DNA from: Octopus sinensis
Taxonomy: Eukaryota
Length of the DNA: 64,000 nt
Reading direction: 5' to 3'
Assembly: GCF_006345805.1 (NCBI RefSeq)
Contig: NC_042997.1
Span: forward strand, 147,870,001-147,934,000
Positions within the stretch are counted from its first letter, which is position 1. Each line of letters begins with the position of its first letter. The translations under genes and the position numbers were made by a program. The notes under the pieces are model-generated. The model searched no databases. It had not been told where the DNA came from and worked only from the letters and a program-made list of their open reading frames with translations. Below, piece after piece: positions 1 to 64,000 of this stretch.

Positions 1-1239
1 GCAGTCCATTCTGTACATAATAGGTGAATACATACATACATATATACACACGTACAAAATACATACACAGATATATATGTGCGTGTGTGTGTCTGTGTGT
101 GTGTATTAGTAATGATCTTTCTGTCATAATTAACTGGCAATGTTGAAAACCTCTGAGCAATAATTTGTTTTCACACTTTCGTAAATAAGTGCTTGTTGTT
201 AATTTTCCGATCTCCAGTCGTCGTTGTCTCTGTAACAGTTCATGTTATCCTTATTAAAGAATTAATAACTGAATTTATAGATACAAATGATCAGGGCAAA
301 TCTTTTCCCAGGTCAGTAACTTTTACTAGTGTTCTAAGGGTTTTGCTCATGACCTTTCTAGCCCACTTCCACCATAAGACTGGTGAGACCGATACAGTTG
401 ATGTTTTACGAATTTATTGTTAGCATGGCTCATTGTTTTCATCTGTGGATAATCCATCCACGCTCACTATCAGCAAACAAATATACAATAATAAATCAGT
501 GTGTGACCATCAATTGCTATTTGTTTGTGCCACTGAATTGCTGCATATAAAAGCAAGTGAGGAAATAAAACGACTTGAACAATAACCAATGACTGAGATT
601 TGGTGCATGTGCGTGACTAGCATATCAGAAATCCTTTCTTTCACTGAACACACTTGGTATCCTTGAAGTGACCCAAGTTAAGTTGACAATTATATCTTTC
701 ATTATAGAGTAGAGTATTTGTTGAAAAGCGCTCAGCCATTACATTAAAAAAAAAAATGAAACTGAAATTTTGGAGAAAATATAGAAAAAAATCATAATTC
801 ATGTAATTGAAATAAAAGGTATTGGATCTTTTCCCTATTTTCAAATACACTCGTTTATTCATACAAACGTAACTGAGATGAAATATGTGATGAATAAAAG
901 TGACAAACGAAATATACACCGCCGATAGTTGTTGACAAACAAAGGCAATAATTTTATTCACCTGAATACATGTCATTGATTGGTTGAAATTACCGAAATA
1001 CGACAACTCTAACACGAAATAACTTTGAAACTAGAAACTTTTCTCAACAATACCAAGAGTAAAAGATGTTTTATATGACACATTCTACCAGTGTCCGAAG
1101 TTTGAAAGTGTTTAGTTACAAACAATTAATTTCTCGATCTGCCGTTCATAGGGAAAAGATCCCAGGTATTTGTTGATCCATAGAACTACAAAAAATTGCA
1201 AACAGGGGAGAATCGATGAAATATCATTTCTACTATAGG

Positions 1240-1366
1240 CACAAGCTATCTATTTCATCGACCCCGAAAGGATGAAAAGTAAAATCGATTGCGGTGGAAT
1301 TTGAATTCAGTTCGTAAAGAAGGACGAAAGGCAGCTAAGCATTTCGTCCGGCGTACTAACGATTCT
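1240..1366 (-). mobile_element. tRNA-derived SINE family A, partial copy
   Basis: Reverse complement of the body seen in other copies (GTTCTGAGTTCAAATTCCGCCGAGGTCGACTTTGCCTTTCATCCTTTCGGGGTCGATAAA), diverged. Confidence 0.75.
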
Positions 1367-1789
1367 TATATTATTCACTCTTATAGAAATTAAGTTTTAT
1401 TTGCACGCTTACTCGCAACATATGTTACGAGAATATTATATTCAGTACATAGTGTACATGCAGGATTACATTTAATAAGGAGTTGAATGCTTGTATATAA
1501 CTGCAAGGTATGAGAAGATTTTTCTAATTGAGTTTTAGTATAGTACGACAGGGCAGATAACGTCTATTCTTCACATATTATTACCGTTCAATTATGACGT
1601 TACGGAGATTCTAATTATGTAAGAAATACCATATTCCTAAGTCCTTATTTTGGAAACTTAAGTGGTTATATTCATTTATCTATGATATGCATATACATAC
1701 ACACCCACACACATACATGCAAAAGGCTGTATAGATATATGTATGTATAACTGTATGCATGTATCTCTGTCTGTCTCTGGGTACGCAAG

Positions 1790-1836
1790 TGTGTGCGTGT
1801 GTGTGTGTATATTGTGTGCATGTGTGTGTATATTGT

Positions 1837-1885
<49 letters not shown>

Positions 1886-1896
1886 TGTGTGTGTGT
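1790..1896. repeat. (TG)n microsatellite
   Basis: Direct reading. Confidence 0.95.
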
Positions 1897-2164
1897 CTCA
1901 GTAAGGTTGCCGATTAGCAGAGTCGGTAAGGAGATGGATAGAATGCGTTACAAGCTTCCTACGTATTCCGCACTCTCCTTCCCACACCTTTTGCAAGCTG
2001 ATTCAGATATTACTCCGGTTAACTTTCCACCCTTCTGGCGACGATAAATAAATTAAATCTTGTCACATAGAGGATGCTCCGCATGTGTCGGCCGCGTATC
2101 TGCTGAAAATTATTTGAACCTCTCAAATATTTAGCGACAACTAATATATGTATAAGTTATGCGG

Positions 2165-2342
2165 GAAGAAATACTGAGCACCATTTCGTCCGTCCTTACG
2201 TTCTGAGTTCAAATTCTGCCGAGGTCGACTTTGCCTGTCATCATTTCGGGGTCGAGGAAATAGGTACCAGTTATACACTGAGGTTGAGGTAATCAACTTA
2301 GTTCCTTCCCCGAAATTACCCTGTGCAAAATTTGAAGTTATT
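2165..2342 (+). mobile_element. SINE family A monomer
   Basis: GTTCTGAGTTCAAATTCTGCCGAGGTCGACTTTGCC...GGGGTCGA...GTACCAGTT, box-B-like GAGTTCAAATTC, plus the terminal tail. Confidence 0.85.
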
Positions 2343-2452
2343 TTATACAACGATGAATGAAACGTATGCTTCAATGATGAATGAAGCATAGAAATTTCAA
2401 GGATTCCCTTAAATACTGAAAATCCCATATAATTATATGTAAGTACATATGC

Positions 2453-2800
2453 ATGACACTCCATCGGTTACGACGACGAGGGTTCCAGTTTATCCGATCA
2501 ACAGAACAGTCTGTTCGTGAGATTAACGTGCAAGTGGCTGAGCAATCTACAGACACGTGTACCCTTAACATATTTCTCGGGGAGATTCAGAGTGATACAG
2601 AGTGGCCCTTTGAAATACAGGTACAACGGAAACAGAGTGAGAGAAGGTTGTGGTGAAAGAGTACAGCAGGGTTCACCACCACCCGCTGCAGTGGAGCTTT
2701 AGGTGTTTTCGCTCAATAAGCACTCGTAACGCCCGGTCTGGGAATCGGAACCGCGATCCTACGACCGCGGGTCCGCTGCCCTACCCGACTGGGTCATTGC
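2453..2800 (-). mobile_element. tRNA-derived SINE family B (tail type 1)
   Basis: Minus strand starts GCAATGACCCAGTCGGGTAGGGCAGCGGAC...GGTTCCGATTCCCAGACC (box A/B-like). Head and body are shared with the copy at 18052-18340. Confidence 0.8.
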
Positions 2801-2808
2801 AATTCTAT

Positions 2809-2868
<60 letters not shown>

Positions 2869-2959
2869 CCATTCAATTTGTATACATATATATATATGCA
2901 TACATACATATACATATATTTCTTTTATTTCTTTTGTATATTTGAACTCAAAGTCTGTG

Positions 2960-3592
2960 GCCATGGGTGAGCACGGTCAATGCAATTATCTTTTCTTTGG
3001 CCACTTTTCTCGGATTTGCTTTTGGTGAAACAGGAAGTTTATTGAGTTTACTGCCGTGCTATAGGTTTATCAGAGACCTTTGACAACAGGAGATCAAGTT
3101 GTTTTTTGAAAACAGCTACTCGTATTCCACGAATAGGCCTCAGATATTTAGGCAAAGTATTAAATAGCTGTGAGCCCTTGAATCCCAAGCTATTGCAGTG
3201 TATGTTCCTCACTCAAGACGGAACAGCCGGGATTTTGGAGCAGTACAATGACGTCCAGTTCGAGTATTACTATTGCTCTTGATGCCAAAGTCTGGTGCTA
3301 ACCCCTCCAGGATCCTACGTACGTTCACCACTGCACACCTCTCCCGTTTTCGCTTTAGGGAGTAGAGTCGGAGCTCTTTTAGTAGTTAAGCTGTTTCATC
3401 AATGCAATCTTCCAAATGTACCACAGCTAAACTACCTGAAGTTCCACTATTAATCTAACACTGTCGGTTGAGCAGAGTTGATAGCAGTAGTCGAGACAGC
3501 TCAGTACAAATGTCTTCCATAGAATCAGCGTAGTTTGCTGGTTCTTGGAAGTTTATTGGAATCCATCCGGCCATTTACTTGCACATTGCCAT
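2960..3592 (-). mobile_element. CR1/L2-group LINE, decayed 3' end of ORF2
   Basis: Minus-strand peptides ILWKTFVLSCLDYCYQL, KELRLYSLKRKRER, SLGFKGSQLFNTLPKYLR, FKKQLDLLLSKVSDKP, with stops and frameshifts. Confidence 0.8.
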
Positions 3593-3593
3593 A

Positions 3594-3630
<37 letters not shown>

Positions 3631-4186
3631 ATATATTGCGTGAAGACGTGTACATAAATACCTATACATATATACATATGCACACTTAAATAAATACACA
3701 CACACATACACACGTCATTGAAGATATTTTCCCTCGGACGAAAATCCACCAAATCACGCCTCACAGCAGTGTATATGGATTAGGTATGATACATAGATAA
3801 CTATACATAGGTACTCATGTACACCGTATTTTTATTGTGCCCGTCTAAATGTATCTGATGCACTCGCGGGCCACTGAGCAGGCAGCTTTTGTCTCACTCT
3901 AATATATATTGTCTTTTTAATACAGTATGTCTTTGAAGAGTTTTCGTCTCACACGAAAATCCTCCTCATCATGTTTCCAAATAACGTACATAGGTTTAGT
4001 ATGATCCATAAACTGTTAGTTTAAACTGTTATTTCATTTGCATACATCTACATACAGAAATGCACACATACACGCAAACAAACACCACACATGTATAATT
4101 GTGGATATGTATATGTAACTATATAAGTAATAGATATATAAATAATAGATATGTTTATTCATTTATACATACATATACAAGTATAG

Positions 4187-4239
<53 letters not shown>

Positions 4240-5160
4240 TGTATGTGTATATTTTGTAAAAATACAAGAAACAACGAATGTCAATCCGCCTCCATTTATG
4301 TATAGCGCCGCCCCGCCTAGTTGAATTAGGAAGGCGTTGCCTGCGGGACTCCCTATTTATATCCTCAGAAAAAAAAATTAGGTTCAGTAGACCTTGTATA
4401 AAAATAACATACCAAGCCAACACATAAACGCCCCACCCACACACACATACACATACATGCACACATGCGCGCACGCATTACTAATATGTATGCGTACTGT
4501 ATATATGTGACAGTGGTGGGGACCAATTTTATTCATACCTACCTCATTAATAAGCTGATATAAAAAAAACCCAGTAAATATATAATTCTACGTATCAACA
4601 ATAAACATAAATAAATATGACAAATTACCAATTGATATTTCAATGATGTAGACATATCTGTTATAATTGGAAATTAGTGATAACAAATTGCAAAATAAAA
4701 CCAATATGATAGTGTGAAGGGTGAAATCGAAAGTGACAGATGATAGCCAACATATTGTTTTAAATTGGAGTGACTTAGACGTACACCATTCTAGGGTCGA
4801 CGTAATATAGCTCGATGAATTACTGGAATCAATATAAGTTCTTAGATAAATTGGCCATGTGTTTAGGCGGAATAAATAATTGTAAATACATCAGGGACTT
4901 GAACTTTCGTCGACACAACTGAATATTTAGTATGTAATAACCAGCTTGATATCTACAATGTCCCTTTGCTCCTTTTCCCTGCAGAGTCGCAAGAAATTAT
5001 CATTTTTATTTGTTAATTCTTGTAGGAATGACAGGTTCGAGAATAAGCTGCATTAGATGATTTAATGAAATTATATGACTGCTTTTTTCATTCCGATTTC
5101 GAATCTCACGGTGGTTGACTTTGAGATTTGTTTCCCCGAGAAGACAATTATCGTACTTGA

Positions 5161-5541
5161 AAAGGTGGCGAGCTGGCAGACTCGTTAGCACGCAGGACGA
5201 AATGCTTTGCGGTATTTCGTCTGCAGCTACGCTCTGAGTTCAAATTCCGCCGAGGTCGACTTTGCTTTTCATCCTTTCGGGGTCGATTAAATAAGCACCA
5301 GTTACGACTTAATCTGTTTGTCTGTCCTTGTTTGTCCTCTCTGTGTTTAGCTCCTTGTGGGTAGTAAAGAAATAGGCATTTTGTCTGTCTTTATTTCTGA
5401 GTTCAAATTCCGCCAAGGTCGACTTTGTCTTTCATCCTTCCGGGGCCGATAAATTAAGTACCAGTTGCGTACTGGGGTCGATCTAATTGACTGGCCCCAT
5501 CCCCCAAAATTTCGGGCCTTGTACTTACAGTAGAGAAGAAT
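5161..5541 (+). mobile_element. SINE family A dimer (head + two bodies)
   Basis: Head AAGGTGGCGAGCTGGCAGA. First body ends ...GTAAAGAAATAG at 5375. Second body ends with a different terminal tail. Confidence 0.9.
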
Positions 5542-6159
5542 TATAGTATTTGATAGCATATAAGACACACTTTATTTAGAAAAAAAAATGTCTCAAGAAA
5601 TCACCACGAACCCAACATCGAAGGTGGGTGTATATTACATGCTTAAATGCACCAAAAACATTTTGCTGAATCAGCACGGCTAAAATTGGGTTGCAATTAT
5701 TATGTAGTTTGCTTCTTTTATGCCATCAAATTTGATAGTTCCACATTACTGCACTCGAGTACGGAATAAATTCCACACAAACTCAGCAAAATAGTTGTTA
5801 CTTCTCAGCCTGCTCCGATGAAAATACTTCTTTATATCACTCATCGAAAACTAATAGATCAGATTCGATCTAGCCTTGAAATCACCTCAGTTACACTAGT
5901 AATTGTCTTGAAATTGGTTAAAAGCACCCCAAATTTCTGTTTAAAATACTTCGATCAAATGACGGAGACATTGATGCACGGAAATAACTCCTTCAGTTTG
6001 AGGCATATTTCTACCTGGCGAGTACGTTTGAATGGAAATCGACTTTGCATTTTATCGCTTCGAGATCGATAAAATAAATACCAGTAATATACACGCTAAC
6101 AAAGGAGCTTCTAGGTAATCCTTTGATTTGCAGTTAAATATCCCTCGAAGATTAACATC

Positions 6160-6356
6160 TTTTATCTCTATCTTTTCACTTGTTTTATTCAGTGAAGAAT
6201 TTTAGTTGAAAAATTTGAACCCGGTACTTGTTTTTAAGTCTCATATTCATCTATCGATCTGTTTTGCAGAACCACCAAGTTATGGATACACAAAAAAAAA
6301 TAACACTGGTTGTAACGTGATATAATGAAAGAGCATAGGCACAAAGATACACACAA

Positions 6357-6421
<65 letters not shown>

Positions 6422-6439
6422 TGTATGTATGTATGTATG

Positions 6440-6489
<50 letters not shown>

Positions 6490-6677
6490 CATATATACAT
6501 ATTGATAGATATGACGAGCTTCCATAATGTTTCTGTCTATTAACTGAACTCATAAATCATTGGCTGGCCCAGGGCTACAATAGAAGATACTTGGCCAATT
6601 TGTCACGCATTGAGACTAAACCTGTAACCATGCGGTTGCAAAGCAAGCTTCTTAACCACACATTCATGTCCGTGCCC
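6160..6677 (-). mobile_element. SINE family C with internal (TA)/(TG) microsatellite
   Basis: Minus-strand head TGTGTGGTTAAGAAGCTTGCTTTGCAACCGCATGGTTACAGGTTTAGTC, then a microsatellite at 6350-6505, then a recognisable second half. The head matches copies at 28069 and 29570. Confidence 0.7.
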
Positions 6678-7091
6678 GTTCATCGTAAAAAGAGTGGATA
6701 TGTTACATAATATAGTCCTACATACTCTTCAAAAACGGAATGGTCGCGGTTGAAATACCTTTCCTGATAGATCTGTTTGATTGAGGTCGATATGAGTCTA
6801 AACACTAAAAACACCCAACAATATGAATGATCAATACAATCGACTGTTCCCATTCACTCTCAAATATCGTTCCTGTCCCTAATCATAAGAAATCAATAAT
6901 TAAATGCAATATAATTATTTGATGCTAGGTGCTGTAAATTATAATTAACCTCCTGGTACTTAATTACGATTGCACGTAAAATGGAATTGACTTTCGTAAG
7001 GTCACTTTTGAACGGTATAACCCTCATATCTAATTTTCCGTTAGTAAAAATTTGGTATTTTGTCTGAAACCGTGTTATATTAGTGTGCAAT

Positions 7092-7310
7092 TATTGGCAT
7101 AATCGTTTGATCGTTGGACAATATACTTAGCGGTATTTGTTTCTGGTTCTATACGTTTTCCATTTCAAATTACACCGTGGCCCACCTTCGCCTTTCATTC
7201 CACCAAGGTCGATGCAGTAAAGTACCAATTAAATACTGGGGTCAATAGTATTGAGTATACTCTCCTCTTAAAATTGCTCGCCTTTTTCCTGTCTAATTTA
7301 GAAGAAATTA
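7092..7310 (+). mobile_element. SINE family A, old diverged copy
   Basis: CTTAGCGGTATTT...TTCAAATT...GCCTTTCATTCC...GGTCGATG...AGTACCA...ACTGGGGTC. Confidence 0.65.
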
Positions 7311-9267
7311 TGTTCGTTTGTCTGACAGTTTTAGTACAATAGACTAGAATTTATTTACAATTTATGTAATTTGAATCAATTGAAAGGCAAATATCTACGA
7401 GAATAAGTCGTAAATCTTTTAGAGGCACTAGCTGAGCTTTGGAACAGAACCAAACAAATCACAGTCAGTGTTGTCACAGTGTACTACAACAGCTTATATA
7501 AGCATTGATTTATGGTTTAATCAGAGAAGGAAAGACAGCACCCATTACATGTTTTTGTAGAACCTCAAAAATATGAGGGAGATGAAAGGTAGAAATAGCG
7601 TCTAACGTGTGGCTATGTTATGAAGAAATATAAAGTCATATCAGACAGAGGACAAACTAGACGACAGGTTAGATTTAAAACTTTAAAATAATATACTACA
7701 GTAGATTTTTCAGTTTCTATTCAGAGAGTTTTTATTCCCTCGGCTTGGGCGATCTGAAATCATGTTAGGCTATAGATCGACAAGTAAGATCGAGTTAGGA
7801 TCTATGTGGGTAAAAATATTTGGGATATTGTTAACGTTATGTTACGTTATGTTATGTTCAATAATGTAAATCATTGAACCGTATCTCCGTTAATTTTTTA
7901 ATCAATAAATGTACTTGTTTACACAAAAATTTCGCTCTTTGTTCACACAATAAAAGTGCGTACTACAACAGCCCCTGTAGTGATTAAAAGACTTTATGCA
8001 AAGCGAACAATTTATATCTTCATAAAAATCATCGTCAATATCAGAAGAGGAATAATTTTAGCCTACATTAATAACCATTGTACGATTACCGTCGGGAAGG
8101 CATGGAAATAATCCCTTTCTGTATAACACAGAGTAGAAATTGTACCTGATGTCTCCCTTTGCAACAAACTTTTTCCGCCACTGCACAGTCCAGGAGGAAT
8201 CTGTAGGATATTTCTGCTGGAACCAACGACAGACCCTTCCTAGTTTGTTATCAATAGAACAAATTCCTACAATCATTTTAACGGTAACAACTACTTTCAT
8301 ACTCTGCGGGCTTTTAACTTCAAATATTGTCATGCCGTGTTTTACTCAAAACTAAATTTTTCGAACTTTCTTTGTCAATAGGTATGTCTTCTGACTTTTG
8401 CAAACTCTTAACAGAATGTTTCATATTTGAATATTAACTGGTTGGCCTTAATAACTACTGTCCCAATTCTATATCTTCCAGCATTATAAAAAAATGATGA
8501 AGAAAATCATAAAACAACCACTCTCTTTTGTCTCATTCATCTTTTCTGTCTCCAATTTACTAATCGCCATTATTCAAAACCGGAGACACCGGTATCAAAT
8601 TGCAGACTTTTAAGACTATATAATACAGAATATATCCATAAAATGCCACACGTCTTCTAGGCATTATTTCATTCACCACCCATCCACGAACTACGTTATC
8701 CCATTAGAAAAAGACATTCGTCCTATCAAGAATAAGGTGCTAACCTTAACCTAAACAAACTTAATGAACTTCCTTCAACACTACTGCATATTTCTGACAA
8801 TAATAAATTTATCAAAAATTATTCAATGCAGTCTTCAGGGATCTATTGTCATGAACAATGAAAAGTGTCCCTATGCTAGAAATGGCAGGAAAATCATGTT
8901 AAAGAAAGTAAAGACGCCTGGAATAATATTGTCAAAGAAATCTGTTCGAAAAAATAAATAAATAAAGATTGTAGGAGAGCAAATTTACAAACGTTGAGAT
9001 GCAGAAGTTAAATCTGAACATCGGCCTTACTATTCTTATATTATTCTCTGCAAGAGCTACAAAGAATGTCGACTCTTTCTTTGTAGGACAACGTTTCGAT
9101 CCATTCACTCATGTATAGATAAATATGCGCATGTAAGCATATGCATAAGTGGATACTTGTATTAAGTATCTACTTATATGTCAATTCATTTGCACATATT
9201 TTCTATTTCCTTTTGCGCAGATCTCAAATGCATGTATCTGTGCTTGCACACACATAAACACATATTC

Positions 9268-9396
<129 letters not shown>

Positions 9397-10305
9397 CACT
9401 TAAACAATAATTTAATTTTCCATAAAATTCCGCATTTTCTCTTTTCTATCAGTTGCTTAAAATTGAATATTTATATACATTTGTCTTCCCCGCTTTCCTG
9501 AAAGTGTTTTCTGTAAACGCTACATTAATGTAAGGCGTTTATTTTTATAGACAAGTGACAAAAAAAAAACAAAAACGAAAAAAGCGCATACACATACATA
9601 CGTATACACAGACTACCTACATATTCGCGCATGCTCTTAATACATACACTCATAGCTCATCTACATAACATACAACACAAAATGTTGGAAATTTAATAAA
9701 TGTTCTAAAGAAATCTAGTTATTGCACCCTTCATCTAAATTGTTTGCCTGATTTTTCTGTTGAATTTTATCTATCAAGATTCGCTTCTATCTTTATAATT
9801 TCTCTTTGCCATTTATTGATTATATGTTTCACTGGTAATCACTACTTGATGGGAATGATGCAGCCCGGAGGATGCTGAAGGAAAGTGCATATTTTTATAT
9901 GTAGTTGTTCCAAATTGATTGATATTTTATATTATTATTACATATTGCTTGTTGAAAATGCTTTCTTTCCATTAAGAGAACAATAAATTGAAGCCATTGT
10001 TATTGTTGATAATTTTCTCATGTTTTCATGCTATTATAGCCGTATGGTTTTTCTTTGAAAACATTGTTATTACTATTAATATTATGTTTTGTTTTACTGC
10101 CCTTTTTTTTCTTCTGTGGTTCATCACGATGGGAAAAAATATTGTCATTACTGCTGTCGATAGTGATGTTCTTCTTTATGTTGCTCTAGGAATGTTTTGT
10201 TTATTTCACTTGTTCATGTTCTTATAGCTGTGTTAGACTTATGTTCTTTCCATCTCGCGTTTATTTGAAAATCGTTTCATTTAATTTTCATCGACACTCA
10301 TTAAT

Positions 10306-10390
<85 letters not shown>

Positions 10391-10455
10391 GCTACTACTA
10401 CTACTACTACTACTATTACTACTGATAATAATAATGATAGTATTAATAATAATAG
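10306..10455. repeat. (CTA)n then (AAT)n microsatellite
   Basis: Direct reading. It explains the poly-Thr ORF 10241-10522. Confidence 0.95.
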
Positions 10456-11559
10456 CAATTGTAAAACTAGTAAGTTATTGTTATTATTACTAGCATTACT
10501 ATTATATCGACATTATCTTTAATACAAATAATATTACTAATGGCTCCTAAATGTGGACATAAAGGTACAAAATTCGGTGACTGAGAAAGATCAATTAAAT
10601 CGATACCAATATTTTAATGACAATTTTTATCGGCTAGGGAAGACCGAAAATTAAAATAAAGGCATGGCAAAGTACTGTAAACTATTTTACTCAGCAGTCC
10701 ATTTGTTCTTATCTTCAGCACTTCGTAAAAAACATAGATTGTAAGAAATGTTGCCGATCCGTTCTGTACGTGATAATCAATATTTAGGGATGATTTTAAA
10801 ACTCAAAATCCATCAACAAAGATGATGGTGGAGATTTTCGTCATACAGACTGCATTTCGGAACAATACGTCTCATAGCACTGCTGCTCTTGTAGAACTTA
10901 CGCGTAGACAGTAATGTACTCCAAAACACGGCTAAAGCGGGGATAAGTTGGAATTTATCCACAGTATCCGACTTGGTAATCCTCCGAGAATGTCTGTTCA
11001 GCACGAGTTAATACATTGAGTATTTCCATGTCGTATGTCCTCACCAAGGCATAAAATATTTCTATGTTTATATTTTTTTCTCATCAACGTTTAGGGTACT
11101 TCATGTTTTATGTCTCCCACCAATTATAGATAAAATATACAAGGCGACTTTTCAGGAGTTCAGTTGATGGTTATGAACTATTGACATTACACGAGGGGCC
11201 AGGATGTCAAACTGTGTCACATCTTGGATCAAGTTAAACAGATGAGCTGTGGGAATGCGTATCCAACCAAACTTGTTCAGCATCTATGGATTTCTATAGA
11301 TATCATGTTGTAAGAGATGACAGGGCATTGAATCGATGGAACGAGCATTACAAACCTTGTAATATAATCAAATATAGCTGGAACAGGCAACTAATGCAGT
11401 TATTACCCGTCAATGTAACGAATATAAATATTATTTATCATTGAAAGGAATGTAAGTATGCCCTATCTTTTTTTCCGTCCATTTATGGGAACATAGCTTC
11501 CTTTCAGTTCATTACCGAGTGACATTGGCCAATCTGGTTGTCATCTCTTATTTTATCCG

Positions 11560-12290
11560 CCTTTAATCAGGTCTTAGCTCTAGTAACAAATGTTTGACAC
11601 AGTCATACTTTTGCAAATTCCTAGATATAAATCCACGAAATGCTCCTGCTAAATCTGTGCTCTCATTATCACCTCATATTCTGAAAACGAGACACAGATC
11701 AGCTTGATTTTGGAGATGTCAGATGCCATGTTAATGACGCTGTCAATGGGTTCAATTACCACCCTTCCTTTTTCCAGTTCCAGTACGATGTCCCGCTGCA
11801 CATTCAAATTTCATAGTGAGGTCTCAAGAGCAAAAGCAATCATCCACAAGAGTGGTTTAGCGTGAGGCTCGTAATGCCAAGCATTCTTTTCATGCGACTG
11901 ACACTGAATACTGAGTATGCACCGATCAAGCTTTTGAATCCATTAAAAATGAGTGTGCTCAACGTTCAAACAAATCTATTTTACACACATCTCTGTCAGA
12001 AGTGCAAAAGAAGAGCTGGGTGTTATGTATTTATCTTCCTGAAATAGTACAAGTTTATGCGCCTGAAAGACACTCAAAAGGACACACGCAAACGTCTTAG
12101 CTAGTAGCGTCGTGGAAATCCTATGGTCTGCATTTAAAGACCCAAAATTATACATTATATCCTTATAATCGACGTCTCCTTCCTTCTCAGATGCAAATTC
12201 TGTCTGGTTTTGGCTGTTGCCAGGAATGCTATATATGAACCAAGACAGGGGCGATAAAATTTGGCATATTCAGATATAGTTCGTAATCAG
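11560..12290 (+). mobile_element. Highly decayed Ty3/Gypsy pol (RT-RNase H) relic
   Basis: Collinear motif relics: RNAPA (cf. FGLxNAPA), DVRCHVND (cf. YVDD), DQAFESIKNE (RT-RH linker), HLKTQNYTLY (cf. YLxGxxFTLxTDH), RQGR*NLAYSDIVR (cf. RPGxxNxVADALSR). Confidence 0.45.
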
Positions 12291-13257
12291 AACACCTTCA
12301 TATCCGGATATCACCCACTCCAGCAATCGCCCAGCTCATCTTGAATGTCAACTACTTTTATTGCGTTTCGAAACTATTTATAATATTTCTGCTGAGAATT
12401 ATCGTGAATTATATCTTTCCACCTTTTCAATTTCATTCTTTCCGCCAAAACACTTTAGTAATGTCCTGCTATAACTTCCATTACAATACTTTAAAGTCTG
12501 AATGATGTCTGTACTTCTATGCTGCACCTCTGTTACCCACCCGCCCTGATCAAATGTACTGTAGTATTTTAAAATACCTGACATGCTACGAACAACGTTA
12601 ACTTCATGTTTAACATCAGCACTTTTAGACATGATGTAACTTTTAGAAGCGTCTTCAAATCTCTCTCTCATGTTAGTCAAGCTAGCATTTTATGGCACTT
12701 ATACTTTCTGAAACCGAACACTATACTGTATATTTCAACTCTAAGTTTAATTAATTTGTAATGATGTCTTCATTAATTAGGTCACTATTCAGTGTACAAC
12801 CGGCTTTATCTGTCAGAAAACAGTTATTATTGCTCATATCTCCACTTCAATACTAACTAGGGTAACATACGGGTAATTAAATTGTTAAATGTATGTTTAA
12901 ATCCCTGTAAATACGAACAAACCACATTTATATTCGTTTCAATCAACAGAAATCGGTTCAATAACAACCAGACAGTTGGACTAACTAATCAAGTAGCGAA
13001 TTTATATCTAGTGAATACAGCTACTAATATTTACTAACACCACACACACCAACTGTTTATTAAGACTAATAAATAGTGCATTCCAAGGAATAAAGAAAAT
13101 ATATAAAAATCACCAATTAAGGAACCAAGAAAAAAAGGATATGCAACAAAATAGGAGCAGACTAAAGAAGAACAACATGGTAGGACACATGTAACTGAAA
13201 TTAAAGAATCACTGAGAGTAGAGATACTTGCTAGATCCGAAAGAATTCGTTGTTATA

Positions 13258-13525
13258 TCTCTCTATATAAAGCTGAAGCTGTCTGTGTATGGCAGGTTTG
13301 GTATCCTTCAACTAACACTATCTCGTCCGAGAGCCTCGATGCAATGAAAATCATTATTTCTTAGAATTTTTTGACTGCTGTGTCGCCATTTTTCGGTGTA
13401 TTTCAACCAGAAAAATGTTCGCTTAAAGGGTATAACAAGCTATATAATGCAACATTTTTATTTTTCAAAAATTACGATTCTAAAGGGTCGAAACAAACCC
13501 GCGCAACGCCAGGCGATACTGCTAG
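13258..13525 (+). mobile_element. Non-autonomous Helitron (~268 bp)
   Basis: 5' A|TCTCTCTATATAAAG, 3' GC-rich imperfect subterminal hairpin CCCGCGCAACGCCAGG then CTAG|T. Inserted between A and T with no TSD. Confidence 0.85.
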
Positions 13526-15039
13526 TAAAGAATAGAATGAAACAGCAAAAGCGCGAAAATTATCTCATGCAACTATATATGAACAACAAGAAGGATGTTC
13601 CAAATTTCACAATACTTTCTTGGAATGCTTAACAGATACTGAAAGATGAAATAACGAATATTTCACCTAAGAAAAGAAAAGTAATTATTTAATCCCAAAG
13701 CAAAGAAAAAGCAAAACGCCATATTGCAGAGCAATAACCTTCTCTGTGTGCAGAAGTCAACGTATGATAGGAAAAAAGCTTCTTAGAAAGGATACCGCAA
13801 ATAATCAAGGCCTTAACTAATGAACAAAAGAAATAAAGTGTTTCAACATTTCTTGGATTTAATATCATTTATTACCGTAAGCTTCATAACGATGTTCATA
13901 ATCCGTAGATCGTAAAAACACTATCTATGAATAATGTAGAAATACCAAACATATAACAAATAAACGTTCGACAAAAGAAGTAGATTGGGGGTATTATATA
14001 AACGAATTCAATCTTATTAGAAGAGAAATATTCTAAAGAGACTCGAGACTTGATCATTCTGTTACTTTTTGTTGGGCGTTATCTCATTGAAATTGCATGT
14101 TATATCAAATTCGACTCGGGTAATAATTCTATAGGAGGACAATGAACTGGATTTTGTACATAGTTGTACTCACATTGTAAGATGTTGATGAAAACTGAAA
14201 GCACTATTACATATGGTACACAGATTTGGTGGATAAATTGGCTTAAAATACCTGTTACGAAAAAATGCACTATTGGAAAGAGGGAATTTAATAAAGTCAG
14301 AATAATAACAGAATTTTAATAATATTTTAAAGAACTATGACTTAAATGGTTTTTATACATTTTCATGAACCAATAAAAATTTTGGGAATTCAGATCAATG
14401 TATTCTTATCATGTGACACTAAATGAATTTTCGATTCTGAATATATAAAATGAAATTTCAAAATATGAAAACTGCAGTTTATTAAGACGTAAACTTTTTT
14501 TGCACTGCATCAGAGGGAAAGCTTTTCTGGAAACAAACCAGTACAGACAAAATAATATGCTCCCCATATACTATCTTCTTTTGTTCTAAAGGGATTAAAT
14601 ACAGCATAGAACATTCTATGATCTATACTTTGATAAATATATTTTGCAGATATAATATCTAAACCAAAGCAAATATTTTAAAAATTAAAGAAGCAAACAT
14701 ACTACCTGAAAATCTTCCAACAAAATCCCATGAATGATCGAAGTCCTTGAAAGAAGATATATTAAGGATATGTGAAAAGAAGCAAATCAATTAAATTTAT
14801 CATAGATATCACAGATAATTCAGTATATGCCCTGCAGTCAGAACTAATCAAATGGGTAATGTATCGATTTAACAACCAACTCACGAGTTACACACAAGAA
14901 TGCACCCTTAAATTGCCGTTTCAAATCGCAAATACAAGTACATTTAACCACGAAGTTAAATCATCGAAACAGAAGAAAAAAGAAGGGGTAGGACAGCAAC
15001 AGTAGCGGCGCATGGTGTACAACTTGTAGGAGACGTAGC

Positions 15040-15040
15040 T

Positions 15041-15101
<61 letters not shown>

Positions 15102-15126
15102 CACCACCACCACCACCACCATCATC

Positions 15127-15166
<40 letters not shown>

Positions 15167-15230
15167 TCACCACCACCACCATCACCACTACTACTACTAC
15201 TACTACTATTACCACCACCACTACCACCAT

Positions 15231-15269
<39 letters not shown>

Positions 15270-15301
15270 CATCATCACCACCACCACCACCACTACTACT
15301 A

Positions 15302-15332
<31 letters not shown>

Positions 15333-15405
15333 GAACATTGTCACCCAAACCCCAAAACCACCACCACAACTGTTACCAACACTGCCCTCCCACCGTCCAA
15401 AAATT

Positions 15406-15439
<34 letters not shown>

Positions 15440-15740
15440 CACTACCACCACAACCATTACGAACACTGCCACCCAACGCCCAAAACTACCACCATCACCA
15501 CCACCACAACTATTAACAACACTGCTACCCTCCCCCAAACTACCACACTACTGCTACCACCGCCACCACCACCACCACCACCGCAACCGTTACGAACACT
15601 GCCACCCAACGGACAAAACTACCACCACCACCACTACCACCACCACAACTGTTACCAACACTACCATTCCACCGTCGAAAACACTACTACTACTACTACT
15701 ACTACTACTGTTGCTGCTGCCGCTGCTACTGCTGCTGCAG
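15040..15740. repeat. Compound (CTA)/(CCA) repeat with three ~130-bp higher-order units
   Basis: Unit marker ACGAACA(C/T)TG(C/T)CACCCAA at 15331, 15459 and 15592. Confidence 0.85.
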
Positions 15741-16047
15741 AAGTGGATGATGATGCTATTCGTAAAAGAAACAAGACTAACAAAATAAATCTACTTTCTA
15801 AAAGGAAATATATAGGAAATCAATTTGTCACTTTTAATCAGTTTGTAGCATTATTTCCAGAAAGTTCACATTCACACAAGTTGCGCAATGGACGCCTTCT
15901 AGTTAAGAAAATATGTGAATAGAGGCATAAATACTATTGTTTTCCAATTATGTTTTCCAGGCAAAGCAAGGAAAAAAGCCTAGTATATTTGATTTTAAAA
16001 AGCTACAATATGATAAAATCATAAAAAAAGCATTTGAAAGCAAGCAA

Positions 16048-16744
<697 letters not shown>

Positions 16745-17192
16745 GTAACAAATAAGTATTAGCCTTATTCAATTACTGACGAGTAATCCGATTCCCCGAA
16801 ACACTTGACAACATTCCCCACAACTTTCTACATTTAGTATGATATATCGGCTGGAATTTTACAGATTTTAGTTTAAAATAACTGGATTATTCTTATCAAA
16901 TTTGGTAAATTAGAAACAGTGAATTATACTGATCTGATAAATGTAAGGGATAATAAAGAATACTAAAGCAATGAAACAAAAGAAAATGTAATAATACATT
17001 AACAAAATAATTTATTTTTTGTTTTTGTACAGTTTAAACAGATTTAACGAATGAAATTTCGGCATTAAACAACACAAAAAGAAGAGAAAAAATTACAAAC
17101 AGAGAGGAAGAGAGATAACGAAAGAGAGAAGAAGAGAGAGAGTGTTAGAAAGAAGAAAAGAGAGGAATGATGAGAGAGGTAGAGAAAGAATT

Positions 17193-17195
<3 letters not shown>

Positions 17196-17258
<63 letters not shown>
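17196..17258. repeat. (AG)n microsatellite
   Basis: Direct reading. Confidence 0.95.
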
Positions 17259-17262
<4 letters not shown>

Positions 17263-17802
17263 TAAAAACGAAGAAAAAGATCAGACGCAATAACCGAACA
17301 ATAACTAAATATCAACGAAGCGGTTTTATTTAATTGTCTCTCTCTCTCTTTATACACTTGTAGTGATTATCATTAATTTAATTTAATTTAAGTGTAAGAT
17401 CTCTTTTTAACCTACTCACAACGACTCTTGTTAAATGAGTGGTTCTTTATTTACATTATTCATTGGAGTTCGATAATGAACATTATATATAAAGACCAAC
17501 TTTATACAATTTTTTTAGTAAATAATTATTTGAATTATTGACTAATTCTTTATAATTTTTTTGTTTGTTTGTTCGTTCCTACGAGCATCATTCTCTTTCT
17601 TTCTATATATCGTTCTCTAAAACCTATTTCTATCATCTCCGCATTAAGCACACACGACTCTTTTAAATTTATTGGTTTTTTTTCATGTATCAGTCATTAA
17701 ATCAGGTGGAACGATCTTTGGTTTCTTAGTGCAATCACAGAGATTAATTTCGTTACGGCTTTTGCCTCCATCTTAAAAAACAACAATAAACACACACATT
17801 CT

Positions 17803-17913
17803 CATACATACATACATACATACATGCATACATACATACATACATACATATATACATACATACATACATACATACATACATACATACATACATACATACA
17901 TACATACATACAT
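17803..17913. repeat. (CATA)n microsatellite
   Basis: Direct reading. Confidence 0.95.
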
Positions 17914-18051
17914 TCGTACGAACTCACGTGAGAAACACTTCATAAGCATCCTACCTCCCAAATTTCATTCAAATTATGACAGTGTATCGACTTTACATGA
18001 AGTAATGTACTCCAAGATACACTTTGAATAAGAGATAGTAATGGCTGACCT

Positions 18052-18340
18052 GGAGTTTGTTTGTTCCTTCTCGAGCCATGCATGGCTCATAAGGGCCGGT
18101 TTACCGGTTTCCTTGGCGTATAGGTTCCCCACGTGCACGGGACGCCGGTCCATCGCAGGTGAGCTGTAAGATGCAGGAGGAAAGAGTGAGAGAAAGTTAT
18201 GGGGAAAGAGTCAGCAGAAGTTCGCCATTACCTTCTGCTGGAGCCGCGTGGAGCTTAGGTGTTTCGGTCATAAACACACACATCGCCCGGTCTGAGATTC
18301 CAATCCACGATCCCTCGACCGAGTGTCCGTTGCTCCATTG
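18052..18340 (-). mobile_element. tRNA-derived SINE family B (tail type 2, V-domain-like)
   Basis: Head and body match 2630-2800. The tail reads CCTGCGATGGACCGGCGTCCCGT...GGAAACCGG...CCCTTATGAGCC on the minus strand. Confidence 0.75.
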
Positions 18341-19334
18341 ATCTGGAGTTAGATAGCAACATCAACAGAATAGGGACGGATGAACTCTTGCAAAGAAAAA
18401 CAAAATAGGAACGAGTGTGGGAGAAAAAGTGAACGAGAGAAAGAGAAGGAAGAGAAGAGAGACGCAGAAAGGAAAAGAGAGAGAAAAGAAAAAAGGAAAA
18501 AGCATAAAATAAAAGCTAATTTGTTCCTTGTTTGGTTGGAATATTCCAATGGTGTTACAACTCGTTAAATTAAGATAAGAAATTTATCAAGTAGAGTGCT
18601 TGCATGTGCTGCCCGAGTTGCGAGAGATCACAGCTAAAGCTCACTCTTTCGTAAGAGCAAGATGTATGGTACAAATTGTAGTTCCCAAAAGAGACAGGAT
18701 GGTCAAGGCTGGAATGTTTTTGATCATAAGTCTACTTGATCAGTGTTGAACTAAGATTAAACAATACAAGAAATCCACTAGCTGTCTGATGTTCTAAACA
18801 ACTTTTATGTTCCAATGTAAGGTTCCTGGACGAAGTTACGAGTTTGAACTAAGGCGACACTGAATTGGTGGTAAGCCAAATAAGCGGTAACGAATTTCTT
18901 GGAAGGTTTACTCTTTCATAGATATTTCGTCAGAACAGCAAAATGGACGGCAGTTAATCAAAACTTTTAGCATTCTAAAAGTTTAGAATTGAATAGATTC
19001 GATCGGTTCTCTTGAATAAAAATGCTGGCCCGCCTATCAATTATTGACCTTTGGCAAACTAACAAGCATCAAAATGATCATCCCACTTACTGCAACATTA
19101 CTTGCCACTACTATAAACACAAAGACTATCAAGAAAACAAAGCCACTACCATCAACTACACCAAATAAAATACTTTACAATGTACGACTATTTACAGCAA
19201 CACTAATAATATTTCAATACTACAATAAAACCACTATCGACCATAAAAGTGTTTTCTTTTAATCAGATACAAATGCGCTATATTTTAATTTACTATGGGA
19301 ACTGAGGATTCTTTGACATTCATGCCGTTCTCAA

Positions 19335-19445
19335 GGGCAATAATTATATCAATTGTCGGAGGCCTGGGAACAGTGAGGAAAAATCTTGAGAAGTACATAG
19401 AACAAATAGGGGCTGCAATAAGGGTGGAGCACTTGCAGAAAACAG
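19335..19445 (+). mobile_element. R4/Dong LINE C-terminal fragment
   Basis: IIISIVGGLGTVRKNLEKYIEQIGAAIRVEHLQKT; near-identical to the minus-strand copy at ~20285-20375. Confidence 0.8.
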
Positions 19446-19699
19446 TAGAGTGCTTGCCCGAGTTGCGAGAGATCACAGCTAAAGCTCACTCTTTCATTAG
19501 AGCAAGATACATGGCATAAATTGTAGTTCTACATAGTCCCAAAAGACTGCAAACAACAAATGAAAATGTGCCGCTTGAAAGAAGCATTTATTTTGCTTTA
19601 GGTCTAATCGGTACATTATTAGCCAAAATATTAGTCTAAAGAATTGACCCTAGTATATACCTGGTGCAGAAATGAACAATACGGAAACGATAAGCTGTA

Positions 19700-20028
19700 T
19701 AGATAATTAGATGTGTTTCGGCCTGTATTGGCCCAGGCCGTGTCTAACTTAAAAATATTTAATGATGCTTCATATTACAATCATTCTTTCGGCACCGCGG
19801 CTCATTCGAATAAAGGGTTATTGTTTGCAGAGATATATCCAGGTGTAGGTGGTTTTTCTGGAATTTATTGGCGATATTCATTCAGAATACTTTCGAATGT
19901 TAGGGAAATCTTTTCTTTTCTTACGTTTGTTAGCATGATATTAAAGAGAGCACGTGGTGTTGGATGAATAAAGTTTGAGTTTCTCAAGATGATCCCAAAA
20001 TATAGGCCAGTCTTGTCGGTTATTTTCC
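19700..20028 (-). mobile_element. CR1/L2-group LINE 3' end, old copy of the 57805-59725 family
   Basis: Minus strand IPEKPPTPGYISANNNPLFE, and 3' tail TTAGACACGGCCTGGGCCAATACAGGCCGAAAC matching 59684-59716. Confidence 0.8.
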
Positions 20029-20029
20029 T

Positions 20030-20159
<130 letters not shown>

Positions 20160-21365
20160 GCCTTTGCACAGCTTTTAACGCTGGAGGTGTACTACGGTTT
20201 CAGCTGTTCGCTAATAGTGAACTAAGGTAACACCTCTTAATTTACGGGCACCTTTACGGAGTATTCGAACGGTTCCAAGCAGAGCTGTTTTTTACAAGTA
20301 CTCCACCCTTATTGCAGCTCTTATTTGTTCTTATCAAGATTTTTGCTCACTGTTCCCAGGGCTCCGACAATTATTGGTACTACCACCATATTTTTCATCG
20401 ACCACAACTGCTTTTCCTGTCATATCCTGTCATATCTATCGACTTTTCTATCTTTCTTATCGCATACTTTGTTGCCAGCTGGGCATACTATGTTTATCGG
20501 CCGACATAGATTGCTTTCTTTCTCAATTAAGACTACGTCTGGCTTACTATTCTTTATTTCATGTTAGCACTGAATCAAAATCCCACAAGAACTTTGCTTT
20601 ATCATTTTCGATGATGCTTTCGGGTGTATGGTCGTACCAATCTTTATGCTCTGTCAAGTCCTTACATGTTGCAAATATCCAATGGACAATCTTTGCTATA
20701 TTGTCGTGGTATCTCTTATATTACTTCTGGGCTTGTGGCGTACATTGGCTAGTAATTTGCCATATGGTTTCACCGTTTTGTCCACAGATTCTGCACTTAT
20801 TACATTCTGATGTGCTATCTATTCTGTAGATTGTTCTAAGTGCTTGCTCTTGGGCAGCACAGGTTAGAGCCTTCGTTTTCGGTTTTAGATCACTTTTTGT
20901 CATCCACAGCCATCTTTTTTCTCTGTCTGTCTTATCTTCAATATCCATGTAGTCCCTTCTTGCGTAATACTTCTTTATGTCCTTTTTGTGTTTCTTAGTT
21001 TGTTTTCCCTTTCTTCTCTACTCTCAATACTCCCTTGTTCCTAACTATCACTAGCAATGTTTCCTTACTTTGGGCTAGGTGTCTCATTAAGCTCTCGGGT
21101 TCGATACGTCTGCAGTCTTCCACATTTAACAACCCTCTTCCTCCATTTGCTCTCTTCATGTATGGGCGATCAGTGTCTGCACGTGAATGACGGGCTCCAT
21201 GCATCGCTAGGAGTTTTCCTGACTTCCTGTCCATCTCTTTTAGGTCCTTCCCTGTCCACTTCAGGATTCCAGCGCCATGCCGAACTACTGTCTGCGCGGG
21301 CGAAATTGTTCCTGGCATTCAGCTTTGAAGCCAATATTTTTTCTCACTAGCCTCACGCATTCACT
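20160..21365 (-). mobile_element. R4/Dong-clade LINE, 5'-truncated and frameshifted
   Basis: ORFs 20995-21318 (RANGGRGLLNVED) and 20721-20948 (AAQEQALRT...CRICGQNGETIWQITSQC), followed by the RHD-like YHDNIAKIVHW, a PD-type RLE region and LQKTALLGTVRILRK-like terminus. (TAA)n on both sides. Confidence 0.92.
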
Positions 21366-21386
21366 TTATTATTATTATTATTATTA

Positions 21387-21463
<77 letters not shown>
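21366..21463. repeat. (TTA)n microsatellite between two R4 elements
   Basis: Direct reading. Confidence 0.95.
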
Positions 21464-21464
21464 T

Positions 21465-24430
21465 TCATCACTTATGTCGATTGTGGAGAAACTACTAACT
21501 GTAGTAATTTAGATTTTTCTTTCTTCTAAGAGTTCTTGATATTAGTTCGTAGTAAACGTATTTCTTTGCCCCAAGTTTCGTAAATATCTCCTTCCAAGTT
21601 TAGATACCGCAGAATATTAATATTATCCTTTTCCTCTTTACATAATCTTTTATCCCCAGTTGACATTACAGCAATTATCAAACAAATTCCTTTGTCTTTT
21701 TCGGCAATAACAACATCAGGGATTCTCTTACGTCACAAGATTGGATGATAAACTTCTGAAGTAGCTCCCCTACAATAATGGCGCACGCTAGCGATCATAT
21801 CCTTTCTGTATTTTGCTGATGTTTCTTGCACATCTAACAGTATAAAAACCCTGGAAGTGTTTAGCATGATTCTTTGTGTTCCTTTTCAGTTAGTGTACTT
21901 CACTCAAAATGCGACTGATTGTTTCTTCCTACAGTCCATCTAGGCAATATCCTGATGACTACGTGTTTATTGAAATTATATTTCATATAATTAGTTAATA
22001 AGGATTACCGTTGCGTTGTACATATTATAGGCTTCATTCTTGACCTGGAGGTATGATCTTCGCATCATTCGATTGATGCTTGCTTATCTATTCTACTTTC
22101 TAACTCTCTCATAAATTGGCCATACATCAATTTATCCACCCTTTTTCCTTTAGCTTATCATTCTTTATTCATAATCATTCCTTCAATTCCACTTTCACAC
22201 CTTATTCAACTTTCATAGCTTTGATCTAACAATCTTCTCAACGTAGCCATCAATTTTTTTTTTCATTTTTTAATACAGTTTTGCAGCAGCTCAAGAAACA
22301 CCATCCACCTTTGGTTTTGGGAAGAAAATTTTATCCATATCACTTTTTGGATTGCTGTTCGTGTTTTTGCACACATTTACCTGAGATTTTCTTTGCTTGT
22401 GTCAGCTAATTTATAGCTAAATCTTGTTTTTTTTAACCCTTTCAGTTTGCTTTTAAAAAACAACTTCAACTCTCTAAAGTATTCTTTTACAGATGCCCTG
22501 ATTTCAATATGCCCAAATGTTTGTATCCACTGCTCACTTAGTCTTTTATTACCTGTTCATTTTGTAACAAAATTCCATCTGATGACAACATACTTTTTGA
22601 TCATGAAATCCAACCCCATAGCTTTGTTCAATATAGGAACAGTGTGAAGTAATAAAACTTATTGATTTTACTCTTTTCATTGAGTTTACGATCTGAACAG
22701 CAGATTACTTCTTTTGGATATACTTCTTAAATTATGCCCAATATTAGTTTTTCGTAAAATAGGAGTTATAGGTATGCGCAAGTATAAGGAACAGTAGTGG
22801 TGATGAAGAATATTCTTGGCATCAACGCCACCAATTTATCCGGTGATGTAAATTCAAACTCCCAGTTTTTAATGTCACACTGAAAGAAGATACTGGCACC
22901 ATCTGCACTTTAAATAACCTCATGACTTTTATTATCCATGTGTTGGTATCCAAATCAGATACGCTTGTGTAACCTATCCATGACACTACCAAGCTTGTAT
23001 ATCTTCACTTCACGGCATCACGGTATCAATCATAGAATCAAATGTTGTTGTACACCGCTGGTCACAATGCGTTTAGCAGTGTCTTAGCTTTCGAATGAAG
23101 TCATCCCGCTGGCTAGGCGGTCAGGTTGTATCATCGCTTACAAGCTAAAAATATCATAGTCTACTAGATACTAATCTGTAACTGTTTCCCCTTTTCCAAC
23201 AACAGATGAGGTAATAAAGATAAGAAATAAGTAATATTATCTACAATATTTCCAGTCAAACGCTTCCGCATCGAGGAAAAGCATATTACGGCAACTATTG
23301 CCGGCAGTATGTTACTTTAAAAGGTCCGTTAACACCAGAGTAGTTTTACCCTCTGTCATCCATGAGACCAGCTTTCTCTCACTAGAGATTATTTGAATCA
23401 GTTCACAAATATTCTTTTATATATTGATTTGAATTCCATGAATCTTTAGCTTAGAGTGCCATCAGAGCTCGGGTCTTTCCAATAAGAAATTTACGTAATT
23501 GCCACTCCTTATTTATCATCATTATAGAATATACATTTTCCTATTTAGTGATTTTATTTTTATTGTCTATCTCTGTCATTCATCATTCAGCTTCAAAATT
23601 ATGGATTTCTTCACTAAATTTCTTTCTAAAGCTAATTAATTTTTTCTTCTGCGTATTTGATAGTCCCTGTTCTTGACTTTCATTTCTAGTCAACTTATTG
23701 TGTCCCGATTTCTGATCCACACTGTATTTACTATTTCAGTATTTTCATTGATCTTTCCTTTTTGGCCGAAACCCTCTATTTCAACTTCTTTAATACAACA
23801 GTTATAACTTTCAATTTTATCTCCTGCTTCTTTTCCAAATCAGCATTCCCTTCGGATTCAGTTAACCTTTTCCTCTCTTTCCAATAAATTTACATCAGAG
23901 CTCTATATTTTTATAAACCCCTATATTATCCTTTATAAGCATTGTCTTAGCGTTCCTTCCTGCCTAAGGTGTATTTCAATCCTGATTTAATGGTCACATA
24001 TGTATTAGCTGCTTTTGCCAAATTATTAATTTCAGCTATATTTCTAGTAGCTATAAGATGGGTAATTCCATTTACTATTTTGCTATATCTTCTAGTTTGG
24101 CTATATCACCTATTTTATACGCTTTTCTGCAACCAAAGTCTTTCTTTGCTATAATTTGAACAATTTCCCTATACATTTCTCCTTCACCTAATCCTTTACA
24201 ATCATTACACAATGTGTTTCCTCCTTCTTGCACCTCTATAACAGATTCAACCAGTTCATTTCCTTGAAAATTATCTACATGCCATTCCATTCAGCTGGAC
24301 CTTATATATCATCTAAGTACACTTGTGAAATTTTCTGCTTAATTGCTTCAAGTTCCAATTCAGTAAACCTCCCATTTTCCTTATTGCCCTGCTCTGGTCA
24401 CAAATTCTTTGCTAGCTAATATCGAACAAA
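21465..24430 (-). mobile_element. Older, heavily decayed R4/Dong LINE (probably long copy)
   Basis: Minus-strand relics RIPDVVIAEKDKGICLIIAV (RLE) near 21670-21730, KGGWCFL near 22280-22300, and DQSRAIRKMG (N-terminal region) near 24370-24400. Confidence 0.65.
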
Positions 24431-24789
24431 TCCCCATCTTATTGTTATGAGTAGAATCGATGGAGTGTTGGTAAAAAGCCTTGTGATATTTGTTCAGGTA
24501 CTTAACATTCTAGTTCGAAACCCGCTATGGTGAACATCACCTTTACTATCTCCAGGCCCAATAACAAGATCGATTACATCGACTAACCTTTCTCCTAAAA
24601 CGATTCTGGCCTAAATTTAAATAAATCAAACTGTCCTCATCCCAATAACCCATCATAATTATCGCATCATCTTCATCACCTTCGTCGTCGTCGCCATCAT
24701 AATCAGAATAGCTGTCAAGAGTTGTGGTCAATTTTACAAACTAGACCCATTCCGTTAAAAATTGCTGTCCTCTTATAACAAAATTGAAA

Positions 24790-24822
24790 CTATTATCATC
24801 ATCATCATCATCATCATCGTCA

Positions 24823-24886
<64 letters not shown>

Positions 24887-24917
24887 CATCATCATCTTAA
24901 TCATCATCATTATCATT

Positions 24918-24970
<53 letters not shown>

Positions 24971-24980
24971 TATTATTATT
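24790..24980. repeat. (ATC)/(ATT)n compound microsatellite
   Basis: Direct reading. Confidence 0.95.
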
Positions 24981-25155
24981 AAGGCAGCCTGCTGGCAGAA
25001 TGATTGGAACACTGGGAAAAATGCTTAGCGGCATTCCGTCTGTCTTTACGTTCTGTGTTCAAATTCCACCGAGGTCAACTTTACCTTTCATCCTCTTGGA
25101 GTCGATAAATTAAGTGCTAGTAAAACGCCGGGGTCGATGTAATCGAATACTCCAC
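24981..25155 (+). mobile_element. SINE family A monomer
   Basis: AAGGCAGCCTGCTGGCAGAA...GTTCAAATTCCACCGAGGTCAAC...GGGGTCGATGTAATCGA. Confidence 0.85.
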
Positions 25156-25169
25156 ATTCCCAACTAGAG

Positions 25170-26850
25170 TGAGTATTCTGTAGAGCTGCAGATAAGGATA
25201 GCATAGGCTCTCCACAGTTCGTGATTTGTACTGTCGACTAAGATACGTTTCATAGACAGGGACCCTGTTACTGGAAGCTGAATATGTCGTTCCCGGCGAG
25301 TAAAAATTTCAGAGACCGGATTAGTGAACTAGATAAGACGGCATTAATGGGGGCAATAATTAACAATAAATGGCGGAACGCCTTAAAAAGGGCGATTAGA
25401 ATAGAATGGATAAGGTTTAGCAAATGACTAGCAGTAGAAAGGAAGAGAGTAGAGGCAGAATTAGTCAAGAAATTAGACGAGGCTTTTAGAAAAGGCATCG
25501 CGACCGATGTGCTCGCAGCAAGATTGATACTCGGCCAGTTCTTTAACGCGGAACACGAAAGTTGCGTAGTCAGAGCTAAGGTACGAGCACTTAGACATGA
25601 CGAGACAAAGCCATCCAATGGGCCCGAATGGTAGAGGAACGGCGTGGCAGTAAATACACGGTCCGATCCTTGCTGGACGACGACGGGCAAATGATAATTG
25701 ATCCGAGACAGATGTGTGTAACCTTTGAGCGGTGTTTCGCTCAACTGTTTGGGAGCAGCCGTAGGATGGATTTTGCGCCCTACCTCGACGGGCGGCCGCG
25801 GCTCTCAGTGATAGAGGTGAAGCGCTGCGAAAGGCCAACAAAAGGTTTTGAAATATGGGAAGCAATGTCACAAGGGGTAAATCACCTCATTTGGATGGTC
25901 TGCCCTACGAGCTTTACGCTTCCGTGCCAGACTTGTTCGGCGACCACTTAGCATAAGTCAACTGCAACTGGCTATAAAATGGAAGAATTCCCCAGTTTTG
26001 TGAACCGAGGAGCAGTGGTGTTTCTGAGAAAAGACCCGAAGAAGGGGGATTATATTGACAACTTTAGGCCCATAACTCTGCTGATTGTAGAATTCAAAAT
26101 TTTGGCCAAGGTGTTGACTACGAGTTTGGCGCTTGTCGTCAGGAATCTGGGAGGGGAAGCACAGACACGTGCCATCCCGAAAAGAATCATCTACGACAAC
26201 CTCCACCTCTGGAGCCTTGATCAATTTAGATCAATTTGGATCAGTCGACCACCTATATTGAAATGCTGGTCCTCAAGAAAGCTGGTTTCGGGCCTGTATT
26301 CAGCGGCTGGATCACTGGAATGCACAGCGAGATCTGTTCAGTGGTCAGAGTGAACGGTCACTTCTCGGAGCCGTTCAACATCATGCGTTCAGTCCGGCAA
26401 GTTTACCTCTCTCGTCTATCTTGTATATACTGACTGTCAATCCACTACTACACAAACTAGAGACGTTGAGAGGCATACCGCGTGACCTAAGATGTAGGAG
26501 ATACGTGTCAGCTTATGCGAACAACGCGCCACCCAAGTGGGGCAGGATAAGAAACACATAGAAATTATCGGCACCGCTCTCCGGGACTACAAGGCGGTTT
26601 CAGGAGCGACTATTAACCAGGAAAAACCACTGAGCTTGCGACTCAGCACCTGGAGAAGTAAGTCCATGCCATCCAACTGTGTCGTTGGGCGCTGGGCGGA
26701 CGGGTTTAATTGCTTCGGGTCTGGATCAGTTCAGACCTCCAAATGGATAAAACCTGGGACGAGGTAACGAGCAGGGTGACTGCTCTCACCCAGAAATGGG
26801 CCAGGAGAAAGCTATCCATGAAAAGTCGGGCAGCCTCTCCATTTCAGGCT
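25170..26850 (+). mobile_element. Tx1/L1-clade LINE ORF2 pseudogene (RT region)
   Basis: KSPHLDGLPYELY, GAVVFLRKDPKKGDYIDNFRPITLLIVEFKILAKVL, VVRVNGHFSEPFNIMRSVRQ, SAYAN(N) (cf. YADD), YKAVSGATINQEK, with frameshifts. GC content is higher than the flanks. Confidence 0.9.
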
Positions 26851-27072
26851 CTGTTTTTGCGAACAGTTTTAAATCATCCATCAATGAACAGAAGGTGGTT
26901 GAGATGAAGTCCATTCTTTCTCAGTTCATAGGGTGCGTTGAACTACAGAACTACAGAAAGTAGGATCAAGAATATAAAAAATAACAGAGGTGAAAAAGAG
27001 TCTCCTTGGGAGATACTTCTTTTGACTGTTACCTCGCTGATGTTACAGTGCTGATGTTACAGGAAAGACGTA

Positions 27073-27089
27073 TATTATTATTATTATTA

Positions 27090-27181
<92 letters not shown>

Positions 27182-27189
27182 TTTGTTGT

Positions 27190-27220
<31 letters not shown>

Positions 27221-27242
27221 ATTATTATTATTATTACTATTA
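27073..27242. repeat. (TTA)/(TTG)n microsatellite
   Basis: Direct reading. Confidence 0.95.
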
Positions 27243-27485
27243 TATGTTTGATTTTTGCTTTGTATTTGTACAAGTTGACTCCAAGTCTCAGCCAGAAACC
27301 TCAAGAGACAAGTTAAAAGTTCAAGTCGGTATTTTATCTAGAGTGTAATATATTTGGTTTTGCACATGTCCCAAGCAATGTTGATTTTTGTAGGTGCTGG
27401 TAGTTGCATAGTGATACTTCCAACTGCACCAATTAATATTGGTATTAAGAATACTTTCTTTAGTGACCACAGCATTCAGTTACTA
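27243..27485 (-). mobile_element. R4/Dong 3'-end fragment inside (TAA)n
   Basis: Minus strand LWSLKKVFLIPILIGAVGSI ... HLQKSTLLGT. Flanked by TTA arrays at 27073-27242 and 27500-27603. Confidence 0.7.
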
Positions 27486-27500
27486 TCATCCTCAACATCA

Positions 27501-27574
<74 letters not shown>

Positions 27575-28068
27575 AGTAGTAGTAGTATCTTTATTATTAT
27601 TATTTGGTTTAGCATTTTTTTCTTTTTGATATTAAGTATTAAGACTGAACAAAAGGCTTTTGATGTAAGGTACCTTTCTAAGAATATGAGCAATTCTAAG
27701 AATGAAATAGGTTTGAAGCATTTGCATGTCATTTTGATGTCCAAGGATTCCATGTCGCGTGACAGATTTTCGGTTTTGTTTTTATATATAACAGAATGTA
27801 CCATTGATAATTGACACAGCTTTTACTTTTACTGTTAAATGCACAATGAAGTCGATGGACTTGCTAAAACCCAAATTTTCTCCAAAACACGCACATCTCT
27901 GAATTGAAATAGCACGTAATGTACAATGAATGCTTAACGTTTAAGAAAATTAGAAACTAATTAGATTTCACTTTTCTCGACTGCAGGGTGACAAAGCCAG
28001 CGGTGTAAACACTGTATTTACGATTCAAAGCTAAATTTGAACGTTCACGAAATCAACAACATGAATGA

Positions 28069-28232
28069 GCACAGGCATTGCTGTGTGGTTAAGAAACTCG
28101 CTTGGTAACAACGTGGTTTCCGATTCTGTGTCCTTGCGCGACACATTGGGGAAGAAACTTTTATTATAGCTGCGGATCGACCAATGCTTTGTGGGTGAAT
28201 ATATCAGACGGAACTGTGCAGAAGCCCGACCG
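28069..28232 (+). mobile_element. SINE family C head
   Basis: GCACAGGCATTGCTGTGTGGTTAAGAAACTCGC...CGACCAATGCTTTGTGGGTG...GACGGAACTG, followed by (TA)n. Confidence 0.7.
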
Positions 28233-28263
28233 CACTCGAATAACTGAATCAAATAAAACAATA

Positions 28264-28384
<121 letters not shown>

Positions 28385-28392
28385 TATATATA

Positions 28393-28445
<53 letters not shown>

Positions 28446-28717
28446 CATACACACATACACATAGATGTATATATATTTATATTCATACACAGATACATAC
28501 CTACATATATATATATATAATACTAAATAATTAGGGTTCAGCAACGATTTGCCTCACCACATGCTGAAGTTTAGAAATAGCAGTCAAAATCTTGGCTATT
28601 CTTTCTACTTTAAAGGGAGATCCCAGAGAAACCAAAACACTCAAAAGCAAACCATGCAGGTAGAAGGGAAATTACTGATTACTTCGTAAGTAACTAATTT
28701 CACCCTTTGTTATTATG

Positions 28718-28805
<88 letters not shown>

Positions 28806-29359
28806 AACAAATAAACAAACGAGACAAGCAACAAAAAGCACAATCCCGTTATTAGTTGTCCCCTGTTTTATCCACTCCGCATTTCGAACGTTAGGACAAG
28901 ATGCGTCTTCGTCAAAACAGTCGTTCTCGCAAAGCAAATTAAATAAAATTTGGGATTTGCGGAGGGTTAAATTGGTAACAAAAACAGGGCAGTTAAAACA
29001 AACGGAAAGGGCCGTTGAGCCATAAGGAGGTGAAGTGGTTAACGCTGGAGAAACAAGATTTGACATGCAAAATTGTGTGTTGCCTCTTGTAGCATAAGGA
29101 GGAGAAAGAAAGATAGCCGCTTGTCACGTGTGAGCAATGAGAGAGTCAAGGAGGAAGAGTGAGGAAGTGTGAGAGAGAGGGAGTTAGAAGTAGAGAAAGG
29201 GTGGGAGAGAAAAAGGAAGAAGAAGAGAGGGAGAATAGAGATAGTGATAAGTTGTAATAGAAGTGTCGCATCGGAATTATTAAGATATATATACATATAC
29301 ATTTACATATACATATACATGACGGGTTTTTTTGTTTATAATATAGTATAATAAAGCTA

Positions 29360-29535
29360 TGAGCTGGCAGAATATTTAGGGTTCCGAGTAAATGCTTAGC
29401 GGCATCGGGTCCTCCTTTACGTTCAAAGTTAAAATTATGTCGACTTAGTCTTCCATCTTTTCGGAGTGGATAAAGTAAATACCAGTTGAACACTGTGGTC
29501 GATGTAATCGACTTACCCCTCCTCTAAAGTTGTGC
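29360..29535 (+). mobile_element. SINE family A, diverged
   Basis: GAGCTGGCAGAA...ATGCTTAGCGGCAT...ACCAGTTGAACACTGTGGTCGATGTAATCGAC. Confidence 0.75.
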
Positions 29536-29564
29536 ATATATAGCATAACATAAATTTCTCTCTA

Positions 29565-29690
29565 CCAACTCCATTCACATAGATTTGGTCATTTCGGGGC
29601 TAAGAAACCTGCCCAAACTGCCACGCAATGAAACTAACACGGAATCCTTTGCTTGAGAAACGCACTTCTCATCTCACAGTAACGCCCGCT
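29565..29690 (-). mobile_element. SINE family C head, diverged
   Basis: Minus strand TGTGAGATGAGAAG...TTGCGTGGCAGTTTGGGCAGG...AGCCCCG...GACCAAA. Confidence 0.5.
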
Positions 29691-29755
<65 letters not shown>

Positions 29756-30379
29756 GTCTGTCTATCTATCTATTTGTCCTTTTATCTGTCAATCTATATA
29801 CTGGTCCATCTAATTTTGGTCACAGCAGGAGTTAGAAAATATGATATAGTGATATGGTGATGCCTGTTGCATCCACTGATGACCTACATTAATGATTCAC
29901 TTTTTGAATGTGCTTCTGATGGATCAGGGTTGACTTGGGAATTAACAACAAGAGCAACTACATCCATAATATCCGTTAATGCCGATAATAATCCAATTAC
30001 CAATTAACGTCACGTTTCCTTATCAACAACCCCATCACACAAAGCCTAGCCATTCTCACCATTGCTAACTAATATTTTTTCCACTTATTCCAAAACACAG
30101 CCCGAGCAGCAACATCAGCGCATGCAGCAGGAAGAGCAACAACGCTTGTACAGACTTGCTATAGCATCATCATCATCATCAGAAAAAGCAGCAGTAGCAG
30201 CAGCAGCAGCAAAATAAGGAGTCGGGAATAAAATAATATCAAATGTAATAGAAATAATGCTTACTGCTTCTACTGCAAATAATAAAATAATAATATCGTA
30301 ATTCCTTCTCTTGTTACTTCTGATTGAAGTCATGCGGAAGCTCACAGTCCTGGCATACTACTAGGGAAACAACAGCACA

Positions 30380-30404
30380 AACCACCACCACCACCACCAC
30401 CACC

Positions 30405-30472
<68 letters not shown>
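30380..30472. repeat. (CCA)n(CTA)n microsatellite
   Basis: Direct reading. Confidence 0.95.
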
Positions 30473-31416
30473 ATCATGAATGAAACTGTGTCTCTGTTGA
30501 CAGGTGTTATTAAACCACCCGGTCTGCTATCTGGTGGTTTACAGAAATAACCCAGTGTTAAACGTGGTGAGTTCACAGCATTCGTATGGTGCAATATGTC
30601 GTTGCCCCTTCTGTTCAGTTTGTGGCTAGTATTTCAGGGCCCAGTATGCGGTTCTTGCTTTCAAACCGAGTTATTTGCATGCGTCTTTATGAAGCTTTTC
30701 AGAAGCCTATTTGTGACATAAGCCAACATAAAATGCCGAAAGCATGGAATAAAAACAAAATCCATTGCGTGAAAAATCTATTATTTCTACTGCACAACTC
30801 GCACATCTGAATTTCAGAAACAACGTCTTTCCATTAAATCTTTTTTTCCTTATTTCCATTAATTCCATCTGCAGCCTCTAATGTTTCCCAACTCACTCAA
30901 TCATCAGAAGGCTTTTTGAATACTATACTTATTGCGTTGATCCACCTTGTGCCTTTCTCTCTTAGTGATATTTTGTTGTTTTTGTTTTTTTTTTATTTTC
31001 TCCTAACGGACAGCAACACATTGCCCGTCCTTGTTTATCTTCAACTCTAGTTGAAAATTCATCTCCCTCTGTCGGCGATATGTTTTGTTACGTGTGAGTT
31101 CCCAAGATGACTGAAATTAGTTGACTCAGGACTTCAATAATGGCAGCATATAGGGAACTAACGTCATCTTCTCCATATAAATTAAGCTAAATCTCTTTTT
31201 CTTGTTTACTCCGTAAGAACGGTCCTGTTTTCGGATATGTTGAAATTTCTACATTGTAACATTCCTCTCTCTCTCACGCTCTCCTCCTATAGTGATCTGT
31301 TGTTTTCTCTCTCTCTCTACCTCAGTTATATTCTCGTTGTTGGTTTTTTTCCCCTCCTAACACACAGTAACACACTTACCCATTCAGGAGGGCTTCAATG
31401 TATATATATAACACGT

Positions 31417-31937
31417 AAGGTTGTGCGCTGGCAGAAACGTTAGCACACCGGGCGAAATGCGTACCCGTATTTCGTCTGCCGTTACGTTCTGAGTTCAAAT
31501 TCCGCTGAGGACGACTTTGCCTTTCATCCGTTCGGGGTCGATTAAATAAGTATCAGTTACGCACTGATGTCGATGTAATCGACTTAATCCGTTTGTCTGT
31601 CCTTGTTTGTCCCCTCTGTGTTTAGCCCCTTGTGGGTAGTAAAGAAATAGTTATTTTGTCTGTCGCTACGTTCTGAAAGAAATAGGTATTTCGTCTGCCG
31701 TTACGTTCTGAGTGCAAATTCCGCCAGGGTCGACTTTGCCTTTCATCCTTTCGGGGTCGATAAACTAAGTACCAGTTACGCACTGGGGTCGGTATAATCC
31801 TTGTTTGTCCTCTCTGTTTGTAGCCCCTTGTGGGTAGTAAAGAAATAGGTAGTTCGTCTGCCGTTACGTTCTGAGTCCAAATACCGCTGAGGTCGACTTT
31901 GCTTTTCATCCTTTCGGGGTCGATAAATTAAGTACCA
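31417..31937 (+). mobile_element. SINE family A head-to-tail concatemer
   Basis: One head, then units 31467-31650, 31651-31685 (internally deleted), 31686-31848 and 31849-31937 (truncated), each joined after AAAGAAATAG. Confidence 0.92.
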
Positions 31938-33711
31938 TTTTATTTACATTCCCCCACACACCAAATACTGGTATTACATAGATCAAAAGTTTTGCTACTC
32001 TCACTTAGCTATGCTTGTTAGTATACTCTTCGCCCTGTATCCTTACACAAATGCATAATACTCTTAGTCCCTTCCAAAGATATAAATCCAATTTGTAACG
32101 AGTCTCTGCACACAGAATATCCCGATTCAGCGATCTCCTTTTATAAAAATGCTAGCTCACTTAATCTCTGATACTTCAGCTAATTGGATAGAACATCACT
32201 CTTCTATTCTGACTATACCTGACAGAAAACGAGCTTTACATAGTCTGAGTAAGCTAAAAATTTCATGAAGAATTTATTTCTAAGCATAATTCTTGAGATA
32301 TAATCAAAGTTCATAACTGTAAACCACCAACTAATTTACCTACATCTGAACTACAACAGGCTATGAACTCTGGGTTATCTAGGGGCTAGTGAAAAGCCTT
32401 TACAGTATATTTCTATTTATTTACTAGCCAAAAAACTTATAAGATTAATAATATGTGGCTATGATAGGATGATATGGTGCACCGCACATTCACTAAACTG
32501 TGCTGCTATTTTAAAATTGCAATAGATCTATCATATTCCTTATTAGGTTTTCTAACAATTTTATGGAACACTCTGGAATACGACAGTAAGAAGTTAGGCT
32601 AGGAGTCAGCATCGCCGCACATGAACTGATGCAGTACTATTTTAGTTCAACTGTAACAGATTTAATAACTAAGAATATGCAATAATTCAAAAGGTAGTCG
32701 GTGATATATTAGTGTATATGAATGAAAGAAACGGAAAAATCGAACTCAACTATTCCCTATAATAAAAAAGAAAGCATTGGTATGTTCCCTACAAGTTGCC
32801 CATCCACTTAAACAGCCACACAGGATGTGGAAAGCAATATAGATAAGACAGATTTATACATATGTGTACATGTATATTAGAAGGCAAATGAACATGGAAT
32901 GCAAACTTTTGAAAGAAAACATGAGAAGAAATCCTTCAGAGAAAATGAGAAAGAGAGAGAGAGAGAATGAGAGAGTTGGAGGTATACAGGAAGATAGTGA
33001 CTGAAAAGGAGAGAGTATTATAGGTCGATAGGGAGAAAGAAAAGGAGGAAGCACGTAAGTGCGATAGTGATAGTGAGCAGAGAGAGAGAGCGAGAAAAGG
33101 AGAGAGAAAAAAGAAAGAGAGAAAGAAAAAGATAGAGAGAAAGAGAGAGAGGGAGCGAAAAGGAAAGTTACAGAATAGGGAAACAGAGGTGAATAATCAA
33201 TATGCAGAACATGTAGAATCCTTACTGATCAATTTTCCTGTTGGTAAGAGATGAAAACCAATAAAGCCTGAAGGAACCCAACCGTTCAAATTTAGATGAT
33301 TTTAATGAGATTACTGAAAGCGGAAACTTTATATCTTGCTCCTTTGCTAAACCATGTGATATCAAATAACACCCGAAAGCTGCAACAGAGTTTGTTTGGA
33401 GGTAGCGTTATAGATATTACATGCTATACACTTGATGGATGATACGTATCCAGATCACAATCCCCACTTATTGTACACTATTAGGCATCATGTTAAAACT
33501 TTGTGGCTGGACTTGAACATACTAATATCAACTGTGCAACTGTTTGCTCTGCTTCGCTTTAGTTTTCAAAGTCGTCCCATCTCACAACAACACGATCTAA
33601 AACGTACGTTCAGTGAGGTCATTAAACGCTTAACATGTAAGGAGTCCAGCTGTGATGTTTGGGATACAGGAAGTCTCTTTCCGACTCAGTTCACACTTTC
33701 TTAGGCATCAG

Positions 33712-33862
33712 TATAATGATGATGATGAGAAGGAGGATGACGATGATGATGATGTTGAAGATGATAATAATGATGATGATGAGGTTGATGACGACGACGA
33801 CGATGTTGATGATGATGATGATGACGATGACGACGACGACAATGACGATGATAATGATGATA
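33712..33862. repeat. (GAT)/(GAC)n microsatellite
   Basis: Direct reading. It explains the poly-Asp ORF. Confidence 0.95.
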
Positions 33863-33864
33863 TT

Positions 33865-33990
33865 TTCTATTGTAGGCAAATGACCCGAAATTGTAGAAGA
33901 GAGGAAAATAAGTCGATTACATCTACCTCACTTGTTTATCCCCGAAAGGATGAAATGCAAAATTCGATCACGGCGGAATTTGAATTCATA
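33865..33990 (-). mobile_element. SINE family A fragment
   Basis: AAGTCGATTACATC...CCCGAAAGGATGAAA...GGCGGAATTTGAA. Confidence 0.7.
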
Positions 33991-34550
33991 TGATATGAAT
34001 TTTGCTTTTGGTGAAGTGATTTAATTTTCCCGGGAATTGGACGCCGCCTCTCATTTCTTTTAGCTTTTTTTATTTTATCCTTTTAGGAATTTTTGACAAA
34101 GTGTGATATTTTCGCCTAAGCATCTGATTCTCATCATTGTTAGTGGATGGGATGAAGATGTGAGCGACGGTTCGTGGTCGATTTGTGTCAGTTGCTGTTA
34201 TTACTTTGCTGGTTGTTACTGGGAACCCACTTTTGTATCTCAAGGTTTGCTCTTGATAATGGAGACAGGGCAGTTTCCCTTGCCAGCTGAAGAGTTGTGA
34301 TTAACGTTGCCAAATGACTAACAACCCACTTCGTTTCTTGTTGCATTTGTTTGTTCTGTTACCAACCGCTACAGGACAGTTCTGTTATAATCTTTAGATT
34401 TTGCATGGTCATGAAGACTTGTATGACGATGGCGATCTCACCCGATCACATACTGTTTAATGTTACACTTGCGCTTAACTCTTAACTATATCTTCCCGCG
34501 AAGGTGATAGCTAATTGACACCAACGGCACTTCTGATAGTGATGTTTGTA

Positions 34551-35773
34551 TTAGGTTGTTGTGCATGAAATATCGCATTTTAAATTACTTGTTACTTCAG
34601 TAATTTAAAAACTCAATTATGTACACCTTGCATTTATTTTTGACTCTGTTTCTTAACCAACAATATTGGTATACAAAATTCGTATCCACAAACCATATGA
34701 AAATGAAAACAACCAAACTATTTTAAGAGATTTTCTCGTATGAGTACAATCTGGGCCACTCTGCTTCAGAAGCTCTTCGGAATATCAAGCGGGCCTTTGG
34801 TAATGATTTTGTTGACAACAGAACTGTTCAGAGATGGTTACAAAGCTCTCGTCCTGGTGATGATAACTTCAAAATAAAGCAAGGGATAGGCCAAAATCAG
34901 TTATTCGGCATGATGGATTAAATGCTTTGGTTGAACAAAATCCGAGAACAAAGGTTTGAAACTCCAAACATCTTGCACAACTGTTTTTGGATACCTGTAA
35001 AAAGTCGGAAAGTCAAGAAAACGGATAGATTTGTTCCATATCAACTGAACGAGATTAAAAAAAGGAATAAAACACGTCTCGATGTGTGCTCTTTATTGCT
35101 TTCTCGACTGGAAAAAGACCATGTTTGCACCAACTCATTACTTAATGAGAAATGGATACACTTTCACAACAGCAGAACAGGACAGTGATTAGATGCAGGA
35201 AATTCACATAAACACTACTCATTTCACTCTGAAAAGTTAGTGTTCACTCTATGGTGGTCCGCGAAGGGAGTTATTCATTATTCATTTTTGCAACAAGGAA
35301 AAATTGTATCAGCAAATTGTAACAGGAAATTGATTGTATGCCTGAGAATTTGAAAAAGAAGCAACCCAGACTAGTGAATAGAGATGGCCCAAGTTTGCTC
35401 CACGACAATGCACGTTCTCACACTCCTCAAGCTACGGTTCAAAAGTTGCAAAGCCTGATTTATGAAATTTTGCAACATCCACTCTATTCCCCTGATATCT
35501 CTCCTACTAATTATCACTTATTTAAGCATTTTGAGCTTTTCATAAGCAATGAAGCATTCTTCAGTAGAGAAGAGATAATTGAAGCATTCGGACAGTTTAT
35601 TAGAGCAAAACATGAAGTTTTGTTAAAAATAGAATATATGACATACAGAAACGTTGGGTAAACGTCATAAATGAACTCGGATCATACTTTGATTAAATAA
35701 ATCAGTTCTCTAACACTTATGAAACATTTTATTGTTACCTATCAAATACGACATTTCAAGTAAAATGACCTAA
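34551..35773 (+). mobile_element. mariner DNA transposon (1223 bp) with decayed transposase
   Basis: Imperfect TIRs TTAGGTTGTTGTGCATGAAATATCGCATTT and TTAGGTCATTTTACTTGAAATGTCGTATTT (reverse complement), with TA TSD. Confidence 0.92.
34697..35696 (+). pseudogene. mariner transposase pseudogene
   Basis: NRTVQRW (HTH), FVPYQL (cf. WVPHEL), LNEKWIH (cf. TGDEKW), LLHDNARSH, HPLYSPDISPTNYHLF, terminal GSYFD*. Several stops and frameshifts. Confidence 0.9.
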
Positions 35774-36334
35774 TATATACATATTTCCAAATAATGTGGA
35801 ATTAGCTTATGAACAGGTGTCTCTTATACTATTTAGACTGGAATTTTTTTACTGTTCTCGGTTTTAAAAATTCCACATGCGATGTCACATGCCGTTCCTT
35901 CTAATATGAGCACAGTGCCATATCTATTTCGGGTTTCGGTGGGTCTTGTTTCCCTTCCAGAGGCCTCTGTAATTACTTGTGGATGATAGGTTCTAGTTTA
36001 GAGTACAAAATATATCCAAGCATTTCTTCTCACAAGAAAATGTTCCATATGGACAATTTTAAAGAGTTGACAAAACCTTAACGGAAATTTATTTTTCGTT
36101 GTTCGTATTTACTCACAAAACCATAAATGTGTGCATGCTTGGTATCGTTGATGCTGTGTCGACAAGATTTTAGTCTTTTGAGTTAAAAGTCAGTGTATAC
36201 TCTCTCTCGCTTCATGCATTAACATCTGCGTTTTGCTTGTTCCTTCTTTGTCGTGAATTGTATAATCTGTGTATTTATTTGGAGTGTGAGGCGTGTGACA
36301 TAAATTGTTCATTGCCATTATATTTTTCTGATGA

Positions 36335-36392
36335 AGACGTACGAAATAACGCTAAGTATTTTGCCTAGCGTGCTAAAGATTCTGCCAGCTTT
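36335..36392 (-). mobile_element. SINE family A head fragment
   Basis: ACGAAATAACGCTAAGTATTTTTGCCTAGCGTGCTAAAGATTCTGCCAGC is the reverse complement of the head. Confidence 0.7.
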
Positions 36393-36454
36393 AACAGAAA
36401 CAACAACAACAATAGACACAAAACAGCAACAGCAGCAACAGCAGCAACAACGAC

Positions 36455-36456
<2 letters not shown>

Positions 36457-36519
<63 letters not shown>

Positions 36520-36520
36520 C

Positions 36521-36599
<79 letters not shown>

Positions 36600-36638
36600 T
36601 CGATATCCTATCTATCTATCTATTTCTGCATGTACATA

Positions 36639-36720
<82 letters not shown>
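36457..36720. repeat. (AAT)n, (TA)n and (TG)n microsatellites
   Basis: Direct reading. Confidence 0.95.
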
Positions 36721-36721
<1 letters not shown>

Positions 36722-37698
36722 TTACAAAAATGCAAATATGTAAGGGAAAATACATAGTTGAGCTAGTTTATTTCCCAAATGTCTAGGATTCACTCTAGAG
36801 TTCCTCAGATTTTCCAACGTGCACCTCATATCAAAGTTATAACAGCAATAACGATCAATCGATTTTATACAAATGCATGTTTGTAGATCGCTTATTGTTT
36901 GCCATATACATTTAACCGGACGATGAACAATCAGGCTATGGAAAGCGCAGCTATCTTCATTTGTATATCGACATTAGTATCATACTTTTGAACACAAACT
37001 TAATGCAATATCATTAATTAGATTGATTTATTATTCGACTGTTCTTTAGCCATAAGCCTCTCTTGAATGAATAAGACGTACAATTAAACAACATTCCAAA
37101 ATTGACCAACACACGTGATTTTAGTAAGACCTTATCTCAGTTCACATTCTGAAAATGTGTCCTTCATTTTCACGCTTCTTTTAGAAGGTGCTTTAAAGAG
37201 ATTAGACTACTTTTTCCAGTAATCAATCAACGGCGAGGAGGCTTCATCAATTACTAGACACTCTTACAATATTTAAATACTGCAAACATATCATGATTTC
37301 AAAGAAATGTACCGTTGTATTTTGAAAATATATGTTTGTTTGGGAGAAATAAAATTATAATCTATTCGGATTGTTCCGTTATAGAATTTTAGAAAAAATA
37401 TCGTTAATATCAAATGAAAAAATAAAACAAAATTAGTAATAGATTAATGTGATACCTGAACACAATTATGTAGAGGTACATATTGTATCAGTTTAGTTCC
37501 TAACCGTATATTTTATCGGATTCACGATTAAGGATTATGGATTGAAATTTAGAAACTCGGACTTCTTACTGTGAGTTTCTTAATATTCTTTAGTGGCCTG
37601 GCCATATCACTTTGAACTAGTTACCTTCAAGAGTTATATATTTATCATACATATATGCGAACATATATACATACAAACACACACTCTCAGGCATACCC

Positions 37699-37791
<93 letters not shown>

Positions 37792-39561
37792 TTGATGAAA
37801 TGGCACAAAACCTTGGCCGTAGTCCAATGACTGAAATCAGTAACAAAATAAACAAGTAACCATGAAAACTATCTTTAAGTGCAATGAATCTGGAAAGTGT
37901 GAAGATGGAGTAGAAAAAAGTGGTTTTAACAGAGAATTAATTAATACAAATTAGTGTCTAGAATCTAAGGTGGTGAGAATTTGTCCTTAATTGGTATGTT
38001 GAGAGAAAGAACGAAGATTGCGTTGTCTGTTTATATTTGTTTTTCTTGCTCACACAGGTCGAGGCCAGGAACGTTATATTTTTGTCTTCTTTCAGTAATT
38101 AAAATGCTCAAACCGTTGAACAATTGTCATATCTATATTTTGAGTTCTTATGATTTTAATCAATTAACAAAAGTGTATTTCATTCAATTTTAAGTGGTCA
38201 ATATGTATATTTTCTTCTTTACCATCCTAGTTACTTGCTGCACCCAAATATCTAAATGTATGTAGCTTCTATTATTATAATACTGAGGTCAGTAGACGTC
38301 ACACTCGCGGTAATGAAGTGGGAAATTGATTAAATATTAAAATATGTCTAGCATTACTTCTCTCTCATCCCTGACGATCACACAAGTAATTTTGATACAA
38401 AATATATTATTAATTGATTGCTATCGACTAAACTGCATTATTGTCCATTATTCTGCTGTATGGTAATCGCACGGAACCTAATGGGAAATGTTCTACACAT
38501 ATCTTGATCAACAAATACAATTATTAATTTTATCAGCGGGAAAAACAGATTTCCCCAGTGAAAACCTCAACTTCAAATTTCAATTGTAAATCAAGATTAG
38601 CCCTAGAGAAATATAGAAATAATAAATATAGTTGATTTAATCGAAAAGATAACTTTCAGAATGTTTGAAGTTTGTAAAGAACAATCTGCTAAAAAATTAA
38701 CTACGGGAAATTTGCATTATAAGAGACATAGTGTTGCTGGTAAAACAGGAATTACACAAAGCTAAAAATGTAGGATATTGACTATGCAATATGAAACTGA
38801 CGAAACCAAACGACCAGCACATCTAAAAGGTGTTTCCTCTCTTTACCAGAACACTACTCGGCCAAATTGCTTATTTAACAATTTCGCTGTAACCTGGAAG
38901 GTAGCAAGAGGATAATTAACCAAGATTAGAGGCTTGGAGAATTCTGAGGGAAAATAGAAGTATGTGTCATGATTCATGAAATTTATTCTACAAACCCAAG
39001 ACATGTACTGAAAACTTGCAAAATGTATCTAATTGCAAGATGGTAAAATTTAGAGCTGTATTATGTCTAGCTCGAAAGAACCTGTACAATGTAACCGATG
39101 AGATCCTACATAAAGTCTTTCCATACAAAGCTTGGATCAATCTGCATCTAAGGTGTAACTGAATTTTTCAGATCGAACCCCGATCTCTATGCTTGCGAAC
39201 TGAATTCCTTAAGCACTTAAATATGTTTTTTGCTAATGTATCCGCATTATATTTTGTTTCTCTTTTATATTAGAAGTGTTCCCCCGATGTCGGGTAATAC
39301 TATTTTTCAATGTAAATGTCATAATGTTTTATATGTCTGTTGTATTTATTTTCAATAACATTCGAAAGTTACTTACTATTATGGCCATTAATCCTGCACC
39401 GATGACAACAATCTAGTCATCTGTATCTGCATAGATTTGTGTTTTGGTTTGTATTATAATTTCAACTGTATGAGGGTTTCTTATGTCCAAGACCAGAATG
39501 CCCTAAGAATACAAAAGCATCACAGACGTAAAACAGTATGTATATTTATACACACACTTAC

Positions 39562-39678
<117 letters not shown>

Positions 39679-39946
39679 AGATGTATTCTATTGCAATTTG
39701 GGTCTTGATTAGTTAGAATGTTCTTTCCTGATGATCTTCAACAATGCTATCCAGTCTTCAGTCTGCTCTCTCTTTCAGAATCAGTATGCGTCAGTGTATG
39801 AAAATGTTATCATTATTTGATACTGTGTGCTATTTGTGATTTTTTTTATTGTCCCATTACTCTTCCATGGGTTTTCAATAACGCTGGCGTAATATTTTTT
39901 CGCTCAATGAAATCTCCAACGATATTTGCAGGGAATATATTATATG

Positions 39947-40039
<93 letters not shown>

Positions 40040-40055
40040 CACTACTACTACTACT
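39947..40055. repeat. (CTA)n microsatellite
   Basis: Direct reading. Confidence 0.95.
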
Positions 40056-40711
40056 TTATATAGTTGTTTGAAGTAAACACCAAGTCATATCATTTTCTGA
40101 TGCTTTTAATATGAAAAATACGTGTTTCTAAATTTTCTACCTGCATTGTATTTCATATCATTTTATTCATACAACGAATACTACTTGAAACACAAACATA
40201 CATATCGTCATTTGCAGTAGTAGTATTAGTAGTAGATCTTTTTCAATTCCTCCCTCACCAGGACCCTTAAATCCATGGCAAAATAACAATTGTAGTCAGT
40301 GAGACGATTTAGATTTTATGCTGATGCAAGGAATTTGCATATGATGTTTGAAAAGACAGAAATAAGTTTACTAAGTTTTATTTACTCTGGCGATAAACTC
40401 CACATATTTGAATAATAACGGATACATATTTATTATTTTTTAAAAAGTAACTCTAATCCCAGAGTAAATAGCATAGGAACTACTTCACTGTTGGCAATCA
40501 TTTTCAGTTAAATAGGCGCCAAGGGTAGTAATGGAGGGTATGCAAAAATCATATACACAGTCTTTGATGTTTGATAACGAAGAGAAAACGACTTAGTAAT
40601 ATTGTTAGAGGTTGTTAGCAAATAATTGTAACGGATATATCTAAACAACAACGACAATAACAACAGTACCATCATCATCATTATTCGCAACAACGAAAGC
40701 AAACAAACTGC

Positions 40712-40730
40712 AATAATAATAATAATAATG

Positions 40731-40795
<65 letters not shown>
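40712..40795. repeat. (AAT)n microsatellite
   Basis: Direct reading. Confidence 0.95.
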
Positions 40796-40796
<1 letters not shown>

Positions 40797-41435
40797 GAAA
40801 AATATTTGCTTGTTGCTAGGATAGTGACACTGGCGTCAGTAAGATTACACTTTCAATCAAAATTGAAAAATAGAAGAAAACCAAGACTTATGCATCGAAT
40901 GTATTTGATTCAACATTCGGGCATCTATCCATACTGAATGAAATCTGAATAAAGAAGCAAGCGGATAAACGTGATAGAGAAATTGTACAGTATTTCTATG
41001 AAGTTTTAGTGTATGACGTTTATGTTAAGATTCCATTTATGCAGAATCGAACACAACTGAAAACCACCGATAATTGTGAACCAATTTTGACAAGCATACA
41101 CACATATTCCTGTATTTGTATGTGTGTGTTACTAGGTTACGTTTGTATATGTGTAAGGTTGTCTATGCGTTTGACTATAGCAATTGCGATAAAATGTACG
41201 GACATATTACAAATCTATCACTCGGTTCAGTTATTAATCTATATATCGATTTTTCTTGTAGCTATACCACATCAATCGATACAGCACCGCAGTCTAAATA
41301 TATTGGCAATTATGTAAGCATATATTCGCATTCCTACATATATTTCAATGTGATTCCCTATATCCTATTCTACCAAAACAGATGCGCTCGCTTGCATATA
41401 ACACGCACACGAATGGTCGTTAAAACCGCTCCCTG

Positions 41436-41858
<423 letters not shown>

Positions 41859-43239
41859 GCCGTCGGCAAACCACATTTATTTATAAGAAAAGGTTCGTAC
41901 GTATCTGGTATCAACAATGTTGAAAAGGATTTTATCTATAGGTATTCGCTTTCAAATATCTTTCATCGGAAGTAGAATCTGAACGTTTATCTAATATCTA
42001 TATTCACAGCATTGCTAAGCAATCCCTCTTTCTGATATAATCCAATCCGCTTATGTGGATCGTGATTGTTCAGTGACTGCCAATCTAAGTCTTAAAAGTA
42101 CTTTAGAGGCATGTCATTTACCATTGATATTTTCTCCGAAAGCCTAAGACGAGCTAAGTAGTAAGCTGAACAGAATAATTACACATAGAATTCGTAGACA
42201 TCTATGTGGCCTAAAACATGTATATATAAGCAATGACATTTAACCTTGAAAGAACATATAAGGACTAAGTGCTCATCATGTATTTTCTTGCTCATGTCAA
42301 GTTTGGTCTCAGTTAATATAGTACTGAATCATACTATAACTTGCGTTAAAACATATTTGGTTAGCTTATTTGGTTAGCTTATGTCTTACTTCAAAATCTT
42401 ATTTTCAATCTCAAACAAAATCTTAACCACTCCGTTTTCAGTTTATATTTAGCAACTCCAATTATTCTTAACATATGAAAATCAGATGAAATCGAATATA
42501 TTATTGGAAATAGCTATTAATTAAAGTAATATGGAAGAGTATTTTCTGTGTTAGACTCTAATCTTCCATACTTTTGATTGCATGATATCCTGCAATTTTC
42601 AGCACAGGTCTCATAAGCGATGCTTATGTGATATTACATTAATATATTTTTAGATTTTTAGCTTAAAATGTCATCGACTATTAAAACATTTTTTGTTCGT
42701 ATGTCATAATCATTTCAGTTGTTCAGTAGTTGTTGTCAAACGATGAACAGGGCTTAATTCCTTGTCATATTTCTCTGACGAATGTTGCATATAGTTGATG
42801 CAGCACATGTTTATATGCTATGGTGTTGGACATTTTTGCAAGGCAGTGTTGGTGAATAATTAATATGAGATGGGTTGAGATATAGTAAGAATGACGAGAC
42901 AAAGTGAGGGAAGATTATCATGCCATATGAGCATGATAGTTCATAGAAGGAGAAAATTAAATAGGTAGCGGAATCAGGATACATTATGTCAGTGGGCAAG
43001 TGATTGCAGCACGATAGTGAATATTTACCAATATGCTGAAATTGTATACTCTAGATGCAAATCTTATACATTTGCATTTAATAGTTTCACATATCCAAGA
43101 TATATGTGTCACACTCTAATGTGTATTACGACTGTGCGTTGTTAAAAACAGGCAACAACTCTGAGGTGTGGTGCGTTCTCATTCTAAACAAAACAAGTTA
43201 TTTATACGCAGCTTTAATTATATTACTTATCAACGAGTA

Positions 43240-43523
43240 CAGTATCGTAAAAGTTGTAAATATTTTAGTGGATATCATATAAAAACACTGTAGTAAGTAC
43301 CACTATAGTTGTAACTTCTAGATATACTGGTACTTCTTTATTTTGGTCATGATAAACTGGAGAGGATTGTTATGTCCATTCCGGAAGATAGCTGTAAGCT
43401 TTCTACTTTAGTTATTTCAGTATTAGTAACAATGATTTTTAGATACCATGACTTATAGCAACTCTATTTCTTTCAGCCCTCTGAAAAGTTGCAGCTAAAA
43501 TATTTACAACTTTTACGATACTG
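43240..43523. mobile_element. Tc1/mariner-type MITE (284 bp)
   Basis: Perfect 29-bp TIR CAGTATCGTAAAAGTTGTAAATATTTTAG (43240-43268 and 43495-43523), with TA on both sides. Confidence 0.9.
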
Positions 43524-43549
43524 TACTAAGTGAAACCAAGTAGCAACAC

Positions 43550-43596
43550 CAAATGGCGGTGCCCCAGCATGGCCACAGCTCATAAGCTGAAACTAG

Positions 43597-43628
<32 letters not shown>
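43550..43628 (+). mobile_element. LINE/SINE 3' tail ending in (AATC)n
   Basis: GGCGGTGCCCCAGCATGGCCACAGCTCATAAGCTGAAACTAG followed by (AATC)n. Confidence 0.6.
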
Positions 43629-44370
43629 TATATGGATGCCTTCAATTACGATCCACAATTTAAGGAATTCCTAAAGATTTTACTTTGTAATTGCTGTTAA
43701 ATACTGCTAACGTATCAGACTCATCCCTCACATTATTTTGCATTATTTTTCTGCTTGGTTGTGTAAAGCCAATATCTTTTACAGAAAGCTCTACTTACTT
43801 TTGCTATAACGAGCTACTCCAAATTCTAGTTACTATTAATTCCTTTTGAAAGCATTATTCTCTTTAAGATTTTTCTTTTATATTAATTCTGAAATTCTCG
43901 AATTGCAAAAGCGTCTGGTTGTGTATTTATAGGATTTCGCATTCCAATCACTTTCATGGTATCTTGTATCCCTAGACAACTTCTGACTTTCTCTAAAAGC
44001 TTTGAATCTCCCATGTCAAAGAAGAATAATTTTATTAGCTCTTAACCAGATACCGAAGAGATTGATAACACGCTTTTGCTTGAAATCACAAAATGCTTAG
44101 TCGATTTCCTTTTAGAATTGTTTCATTTCAATTTCTAAGTTACAATAACCGAATCTATTCCTCAGAATTTTTAAAGCTGCGTTCAAACCCGTATCAAATG
44201 CGTTGGAATATTTACTCCACTAAAGAAAACTCTGTAGACGCCCCAATTTTAAAAGTTGTACATCAAGCAAATTAATGTGAACATTGTCCGAAAGTTTCTG
44301 TTTAAATTAGAGTGGATCTTCAAAACTTAGGGCAGCCTCTAACATTCTATATATCGTGGTATACTAAACT

Positions 44371-44612
44371 GTAAAGGCGGTGAGCTGGCAGAAACGTTAG
44401 CACGCCGGGCGAAATGCTTAGCAGTATCTCGTATGGCGCTACGTTCTGAGTTCAAATTCCACCGAGGTCGACTTTGCCTTTCATCCTTTCGCGGTCGATT
44501 AAATAAGTACCAGTTACACACTGGGGTCGATATAATCGACTTAATCCGTTTGTCTGTCCTTGTTTGTCCTCTCTGTGTTTAGCCCCTTGTGGGTAGTAAA
44601 GAAAATGAAATA
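44371..44612 (+). mobile_element. SINE family A, young copy with 13-bp TSD
   Basis: Complete head and body. GGTATACTAAACT is duplicated at 44358-44370 and 44613-44625. Confidence 0.92.
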
Positions 44613-45494
44613 GGTATACTAAACTATTACATATTTTAGTAAAATATCATTTTTGAAAGAAAATATAGAAAACAATAGCTAATATAAACGTAAAGGAATA
44701 AGATTTTTATTTTATTTTAAGTCAGAAAGATCATTGAGTGTTTTCAAACAAGTTCACGATAAGTACATTCCCTCAACCAATTGTGCCACTTATGCTGATA
44801 ATACCCCTGAAAGAATCATATGCACCATATGATTTTGCATCTCTCTTCTCTTCAAATAACTAGCATCTCGGTAAATTAATTTAGAAATATAAAAATATTG
44901 CTTCATCTCTGTAAACTCCAATAAATATATTATTTCATAATTTACTGTAGACCAATATTCAGATGTGATATTTGTTGGGGAGTCACTCCGAAAATGTTTT
45001 ATATCTTTGTCGCTTCTTTACGAACAGTTTCACATGATATAGAATATTCATTGAAACATTGAGTTTTATTTAATTATGGAAGCATATATAATTAATAATT
45101 TCCACTATTAGCCAAAAACTATTCTTACAATGTAACATGTAGTCAATCAAAAATTCTTTTGATATAGTAAAACATATTTAAAAAAATTCCTACTAAAGAT
45201 AGCTTGTTAGAATATATCAACAAAAATATTTGAATTCAGTATTAAGATTTCTCTCAGAGTTCAGATTTACTTCTTTGTAGCAAAGGACCAATATGCTCTC
45301 ATTTCCATTCATCATACTGCAATATGCATACATATAAAAACATATAAAACTATTATGCATAAACATATACACATATAAAACGTCTCCCCATGCATAAATA
45401 TACAAACATACAAGACATCTGTTACAAACTCCAGTAGGCTCTGTTTGAAGTATTTTCTACAACATGCATGCATAAATAATCACACATAGAAATA

Positions 45495-45559
<65 letters not shown>

Positions 45560-45613
45560 CATACATACATACATACATACATACATACAAATAATACACA
45601 CACCATATATATA

Positions 45614-45658
<45 letters not shown>

Positions 45659-46049
45659 ATGTGTGCAGATTCGAAAGAGCCAATGCATGAAAGTTTATTC
45701 CTATTAACAACCATAAAATAATTCAATTTTTATCAAAACGTTAACATTAAATTATGTTTTGAAAAATTACATAAAACAGAATTATGCACTCATATATTGC
45801 CAAAGAGTCATATAAATAAGCATTGCGATAGGGCGCAGCAGTCATATAAACACATGCAAATATTATCAGACACACATACACCGTCGCATACATGTAGAAG
45901 AATACAACCATGCTCCCTTGTAAAGCATATATATATATATATATATACATACATTAGGTTTTATACATACCGACAAACATAATTATTTGTACACAGATAC
46001 GCACAAGCATACATAGACACACATATATGTACACTGACATACACACACA

Positions 46050-46122
<73 letters not shown>

Positions 46123-47152
46123 AATCAGTTTAGGTGTCTTTGAAGTTTGAAATATTGCGGTTGTTGTGAGGGGAGAATTTTCCGCTAAAGTGGCTTCGCT
46201 GAACGATGAAAGATAACCGAGAAAATAATAATTTTCAATGATGGGAAATTTTTATGATCAATCGAATCGAAATCAATAGAGAAATAAGTGTTATATGAAA
46301 GCAATATACGTGCGCTGTTGCAAGCATATATGCAGCAGATTGTTGTACATTTCTCTATTACTAATGCAGTTGTCCTAACCTCCCCCTCTCATATAAACTT
46401 ACCCTTTATAAATTACAATTTAGCATTTGTAGCTTTTATAAAATAGAATTCGTATTAAACAGATATGATCAATCTTTTATGAGCGACGTCCGGACAAGTA
46501 TAAACACCTATATAGATCTCATGATAGTACCTGTGTAATAAAGTTTTGCTATTACACATATGTTTTTATCTGTTCTATTAGATTTATATTTATTTCTAGT
46601 CATTCCCCTGAATCACACTATGTTTATTAGTGAGCTAATATAACAAATCATTAGATGTACATAATGTATGTAATTCAATTCTTACGTTTATATCGAGTAA
46701 TTTTGATTTCTTTTGAATCTAAGGGAAAATAATTGCCCATAAGCTATATATGCAGATATAGTGGCAAATTTGTTTTCATTTTTATATTTAGTTTAAAGCA
46801 TTCTTATATGTTTAAGATATCTTGTCATCTTCCTATATTGCACATAATTGGTTTAATAATTCACTTTTGCTTCGAATTAAATATTTACCAATTAGCCTAT
46901 ATTTGGGAATGTTCTCTGGTTATCATTTACTGATATGTGATTCAGTTCTGGACACAGTTTGCATTATGTTCTGTACGGATCTATTCGCTCTCGCTCTAGT
47001 CACCATATGCTCAAATATTCTGCGTCTTTGAACTGAATTTAATATCTGCCAGTTATTGATTAGCGTATTACTCTGTGGCTTTGAGACAGTGTGCGACAAT
47101 GTGTCATAAGGTTTCTTGAATGTGTGACGTAATTATGTACATACATACATAC

Positions 47153-47516
47153 GTTATTGGGACACTGCAATATGTAACACGCTGACTAAATACCAATCTT
47201 AAGAATTTAGGCTTCTCAAAACCACAAAGGAGAAAGCTGATTCGAAGACTACAGATCCAAACAATCACAGGAACTGCTAACTTTCCAAAAGATTATCATT
47301 TAAGTGTATATGAGCATGTCTATACGTACAAGTATATGCATGAGAAGACATACGTATCACAAAACATACAAAGCTGCACGCTTACATACATACATACAAA
47401 AATATCCTGTTGATGTTGTTGAAATTACAGTGAACGAGCCTTGAACGGAGGTTAGAAACCGGCTCTTCCTCTATTACAAGAAATCTTGAAATAAAAAAAT
47501 AGTGACAAACATACAT
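47153..47516 (+). mobile_element. R4-clade LINE 3' end associated with (CATA)n
   Basis: VIGTLQYVT..LNTNLKNLGFSKPQRRKLIRRLQIQTITGT followed by a 3' UTR. TACATACATACATAC lies upstream and ACATACAT downstream. Confidence 0.65.
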
Positions 47517-47519
47517 CGC

Positions 47520-48380
47520 AAAGGCATATTCAAAGGAGACAGCCTCTCTGTGATGTTGTTTATACTTTCTGTAAATCTCTTGTCATTTATGTTAAGGGAG
47601 TCTGAATGATATCTCACTGATTCACAAGGAAACAGAAATACCAAAATTACCCACTGTTTCTTTGTGTATGACTTAAAACATTAGGTAAAAAATATGCATG
47701 AGATGGAAATGAGAGTTTACCTAGTTACACCATTCTCAAAGGATATAGGGTTGCAATTTGGTCACAATAAATGTTATATGGTGGTGAAAAGGGGAAAACT
47801 ATAAACCAGACTAGCAACATCTCCATCAATGATTTCATTGTTTCCCTTGTATCTGACGAGGAATGTTACAGGTATTTAGGAGTAGATGAAAATATAACTC
47901 ACAATGGCACCTGTAACACAACACGTCTCACTAAAGAATACTATAGTCGACTAAAGAAAATTTGGACCTCAGTACTCTCTGCATTCAATAAAACAGTGAC
48001 CCACAATGTGTTTGCAGTGCTAGTACTCATTCAACATTTGGGCTGCTTCACTGGACGCTTGATGAGATCCGAGCCATTGATATGAAAGCCCGAAAAATAA
48101 TAGCAAACACATAATTTCCACATAAACAATGGCGTAGATCACTTCTACCTGAAACGTAAACAAGGCGGCAGAAACTTAACATCGATCCAAAATGCCTTTG
48201 AATGTCGCATCATATCCCTTCCACAATATTTTTTAACCACCAAGTGTCGAAGTGTATCTCTTGACCAAGTTTGCATACATGAGGTTGACATCATCATAAG
48301 ACTTGGAAGGCAGCTCCTTGAGCAACACTCTTTGTCTGATAACCTAGAATATTAAAGACCAGTAAGAATAGCATAACACC
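47520..48380 (+). mobile_element. R4-clade LINE RT fragment
   Basis: GIFKGDSLS (cf. GIFQGDSLSP), HCFFVYDLK (cf. HLLYMDDLK), FSKDIGLQFGHNKC, YRYLGVDE, YLKRKQGGRNL. Confidence 0.88.
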
Positions 48381-50099
48381 TGCCAGGATTGAAGAGCTGA
48401 GGCAATTATGTTATAGGTACATATGGCAAAATGAGGAGATATTAAAGTTTAGGACCATAAGAAGCGGTTTTTGGCAAAGCACGTCATGCCATTACGCTAT
48501 TGATTTTATTTTGTTTGTGGTCTTTGAGAAATAAGTAAGTTTTTATTGTCTCAAGCAGTCTAACTTCTATTGCTTTCACTTGAAGAAAGTAGCTGTGTAC
48601 ATGTAGTTGAGTCTACACGTCTCTTAACTTAGCATTCGGCTCTGTTCAAAGCATAAAATGTAGTTAATTTTGTTAATGTCATTAATTAAACTTTACAGAA
48701 GCAGTTTTTCACTAGGTACCTTGGATGTTTCTTGGCTTATGCTATGAAGTGCCTAGGGACATAATCTAATCTTTTAATCTCGGCAAGTATGTATTACTTG
48801 TGAGTTATATTTCATAAACAATTTCTGTAAAATATATGATTTATTGCGTTTTGAGAATACTTTAATGAAATTAAAATTAACGTTTTACTCTCAGTTCGAA
48901 GCAAATTTCGTGCATTAGGTTATTACAATAATCTTTTCATTTCAGCAAGATGCAATTCGTTATAAGTATACAAGTGCCATCATGTAACAATATTCACAGC
49001 ATGTATGAAACATACATTTTAATGTAATTATATTTCCGTAATTAGTCTATATGATCAAGTTGTTTACGACATGTTTTAATGATTCACTTGTAGGACTGTA
49101 AACATATTCTGATTCGGCTGTCCAACGCATTAAGTAGAATTAAATATATCACAATATTAAAATGACAGATGTAGAAAGCTATTTATGAAATCAGGATATT
49201 CTCAGATGACATTCAGTCTTTCAGAGCAACGATTAGTTTATAGAACATATATACTTAATATCATGTCTCGATAATATATTGCGCAGGAACGCTAAGTAAT
49301 TTGCAGATGTTGCACCACGGCAATCGAAGATCGTTAGAAACATGTATAATATTACTTATTTCGATATTATATAAAACACGTCCATGGGATTAAACATATC
49401 CATACGTTTAATAACTCAAGAATTATTTATTTTATGAAATATTGTATCAAAATATGAAAAGAAATGTTTCATCATTGTGATGTTTTGTAAATCTCATAAA
49501 CCGAACGAAGGGATGTATTCTCATTTCTTACGCGTGAATCTCAAAGAATAACACAACTCGCTATTTAGTCGTCTGATCCAATAATGGAGTAAATTTACTG
49601 TTTTTTCTACTCCACAGATGTCTTTACACTTCAAGATGCATCAATTCCTGATTACCAATTTTATAGGAACAAATAAGTTATAAATCTCATTCTCCTGTTG
49701 AAATAAGGTAAGAGCAAATTAAGTTACATAGTCCAATATATCTACGTAAAAAGGAACTCCACCTCGAGACACTCTATTCACGAGGAGTACAATGGCAAAT
49801 ACTCCTCTCTTCTCCGTATTCATCCACCTACAAGCTTTATCCGATTCTGATAAAAGAAAAATAAAACAGGATGCAAACTCTTGAAAAGCTCTCACCTTCA
49901 CAGAAAAGCTTACGGATGGCCAGTCCTCTCAGCGAATTTTGAACTCGCTGACCAGTGGGATATATCTATCATTTTAAAAAAAATCAAAAAGCAAGCCACC
50001 AGTTCTGGTTAGCCATGAAGCGGGGCAACATACGACAACCAGGCAGTAGTAGATGATACAGAAATAGATAGATAGATAGATAGAAAGATAGATAGATAG

Positions 50100-51290
50100 G
50101 TTTTGCCACTTTCACCCGACCCATCTGGAATAGCTTCTCGGTACATTTTTGGGTAATGCAAGCGAACCTGTTCGTCATCTTTTCTCAGTTCTCGTCCACA
50201 TAGAGGTGTGGATCAAAGTAAACCCTGAGCAATTTAACGTATCCATTCATACTTGAATTTTCCAGGACGACTTCAGGTTATCTTTTCCTCCTGCTACCGT
50301 TTTGTATTTCCTTAGAATAGTAACGATCGCCTTGACAATTTTGGTATCAGACACTATTACGGTGACGTCGTCCACGTATGGAAACATGAATTTTCTGCAC
50401 CCTAGATCTCGTGGTATGCTTCTCGAAATCTCCAACTAATGCTTCAAAGACATTACGTACAAAAGGGGAGAAGTGGGTACTGTTGATGGGCAGATTGTAT
50501 GATTACGAACTATTCCAATTGGGAACAATTTACTCTGATCGTCTATCAAAATATATCTACCAACAAGACCAGCCGTACAAAGTGCCAACCTCTTTGCCAA
50601 TACCTTGGCATAAATTTTGAACTCTTCATTTAATTTACCTGTCTTACGGGCCGACAATTATCAATATCATTGCTCTCGTTCAGGTCTTTTCTAAGCTGCA
50701 CCACAATACCATTTTTCGCAGGACTAGGCATTCTCTCGTTCAGCTGCCAGTTGCAGTAGACGTATACATAAAGACCACCGAACGATTTGGAATATGAAGA
50801 CAAAGCTTGTAGGAGAGAGCTTTAAACCCCAGAATATAATTAACTGTTATCAGCCTTCTGCAGAACTTTGCGTCTCTATCCAAGTGCCAACGTAGCCGCC
50901 GAGAAGAGAAGTAAAGTCCACATCCATCAGCGGTTCACCGTCCCCATAAACAATTGATCAATGAACCACTGAAAGTTCGCACGTATCCGTTTCGAATCGA
51001 GTATTACGCGCCCCTCTCAATCCGTCAAGGCCCAAATGGGGATTTTTTCCACATTGCACCTCTCTCACTCGGGCCCGTTGAATTCCGCATGCATGAGAGA
51101 ACGTGTCACAGCTCTAACAACGCAACTATTGAAGAAACCGTCAATCTCTCCAACAGTACGTCGATCACAATACTCTTTCTAAACGCCTCTTCTATGTTAC
51201 TAACTAGCTTCTACGTTAGAATTTTCTTTTCCAATTTCCTAACTAAACCTTGTCGATTCCAATCTCATATCAACTTACCGTTGTAAACAA
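50100..51290 (-). mobile_element. Tx1/L1-clade LINE ORF2, decayed
   Basis: FPYVDDVTVIVSD, EFKIYAKVLAKRLAL, YKTVAGGKDN. Collinear with the 25170-26850 element. Confidence 0.85.
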
Positions 51291-51399
51291 ATTTATTAAA
51301 TGTAATTTAATAAAACGATTGGAGACGACAGAACGTACGTCCATCGCAAACGATAAAAATACCACAAATGATTTTTAATTTCTGCTCAAAACTTTCCAA

Positions 51400-51562
51400 G
51401 TGCCGGTCGATGTAATCGACTGCAGTACTTGGCAGATGCCTTATTTTATTGACTCCATAAGTATGAAAGTCCAAGTTGAACTTAGGGGTATTTGAAAGTA
51501 GAAAGTAAAGAGGTAGAGGTAATGATACTAAAGCATTTCCTTGAAGCACTAAAAATTCTGAA
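51400..51562 (-). mobile_element. SINE family A, old
   Basis: GTCGATGTAATCGAC...TTTATTGACTCC...ATGAAAG...ATTTGAA...AAGCATTT. Confidence 0.5.
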
Positions 51563-51661
51563 AGGTCACCTTATTCATAACAACAACGACGACTAAGACG
51601 ACGATGACAACAACAACAGCTGTAGAAATAACAACTACAACAGCAGTATTATATACTAACA

Positions 51662-51913
51662 CGCCAAGAGTTGCTGAAGTATAGAACAAACTGCCGGCAT
51701 CAGTTGTTAGTTGTCAGAGAACTGCAACCTTCAAAACTTCCATGCTTCCTGAGATTCGCCAACACTACACCTGATTTTTCTCCCCTCCATACACACACAA
51801 GCATGTATCTGACTCATACACTGTTCAATTTCCAAACATTTGTACATTACTGCATATTCTTTATACGCACTTTTGACAAGTTGTGGTGCACCTGAGCACT
51901 GTATACAATAATT

Positions 51914-51990
<77 letters not shown>
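51662..51990 (+). mobile_element. CR1-like LINE 3' end with (ATT)n tail
   Basis: RVAEV*NKLPASVVSC..TATFK (cf. RVxxxWNxLP..V...FK), a short UTR, then (ATT)n at 51917-51990. Confidence 0.7.
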
Positions 51991-51994
<4 letters not shown>

Positions 51995-52827
51995 CGATAA
52001 CAAAATCAAGATATTCGGCTTGAATAGAAAGTAAACGTTGGACTTAATAACTGTAACCCCAGTCATTCTGTCTATGTATCTAAGATGCTTCTAGATTATA
52101 CGAAGAGACACGCAGTGACACACGCACACACACGCACACACACACACACTCACACACACTCGTGTGGACAATCAAATATATACATATACACGCAAACTTT
52201 ATCTCGATTGTTCTTCAGCTCGTTTCAGCCATCTTCACGGTTTAAAACCATGCCGGTGCAAGGCTTTGAAAAATCTCCCGTTGCGAAGACTACTATTTAT
52301 TCTAATACAATGAAACAAAAAAATAATATGACCACTAAATAAATCAGCAGAGAAAGAATAAAGTACACATAATACATCCAACTGGTAGTTCTGTTTAGCG
52401 GTTGGGTAAATTCCTAATTTCAATTAGCAAACTTTTAGTTGTATTGATGCAATATTGTGTGCAATCATTATAGGCAAGTTGTTGATGCATCGTTTTTATT
52501 TGATGATGAAAGGCGTAGCAATCACTGTAAAACGTTCATGCACTGCAGTGATCTCCCGCAAGGTTCAAGGAATCACTTTCCACTTTCCTCTCTTCTGCAT
52601 GAAGTTATGTAAATATAAAATACACAAGAGTATTCTCAATTTCGTTATCTCTTTCACTCATTCTTTCTTTTCTTTCTTTTTTTTGTTTTTGATTTTTTTT
52701 TCTACTTCAGTCTCTGACTGTCTCCTCTTCATTCGTGCCTAATTCAATGCGCACCACTCTTTCTCTCTGACTCTTTATTTTTTCTCTCGAACACTCTATT
52801 CTGTCTTTCACTTATTTCTCCTCCTAC

Positions 52828-53330
52828 GACTCCTCCTCCTTTTTCATCATCATCATCATCGTCGTCGTCGTCGTCGTCATCGTCCTCGTCATCATCATCA
52901 TCCTCATCATCATCAGCATCATCATCATCATCATAATTCTTCACTTCTTTTCTTCATTGTCATCGTCTCTTCGTTTTTCTTCATCTCTTCTTCCTCATTT
53001 TTATTTATTTCTTCACTTATTGTACCTTGTCTTCCTTTCTTCTTCTTCTTCTTCTTCTTCTTCTTCTTCTTCTTCTTCTTCTTCTTCTTCTTCTTCTTCT
53101 CCTCTCCTCCTCCTCCTCCTCTTTCTTCTTCTTCTTCTTTTCTTCTCTCTCCTCCTCCTCCGTCCTTCTTCTTCTTCTTCTTTTCTTCTTCTTATCCTCC
53201 TCCTTCTTCTTCTTTTCTTCATGAAGCCTTATCATCATCGTTGTCGTTGTCGTCGTCGCCATTGTCGCCGTTGTCGCACCCTCTTCTTCTTTCTCTTTCA
53301 TCTTCTTTCTCATTCTACGCATCTTTCATT
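52828..53330. repeat. Compound (TCA)/(TCG)/(TTC)/(TCC) microsatellite
   Basis: Direct reading. It explains the poly-D/E/R/K ORFs. Confidence 0.95.
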
Positions 53331-53629
53331 TTCTCTGTCTCATATCTTCAGGGGTCTTTAGTACGTTTCAGCTATCATGAAGACAGCCATACTAGAGCAA
53401 TGCCTGCATTGTATATATCGACATTCTGAATGTATAATTAATCAAAGCGCCCTCTCTCTCTCTCTCTGCTTCTCTCATTTTCTCTATCTCTCTCTCCCTC
53501 TCACCTTCCCTCCATCTATCTATTTCATTCCATTCTTCAATAGAAAGCTATCTACATGTTAAGGAACGGACCAGATTTCCTGGACATCATTATAATAGGC
53601 ATGGTAGCCACCCTTATATATTGATTTAA

Positions 53630-54010
53630 ATTGTGGTACAAAGCAAGCAATTTCTAGGGAAGGAGTAAGTCGATTACATCGAACCCAGAGTTCAATTGCT
53701 AACTTTTTTATCGACTCCGAAAGGATGAAAAGCAAAGACGATCTCAGCGGAGCTGGAACTCAAAAACGTAAAGGCAGACGAAATACCGCTAAGTATTTTC
53801 CCCGGCGTGCTAATGCTTCTGCCGACTAATCACCATTATTATTGTTTCACATTTTGGCACAAGTTCAGCAATTTTGGGTGAGGGATAATTCGATTATATC
53901 GACCCCAGTGTTCAAATAGTACTTATTTCATCAACACCGAAAGTATGAAAGGTAAAATCGACTTTAGCGGTAATTGAACTCAGCACGTAAAGGTGGACAA
54001 ACCCCCATTA
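53630..54010 (-). mobile_element. Two adjacent SINE family A copies
   Basis: GTCGATTACATCGA...CCGAAAGGATGAAA...GAACTCA...GACGAAATACCGCTAAG at 53630-53830, and a second copy at 53850-54010. Confidence 0.85.
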
Positions 54011-54610
54011 TATATTATAGTAAGTACATCTGGATTTTGCAGAGATACATTTCCTGATGATTGTGTATGCGTGTATATGTGTGTATATCTGTGTGCGGTA
54101 GTATATCTCGGTACATTTGCTTCTGCATCTATGTATGAAAGTTTGGTCTCTTGGGGTGGTGCGAAATTTTCTACAAAAATTTAAGTTTCTGTTTCACAGC
54201 GTAAATGTAGTTGCGGCATAACAAGGATTTGGTTAAACACCTCTAAGTGCATGAGCGCCTTCGTGTCTGCCTCACTTCAATTTTATAAATATGCATATGT
54301 ATGGATGTCAGACTGGTAAATGGATCGTGGTGTACGTGTGCAATCATGCTTTCGCTTGTATGCGTGAATGTGAGTGTATGCGTGTATAAATGTTAGAATA
54401 TACGCGTACACACACATACACACACAATAACGCACACACACACACACACATATATATATGTGTGTGTGCATGTGGTGTGTGTGCATATGCGTGTGTACAT
54501 CATCATACATATATACAAACATATATAAATTTTGTATCGGAGAGTCCCCTGCCTATGGAGAGGAGGCTAGAGGTATGCGAGCCTGTGTGTGTATGCGTTT
54601 GTGTATATAT

Positions 54611-54652
<42 letters not shown>

Positions 54653-55254
54653 GTGTGTGTTTCTTAGCTTCCTTCTGTGCTTCACTTCACTTGTTTATGT
54701 GATTACATGACTGTTTTTATGTAATTTTCAAAACAGCATCCAAGAGCATAATCAACAGACTTAGTGAGAGTGCTGTCTGAGGAGACATGGTCGCTTAACA
54801 TTGCTTTCATAACAAAAGCTATCGAAATTACGGGTAGAGAATGAATACACACTGATGCACGCGCGCGCGCGCACACACACACACAGAGGTACACACATGT
54901 ACACAAACACGCACATACACACAGGCACAAACACACAAACACAAAAATGCTTCTCATCAATTAGTCTCAATGCTTAATGTATTCGAAAACAAAACCTGAT
55001 TCCAGCAGTGACAATTATATATACATAAAGAAAGCGCGCCATAAAATGACTATGATAACAAAGATACACAGACATACACACACACAAACAAAGACGTAGA
55101 AACACACACGTATATATATATATATATCTTGTTTTTATAAATGTATATGTATAGACATATGTGGGAAAGTTTATGTAATTCCTAGTAAATATTAGTTCTA
55201 GGCATGTAGTTGTTAGTTTTAAGCATATACACACGTACAAATAAGCATATATAT

Positions 55255-55352
<98 letters not shown>

Positions 55353-55508
55353 TGTACATATACATATGTACACACACATGCATATATAGGTTCGTACGTA
55401 AGCACACACAGACATAACACATATTTCTGTAGGTTTCCATCAGTCTATCAATCTATCAATGCATATACACACATGCATTTATATATATACATACATATAT
55501 CTACACAC

Positions 55509-55555
<47 letters not shown>

Positions 55556-56288
55556 GTGTGTGTTTATACATATATATATGCATATACATATACATACACT
55601 TATATAATTATTTACACACAGGTGTATATACACAAATATATACTCACATCCAAAGACATACATACATACATACATACATGCATACATACACATATATACA
55701 CGTACTACTATTACACATGTATCTGCATGGATGTCATCAAGTAATTACTATAATTTCATCAAAGCAACAAAATGAATTATAAATATTAATTTAGCGAAAC
55801 AATCTCACATGTAACTCGTGATCGTTTGTTGCTGTTTTTTTTTTTTTGTTTTTCATCTTCATACTACTTTCGTTAATGCACCCTTTTAAGTAATTGGATT
55901 CTTTCGATGCAAGTAACATACCGATGCCCTCTATCTCGATTTTCGTTTCTGTTTTTTTTTGTTTTTTTTTTGTTTTATATGCATTCTGTTTTCTTTTGTA
56001 CATCTAACATGGTGAAAAGAAACGTTAAGTGTCATCAGAAATGTCACATGAAGACTGTGTTGCCAAACTATTTCAAGCGTTTCGTGATACAAATGATATT
56101 AAATATTATCAAGTTGTTGCTGCTGCTGCTGCTGTTCCTTCGATTGTTCTCGATGATATTTCAGTATTATTAGTTGTCGTTATTGTTGTTTTACGTATTA
56201 TTGTTGTTTAACCAGAGGTAGGCGATGACCGACCAAGCAGTGGATGAAAAGTGCCTCACAACTGCATGAAATGAGTATTAATTTTTCT

Positions 56289-56385
<97 letters not shown>

Positions 56386-56423
56386 ATCTATATTAAGATT
56401 AATCGAGACGATGTCCGGTCATC

Positions 56424-56483
56424 GAGTGACCAACGGTTTCGCATCCACAAAGGCTTTAGGCTCGTGGATATCTCGTCACACTC
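56424..56483 (-). ncRNA. Type I hammerhead ribozyme fold with C3G substitution (probably inactive relic)
   Basis: GAGT-GTGACGA-GATATCCAC[loop]GTGGATGC-GAAA-CC GTT GG-TC-ACTC. Stems I, II and III and a GUC site are present. Confidence 0.6.
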
Positions 56484-57552
56484 TAAAGCCGAAGACAAAT
56501 GGAATTTTTCGTCTCTTTGAAGCTGGAATCCGCTACGGTCATTTGGTTAGTTGCTCATCAAAGAATAAATAGTCCAGGGTCAGCGAAGAAGGGTTGTTGA
56601 CCTTAGACCAGTTTCATGTGAGTCGAAAGTGTGACGAGAAGGGATTTATCCATAGGGCAGCTTTTGGATAGTAATGGTGCTTCTCATTAAATGAGGTTCA
56701 GTTTGAAATCTACTATATGAAGTCGCGGTCCAAGCAAAGTTGTTAGCTGCAACTTCGTTCATGTTGAGTAACTGGGTAACAATATTTACGTGTTGTTGAT
56801 TCTATCGAACTAGTATATAATGATTATTTTACCAATCCTAGGTCATTCAGCAAGTAAATTGACATAACAGAATCAGTGTAAAATGTAAGTAGATCTTGTT
56901 TGTCGTAGGGCTCTGATTTCGGAAATCTAACATACACAGGAATACATTTTATATACATGCATAGACATACAAGCATGCATGCATACGTAATTGCATACAA
57001 ATGAATACACACACACACAAACCCACCCCCACACACAACACACACACACATATATATATATATACACATATACATCTCATGTTTGAGGCTTTAATGAAGT
57101 TGTAAGACATTACTCTGGAACTCGACTATGCGTCCACCGCATCCTATAGCGGAAACATCTTTAAGTTATTGAAGTTGATGACCCTTTAAACCTTTGTCAT
57201 TTCGTTTTTTTTTACACACATAAAGCACACACACACACGTGTGTGCGTGTGTGCGGTAATTGGCCTTTCCTTTCTGATGGAATCTTAGGAGTGGGTGACG
57301 CCGAGGCGTACGACGTGTAAGGGCATTTTGGCCCTGCTAACTACTATCGTTTTCCATGTTTATACCGAGCCGAATTCGTAGCATCAAACAAAAAAAGAAA
57401 ACAAGAGCATCCAGTGATAAAGTTATAGATATATTTATCTTTCCCCGAAATGATTAAAATTGATGTTGTGCTCAACCACAACAGACACAGACACACAGAC
57501 ACCACAAACACACACACACACACCAATATATATATATATATATATATATATA

Positions 57553-57755
57553 CAGTAATCCCTCGCCTTATCGCGGTTTATTATTTAAGCTGACCTCGAT
57601 TTCTCTGTGGTATTGTTTTACATTTATAATAAAATATATACAAATTATAAAAATAATTTTAAAAAATTACATTACAGTACTGTTTGTACTTCGCGGATTT
57701 TCACCTATTGCGGGTGGTTTTGGAATGGAACAGCCGCGATTGTCGAGGGATACCT
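57553..57755. mobile_element. Tigger/pogo-like MITE
   Basis: TA|CAGTAATCCCTCGCCTTATCGCGG ... CCGCGATTGTCGAGGGATAC, an imperfect TIR. Confidence 0.7.
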
Positions 57756-57804
57756 ATCTATCTATCTATACATCCATATCTATCTATCTATACATCCAGT
57801 GATG

Positions 57805-59725
57805 TCAACCCCCAACACACTATATCGGACATAACGTTTAGTGCCCCTGATGTCTTAGCGGCGATAAACGAAATAAAACACAATTCAGCAGTAGGCCCCG
57901 ATAGGTTCCCTGCTTGTGTCCTGAAGGTGTGTCGACAACCAACTTGCATCTCCCCTTGCTAATCTGTGGAGAAACTAACTGGATTGCTGGCTATATTCCA
58001 AAAAACCTTCTGTCCCAGTCTGTTGTCCCAGTTTTCAAAAAGGGAAACAAGTCCCCTTGCAGTGAATTACCGTCCGATCACACTCACCTCTCATATCATC
58101 AAGGTATTTGAGAGGGTGGTGAGATCTCGAATAACCATTTCTGGAAAGCAACAGACGGCTGATCTCCAACCAACATGGGTTCCGTAATGGAAGGGACTGC
58201 CTAACTCGCTCCTGCATCACTTTGAGGACATTTTGAGAGCTTTGGGAGAGGGCTCCAACACCGATGTCATCTACCTTGATTTCAGTAAGGCCTTCGACAG
58301 GTCGATCACAAGATCCTATTGAAAAAAACTATCCAACATTGGTGTCTCTGGAAAGTACTGAAATGGATCAAGGTTCCTGACAGACAGATCTCAACATGTT
58401 GTAGTTGAAGGGGTAAAATCAAGCCCAGCCAAAGTCAGTAGTGGCGTTCCGCAAGGCACTGTGCTGGGCCCACTTCTTTTCATCATTACATTAATGACAT
58501 TAATGACATCATCAAGAACCAGCAACATAAAATCTTTGCAGATGACTCCAAGCTACAGAAGTCATAAATGAGGCGAGTGACCGGACATGCCTTCAGTCAG
58601 ATCTACTGGCTGTTATCCAATGGGCAGAAAAAAACAATATGCTGCTGAACGAGGATAAATTTGAGCTAATCCACTTTGGAAAAAAGGGATGCCCTGAAAC
58701 TCCCATACTCCTTCCTCAGGTGAAACTCTCGCGGCGTCCAACAACATCAGAGACTTGGGAGTAATTGTGGACAACAACATAAGCTGGGCCACTCATATAA
58801 ACACCAAAGTTGACATGGCCCGCAGAATGTGTCCTGGATTCTCAGAAACTTTCCAGTCGAGAGATATCCCACACCATTATCCTTCTCTCTCCACTTTGCC
58901 CGACCCACCTTGAATACTGTTGTCCACTGTGGTCTCCCCACACAATACAAGGTATCATAAAAGTTGAAGCACCTCAAAGGCAATCACAAAAAAGATAGAT
59001 GGCATGACAGGCCTCGACTATTGGGGTCGACTAGAAAGCTAAAACTCTATTCCCTCCAACGTCGTCAGAATGTGTTCCTCGATTCTCAGAACTTTCCAGT
59101 CGAGAGATATCCACACCATTATCCTTCTCTTCTCCACTTTTGCCCGACCCCACCTTGAATACTGTTGTCCACTGTGGTCTCCCCACACAATACAAGGTAT
59201 CATAAAAGTTGAAGCACCTCAAAGGCAATCACAAAAAGATAGATGGCATGACAGGCCTCGACTATTGGGGTCGACTAGAAAAGCTAAAACTCTATTCCTC
59301 CAACGTCGTCGGAGCGCTACATCATCTGCATGATGTGGAAAATATTCCATCAGCATTGCCCAAATGATGTTGGCATCACCTTTAAGTACATCCCAGGCTT
59401 GGGCCCGTGCCATCGCCCAAAACAAAAATCGCACTCTCATCTCATAACAACAATACGGCACATTATTTCACCTCAATTGGCCCCGCTCTCTTTAACATTG
59501 CACCAAAACACATTAAAACAGAAACTGACCCTATAGGTTCAAGAAAGTTTGGACAGATTCCTCAAGAAATCCCGGATAAACCCCCTTAGCCGGATAGGTC
59601 TTGTAAACAATAACTCTCTACTTGAGTGGGCCATAGTGCCCAAATTCTGACTTGAAAGACTTCACCAGGTGGGTGCTATTAAGTTAGACATGGCCTGGGC
59701 CAATAATGGCCGAAACCTATCAAAG
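57805..59725 (+). mobile_element. CR1/L2-group LINE, 5'-truncated, with intact 3' end
   Basis: SAVGPDRFPA, NYRPITLTSHIIKVFER, QHGFRNGRDC, DVIYLDFSKAFD, SGVPQGTVLGPLLF, IFADDSKL, RPHLEYCCPLWSP, KLKLYSLQRR. Many 1-bp indels and an internal 243-bp tandem duplication. Confidence 0.95.
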
Positions 59726-59741
59726 TAAGTATACATATATA

Positions 59742-59836
<95 letters not shown>

Positions 59837-59854
59837 GTGTGTATAATATATATC

Positions 59855-61013
59855 GACTGGACAGATGCTGGAGTACCTTCTTTCAGTGTTTTGATGTCTC
59901 ATTTTGGTACCGTTTTTGGACAACTGAGTTGGATGAAGCTGCTTTTCTTTGTACCTCCTGCTGGGATGCAGTCTTATCTGGGATTTCTGACAGAAATTTG
60001 TCATGGTGCTTTTGAATGTTCCCAGATCTACACCTTGCAGATCTGTTAGGTCCCGTGGAAGGATGTTAAACTGGTGTGATACCCAGAACCCTGAGCTAAT
60101 GCAATACTGGATCCTTATCTGAAAGGAAGAAGACGGTATCTTTCATATTACGCAGTGCTGTCCAGTTCGATGGCTTGTATAGGTTTCAGTTCTAAAGTTG
60201 TGAGCCAGACCTTCCAGGGTCTTCCATATGTATGTCACAGCATAATTTTCTCGTCTTCTCTCCACGGAGTAGAGCTTCATTTCTTGTAACCTCACCTATT
60301 TGTTCATTTGTTTCACCAAGTCAATCTTCTTTGTGTAATGCCGCTGGATTGCCTCAAGTTTCGTATCAAAATTTGACATTCTGCTGCGGGAGCAGTAATC
60401 CAGTCGACTGAGGACAAATGTGCTCCTTAAGAGTAGCAAGGTATCCTTACTTCTGGCTCTGAATGACATAAGGATCCATCAAGCTACATAGTCTTGCCAT
60501 CCTGGCAATACACACATGAATAGTTGCATCACTACTTATGTAGATTCCCAGGTCACGCATCGTGTTTAACTCTGGGATTGCACTGCCCCCTGATCCTATG
60601 TATTCAGATTGTAGTCTGTGGGTCGATAGCGGAGTGCTTTGAAACTGATCAGCATTGAACTGCATGTTATTTTCATCGGTTCATTCGTATATTGCATGCA
60701 AGTCGTTTTGCAGTTTTACTATACCATCAAGCTTTTTGACTGCCTGAGATATGTATCATTAGCATAACTGGTGAGTGATTGCCTGTATAACTGAGGGCAA
60801 TGTCTGAGAGAGCCACAACAAACAGTAGTGGTCCCAGTACAGTTCCCTGAGGAACTCCGCTGCAACTGCCGGACTTCTGTCTATGAAAAAGTCGTGCGGC
60901 TACTCTCAGTTTTCCAGTGATAGCCAGATTATGTAGTTTGTGACATCATCAAATGATCAACTTTATCAAGGGCTTTGGCAAGTCGAGATATATGACATGC
61001 ACATTTGAGTGGT
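59855..61013 (-). mobile_element. CR1/L2-group LINE, older copy
   Basis: HVIYLDL, SGVPQGTVLGPLLF, MQFNADQFQ, VLSRLDYCS, EMKLYSVERRRENYAVTYIWKTLEG. Confidence 0.88.
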
Positions 61014-61031
61014 TATATATATATATATATA

Positions 61032-61069
<38 letters not shown>

Positions 61070-61248
61070 TATATATATATATATTATATATATATATATA
61101 AATATATAAGCGCGATATGGTCAAAATAAACACCGCAGTTGTATTGTGACGAATTATATAAAATTATTACCTTTGTATGGTATTTTTCCCATGCTGGCCA
61201 CTTGATAATATCGATATTTAAATATCGATTTATCCTTATTATAAATTG

Positions 61249-61294
<46 letters not shown>

Positions 61295-61483
61295 ACAAAT
61301 GAGGGTAAAATTAATTAATTAATCAATTTCACCAAGTGTTCAGTATGTAAAGGACCATTTAAGGCGAATTCAAAATATTACATTATATAATTAGGGCTTA
61401 GTAAAATAAATTACTTTGCCACATACTGAACTTAGTAGAAATAGCAGCAAAAAAATTTTCTTAGCATTTCTACTACTAGAAAT

Positions 61484-61546
61484 TTTGAGCTGACGAAAGA
61501 AATGCTGTACTTATTTGGCTAATCTTGAAACGTTGACGTACTCAAA
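61484..61546 (+). ncRNA. Type I hammerhead ribozyme, intact core
   Basis: Stem I TTTGAG/CTCAAA, core CTGACGA, stem II AAGA/TCTT, GAAA, stem III ACG-TTGA-CGT. Predicted cleavage after GUA at 61540. Confidence 0.8.
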
Positions 61547-62042
61547 CGATCTATGTACTTGTGATACGTTTCTGTATTTACCTCCAAACCTTCGTGAGCT
61601 GTCTGGAGTAAACATTATCTGAGAGAAATTTTCTTTAAGTAGTAGAAATGCTAAGAAAATTTTTTTGGCTGCTATTTCTACTAAGTTCAGTATGTGGCAA
61701 AGTATTTATTTTACTAAGCCCTAATATATATGTAATATTTTGAATTCGCCTTAAATGGTCCTTTTACATACTGAACACTTGGTGAAATTGATTAATTAAT
61801 TAATTTTACCCTCACTTGTTGATATTATAATTCATTTCTCTCGGTCATACTGCCTCGGTTCTCGCGGTTAAAATATAATGTTTGCTAGATAGACGACGTG
61901 GGTGGAATGGGGAGTGCAGAAATTTACGCCTGCGCATTTTGAATTTGTTGACACTGTTAGTTGGAGTGGTTCATCTGAAGCGACAAGTTCGCTGATAGGT
62001 AATGTTCCTTCTTTTTAGTGTTTCCAAATCCAAATTAAGAAA

Positions 62043-62103
62043 TTTGAGCTGACGAAAGAAATGCTGATTTATTTGGCTAATCTTGAAACGTTGACGTACT
62101 AAA
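62043..62103 (+). ncRNA. Type I hammerhead ribozyme, second copy
   Basis: Same core, predicted cleavage after 62098. The stem I 3' strand reads CTAAA (one C missing, either real or an assembly indel). Confidence 0.7.
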
Positions 62104-62295
62104 CGATCTATGTACTTGTGATATGTTTCTGTATTTACCTCCAAACCTTCGTGAGCTGTCTGGAGTAAACATTATCTGAGAGAAATTTTCTTTAAGTAGT
62201 AGAATGCTAAGAAAATTTTTTTGGCTGCTATTTCTACTAAGTTCAGTATGTGGCAAAGTAATTTATTTTACTAAGCCCTAATTATATAATGTAAT

Positions 62296-62351
<56 letters not shown>

Positions 62352-62466
62352 AGCAAGAAAATTGTAAAAATGCAGAATGCTCAAATGAAAGAAAATTTTA
62401 TTGAAATGAGAAATTGATAAAATATATAAATATATATTTATTTATTCAAACCGGTCCACCATTTAT

Positions 62467-62550
<84 letters not shown>

Positions 62551-62789
62551 ATATAGATATACCTGCTGCTTGGACGTTTTTTTTAATTTTGTCTCTCCCC
62601 CCACAGATACATATATAGTATTTTTGAACTATTCTGCGCATTTTCTGTGTAGGTTATTTAATACGATTATTTTTTACACAATGCTATAGAAGGAAATCCC
62701 TGCTCAGGATTTCACGAGGGGTAATCGAACCTGGAAGCACATGTAAACAATGCGACATGCCCTTAGTTGTATAGGCAGCCATTTCCACC

Positions 62790-62885
62790 AGTTATGTTAA
62801 AACAAACGTTTCTCAGGCTGTGAAAGACCCTGGTAACATAGTAAAACAGCAAAATGACTTGCATGCAATATACAAATGAACCACA
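62790..62885 (+). mobile_element. Short CR1/L2-group RT fragment
   Basis: SQAVKDPGNIVKQQNDLHAIYK, similar to the reverse complement of 60680-60770. Confidence 0.55.
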
Positions 62886-62929
62886 CACATTGACAAGAGC
62901 TTATATAAACTTCTCCCTTTCGAAACCCA

Positions 62930-63252
62930 TCTTTCTCATATAACTGTAGAACTAGAAATATAGTCTACAGCATAAGTTGCATAGAGTGTGCTTGTAAAGA
63001 CAAGAACATGATATATATAGGTGAGACATCTAGAAGCATTGCAGAGAGACGAGATGACCATTTGAAACAATAAGACGACAAAAAAAAAACAGTCCTCCAT
63101 ACTCTTCCAACATGCCGATGACCAACATGGAGGCACCCTGGATAAACTTGACATCCGCATTTTATCCAAGCACCCGAAAGATCCAACACTCAGACAAATT
63201 CAGGAGTACCTCCTCATAAATGAAACATCCCTAAATAGGAAATATACGTAGA
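62930..63252 (+). pseudogene. Penelope-like element GIY-YIG endonuclease relic (Naiad-like)
   Basis: NCRTRNIVYSISCIECACKDKNMIYIGETSRSIAERRDDHLKQ*, frameshift, then SILFQHADDQHGG...DPTLRQIQEYLLINETSLNRKYT*. Confidence 0.85.
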
Positions 63253-63330
63253 AGGTAGTCATAACCCAATACCCACAATTTACATATACACAGGTAGAGT
63301 TGTTAGTAGGCTGTTATGTAGACGTGTATA

Positions 63331-63381
<51 letters not shown>

Positions 63382-63384
<3 letters not shown>

Positions 63385-64000
63385 TGAAATTTACAGAAAT
63401 CAAAAGACGAAGATGGGTGTGTAAACAACAAACAGATGTATTAGTTTAACGCTCGGGAAGTGACAAAGACTTTTACGTTTCGAGCCTGCGCTCTTCGACA
63501 GAAAGGAACACAGAAATAAACAGGGAGAGAAAATACAAAAAAGGCTTAGTGGCTAGCGATCTATCATGGCGAATGCCGGACAGAGAGGTCACACATGAGA
63601 GCTGAGAAGAAGGGGAGATAATAAAGTAGTGGTGATGCCAAAACGAAGGTGCGCGTGAGTGTGCATGTGAGAGTGTGTATGTGTGTGTGGGAGGAGGCAG
63701 GTGACATTGACGCATGCATGTGTGCATGTGTTAGTGTGTGGAAAATGGTGTAGGTGCTGGGAAGTGGTCAGTGCTAATGTGTGCGGAGTGGTGTGATGTG
63801 GTGTGGTATGGTGGTATGTGGTATGTGGTGGTGTGTGGTGTGGTGCTGTTGGGGGTGTGGGGGAGACGAGAGTGGTGGAAGCAAGCGTGGGGTCTAAGGG
63901 ATGGGGGTGGGATGGGAAGTATAGGGATGGTGGGGTTGAAATGTGTAGGTTGGGGTAACGAGGGATGGGAAAATGAAGCGAGAGGGTGGAAGGCAGAAGG
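63382..64000 (-). mobile_element. Probable Penelope-like element terminal/UTR region (runs off the window)
   Basis: Abuts (TA)n, carries a minimal hammerhead motif, and has a C/A-rich low-complexity region on the minus strand. No ORF inside the window. Confidence 0.55.
63470..63505 (-). ncRNA. Minimal type I hammerhead-like motif with variant core
   Basis: CTTT-CTGTCGA-A-GAGC gcag GCTC-GAAA-CG-TA-AAAG. Confidence 0.6.

Follow-up and report, generated by a model that had tools for sequence, protein, structure and literature searches.

A candidate hammerhead retrozyme with Penelope-like insertion features in Octopus sinensis

Results

Architecture of the insert

The analyzed window, 64,000 nt of Octopus sinensis genomic DNA in which all positions below are counted, contains at 61291–62297 an insert that consists of an inverted arm and 1.47 head-to-tail units inside (TA)n (Table 1). 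A previous sequence-only reading of this DNA had reported direct repeats of ~260 bp (61478–61737 and 62038–62297) within the same bounds. These were borne out by alignment, with 96.6% identity over 264 columns and 7 gaps for 61478–61738 versus 62038–62297, but the reading had left undescribed that 61291–61477 is an inverted copy of 61638–61825 (BLASTN, 61284–61486 versus 61829–61626, 94.7%). Because of this match, we describe the insert as an inverted arm followed by 1.47 units, in which a (TA)n tract is followed by the inverted arm, then by 820 nt in forward orientation and finally by the second (TA)n tract. The (TA)n on either side and the ATAT at both ends, also part of the earlier account, were recovered by TRF and by end comparison, respectively; a target-site duplication is not definable within (TA)n.

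The end of the forward part (short end) corresponds to 61737, while that of the inverted arm (long end) lies 88 nt farther, at the counterpart of 61825; both are in ATAT. The intervening 88-nt extension is present in the inverted arm and in copy A and missing after copy B. T61738A was considered as additional evidence for the short end and dropped, as contigs from other organisms carry it well within aligned sequence. Arm and forward part are joined head-to-head at an imperfect microhomology of 9–11 nt. As previously noted, the unit lacks an ORF: the insert contains none of at least 100 aa, and its longest stop-free stretch comprises 66 codons on the minus strand.

Internally, repeats A and B differ at nine places, seven of which are gaps of one base, located mostly in short runs; six differences, including five single-base gaps, separate copy A from the inverted arm. 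Some of these gaps are likely assembly errors, because at several of them both sister copies, and contigs as well, disagree with the assembled letters. The 558-nt spacing of the predicted GUA cut sites therefore stands as assembled, but the true unit size is probably 560–563 nt, given five single-base insertions in sister copies or contigs. Nine differences would be unexpected for two repeats copied from one circle, unless they represent later mutations or assembly errors. Both repeats share a G (61568/62125) where all contigs compared carry T, which fits a single template and would fit a species difference equally well.

Table 1 Features of the insert and its predicted RNA (window positions).
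Feature	Position	Strand	Evidence
Left (TA)n, target microsatellite	61252–61292	.	TRF, 20.5 copies, 100%
Inverted 5'-truncated arm with 88-nt tail; long end (ATAT) in left TA tract	61291–61477	−	BLASTN 94.7%; 6 differences from copy A
Head-to-head junction, imperfect microhomology of about 9–11 nt	61478–61486	.	Compared with reverse complement of 61620–61660 and sequence upstream of hammerhead 2
Direct repeat A (pLTR-like)	61478–61737	+	Repeat alignment
Hammerhead 1, type I, predicted cut after 61540	61484–61546	+	Descriptor scan, pair listing
Hammerhead 1, stem I	61484–61489/61541–61546, plus 3 bp 61478–61480/61550–61552	+	
Hammerhead 1, core; stem II with internal loop	61490–61496; 61497–61526	+	
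Hammerhead 1, GAAA; stem III	61527–61530; 61530–61539	+	
Predicted unit between the two cut sites; 558 nt in the assembly, GC 35%, no coding capacity, extensive pairing predicted	61541–62098	+	Fold; contigs of 4 runs
Predicted long rod, 61553–61629 with 61834–61937, hairpin domain at tip	61553–61937	+	Fold; 50 Watson–Crick, 10 G-U, 4 A-C, 10 other
Three-hairpin domain with both insertion ends (61737, about 61825)	61630–61825	+	Fold, end comparison
88-nt 'tail'	61738–61825	+	Alignment of arm and copies
Second predicted branch, upstream of hammerhead 2	61938–62034	+	Fold
Direct repeat B, short end (61737 equivalent) in ATAT	62038–62297	+	Repeat alignment, end comparison
Hammerhead 2, core 62049–62055, predicted cut after 62098	62043–62103	+	Descriptor scan, pair listing
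Right (TA)n tract	62283–62351	.	TRF

Hammerhead motifs

The insert carries two type I hammerhead motifs that are real and beyond chance: a strict descriptor matched twice in the 64-kb window, at CTGACGA cores starting at 61490 and 62049, and never in any of 100 windows that had been shuffled locally. The motif combines a 6-bp stem I, a 4-bp stem II (AAGA/TCTT) extended beyond an internal loop, and a stem III of 3 bp capped by a 4-nt loop; the lengths of stems I and II match reported canonical hammerhead geometry (PMC4209133). The hammerhead previously proposed for each repeat was found, but the quoted fold is exact for copy 1 only. Where copy 1 reads CTCAAA, copy 2 reads CTAAA, leaving stem I bulged by the loss of one C in the assembly, which may be real or an assembly error. 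Because of this damage, the descriptor matched core 2 through a different site farther downstream. The listed pairs uphold the predicted GUA sites, which end at 61540 and 62098 with a spacing of 558 nt, but not the claim of a short stem III, which with 3 pairs is not especially short. The suggested Rfam check returned no match to the hammerhead families at E ≤ 5 over 8 kb or at E ≤ 10 over 121 nt; the length of stem II is the probable reason. Metagenome scans with the hammerhead pattern and with a 25-nt hairpin string yielded 0 loci each.

The active fold was predicted to lie 1.7 kcal/mol above the ensemble for hammerhead 1 and 6.7 kcal/mol for hammerhead 2, and 2.1 kcal/mol above the circular ensemble when considered in a circle; in the predicted minimum fold, the core is sequestered. 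In a read-through RNA of the locus, 183 nt of the inverted arm are predicted to pair with copy A, which makes the locus itself a likely dead end. As assembled, it would be a poor monomer source, given the 6.7 kcal/mol of hammerhead 2 and the pairing of the arm with copy 1. Among the variants listed for four sequencing runs (see below), none places an alternative letter at any catalytic core position in any of the four. Listed hammerhead variants affect loop II, loop III and the first stem II pair, which is broken by T61526A in a minor subfamily; with five variable places only, the lack of core variants is weak evidence.

Predicted fold of the unit

The plus strand of the unit was predicted to fold with −154 kcal/mol versus −108.5 kcal/mol for the minus strand (z −5.0 in a separate calculation), and with −148 kcal/mol as a circle (z −6.3, 67% paired). 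The difference of 45.6 kcal/mol between strands was surpassed by at least one of 40 background stretches (maximum, 53.7). Since the fold gap alone lies within background, our strand assignment rests on the ratio of G-U to A-C oppositions, which was 23:6 in a strand-neutral alignment of five helical arms (P = 0.001). Such an excess of G-U is expected from selection on the ribozyme-strand RNA rather than from a decaying DNA palindrome. The predicted fold closes on itself at stem I, and its long rod spans the long end by pairing sequence on either side of it. The hairpin domain at 61630–61825 may serve as the binding and priming region of an RT.

Stem covariation among family variants, proposed earlier as a check, gave a mixed outcome. 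In two pairs of the rod, 61576/61915 and 61599/61892, both partners vary (P = 0.03, with phase inferred), but the overall fit is weak: of 23 variants at paired sites, 10 keep and 13 break the pairing (chance expectation, 7.3 ± 1.4; P = 0.07), with 11 further variants at unpaired sites. Because the contigs are too short for phasing, we consider the covariation only suggestive.

Related sequences in contigs of other organisms

Of 24 listed sequencing runs, 20 (three organisms, 9 studies) contained 34–48% of the sampled words, and no run contained half of them. We aligned contigs from four of the 20 matching runs, representing organisms A, B, C and A, to the unit. In the four runs of these three organisms, 3,082, 865, 787 and 128 contigs fell on the unit, with many variants, and covered 30, 30, 30 and 28 of 30 bins, respectively (organisms A, B, C and A). 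None of the matching runs was listed as RNA, and one of them, X9, is RNA only by guess; in X9, 62066–62100 was uncovered by contigs. The share of contigs that continue into unlike sequence was 0, 0, 0 and 0.02. As four runs cover the unit and almost no contigs continue into unlike sequence, it represents a repeat family and not a local accident.

Continuity across critical positions was assessed in several ways. By a 31-letter rule, none of the 32 pieces listed (there are 4,864 others) bridges the long end, with best overlaps of 57/17 and 10/82 letters; among the same 32, the best overlap at the unit junction was 105/6 letters, short of the rule, and 61919–61948 was likewise unbridged. On both sides of 61825/61826, contigs cross without loose letters. 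Contigs with an extra T at 62042, numbering 8, 5, 5 and 1 in the four runs, were in every case assigned to the side of copy B; as these would fit copy A gap-free, their placement implies that they contain sequence from upstream of 62038. Loose ends at 61842 in two runs consist of letters homologous to the window and indicate a diverged subfamily. Neither joints nor piles of contig starts or ends were detected, in a reference whose 62-nt overlap conceals a tandem back-joint and with contigs, which do not reveal RNA ends.

Summed contig depth peaked in the hairpin domain, being 9–73 times higher over 61751–61813 than over 61835–62023 and fell 13- to 74-fold directly past 61834, in each of the four runs. 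This drop hints at many short copies that end at the long end, with the qualification that contig depth cannot rank parts. Separately, all four runs show loose ends before 61656–61662, where diverged sequences lie upstream of the hairpin domain; these may belong to related families or to an autonomous partner sharing the domain.

Related and neighboring sequences in the window

A distant relative on the minus strand at 28520–28670 aligns with 61570–61737 at a score of 93.5, compared to 40.7 ± 5.9 for shuffles (0 of 2,000 reached it), and has the same short end as the main element, in (TA)n. A candidate inverted long-end arm on this 28.5-kb relative was rejected, its score of 41 being equalled by several unrelated stretches of the window. 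The region 28520–28720 presents itself as a second insert flanked by TA tracts, with a similar hairpin on the minus strand.

Several remnants of other mobile elements accompany the insert. A broken endonuclease region resembling the GIY-YIG domain of Penelope-like elements (PLEs), with CxxC and YIGET motifs, lies at 62700–63250 on the plus strand; its piece at 62909–63070 matches Pfam GIY-YIG at E = 0.001, below the cut-off, and a homologue search with this piece found none. Two pieces of this PLE-like sequence, with 78% identity, flank the element in opposite orientation, at 60678–60804 (minus strand) and 62754–62882 (plus strand). At 63470–63506 on the minus strand, near a TA tract, inspection by eye revealed a motif resembling the minimal PLE-type hammerhead, with CUGUCGA instead of CUGANGA, a 4-bp stem I, an unpaired A before stem II and a palindromic stem III. 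Structure prediction did not fold it as a hammerhead; judged by its sequence, it is probably the pLTR of another PLE family. Other features comprise a two-copy direct repeat at 58847–59281 (period ~244 nt, with 100% identity in part), a decayed mariner transposase piece at 35323–35661 on the plus strand, whose best named matches, among six hits of which two were named, are proteins of Octopus bimaculoides (66% identity) and O. sinensis (73%), and two LINE-like RT fragments, at 25601–26353 on the plus strand (RVT_1, E = 0.005 for 25952–26353) and, judged by eye, at 59720–60700 on the minus strand.

Discussion

Proposed mobilization mechanism

We interpret the non-coding hammerhead unit of ~560 nt as a likely non-autonomous retrozyme that is copied in trans by a PLE, probably from self-cut, circularized RNA, and give this reading as a whole about an even chance. 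Its components differ in strength. That the element is a non-autonomous unit mobilized by a PLE we consider very probable. Mobilization by a Penelope-like RT had been suggested from the letters alone and is now supported by the inverted arm, the tail, the microhomology junction and the TA target, which is stronger evidence than was offered originally. The lack of an ORF argues that the element is not an autonomous PLE. The specific alternative that the unit is the pLTR of an autonomous Penelope has become less likely, considering the missing ORF, the fold across the long end and the contig cover in four runs. Regarding the template, the cut site is traversed two times in the forward cDNA, which excludes a linear monomer and leaves either a circle or an uncut tandem RNA. 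The layout of ~1.5 units fits a circle, as had been proposed, but fits an uncut tandem transcript equally; for a PLE-mobilized unit, we lean modestly toward the circle.

In the proposed series of events, tandem copies of the family would be transcribed on the plus strand and cleaved behind GUA by their hammerheads, and the resulting monomer would be circularized by a host ligase, as in the retrozymes of coral, mussel and axolotl. The monomer is predicted to form a three-armed circle composed of the hammerhead, the long rod with its three-hairpin tip and the second branch. A PLE protein would bind the hairpin domain, nick both strands of (TA)n and start synthesis from two internal AUAU sites separated by 88 nt. 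The insert contains 820 nt that begin at the 61737 site and pass the cut site twice, as well as about 190 nt that begin at the 61825 site, joined head-to-head at a short microhomology; these would correspond to two cDNAs. A more detailed version, with the circle itself as the template of a Penelope RT that docks on the three-hairpin domain, starts at the two AUAU sites and copies more than one round, is put forward tentatively, and we would not expect it to hold in all its parts.

Alternative explanations

A PLE could also have mobilized such a non-autonomous unit from the uncut tandem transcript, with a hammerhead that is weak, protein-dependent or a pLTR feature carried over and with little or no circle, a scenario that we regard as doubtful but deserving serious attention. 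It draws on reports that an anole PLE operates without need of cleavage, with uncut RNA as its main substrate (PMC11167929), and that eight of nine Xenopus retrozyme dimers showed no cleavage in vitro (10.64898/2026.07.22.740005); the non-identity of repeats A and B and the sequestered core in the predicted minimum fold point in the same direction. The canonical geometry of the hammerhead, the absence of listed core variants in four runs, the predicted self-closure at stem I and an active fold predicted to be 1.7–2.1 kcal/mol away, in the isolated motif and in the circle, speak against this scenario, and circles are reported to be abundant for coral, mussel and axolotl retrozymes (PMC7229834).

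Whether the 558-nt spacing is a family unit at all would be at issue if the locus comprised three truncated 3' pieces of an autonomous PLE or a one-off internal deletion or capture between two pLTRs. Autonomous PLEs are described as typically present in partial tandems accompanied by a truncated copy in inverse orientation (PMC8557442), pLTRs can flank captured DNA (PMC3846280), and the inverted arm stops exactly at 61825, where the junction would be. The strict rule left the long end, the unit junction and 61919–61948 unbridged among the 32 pieces listed, and there are 183 loose contig ends besides those listed. We nonetheless find this explanation improbable: 61826–62037 lacks an ORF, is predicted to pair with 61553–61629 and is covered in all four runs; contigs cross 61825/61826 both ways and the diverged subfamily is homologous through 61842; and the extra-T contigs (62042) fall on the copy-B side in each run, with unlike continuation limited to 0–0.02. 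Least probable by far, in our estimate, is a duplication and inversion created around an older single copy by local DNA rearrangement or long-read assembly. Against it stand the position of both outer ends at ATAT within TA tracts, a layout that agrees closely with PLE insertions, contigs of other organisms that contain the unit junction (by short overlaps) and the distant relative with the same short end. In its favor, most differences among the three copies are gaps of one base in short runs, which are typical of long-read consensus error, and no run contains half of the sampled words.

Significance

With the PLE-copied retrozyme as the preferred interpretation, the locus appears to extend retrozymes to cephalopods. 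The retrozyme class, the unit size and the PLE link are already published, and the locus refines this known story. Our literature search, with Repbase, Dfam and several supplements outside its scope, found no reports of cephalopod retrozymes. The main text of the O. vulgaris repeat annotation contains 0 occurrences of ribozyme or hammerhead, and one of its supplements 0 of hammerhead or retrozyme (PMC13282606); the family may already sit in a repeat library under another label. According to the same study, PLEs constitute 6.83% of the O. vulgaris genome and include 31 recently active families, which by analogy makes a partner PLE in octopus plausible.

Published support for PLE-moved retrozyme circles, as given in the sources cited here, consists of co-occurrence, pLTR similarity and the existence of circles. 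To this, the locus adds an integration signature (inverted arm, tail, microhomology join and TA target) on a coding-free hammerhead unit. The hairpin domain is a candidate recognition element and offers a concrete substrate for studies of PLE priming. The locus also permits a genome-only comparison of circular and tandem templates. If the circle is indeed the template, the locus would be a direct trace of circRNA retrotransposition in genomic DNA, in which the cis element and the two starts are already mapped, and circles as a transposition intermediate would become testable by genome comparison alone.

Comparison with known systems

Among non-autonomous PLE derivatives, Chlamys elements such as MRC1 resemble the present insert in having pLTRs and head-to-tail insertions (PMC8557442). 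They stem from green algae, however, and the Naiad/Chlamys-type PLEs with N-terminal EN are described in that source as devoid of canonical hammerheads; moreover, they have 3' ends in common with known partners, whereas the homologue search with the neighboring GIY-YIG piece yielded no partner for the unit studied here.

The closest structural parallels to the insertion itself come from EN+ PLEs. A typical Penelope consists of two direct pLTRs and an adjacent shorter inverted pLTR, with a 15-bp overlap and a tail on one arm (PMC3846280); the same layout is given by Craig et al. 2021, where Naiad elements are reported to prefer (TA)n (PMC8557442). A purified PLE was reported to cut and extend both strands of AT-rich DNA and to start reverse transcription at two internal sites, which define the tail (PMC11167929). 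In the same work, Penelope RT preferred uncut RNA in vitro, and for the anole PLE no reads ending at the cut site are reported. Our element shares with EN+ PLEs the two direct repeats, the adjacent inverted truncated arm, the short overlap, the one-arm tail, a hammerhead at the 5' end of the repeat, an AT-rich or (TA)n target and two internal end points. It differs in several respects. Autonomous EN+ PLEs encode RT and GIY-YIG in an ORF, whereas no ORF lies between the repeats here; their optional tail usually measures 30–40 nt, compared to 88 nt; and their end points fall in the start of the ORF rather than in a non-coding hairpin domain. The minimal PLE hammerhead has an unpaired base 5' of a G-C-closed stem II of 7–8 bp, a stem I of 4–5 bp and no stable stem III, in contrast to the 6-bp stem I, the 4-bp stem II with internal loop and the 3-bp stem III found here.

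With metazoan non-LTR retrozymes, which have been argued to be non-autonomous PLE derivatives from a sampling outside the molluscs (10.64898/2026.07.22.740005), the element has in common a head-to-tail unit that lacks coding capacity and bears a single canonical type I hammerhead, a GC content under 50%, high predicted self-pairing, the lack of LTR features and PLEs as proposed mobilizers. The invertebrate retrozyme RNAs tested measured 170–400 nt and were thus shorter, but published metazoan units range from 51 to 972 bp, so that ~560 falls inside this range (10.64898/2026.07.22.740005) and, contrary to the earlier remark on its length, is not unusual. Retrozymes typically contain a complete hammerhead in two or more consecutive head-to-tail units; here, 1.47 units carry two motifs, the second of which lacks one stem I base as assembled, the junction recurs in other runs by short overlaps, and longer arrays were not observed. 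A dispersed insertion of 1.47 units with inverted arm and tail, as seen here, is a feature undescribed for the retrozymes in the accessible text of PMC7229834 and 10.64898/2026.07.22.740005. By its testable features, the element is a metazoan non-LTR retrozyme with predicted cleavage and putative circles.
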